Source: Euprymna scolopes (lineage: Eukaryota). From it: a DNA stretch of 64,000 nucleotides. Location of the stretch: the NCBI GenBank assembly GCA_053919585.1, contig CM132795.1; one strand, written 5' to 3'. Within the stretch, counting starts at the first letter, position 1. Every line of letters starts with the position of its first letter. The position numbers and the translations under genes are program-made. Under the pieces are notes generated by a model. That model was not told where the DNA came from and searched no databases. It was given only the letters and a program-made list of their open reading frames with translations. Shown here piece by piece: positions 1 through 64,000 of this stretch.

Positions 1-15349: not shown

Positions 15350-16130
15350 CTTACTTAAACGGATAGTTTGAGAGGTTTTCCGATCTGATAATCTAAAAGA
15401 TAGAAGTTTTCTTTTTGTTATTTTTACTTGTTCGTCAATTTTTCCCAAGAATGTTACTTGCCAAGGAACTGGGTGAACCTATAAAAAAAACAGATGGACA
15501 TCTGCAATGTTGTGGCCTTTAATTAATGCAGGTTGCGATTAACGGCTTTGGGCAAATGGTAAATCTCGACACAATAAGTTAAAAATGCAGACGGTGGGAG
15601 ATACGAGAATTCTTCAGGTACATAGATGAAGAAAAAATGTCGGTACATGGTAACTCACTCGGAGCAATAAGAGAGAAAAAGGTAAAATGTGCCATAAATA
15701 CGTAAAAAGCATTGATATAACCTTATGATATTTTTTTAGAGATGAATGCATGCGGGATATCCTTTTTTGTGATCTTGGACGCTATGATGGAAGAGAAAGG
15801 AAAAATAACAATATTCCCCGCCATAGTTAGAATTCAGTGCGCAAGTAGGAATTAGACGCAAAGGAGAGGGAGTTATTTAATTAAGGGTGATGTTTTCTAA
15901 TGCTTTTGTCAAGTTCTAAAAGTCCAAGCGAGGAAATCCGAGTGAATCAGTATGATGAAAATGTATATGTTAATAATTTAAAGCCAATTTAAGAAGATGA
16001 ACTTTGATGCATGTCAAAAAAGAAATAGTTAGAAAATGAGACAAAGCTATAATTAGTAGAATAACCACGCGCAAGAAAGGGTCAGGACACATTTGGACGA
16101 AGAGTTGTCGAATTGGTTAAAAGGTAAAAT
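15350..16130 (-). mobile_element. Possible highly decayed Penelope-type RT remnant
   Basis: Minus-strand fragments PLRLIP, ISMLFT and GSPSSLASNIL occur in RT motif order; very degenerate. Confidence 0.3.
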
Positions 16131-16419
16131 GATTTGTTGCATAAATGTGGCTGGATTAAGTAGTTGATATGGATCAGAGGAGATTCCATCCTTCACCGTA
16201 AAGGTATATGTCAGGGAGATAGGATGGATAATCTGGTCTTACAAATAATTAGCGTGTCATTTGGAAAAGGACTGACTAAAAAGTTTTTTTTATGATGTTG
16301 CCTGATCTTTCTAAGCGAAGTCGTTGTAAGTCTACAACGTAATTACTGGAATTAAAAATGCGTATATTCTTTAGTAAATAAAGAAGGGAACGTGTGTTAT
16401 GTAAAAGGAGACCCCCCTA

Positions 16420-17060
16420 GTAAGTAAATAGGAAAACTAGATAAGTTTGAAAATGATATTTGGAAAATATTAGAATCGAACCCACTAGGCAAGTGTTAAA
16501 AAGATAATAGATATTCAATTTAGGAATACAGTCGATTCTTCTTTCTTTTAGAAATAACTGAATATTAAATATGTCAGTTAAAAGATGGGCAATATGAGTT
16601 TAGAAATAATGATTAACAAATAGGTAAGATTTTGAAAGATATAGGTTATAAATAAAACAATTATTCTAGGAATTTCTTTGTTTTCCAGAGATCTGTAGAT
16701 ACATTTGCAAAGTACACGTGTGATTTGAAACGTGAGCGAGTCACATTGTTTGACCAGGCCTCTGGCGTGATTAAGACAAGTACTCCCCAATATATTGAGG
16801 CAGAGTTCGAAGTTAGAAAGTCAGAGTTAGAGACGAGGGCCGGAGAGCGACTTAGTGAGAGCTGATGTCCCCGGGAGACGAAGTGAGGAAGAGGAAACCA
16901 TGTAGTCGTAAAAGCTTGAAACCCTGACCACCATCATCACCAGCTGGATGATCATTTAATAATAAATGATAATTATTTATATTTGTAAACTTGTCTTCGT
17001 CGTCATCATTACAACTGAAAGTAAATGTTTGTCTATCATCTTAAATGAACTTTATATATC
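16420..17060. mobile_element. Uninterrupted copy of the 12490-14010 repeat
   Basis: Colinear similarity to both flanks of the 12722 Helitron. Confidence 0.8.
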
Positions 17061-17308
17061 TCCCGCAAAGTATTATGTGTCCCCTCCGCCATTATCAATA
17101 ATGTATCTCCCCTCTTTCTGTGATAACAAGGACTGTTGCATGAATGTCTCAGCTCCGTATTAATAATAATATGAAGCCCTCAGGAATTGTTACAGTCGTC
17201 GTCGTCGTCGTGATGTAAATAGTATATTAATGTCATTCGCATCTTCTGTATTATGTGTCTCCGATATGAACCCCCGACCACACAGCAATATATAATATAC
17301 GTCTTTAA

Positions 17309-17657
17309 CTACATGTGTGCATACTTTTTTATACACTGACTCATTTTTGATAGACTGCGTCATCAGGTTAAGCGTTCTTCTTTAGAATATTTATTCGTTT
17401 TGTAAAAAAAAATCAAACTGACAAACGCATTATATTATTTAATTTTTCTCGTTTTTGTTACCTCCATTCCACTTTTTTATCCTTGTTTTTCTAACGAATT
17501 ACCTTCGTAATTCATCTCTCTTTTTAGTAAGTAGATACTAATTCATTACTTAAAAAGAATAAATATGTTTGAGCTTTTTTTGTGTTTAATTCGTTTGGCC
17601 TGATAACGCAATCTTTCTGAAAAAATGTTTTAGCAGAAACATGTATGCACGTATGTT
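17309..17657. mobile_element. Degenerate MITE-like inverted-repeat element
   Basis: Inverted pairs gtgcatac/gtatgcac, tgcgtcatcagg/cctgataacgca and atatttattc/gaataaatat. Confidence 0.45.
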
Positions 17658-18639
17658 GCCAATAATTTTTAAATAATTAAACTTACTTTTTTTTTCTTCC
17701 TACTCTACAGAGTAAAAACTAGGTTTGTCTTGGAATAAGACACGCTTTAAAATAAGTTTACACAACAATAAACTCATCGAGATATTTAGAAGAGTATTGC
17801 TTTTGCTAATATTTATTTGTTACATATTTGTTTTTAGCAATTATTGTCCAGTTAGTTACAGTAACAACGTCCCGAATTTCACGTTTTTTTTTCGGATGGA
17901 GGTCTAGGGTTAATTGTAGATATAATGTCCCTTTTCAATTAAAAAAAATGTTTTCGCTTAATGCGTTTTATAAAAAATTTAGATAAACTCAATGAGAGAT
18001 TTATAATTTATATTTTTCTTATGTGCAAACATTAATTTATTTCATAAGAAGGATTGACAGGTAACATTGGTGTCCATACGGCGCCACCTTTATTGAAAAC
18101 ATTGTTCTGACTATTGTAAATGTTTAAATATCAAGTTTCAATTCCCTGTAACGTTTAACAAATACGTGGGAAAAGATCTGAAAAGATATGTTTACAGTAA
18201 AGAAAACATAACACTCTGAGAATCAATGTTAAATAAAGGAGTGGAATTTATTTAGTTTTATAACAAAAAAAAAACAACTAATAAATAAACTTATATTTGT
18301 TAAATTTTTTTCTTTTATTGTCAGGAAAATAAAAATAATCGTTTTGGAATAGGAAATTAGAGTAAAGATTTTACGATTGCGATACTGATTTTGATACCCC
18401 GAAAGTTCTGATTTGTCAGATTCCCGATTCTGCGATTTTGACNNNNNNNNNNNNNNNNNNNNNNNNNNNNNNNNNNNNNNNNNNNNNNNNNNNNNNNNNN
18501 NNNNNNNNNNNNNNNNNNNNNNNNNNNNNNNNNNNNNNNNNNNNNNNNNNNNNNNNNNNNNNNNNNNNNNNNNNNNNNNNTGTATGAATATATATGTATA
18601 TGTGTGTGTATGTATGTATGCATATGTGCATATATATAA

Positions 18640-19058
18640 AAAAAAATTCAAGCGTCTGTAAATCATATCAATTGGACTGCTGTTTTTCGTCGATTCGTAC
18701 GTTGAGTTATTTAGAAAATTATGAGTGAATTTGTCAACCTCATCATTATCATGCACTGGATATGTTTGAGTCTAAACAAACTCTTTATTTAAAAAAAATC
18801 CAAGCGTTTGTATCTCATATCAATTTGACTGTTTTTTTTTGTTGATTCGTACGTTGAGTAATTTAGAAAATTATGTGTGAATTTGTCAACATCATCATTA
18901 TCATGTACTTGATATGTGTGAGTCTAAAACAAACTCTTTATTAAAAAAGAAAAATTCAAGCATCTGTAAATCATATCAATTGAACTGTTGTTTTTCGTCT
19001 ATTCGTACGTTGACTTATTTAGAAAATTATGTGTGAATTTGTCAACATCATCATCATC
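18640..19058. repeat. Tandem repeat, ~150-158 bp unit, ~2.7 copies
   Basis: caagcgtctgtaaatcatatcaatt...attcgtacgttgag...gaatttgtcaac repeats at ~18648, 18801 and 18957. Confidence 0.9.
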
Positions 19059-19329
19059 ATTATAAGGTACTAGGAAGGAGGAAAAAGATCAAGATGGAAA
19101 AGGGACAAAAACGGTTCAGCCACTGATCACTTACTATGTATTACTTTTGGAATATTCCTTCATGTGTATTTTATATGTATGTGTGTGTACATATGTATAG
19201 GCATATGTATGTATGTGCGTATTTGTGTGCCTCTACGTGATTTTGGTTGCATGTGTGTGGACATGCATACGTATGCTGGCGTACATCTGTATGTACGCAT
19301 GTGTTTATTGTTATGTGTATGTGGGGTGG

Positions 19330-20455
19330 AGAAGGTTCCCGTAAGCCGTGGTGAAGGCAACCCCTCTAGGAGAAGCAAATCTTAGATTAAAAAAAAAACA
19401 TAAAGCGGGAGACCCGTACCCGCATTAAGCTGGTCTTCAGGTTGACTTGTTGCTGACTATCTTGCTCTTGTTTGTTGCTGGATGTCAACATTTTGGACCG
19501 AGAGAGAGATTTAGCCGCCGTACAAAGCTAGAACTCTGTAACATCATCTGTGTATAGATACTCCATCAGCCATGGAAAAGTTGTGACGCATGTAGGCCTG
19601 AAATGCTGGAAACGTGGAATAATTGATCTGCCATCATTATATGTATATATGTATGTATAGGTGTATGTATGTTCATGTACAGGTTATGTATATGTGTGTA
19701 TATCTATGTGTATATGTATGTATGTATGTATGTGTGTATGTATTTACGCATATATATTGTTTGTATATATGTGCATATATGCATGTGTGTATGTGCATAT
19801 ATGCATGTGTGTGTATGTGTATATACGACTGTGTGTATGTATGTATACGTATGCATGGATATGTGTATGTATGTGCATGTTTGTGTATGAGTGCATATTG
19901 ATGTATGTGTATGTATATGTAGGTAAGTGTATATATATATGTGCATATGTGTACATATGTGTATATTTATTTATATGTGTGTATGTATTTGTATGTGTGT
20001 GTATTTATTAATGTACATGTGTATGTATGCGTGTGTGTATGTATATGCATGTACGTGCATTATGCATTGTGTATATATGTGTGTATGTTTACAGATATGT
20101 ATGTGTGTATGTGTATATATGTATATTTGCATTTATATATAAGTATATATGCCATTGACCGTCTTGTGTATGTTTACGTATGTATATGTATGTTGATTAT
20201 TTTTATGTATGTATGCATATATGTGTGTTATATGTATGTGTGTATGTGTGTATGTGTGTATGTGTATGTATGTGTATATATGTATGTATGTGTGCATGTA
20301 TATATGTATGTATACTAGTGACCATCTTCAGTGTCATGTCTGTTGGAGCGTGTGAATTTTGCGGGCAGGATTAAGTCATTTTCGGCTCATGGACTTTCAG
20401 TGCCTGAGGGAGTGACACTCGTCTGACAAGCCGTTGTAATCATCATCATCATCAT
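19330..20455 (+). mobile_element. RTE-related fragment(s) split by a large (TG/TA) cryptic microsatellite (19640-20315)
   Basis: ggcaacccctctaggagaagcaaa resembles the RTE 5' region; CEFCGQ zinc-knuckle-like remnant followed by an (ATC)n tail. Confidence 0.4.
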
Positions 20456-20832
20456 ATTATGAGAATAAAAAAATAATAGTCGGATGAGTTTATTCTCGAG
20501 GAAGTCTTGTAATATNNNNNNNNNNNNNNNNNNNNNNNNNNNNNNNNNNNNNNNNNNNNNNNNNNNNNNNNNNNNNNNNNNNNNNNNNNNNNNNNNNNNN
20601 NNNNNNNNNNNNNNNNNNNNNNNNNNNNNNNNNNNNNNNNNNNNNNNNNNNNNNNNNNNNNNNNNNNNNNNNNNNNNNNNNNNNNNNNNNNNNNNNNNNN
20701 NNNNNNNNNNNNNNNNNNNNNNNNNNNNNNNATAAAATGAGAACAAAAAATAATAGTCAGATGAGTTTATTCTCGAGGAATTCTTAAAATAAATATAACT
20801 TGGTTTATTCCTGTTCCATTATATTATATATA

Positions 20833-21015
20833 TAAGCCTGGAGAATCCTATAGTAGATGCAACGAGGAATATTCATTGTAGCTTAATCGCCATATATATT
20901 TGATAAATTACTAACTAGCTCTACCTACGTATTGAGCACTTTTGAAGTAAATACTTAAAGTTTACGCATAAATTAATACTTTCGTATATTAATTTTATGT
21001 GAATAAATGAAGTAG
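20833..21015 (+). mobile_element. Short HHR-bearing repeat (family D) with a mutated ribozyme core, between (TA)n tracts
   Basis: TAAGC CTGGAGA ATCC..AGAT GCAAC...GTA GCTTA plus a 130 bp tail shared with 47665-47800 and 58720-58838. Confidence 0.7.
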
Positions 21016-21095
<80 letters not shown>

Positions 21096-21099
21096 AAAG

Positions 21100-21600
21100 T
21101 TATTATATCTCGGCAGTCGTGTGAATAGCATATCTTATTTTTCTTTTATTAATATTATTTGAATTTTCCCCTTTTCTTTTTTTGTACATATTTGTGAATT
21201 CTTCCATGGATTTCGGCCTTTTGGATTATTTTGGACCATCTTAAATTACGCGATTTCCTTGGATTTTACTTGTGCAAACGGAAACTCAATTAACTTTCTT
21301 GGAGTTATATTTTTGGATTATACAGTCATTGGATTATTTACCTTTCACCAGACTATCCATTCATGTGTAATCACCTTTTTCTTCTTCATATACCCTCTGC
21401 TCCACTTTTTGCTATCAAGTAAGGTATTTGACTTACTTGTTGTTTCATCAAATACTACCCTCTGATGAGAAGGAAAGTATTTCTTCGAAACTCCATGGAT
21501 TAAGGACTATTTACTTATCAAGTGTTTCCTTTTCAGATTAAATATGTTTTTAACTCTTTTTCAAAGTGTTTTTAGCATGTTTTATTAACGGTTTGTTCAT
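21100..21600 (+). mobile_element. Penelope 3' terminal/pLTR fragment carrying an HHR, flanked by (TA)n
   Basis: Its ends match 1-45 (reverse complement) and 1162-1262. Confidence 0.75.
21459..21505 (+). ncRNA. Type I minimal hammerhead ribozyme (family E)
   Basis: CCT-CTGATGA-GAAGGAAA/TTTCTTC-GAAAC-TCCATGGA-TTA-AGG. Confidence 0.8.
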
Positions 21601-22232
21601 ATATATATATATATAACAAATTCATGACGAAAGTTTATATTCCAAAATTCACGATTGGGCAATCTTACAATCCATTCCATTAAGTAAATCGACATGCTCA
21701 ATTCTTGGCAGCACCTGTTTCGTAGCGCAAAGCCATTATTAAATTTTGATATCACTCAATGAACCTATTTTACACTTAACACCACAGAAAATATAGCTCC
21801 TATTAATTCATAATCTATCTTATGGGTATGATTAAAAAAACGCGAACATGGTGTAATAAAAGTAAACAATAAAATTGATTGCGAATTTTCTCAAAAATTT
21901 CGAATACTGTAATCACATCTATATGAATTTTCTTTTATTTCAAGAAAGTGTTCAGTGTTGTTTCTTCCAAGGAGGTTAGGGCGCAGAATAGATTCATTGA
22001 TACATTAATTCATTGAATAATTTTGCACTCCGAAATATGTGCCGTCAAGGANNNNNNNNNNNNNNNNNNNNNNNNNNNNNNNNNNNNNNNNNNNNNNNNN
22101 NNNNNNNNNNNNNNNNNNNNNNNNNNNNNNNNNNNNNNNNNNNNNNNNNNNNNNNNNNNNNNNNNNNNNNNNNNNNNNNNNNNNNNNNNNNNNNNNNNNN
22201 TATAGGTACGTATATACACGCATGCATATATA

Positions 22233-22438
22233 CAGGGTGACCCCAAAAAACAAAAGCTAAATGGAGGCCATCTAGAACATATGCTGTAGAACGGAGAAAA
22301 AAGGGCAAAGACCCTAGTGTTTTGATGTGATGTTTTGAATATAATAAACTAGTTATGACCAAAGTTTCATTTCATTCGAACAAAACACTAAGAAACGGGC
22401 CCTCATTAGACTTGAGACCCGTTTTTTGGGTCACCCTG
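22233..22438. mobile_element. Tc1/mariner-type MITE (206 bp)
   Basis: TIRs cagggtgacccc-aaaaaac / gttttttgggtcaccctg with TA on both sides. Confidence 0.9.
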
Positions 22439-22712
22439 TATATATATATATACTTCAGAATAGTTTTTATTTAACAATCAGTTGTTATGGAAACGTGAGA
22501 TTGTAAAGTTTACAAAATATTACTGGCAGTAATATCCTATAATTATCCCATCTAAACAAGAATTGCTCGATATGCAAAATAGAGTAAATAAATTAAATTG
22601 TGAGTCAATGAATTTCGAAAAACTCTCATTGAAATGAAATGAAGTGGTTTAGTTTCATATCAAATAATTTTATTATTCTAAGCAAGACAAAGAATACTTT
22701 AGAAAATTAATA

Positions 22713-22756
22713 TCCTTAACCTATAGGGTTTCGATGTCTACCATCTCATCAGAGGA
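22713..22756 (-). ncRNA. Type I minimal hammerhead ribozyme (family E-related)
   Basis: Minus strand: TCCT-CTGATGA-GATG(gtaga)CATC-GAAAC-CCTATAGG-TTA-AGGA. Confidence 0.8.
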
Positions 22757-23214
22757 GAGAAAATATTAGCAAATAGTTATAAAGGTATGCACCCTATTTG
22801 CTAAAGTCAGTGAGACATGGAAAGTCAAAATCAAAATAATACATTTATCAGAAGTCCAGTAGCAGGAGGATTTGCAGAAAAAGGATATGGATTTTTTTTT
22901 AGATCAAGCTTGCTTGGTAAAATCCATGTTATGCGTTCTTTACATCCGTTTGGTAATAAGGTCCAGGTTATATATTGGGTAATCCGCGTAGCTGTGTAGA
23001 TATCCGAATCGGGCAAGTTCTTGTATAAATTTGTTTGTGGGTCCAGCGATAATAATTCAGAGTATGGTGGAATCCTTTTCATTAGAAGTCTATATTATTT
23101 TTAGTGGGGCGAGGTGTTAATAGTAGGGAGAGTAGGCAGTGGTGAATTGTAGGAAGTGGGGTGAAACATATGTGCATATTAATCGCTATATACACATGAA
23201 CACCCATATATATA

Positions 23215-24744
23215 CCCTGGTGATCAAAACATTTAGACCGCTTAAGAAACATTTTTGAAAAAAACATTTTTTTAAGGATAGATTTTAAACTCTTCTGACT
23301 TAAGGTCACTAATACTACACTCGAAATAATTATGGAAACAAAAGCCAAATATTTATTTTTAACATTTACATTTTTATTAAATCAGGTTTTTCACATTATA
23401 AAAATTATAAGACCAGAGACAAATATTCTATTAAATTGTGCAAAATGTGTATGAAAAATATATAAAAACAATTAACAATCAAACTTAATAATGAATTCTA
23501 CCTACAATGCTTTTAAAGACTTTAAAAATTATTTGAGGCATGCTAGGAATAAAGGTTTCAGTGAAGGTGCGGGGGACTATTCTTCAGTTTCTGAAGATGA
23601 CTTCAGGAAGTTCATTTTTTGTTGAATATTGTTTGCTGTTTCGATAAAACTCTTTTGTCATCCATCCCCAAACATTTTCAATTGGGGTCAAGTCCGTTCA
23701 GCATGCAGGATGTCCTAAGAGATGGCCTCCACTTTCTTGTAGAAATCTCAAGGTCCGTCCTGCAGTGTGGATTGCAGCATTATCCTGTTGGAATAACCAT
23801 CCATCCTCTACACAAACGATGACCCTCCATCATCAAAGACGCTGTCTGTAGCATACTAACATAACCAACTGCAGTCTGACGACCCTGTACCACCTGTAAG
23901 AAAATGCACCCCATACCATTACGGACGTATGTAGAAATTTTTCAAGGGGCATGTTTTTGTCACGTCAATATCGCTGGAAACCATCAGGACAATCTAAATT
24001 GAATTTTTTCTTATCAGAAAACGACTTTCTTCCACTTCTCAACGTCCCACGTTTGGTATTCACGACCAAATCTTAAGCGGTACACTTTATGACGTGGAAG
24101 CAATCAACAAATTTGTTTACGCTTTTTATTTACCATGCCTTCTTATTGTAAGTGTCGTCTGATGGGTATTGGGCTGCAATCAGCTTTTGTAACCATCTTA
24201 AATTGACTAGAAGAAAGGTCCCCTGTCATTCATAACAACCCGTCTGATTCTGTTACTCAATCCAGGAGAATTTTTTTTTTTGCGGGGGGGGGTACCAAAG
24301 GATTTTGCTCTTCCATAATTCTCAGTGTTCTTTAGAAAGTTGCAAATAACAATTTTACTGCGATTTACCTTAGCTGATATCGCTCGCTGTGACAAACCTT
24401 GGTTATGGAATCCCAGAATTTTAGAGCGCTCAACTTCGTTTAGTTTTCTTGCTTTAGGCATGGTAACATCTTTACACAGTGATTGCTGATTTCTAACTTA
24501 ACTAACCCATTAGAATTACCATAAATCTAACAATTTATACGCTTGGTCTTATAATTTCCATCATGTGTAAAAAGCCTAACTTAATAAAATGCAACTTTTT
24601 AAATAACTTTTTTGAATCTACCTTTTTGTTTCCATAACCTTTAGATTGTAGTATTAGTAACCTTAAGTCGGAAGAGTTTAAAATCTATCAAAATTGTTTC
24701 TTTTTAAAAAAAATTTAGTGGTCTTACATTTTTGATTAGCACTG
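23215..24744 (-). mobile_element. Tc1/Tc3-like DNA transposon with ~200 bp IR/DR termini; transposase pseudogene starting at 24461
   Basis: MPKARKLNEVERSKI HTH is Tc3-like; FSDKKKFNLDCPDG, FQQDNAAIH and PIENVWGW motifs are frameshifted. Long imperfect TIRs with outer/inner agacc repeats, flanked by TA. Confidence 0.92.
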
Positions 24745-24752
24745 TATATCTG

Positions 24753-24785
<33 letters not shown>

Positions 24786-24813
24786 ATATATATATATATA
24801 TATATATGGTCAC

Positions 24814-24857
24814 CCACATACAGTACTGTTTCGCTGTATCACAGCTCATCAGTGCGG
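24814..24857 (-). ncRNA. Type I hammerhead ribozyme with intact core
   Basis: Minus strand: CCGCA-CTGATGA-GCTG(tgata)CAGC-GAAAC-AGTACT-GTA-TGTGG. Confidence 0.92.
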
Positions 24858-25077
24858 CTAGACAGATCGAAACTCGACCACACGCATGACAGTCAAGGCT
24901 TAGAACAATTATGCTATTCAGCAGCTGCTGTGCAGGCAGGTACTTAACGATGTTGTAACATCGTCAGAATACCTAAGCTCAAATTGTTTACACAAAGAGC
25001 ATCGTTTAATACGCCAATGGTACATCGTTTATCACTTCTGAATATGCTCACCTCAAGATAAGGAGCATTATAGTCAT

Positions 25078-25121
25078 CCACATACAATACTGTTTCACTG
25101 TTTAACAGCTTATCAGTGCGG
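25078..25121 (-). ncRNA. Type I hammerhead ribozyme, second copy with G8->A core change
   Basis: Minus strand: CCGCA-CTGATAA-GCTG(ttaaa)CAGT-GAAAC-AGTATT-GTA-TGTGG. Confidence 0.8.
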
Positions 25122-25340
25122 CTAGAAAGGCAACTACCTCAAGCCAGGATCGAAACTCGACCGCCCGTACGACAGTCAAGACTTTAAACCATCACGGTAA
25201 CCAGCAGCTTTGGGTCAGGCTATGAATTAACGATGTCTTGACATACCTAAGCTCGATTTGTTTACACAAAGAGCATCGTTTAATACGCCAATAGTATATC
25301 GTTTATCACTTCCCAATATGCTCAACTCAAGATAAGGAGC

Positions 25341-25426
<86 letters not shown>

Positions 25427-25695
25427 AAGGCACAGGTATTCAAGAGGGAATGCAAAGGAATTGTACGAGGTTATAAAGGTTGCTACAAAAAACATTTTTT
25501 ATTGATATAGACAAGTTTATATGGTCGCGACACTGCACATGCTAATGTATCGGAAAGATAGTTAGTTAAAAACTCAAGTCGCTGTGAAGCGAGGAAAAAC
25601 GTCTGTCTTTTACAAATGAACGCGAGTTATTAAATCAAGATTTGAGAACTGTTTTTTCATCCCGTGGAAAACTTAACCTTTTTTTTTTAAATCGC

Positions 25696-25745
25696 CTGAC
25701 GAGGACTAGTGTTTGACCCAACTATCTGTCCGGAACATTAGTGTA
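25696..25745 (+). ncRNA. Degenerate hammerhead ribozyme motif
   Basis: CTGACGA-GGACTAGT...ACTA(tct)GTCC-GGAAC-ATTAGT-GTA; GAAA is changed to GGAA and stem I pairs poorly. Confidence 0.55.
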
Positions 25746-25753
25746 AATTTATA

Positions 25754-25836
<83 letters not shown>

Positions 25837-25840
<4 letters not shown>

Positions 25841-26257
25841 CTTCAGTGACAGGCCGGATGTTTGGAGGTGTGTGTTGAGCAAATTAAAAACTGGTAGTAG
25901 GCCGGTAGGCTCGAATCCGTACAGCGAAGGAGGAAAAAAACGTAACAAAAATTGGTGACGTCTTTGCCGTTGCGTCCATTGACAAACCAGAAGAGGCGAA
26001 GGTTTAAACTAAGGCTAGTCAATCGAAAAAGGGGATAACTTTCGAAAATATCGGCCGAAAAACGACCCTTCCCTGTAGAAAAGTGTCAGTTGAGTGTGAA
26101 GGAATAAATGTGTTGAGTCACTTTTTCGATATTTGCCGTTCGCAGGGTTCAGCTTCAAAACGATACCAATCTCCTTAATCTCCGTAGACTCTGTCGAAAG
26201 TTTTAGTCAGACAGACATACATACATTTAAATAGACAGATGAGATTTATATTACAGA
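25837..26257 (-). mobile_element. Non-autonomous Helitron (same family as 2426-2903)
   Basis: Colinear similarity; 5' a|TCTGTAATATAAA on the minus strand. Confidence 0.7.
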
Positions 26258-26350
26258 TGTATTAACATATATACATCATTGGTGAATGTTTCTCCTATTG
26301 TCTTTATAACTGTCTGAGGAACAAGAAACTGCGCGTAAAATCTACATACA

Positions 26351-26397
<47 letters not shown>

Positions 26398-27453
26398 CAT
26401 CATCATCATCATCATCATCACTAACAATGCTTTACATCAGTATTTTCTAAGTCGACAAACACTTTTTAATCTAGGTCTTATAGCTTCATCGACTTTCATT
26501 TTATACGCTCAAAGTTGAGTGCTTAATATCGGACTAATGGATGATCGCATCAAACGTTGAACCCTCACACATTCAATTTCAATCTAACTTTTGCTTGCAT
26601 TATTTTTTTTTCTAATTTCCTTCTTTGTACAATTTATTCTTTTCACATATTTACAGGTTTTGAATCTGTAAAAGAGACTCCAACAGGGACAGAGTTCGAA
26701 AACTCTAAAATATGCAGACGCCGAGTAATTTAGAAGACATGTCGAATTAAAACATTCTTTTTATTCGACATTTGGTGATTTAATACTATGCATTCAGCAT
26801 ATTTGAAACGTTATTTCCATAGATTGAATCAGAAACAGATCCGAAGAATATAATTAAATATCACATTAATTTAATCAAGCATAATTAATTATATTACACG
26901 AGCCCTGTCCACATCCGCTATCATTCTAATTTCATCGACTTAATTGGCAAAGATTAAGATTTGTATAATCAAATAAAGATATTTTACAAGAGTCGCTTTA
27001 AGATCATTTCAGTTGAACCGTTCTTCACATTAATTAAGGTTATTGTATGTAGGTCACATTACGTATGTTTGTTTATGAGTTTATAAGATAAGTGGATCTT
27101 ATGGAAGGCCCCTTACAGGTATCGCCATGAAAGGCCAATGCAACGAGGTTTTTATTTGCTTGATCATGTTCAAAATGCCAGTGTGAACGATATAATTAAT
27201 TAAGTTGAAAACGTGGAAGTAAAATGTTTTGTTCATTGATATTTCTTTCTTTTTTGTCAATTTACCATTTCTATATTAAACTTTCAATTTAAATGATGTC
27301 GACTCTCTTCATTCGGACTGCTATAGACAACACGGTTGAAATGATACGTATTGTATGCTGAACGCCAGGTAGGTGATATCATAGAAAAGCAATGCTCTAT
27401 AATGATATATATATATACTCTCTAAAACAAATCCACACATGTACATATATATA

Positions 27454-28168
27454 CTAGCAAAAGTACCCGTCGTTGACGGGGTTCAAAAACAGCATACAGA
27501 AAATGGACTATGATTTATGAAAGTATGATAGGTTATGAAAAGGAAAGGTTGTAAATTTGGGTTGAATTTGGGCATATCAAAACCAAAGCAAAATATGATG
27601 AAAGTAAAAATAAAATAGATAAACCCCATAATTAATTATACCATACCTGTTCACACTGAAACACTTGTCACAATATTCTGTGTATCTATATTAAAAACAC
27701 TTTGTTGAACTTTGTGACATATTTCCATTCTATGGCGGTCAGATGCGAACGAACACCCCATAATTTTATCATACCATATTTCTTCAAACTGAAAAATAAT
27801 TATCAAAGTATACTTACGCAGATAGATATGAAAAGTCTTTATTAAAGTTTGTGCCTATGTCCATTCTATGGAGGCCAGGCGCGAACGCAGATCCCACAAT
27901 TTTATTATTACATCCCTATTAAAGTTAAAACATACTTGTCAAAGTATTCTCATGTACATCTATATCAAAAACACTTGCAAACGTTTGTTTAATTTTTACA
28001 TTTTTTATTTCCATACTTTCTGTCAGATCAAACATACCATTCCTTTGTCTCGATACATCTTCTATCATTATATGTAATCAGTTTTTTAAAATAGTCAACC
28101 ATATAGGAGCCTATTCGTGACCAGACACAAAACACATACACACACAGACATTCAGCTTTATATTATAT
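27454..28168 (-). mobile_element. Non-autonomous Helitron
   Basis: 3' hairpin cccgtcaacgacggg and CTAG|t on the minus strand; 5' tataatataaagctgaatgtctgtgtgt. The 3' part is shared with 58160-58319. Confidence 0.75.

Positions 28169-64000: not shown

What the first reader, a model, noticed from the sequence alone, without database searches (positions are those of the whole stretch)
24808..25343. tRNA-Asp-like Pol III head fused to a hammerhead ribozyme in a head-to-tail dimer (candidate retrozyme/circRNA unit)
Seen: two 264 bp-period units inside (TA)n. On the minus strand each has TAGCATAATTG-like A box, CTGTCATGCG (resembling the tRNA-Asp GTC loop CTGTCACGCG) and GTTTCGATC B box, then a type I HHR with a 5 bp stem I and palindromic stem III. 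The array has no AAAA on + (no T4 terminator on the ribozyme strand). Known: tandem type I HHR non-LTR retrozymes yield monomeric and circular RNAs, and schistosome Sm-alpha combines a tRNA-like promoter with an HHR. Inference: Pol III read-through, cleavage at successive HHRs and ligation would give a ~264 nt circle that Penelope RT could reinsert. The upstream copy here has G8->A, so this locus itself may be partly dead.
Basis: partly seen in the sequence, partly recalled or inferred. Interest (0 to 1): 0.88.

Follow-up and report, generated by a model that had tools for sequence, protein, structure and literature searches.

The report
Decayed tRNA-headed hammerhead retroelement dimer
This is an old two-unit copy of a short non-coding mobile element, present at more than 2,000 places in this 5.9-Gb mollusc genome, that joins a tRNA-like piece to a self-cutting hammerhead RNA motif; it is a real and tidy example of a design already known from blood flukes, not a new kind of system.

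Summary
Window 24808-25343 (minus strand) carries two head-to-tail units of 271 and 265 nt, set between (TA)n tracts. Each unit has a tRNA-like segment directly followed by a type I hammerhead ribozyme (HHR). The downstream HHR is fully canonical. The upstream one has G8A plus two further changes.

The unit belongs to a dispersed family:
- a 34-nt body motif is found at 2,273 genomic places, and the exact 44-nt HHR at 239;
- every copy examined ends at the same base, followed by (TA)n;
- 5' ends vary, and 19 of 30 insertions run past one unit length.

That geometry requires reverse transcription of a multimeric or circular RNA. An abundant Penelope-like element (PLE) in the same genome also ends in (TA)n, but shares no sequence with the family.

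The tRNA resemblance is real but weak: an ungapped 46-51 nt match to the genome's own tRNA-Asp (z 4.4), tRNA-Gln nearly as good, and no tRNA covariance-model hit. PolyA RNA-seq reads come mostly from other copies inside longer transcripts, and no read ends pile up at the cleavage sites. Pol III transcription, cleavage and circles therefore remain untested.

The architecture matches schistosome Sm-alpha and animal retrozymes, so this is a new member of a known kind. The scan has already noted this kind of element 149 times on other DNA of this genome.

The parts
25343..25424 (.). (TA)41 microsatellite on the 5' side of the array (ribozyme-strand sense); the insertion target tract
   Evidence: TRF; sequence
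25073..25343 (-). Upstream unit (271 nt): body, tRNA-like head, 19-nt spacer, damaged HHR
25147..25199 (-). tRNA-like head of the upstream unit: A-box-like TACCGTGATGG (25199-25189), CTGTCGT loop (25175-25169), B-box-like GAGTTTCGATCC (25158-25147)
   Evidence: register taken from the tRNA-Asp alignment
25078..25121 (-). Upstream type I HHR, damaged: G8A (25111), C11.1U (25097), stem III C->U (25087). The nominal cleavage site lies between 25083 and 25082
   Evidence: RNA reads from other copies show the canonical bases at these three positions (table 3)
24808..25072 (-). Downstream unit (265 nt), with a 19-nt deletion between the B box and the HHR
24865..24916 (-). tRNA-like head of the downstream unit: A-box-like TAGCATAATTG (24916-24906), anticodon-like loop CTGTCAT (24892-24886), B-box-like GAGTTTCGATC (24875-24865)
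24814..24857 (-). Downstream type I HHR, identical to the family's canonical 44-nt motif. Cleavage site GUA|U lies between 24819 and 24818. A stem I extension pairs GUC (24863-24861) with GAC (24811-24809)
24747..24807 (.). 3' tail and flank: (TA)n, then (GATA)n
   Evidence: All 30 family loci examined have (TA)n directly after ...GATGAC

Best explanation
The stretch is one old, two-unit insertion of a non-autonomous retroelement family with units of about 271 bp. Read on the minus strand, each unit consists of:
- a body of about 145 nt;
- a head of about 60-75 nt that descends from, or mimics, a tRNA gene, with A-box-like and B-box-like motifs at tRNA spacing;
- a short spacer;
- a 44-57 nt type I hammerhead whose extended stem I ends exactly at the element's 3' boundary.

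Shown:
- The family is dispersed, at more than 2,000 places.
- All copies share the same 3' end, followed by (TA)n.
- 5' ends are variable, and most full copies run on into a partial upstream unit.
- The family's majority HHR is canonical, while about 90% of individual copies have lost it.
- Copies decay evenly across body and HHR, so they are dead copies of a functional master.

Inferred mechanism:
1. A source array of at least two units is transcribed. Pol III starting from the head of an upstream unit is the Sm-alpha precedent; read-through from outside is the alternative.
2. The HHRs cut at successive GUA sites and release a unit-length RNA. Because stem III is short and palindromic, they probably act as a double hammerhead.
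3. Stem I holds the two ends of that RNA together, so a tRNA ligase can circularise it.
4. A reverse transcriptase, most likely that of the abundant (TA)n-tailed Penelope-like element, primes from a nicked (TA)n target on the UAUA that lies 10 nt after the ribozyme site.
5. It copies more than once round, giving the observed 1.1- to 2.2-unit insertions.

This particular locus can no longer release a monomer, because its upstream ribozyme carries G8A and two other changes.
For: - Anatomy and coordinates.
- Family size: at least 4,018 first-look candidates for the unit. A 34-nt body motif with up to 3 mismatches is found at 2,273 places and its reversed control at 0. The exact 44-nt HHR is found at 239 places, control 0.
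- Insertion geometry: in 30 loci every copy ends at ...GTATGTGGATGAC followed by (TA)n. 5' starts are scattered over unit positions 100-243 of a preceding unit, and 19 of 30 loci exceed one unit.
- Neutral decay: 32 aligned units have 87% mean pairwise identity. Divergence from the majority is 7.3% in the body and 7.6% in the HHR. 3 of 32 HHRs are intact, including this downstream one.
- Co-insertion as a dimer: the two units here share derived bases (GATAAACG, TTAAACGATG) against the family majority.
- tRNA relation: ungapped alignment of tRNA-Asp positions 8-59 to unit positions 148-199, with a mean score z of 4.4 and 0 of 100 shuffles reaching it. tRNA-Gln gives z 3.4; Cys and Thr give none. 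The real tRNA-Asp genes come from this genome.
- Read-through is possible: no T4 run in either unit.
- Candidate partner: GIY-YIG gives 15,396 first-look candidates, many in open frames of about 806 aa. One translated piece has RVT_1 plus a C-terminal GIY-YIG. All six PLE copies inspected (seven GIY-YIG loci were read, one not a PLE of this kind) end in (TA)n.
- Literature: in Sm-alpha the promoter is followed by the HHR and is usable only in tandems of two or more units (PMC6765202). Sm-alpha is scored as tRNA-Gln-derived (PMC2770079). PLEs have a (TA)n insertion bias (PMC8557442). Animal retrozymes and RtcB circularisation are described in PMC7229834.
Against: - The head is not recognised as a tRNA. 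There is no Rfam tRNA hit at E<=10 even in a 201-nt search of a well-kept copy, nor in this locus. ARAGORN finds nothing at default settings, and at a relaxed threshold the gain is marginal: 3 of 32 units against 11 of 320 shuffles.
- With stringent scoring, tRNA-Asp is no better than shuffles.
- The B-box-like motif has G53->T or a 1-nt insertion.
- The HHR scores below Rfam's gathering threshold.
- In most insertions (1.1-1.7 units) the single head lies downstream of the body, so it cannot drive a full-length transcript.
- No sequence similarity was found between the family and 20 GIY-YIG-containing loci.
- In three polyA RNA-seq runs, 85% of laid reads run on into unrelated sequence and fewer than 1% are 99% or more identical to this locus. 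No read starts or ends accumulate at either GUA site.
- The monomer folds only modestly better than shuffles (z -1.7).
Confidence: 0.75

Rival explanations
1. Same retroelement, but the tRNA-like head is not a working promoter. On this reading it is a decayed relic of a tRNA-derived ancestor, or an RNA-level handle, and the element is transcribed only by read-through from host Pol II transcripts or neighbouring promoters.
For: - The tRNA covariance model and ARAGORN do not recognise the head.
- In the common 1.x-unit insertions the head lies 3' of the body, so it cannot transcribe the body.
- RNA reads carrying family sequence lie mostly inside longer polyA transcripts, on both strands.
- The published description of animal retrozymes searched here mentions no Pol III promoter.
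Against: - The A-box-like motif, anticodon-like loop and B-box-like motif sit at exact tRNA spacing, and the similarity to the genome's own tRNA-Asp and tRNA-Gln exceeds all shuffles.
- There is no T4 run in the units.
- A B-box-like motif occurs within 80 nt upstream of HHR cores in 15 of 49 cases against 0 of 49 downstream. These cases are not independent: 14 belong to this family, and only one (L082) comes from a different family.
- Sm-alpha provides a precedent with the same order of parts.
Confidence: 0.3
2. It is an ordinary SINE mobilised by a LINE with a (TA)n tail. On this reading the hammerhead is a passenger motif without a role in mobility, and no circular RNA is involved.
For: - A fixed 3' end plus a microsatellite tail with 5' truncation is classical LINE-type target-primed reverse transcription.
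- 5S-rRNA-derived SINE-like copies sit in the same (TA)n tracts (L012, L018).
- There is no sequence similarity to the PLE.
Against: - 19 of 30 insertions are longer than one unit and are partial tandems. That is typical of PLE-type insertions and of multimeric or circular templates, not of LINE-driven SINEs.
- The HHR forms the exact 3' module of the element, and HHRs are a hallmark of PLE ends.
- The abundant PLE here ends in (TA)n.
- No LINE partner was looked for.
Confidence: 0.12
3. It is a local tandem duplication or small satellite that is not mobile, with chance resemblance to HHR and tRNA motifs.
For: Only the local picture: two diverged units inside a microsatellite.
Against: - There are thousands of dispersed copies on all large contigs, with identical 3' boundaries.
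- The exact 44-nt HHR occurs at 239 places against 0 for the control.
- The window holds 11 HHR cores against 0.36 expected.
Confidence: 0.02

Closest known systems
Sm-alpha / Sj-alpha SINE-like elements of Schistosoma (Ferbeyre et al. 1998; Laha et al. 2000; as summarised in PMC6765202 and PMC2770079)
   Same: Both are short non-coding units of about 270-335 bp with a tRNA-related Pol III-type promoter region immediately followed by a type I hammerhead. After cleavage the promoter ends up at the 3' end of the monomer, so only tandems of two or more units can make a full unit. Both are high-copy and dispersed, with some tandem arrays.
   Different: The host phylum differs (mollusc, not flatworm). 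No sequence relation was tested or claimed. The head here looks Asp/Gln-like but is too decayed for tRNA detectors, whereas tRNAscan calls Sm-alpha copies tRNA-Gln. This family has a strict (TA)n tail and target. Pol III transcription and cleavage have been shown for Sm-alpha, not here.
Animal non-LTR retrozymes (Cervera & de la Pena 2020, PMC7229834; Li et al. 2026 preprint 10.64898/2026.07.22.740005)
   Same: Both are small tandem units (170-400 bp), each with a type I HHR, and both are non-autonomous. Mobilisation by PLEs through unit-length circular RNA is proposed for both. The short-stem-III HHRs work best as dimers, as in the amphibian examples.
   Different: Those papers, as searched here, describe no tRNA-like or Pol III head. 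CircRNA was demonstrated there and is not demonstrated here. Most copies here are 1.x-unit insertions rather than long arrays.
Hammerhead motifs in the pseudo-LTRs of Penelope-like elements (Cervera & de la Pena 2014; Lunse et al. 2017)
   Same: Both have a type I HHR with a minimal, palindromic stem III near the element's end, partial-tandem insertion structure, and microsatellite targeting.
   Different: This element has no ORF and no detectable sequence similarity to the PLE copies sampled from this genome.
Newt satellite 2 hammerhead transcripts
   Same: Both are tandem units of about 330 bp with a type I HHR that has a weak stem III and acts as a double hammerhead.
   Different: The newt repeats are long satellite arrays reported as Pol II transcripts (PMC6765202). 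Here the copies are dispersed, (TA)n-tailed retro-insertions with a tRNA-like head.

Membership tests
Hammerhead ribozyme, type I | Conserved core CUGANGA ... GAAA with G10.1-C11.1 | tested here: met
   The downstream unit has CUGAUGA-G...C-GAAA (24852-24828). The upstream unit fails, with G8A and C11.1U.
Hammerhead ribozyme, type I | Three helices around the core with stem I open, and an NUH cleavage triplet | tested here: met
   Stem I is CCGCA/UGUGG plus GUC/GAC, stem II is 5 bp with a GAU loop, and stem III is ACAG/CUGU within a 10-nt palindrome. The cleavage triplet is GUA. The predicted lowest-energy fold forms stems I and II but not the short stem III.
Hammerhead ribozyme, type I | Reaches Rfam's curated score | tested here: not met
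   The best clan member, Hammerhead_3, scores 27.5 bits against a gathering score of 48.5 (E 0.0015 in 801 nt). In L016 it scores 23 bits.
Hammerhead ribozyme, type I | Self-cleavage at the predicted site | tested here: inconclusive
   No read ends accumulate at 24818/24819 or 25082/25083 in three polyA RNA-seq runs (table 6). However, polyA libraries lose cleaved or circular products, and most copies are mutated.
Animal non-LTR retrozyme | Head-to-tail units of 170-400 bp, each with a type I HHR, multi-copy in the genome | tested here: met
   There are two units of 271 and 265 nt. The family is found at more than 2,000 places. Other tandem pairs lie about 275-279 bp apart.
Animal non-LTR retrozyme | Unit-length linear and circular RNA in vivo | tested here: inconclusive
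   One search used polyA libraries only. The 'goes back' joints of 273-276 nt keep the unit phase on a dimer reference, so they are uninformative.
Sm-alpha-type Pol III SINE with HHR | tRNA-derived head with A and B boxes directly upstream of the HHR | tested here: inconclusive
   Against the A-box consensus TRGCNNAGTGG, the motif matches 9 of 11 positions here and 10 of 11 in the family majority. The B-box-like motif has one mismatch or insertion. The ungapped match to tRNA-Asp has z 4.4. However, there is no covariance-model or ARAGORN support, and stringent local alignment is no better than shuffles.
Sm-alpha-type Pol III SINE with HHR | No internal Pol III terminator (T4) in the unit | tested here: met
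   No TTTT on the ribozyme strand across 24808-25343.
Sm-alpha-type Pol III SINE with HHR | Transcription by RNA polymerase III | not testable with these tools
   This needs Pol III ChIP, inhibitor sensitivity or 5'-triphosphate start mapping.
tRNA gene (Rfam RF00005) | Cloverleaf recognised by the covariance model or ARAGORN | tested here: not met
   No hit at E<=10. ARAGORN reports 0 genes in the window.
Non-autonomous partner of a Penelope-like element | Shares its 3' tail or target with an autonomous PLE in the same genome | tested here: met
   All six copies inspected of the PLE with an open frame of about 806 aa end in (TA)n, as do all 30 family loci. RT plus C-terminal GIY-YIG is confirmed.
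Non-autonomous partner of a Penelope-like element | Sequence relation to the PLE's pseudo-LTR or 3' end | tested here: not met
   blastn of 32 units against 20 GIY-YIG-containing loci gave no hit at E<=0.01. Only one PLE lineage was sampled.

The most novel reading that the evidence does not exclude
The tRNA-like heads are working Pol III promoters, and several unrelated HHR families in this mollusc have each independently placed a different tRNA-derived head directly upstream of a hammerhead. 'Pol III promoter plus ribozyme' would then be a recurrent, selected design for self-transcribing retrozymes outside flatworms. These elements would produce abundant unit-length circular RNAs, which a (TA)n-targeting Penelope reverse transcriptase copies by rolling circle.
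Probability: 0.3. Interest if true: 0.5.

Novelty: new member of a known kind. Interest (0 to 1): 0.3.

Why it matters
This family extends the Sm-alpha design, in which a tRNA-type promoter region is fused to a hammerhead, from flatworms to a mollusc that is probably a cephalopod. The published searches I could run mention no hammerhead retroelements in that lineage.

The insertion geometry is clean evidence that the reverse-transcription template was longer than one unit or circular: an invariant 3' end 10 nt past the ribozyme site, a (TA)n tail, and copies longer than one unit.

For genome annotation, it explains part of the very large number of tRNA-like and hammerhead-like hits in this genome.

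It does not open a new class or settle an open question, and this particular locus is a dead copy.

Tried and rejected
1. Rfam at gathering thresholds over the whole window found only a 5S-like hit and no HHR or tRNA. In E-value mode the HHR appears only as a sub-threshold Hammerhead_3 match.
2. Rfam E-value mode on 20 family loci gave no tRNA hit in any head. The output was dominated by microsatellite 'miRNA' noise.
3. ARAGORN at default settings found nothing. Relaxing the threshold gave only marginal enrichment over shuffles.
4. Stringent local alignment (+2/-3) of real tRNAs to the units gave tRNA-Asp no better than shuffles. Only lenient scoring shows the long ungapped match.
5. blastn of the units against the GIY-YIG-containing loci found no similarity.
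6. The PLE 3' UTR contains an HHR-like string (CUUGAAGA...CGAAAC), but it is not canonical, so I do not count it as a ribozyme.
7. Read laying on polyA RNA-seq gave no ends at the cleavage sites and no informative junctions. The reads come mostly from other copies embedded in longer transcripts. This is no support, and it is not evidence against cleavage either.
8. The monomer fold gives z -1.7 and the HHR alone z -0.65, so neither is distinctive.
I did not try another route.
10. Target-site duplications could not be read, because the flanks are (TA)n or TA-rich.
11. The Rfam check of a second HHR family in the window (61340-61600) found no tRNA or HHR hit.

Full report
**What is there**

On the minus strand, window 25343-24808 holds two head-to-tail units of 271 and 265 nt. 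(TA)41 lies upstream at 25343-25424. (TA)n followed by (GATA)n lies downstream at 24747-24807.

Each unit reads: a body of about 145 nt, a tRNA-like segment, a spacer, and a type I hammerhead ribozyme (HHR). The spacer is 19 nt shorter in the downstream unit.

The downstream HHR (24857-24814) has every core element:
- stem I CCGCA/UGUGG, extended by GUC/GAC across a small internal loop;
- CUGAUGA;
- a 5-bp stem II with a GAU loop;
- GAAA;
- a stem III that is part of the perfect 10-nt palindrome ACAGUACUGU;
- a GUA triplet, with cleavage expected between 24819 and 24818.

It also has C11.1U (25097) and a stem III change (25087).

Neither unit has a T4 run on the ribozyme strand.

The motif is far above chance. 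The window holds 11 HHR-core pattern matches against 0.36 expected. The exact 44-nt ribozyme occurs at 239 genomic places against 0 for the reversed control.

Formal detectors are less generous. Rfam gives 27.5 bits to Hammerhead_3, below its 48.5-bit threshold. Neither Rfam's tRNA model nor ARAGORN reports the head.

**It is a copy of a mobile family**

The genome is 5.9 Gb in 925 contigs. The unit gives at least 4,018 first-look candidates. A 34-nt body motif is found at 2,273 places with up to 3 mismatches, against 0 for the control.

I examined 30 loci:
- Every copy ends at the same base, ...GUAUGUGGAUGAC, which is the end of the extended stem I. It is followed directly by (TA)n.
- The 5' ends are scattered. 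Nineteen loci run on upstream into a partial preceding unit that starts anywhere between unit positions 100 and 243. Two loci hold two or more units. The rest start at or near unit position 1, usually against (TA)n.

An invariant 3' end with variable 5' ends is the signature of target-primed reverse transcription. Copies longer than one unit, in which the ribozyme site is intact and internal, cannot come from an HHR-cleaved linear monomer. They need an uncleaved multimer or a religated circle as template.

The 32 aligned units are 87% identical on average. Divergence from the majority base is 7.3% in the body and 7.6% in the HHR. It is higher in the CpG-rich head (13%) and in the indel-prone spacer. 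So the copies decay neutrally.

Only 3 of 32 sampled HHRs are intact, and the downstream unit here is one of them. This agrees with the roughly 10% exact HHRs genome-wide.

The two units of this locus share derived bases against the family majority. They were therefore probably inserted together as a dimer, or were copied from one source.

**How tRNA-like is the head?**

I fetched real tRNA-Asp(GTC) genes from this genome, together with Gln, Cys, Thr and Lys genes.

- With stringent scoring, tRNA-Asp aligns no better than shuffled versions.
- With scoring suited to about 65% identity, tRNA-Asp positions 8-59 align without any gap to unit positions 148-199. The A-box region, a CUGUC(G/A)U loop carrying GUC, and the B-box region all fall in register. 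The mean score is z 4.4, and 0 of 100 shuffles reach it.
- tRNA-Gln does nearly as well (z 3.4), through its GUAAUGGUU D-loop.
- Cys and Thr show nothing.
- Relaxed ARAGORN calls tRNA-Asp(gtc) at the expected place in a handful of units, but the gain over shuffled units is marginal.

My reading is that the head is tRNA-derived or tRNA-mimicking at the level of sequence and spacing. The isotype is uncertain, and the cloverleaf is not preserved.

Against the consensus TRGCNNAGTGG, the A-box-like motif matches 9 of 11 positions in the downstream unit and 10 of 11 in the family majority. The B-box-like motif differs from GGTTCGANNCC by G53U or by a one-base insertion. Whether this binds TFIIIC is untested.

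**A likely partner**

GIY-YIG endonuclease matches are very numerous, with 15,396 first-look candidates. Many lie in open frames of about 806 aa. One translated piece carries RVT_1 followed by a C-terminal GIY-YIG, which is a canonical Penelope-like element (PLE).

All six PLE copies I inspected (seven GIY-YIG loci were read; one, L067, is not a PLE of this kind) have a 3' UTR of about 560 nt that ends in (TA)n. This is the same tail as the hammerhead family.

PLE bias for (TA)n microsatellites is documented (PMC8557442). PLEs are the proposed drivers of animal retrozymes (PMC7229834; preprint 10.64898/2026.07.22.740005).

However, blastn finds no similarity between the family and these PLE copies. 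The link therefore rests on the shared tail, the partial-tandem insertion style and the presence of an HHR. A LINE partner is not excluded. 5S-derived SINE-like copies sit in the same (TA)n tracts.

**RNA evidence**

I laid three polyA RNA-seq runs of the same species label, plus one set of contigs, on 24650-25550 at 82% or higher likeness.

- About 2,000 reads per run matched, but fewer than 1% were 99% or more identical to this locus.
- 85% ran on into unrelated sequence.
- Several loose ends had near-unanimous consensus, so most reads come from other copies embedded in longer transcripts.
- At 25111, 25097 and 25087 the reads carry the canonical ribozyme bases. This confirms that the upstream unit's changes are private to this copy.
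- Many reads cross from ...GAUGAC into (UA)n, which matches the family's 3' boundary.
- No site shows an accumulation of read starts or ends, so neither cleavage site does.
- The 'goes back' joints of 273-276 nt merely keep the unit phase on a dimer reference.

Cleavage and circles are therefore neither supported nor refuted. PolyA selection would lose such RNAs in any case.

**Mechanism**

The order 'promoter-like head, then hammerhead' means that after cleavage the head sits at the 3' end of the released monomer. Only arrays with two or more heads can make a full unit from an internal promoter. This is exactly what is described for schistosome Sm-alpha (PMC6765202), which tRNAscan classes as tRNA-Gln-derived (PMC2770079).

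My preferred model has five steps:
1. A source array of two or more units is transcribed, by Pol III from the head or by read-through.
2. The HHRs cut at successive sites. Given the palindromic stem III, they probably act as a double hammerhead.
3. Stem I brings the two ends of the monomer together, and a tRNA ligase joins them.
4. Reverse transcription is primed from a nicked (TA)n target on the UAUA that lies 10 nt past the ribozyme site.
5. Copying continues for more than one turn.

Steps 1-3 are inferred by analogy. Steps 4-5 are inferred from the insertion geometry. This locus has one damaged ribozyme and should no longer release a monomer.

**Comparison and verdict**

The element works like Sm-alpha and like animal non-LTR retrozymes. 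It meets the structural criteria of both. Expression, cleavage and Pol III dependence remain untested, and the tRNA-fold criterion is not met.

It is a new family, in a host lineage for which my literature searches found no description of hammerhead retroelements. The kind itself is known.

Earlier notes of this scan reached the same reading for sister families elsewhere in this genome (149 notes). I confirmed the main points independently for this family.

Noticed in passing
window 36478-36594 (+); also L012:1316-1434, L018:1329-1445, L005:1959-2066: These are 5S-rRNA-like sequences (44-77 bits, above Rfam's threshold) followed by unrelated sequence, so they look like 5S-derived SINEs. In L012 and L018 they begin directly after the (TA)n tail of the hammerhead element. 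They may therefore use the same (TA)n target.
   Followed up: partly
window 21462, 22728, 33893, 34231, 47804/47838, 55773, 58845, 61386 (HHR cores): The window holds 11 hammerhead-core matches against 0.36 expected, from several unrelated families. Some have a different tRNA-like or B-box-like piece just upstream (33893 and 61386 resemble a long-arm tRNA; 55773 has GATTCGAAGTTCC). Others have none. 47804/47838 is a back-to-back inverted pair.
   Followed up: partly
L074, L081, L086, L073, L080, L068 (G000 C19, C2, C3, C40, C45, C33): A very abundant Penelope-like element shows RT plus C-terminal GIY-YIG, with open frames of about 806 aa at many loci and 15,396 first-look GIY-YIG candidates. 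Copies are often in inverted pairs. The 3' UTR of about 560 nt carries poly(A) runs and a non-canonical HHR-like string, and always ends in (TA)n.
   Followed up: partly
G000:C19:127555185-127577965 and C14:19.09-19.37 Mb: tRNA-Asp(GTC) genes lie in a long tandem array with a period of about 335 bp (dozens listed; 714 pattern matches genome-wide). C11:1.68-2.16 Mb is a dense cluster of tRNA-Thr/Lys-like genes. The tRNA model gives about 506,000 first-look candidates in this genome.
   Followed up: no
L082 (-) about 967; L026 (+) about 584: Two further hammerhead families sit next to tRNA-like pieces. One has a strict B box (GGTTCGAATCC) about 25 nt upstream of CUGAUGAG. The other has TAGTGGACTGG ... 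GGTTTTGAATC.
   Followed up: no
loose ends at 24863 and 24924/25160: RNA reads reveal sister subfamilies that share this HHR but have other heads. One has a near-consensus B box (GTTCAATTCCTGG). Another reads ...TAGCGCAACTGTTAGAAGCTCCGACTGTCGTTTCGG..., and keeps the CUGUCGU loop.
   Followed up: no
window 34256-34365 region and 36843-36920: Runs of N (masked or gaps) lie next to the 338-bp hammerhead family and after the 5S-like element.
   Followed up: no
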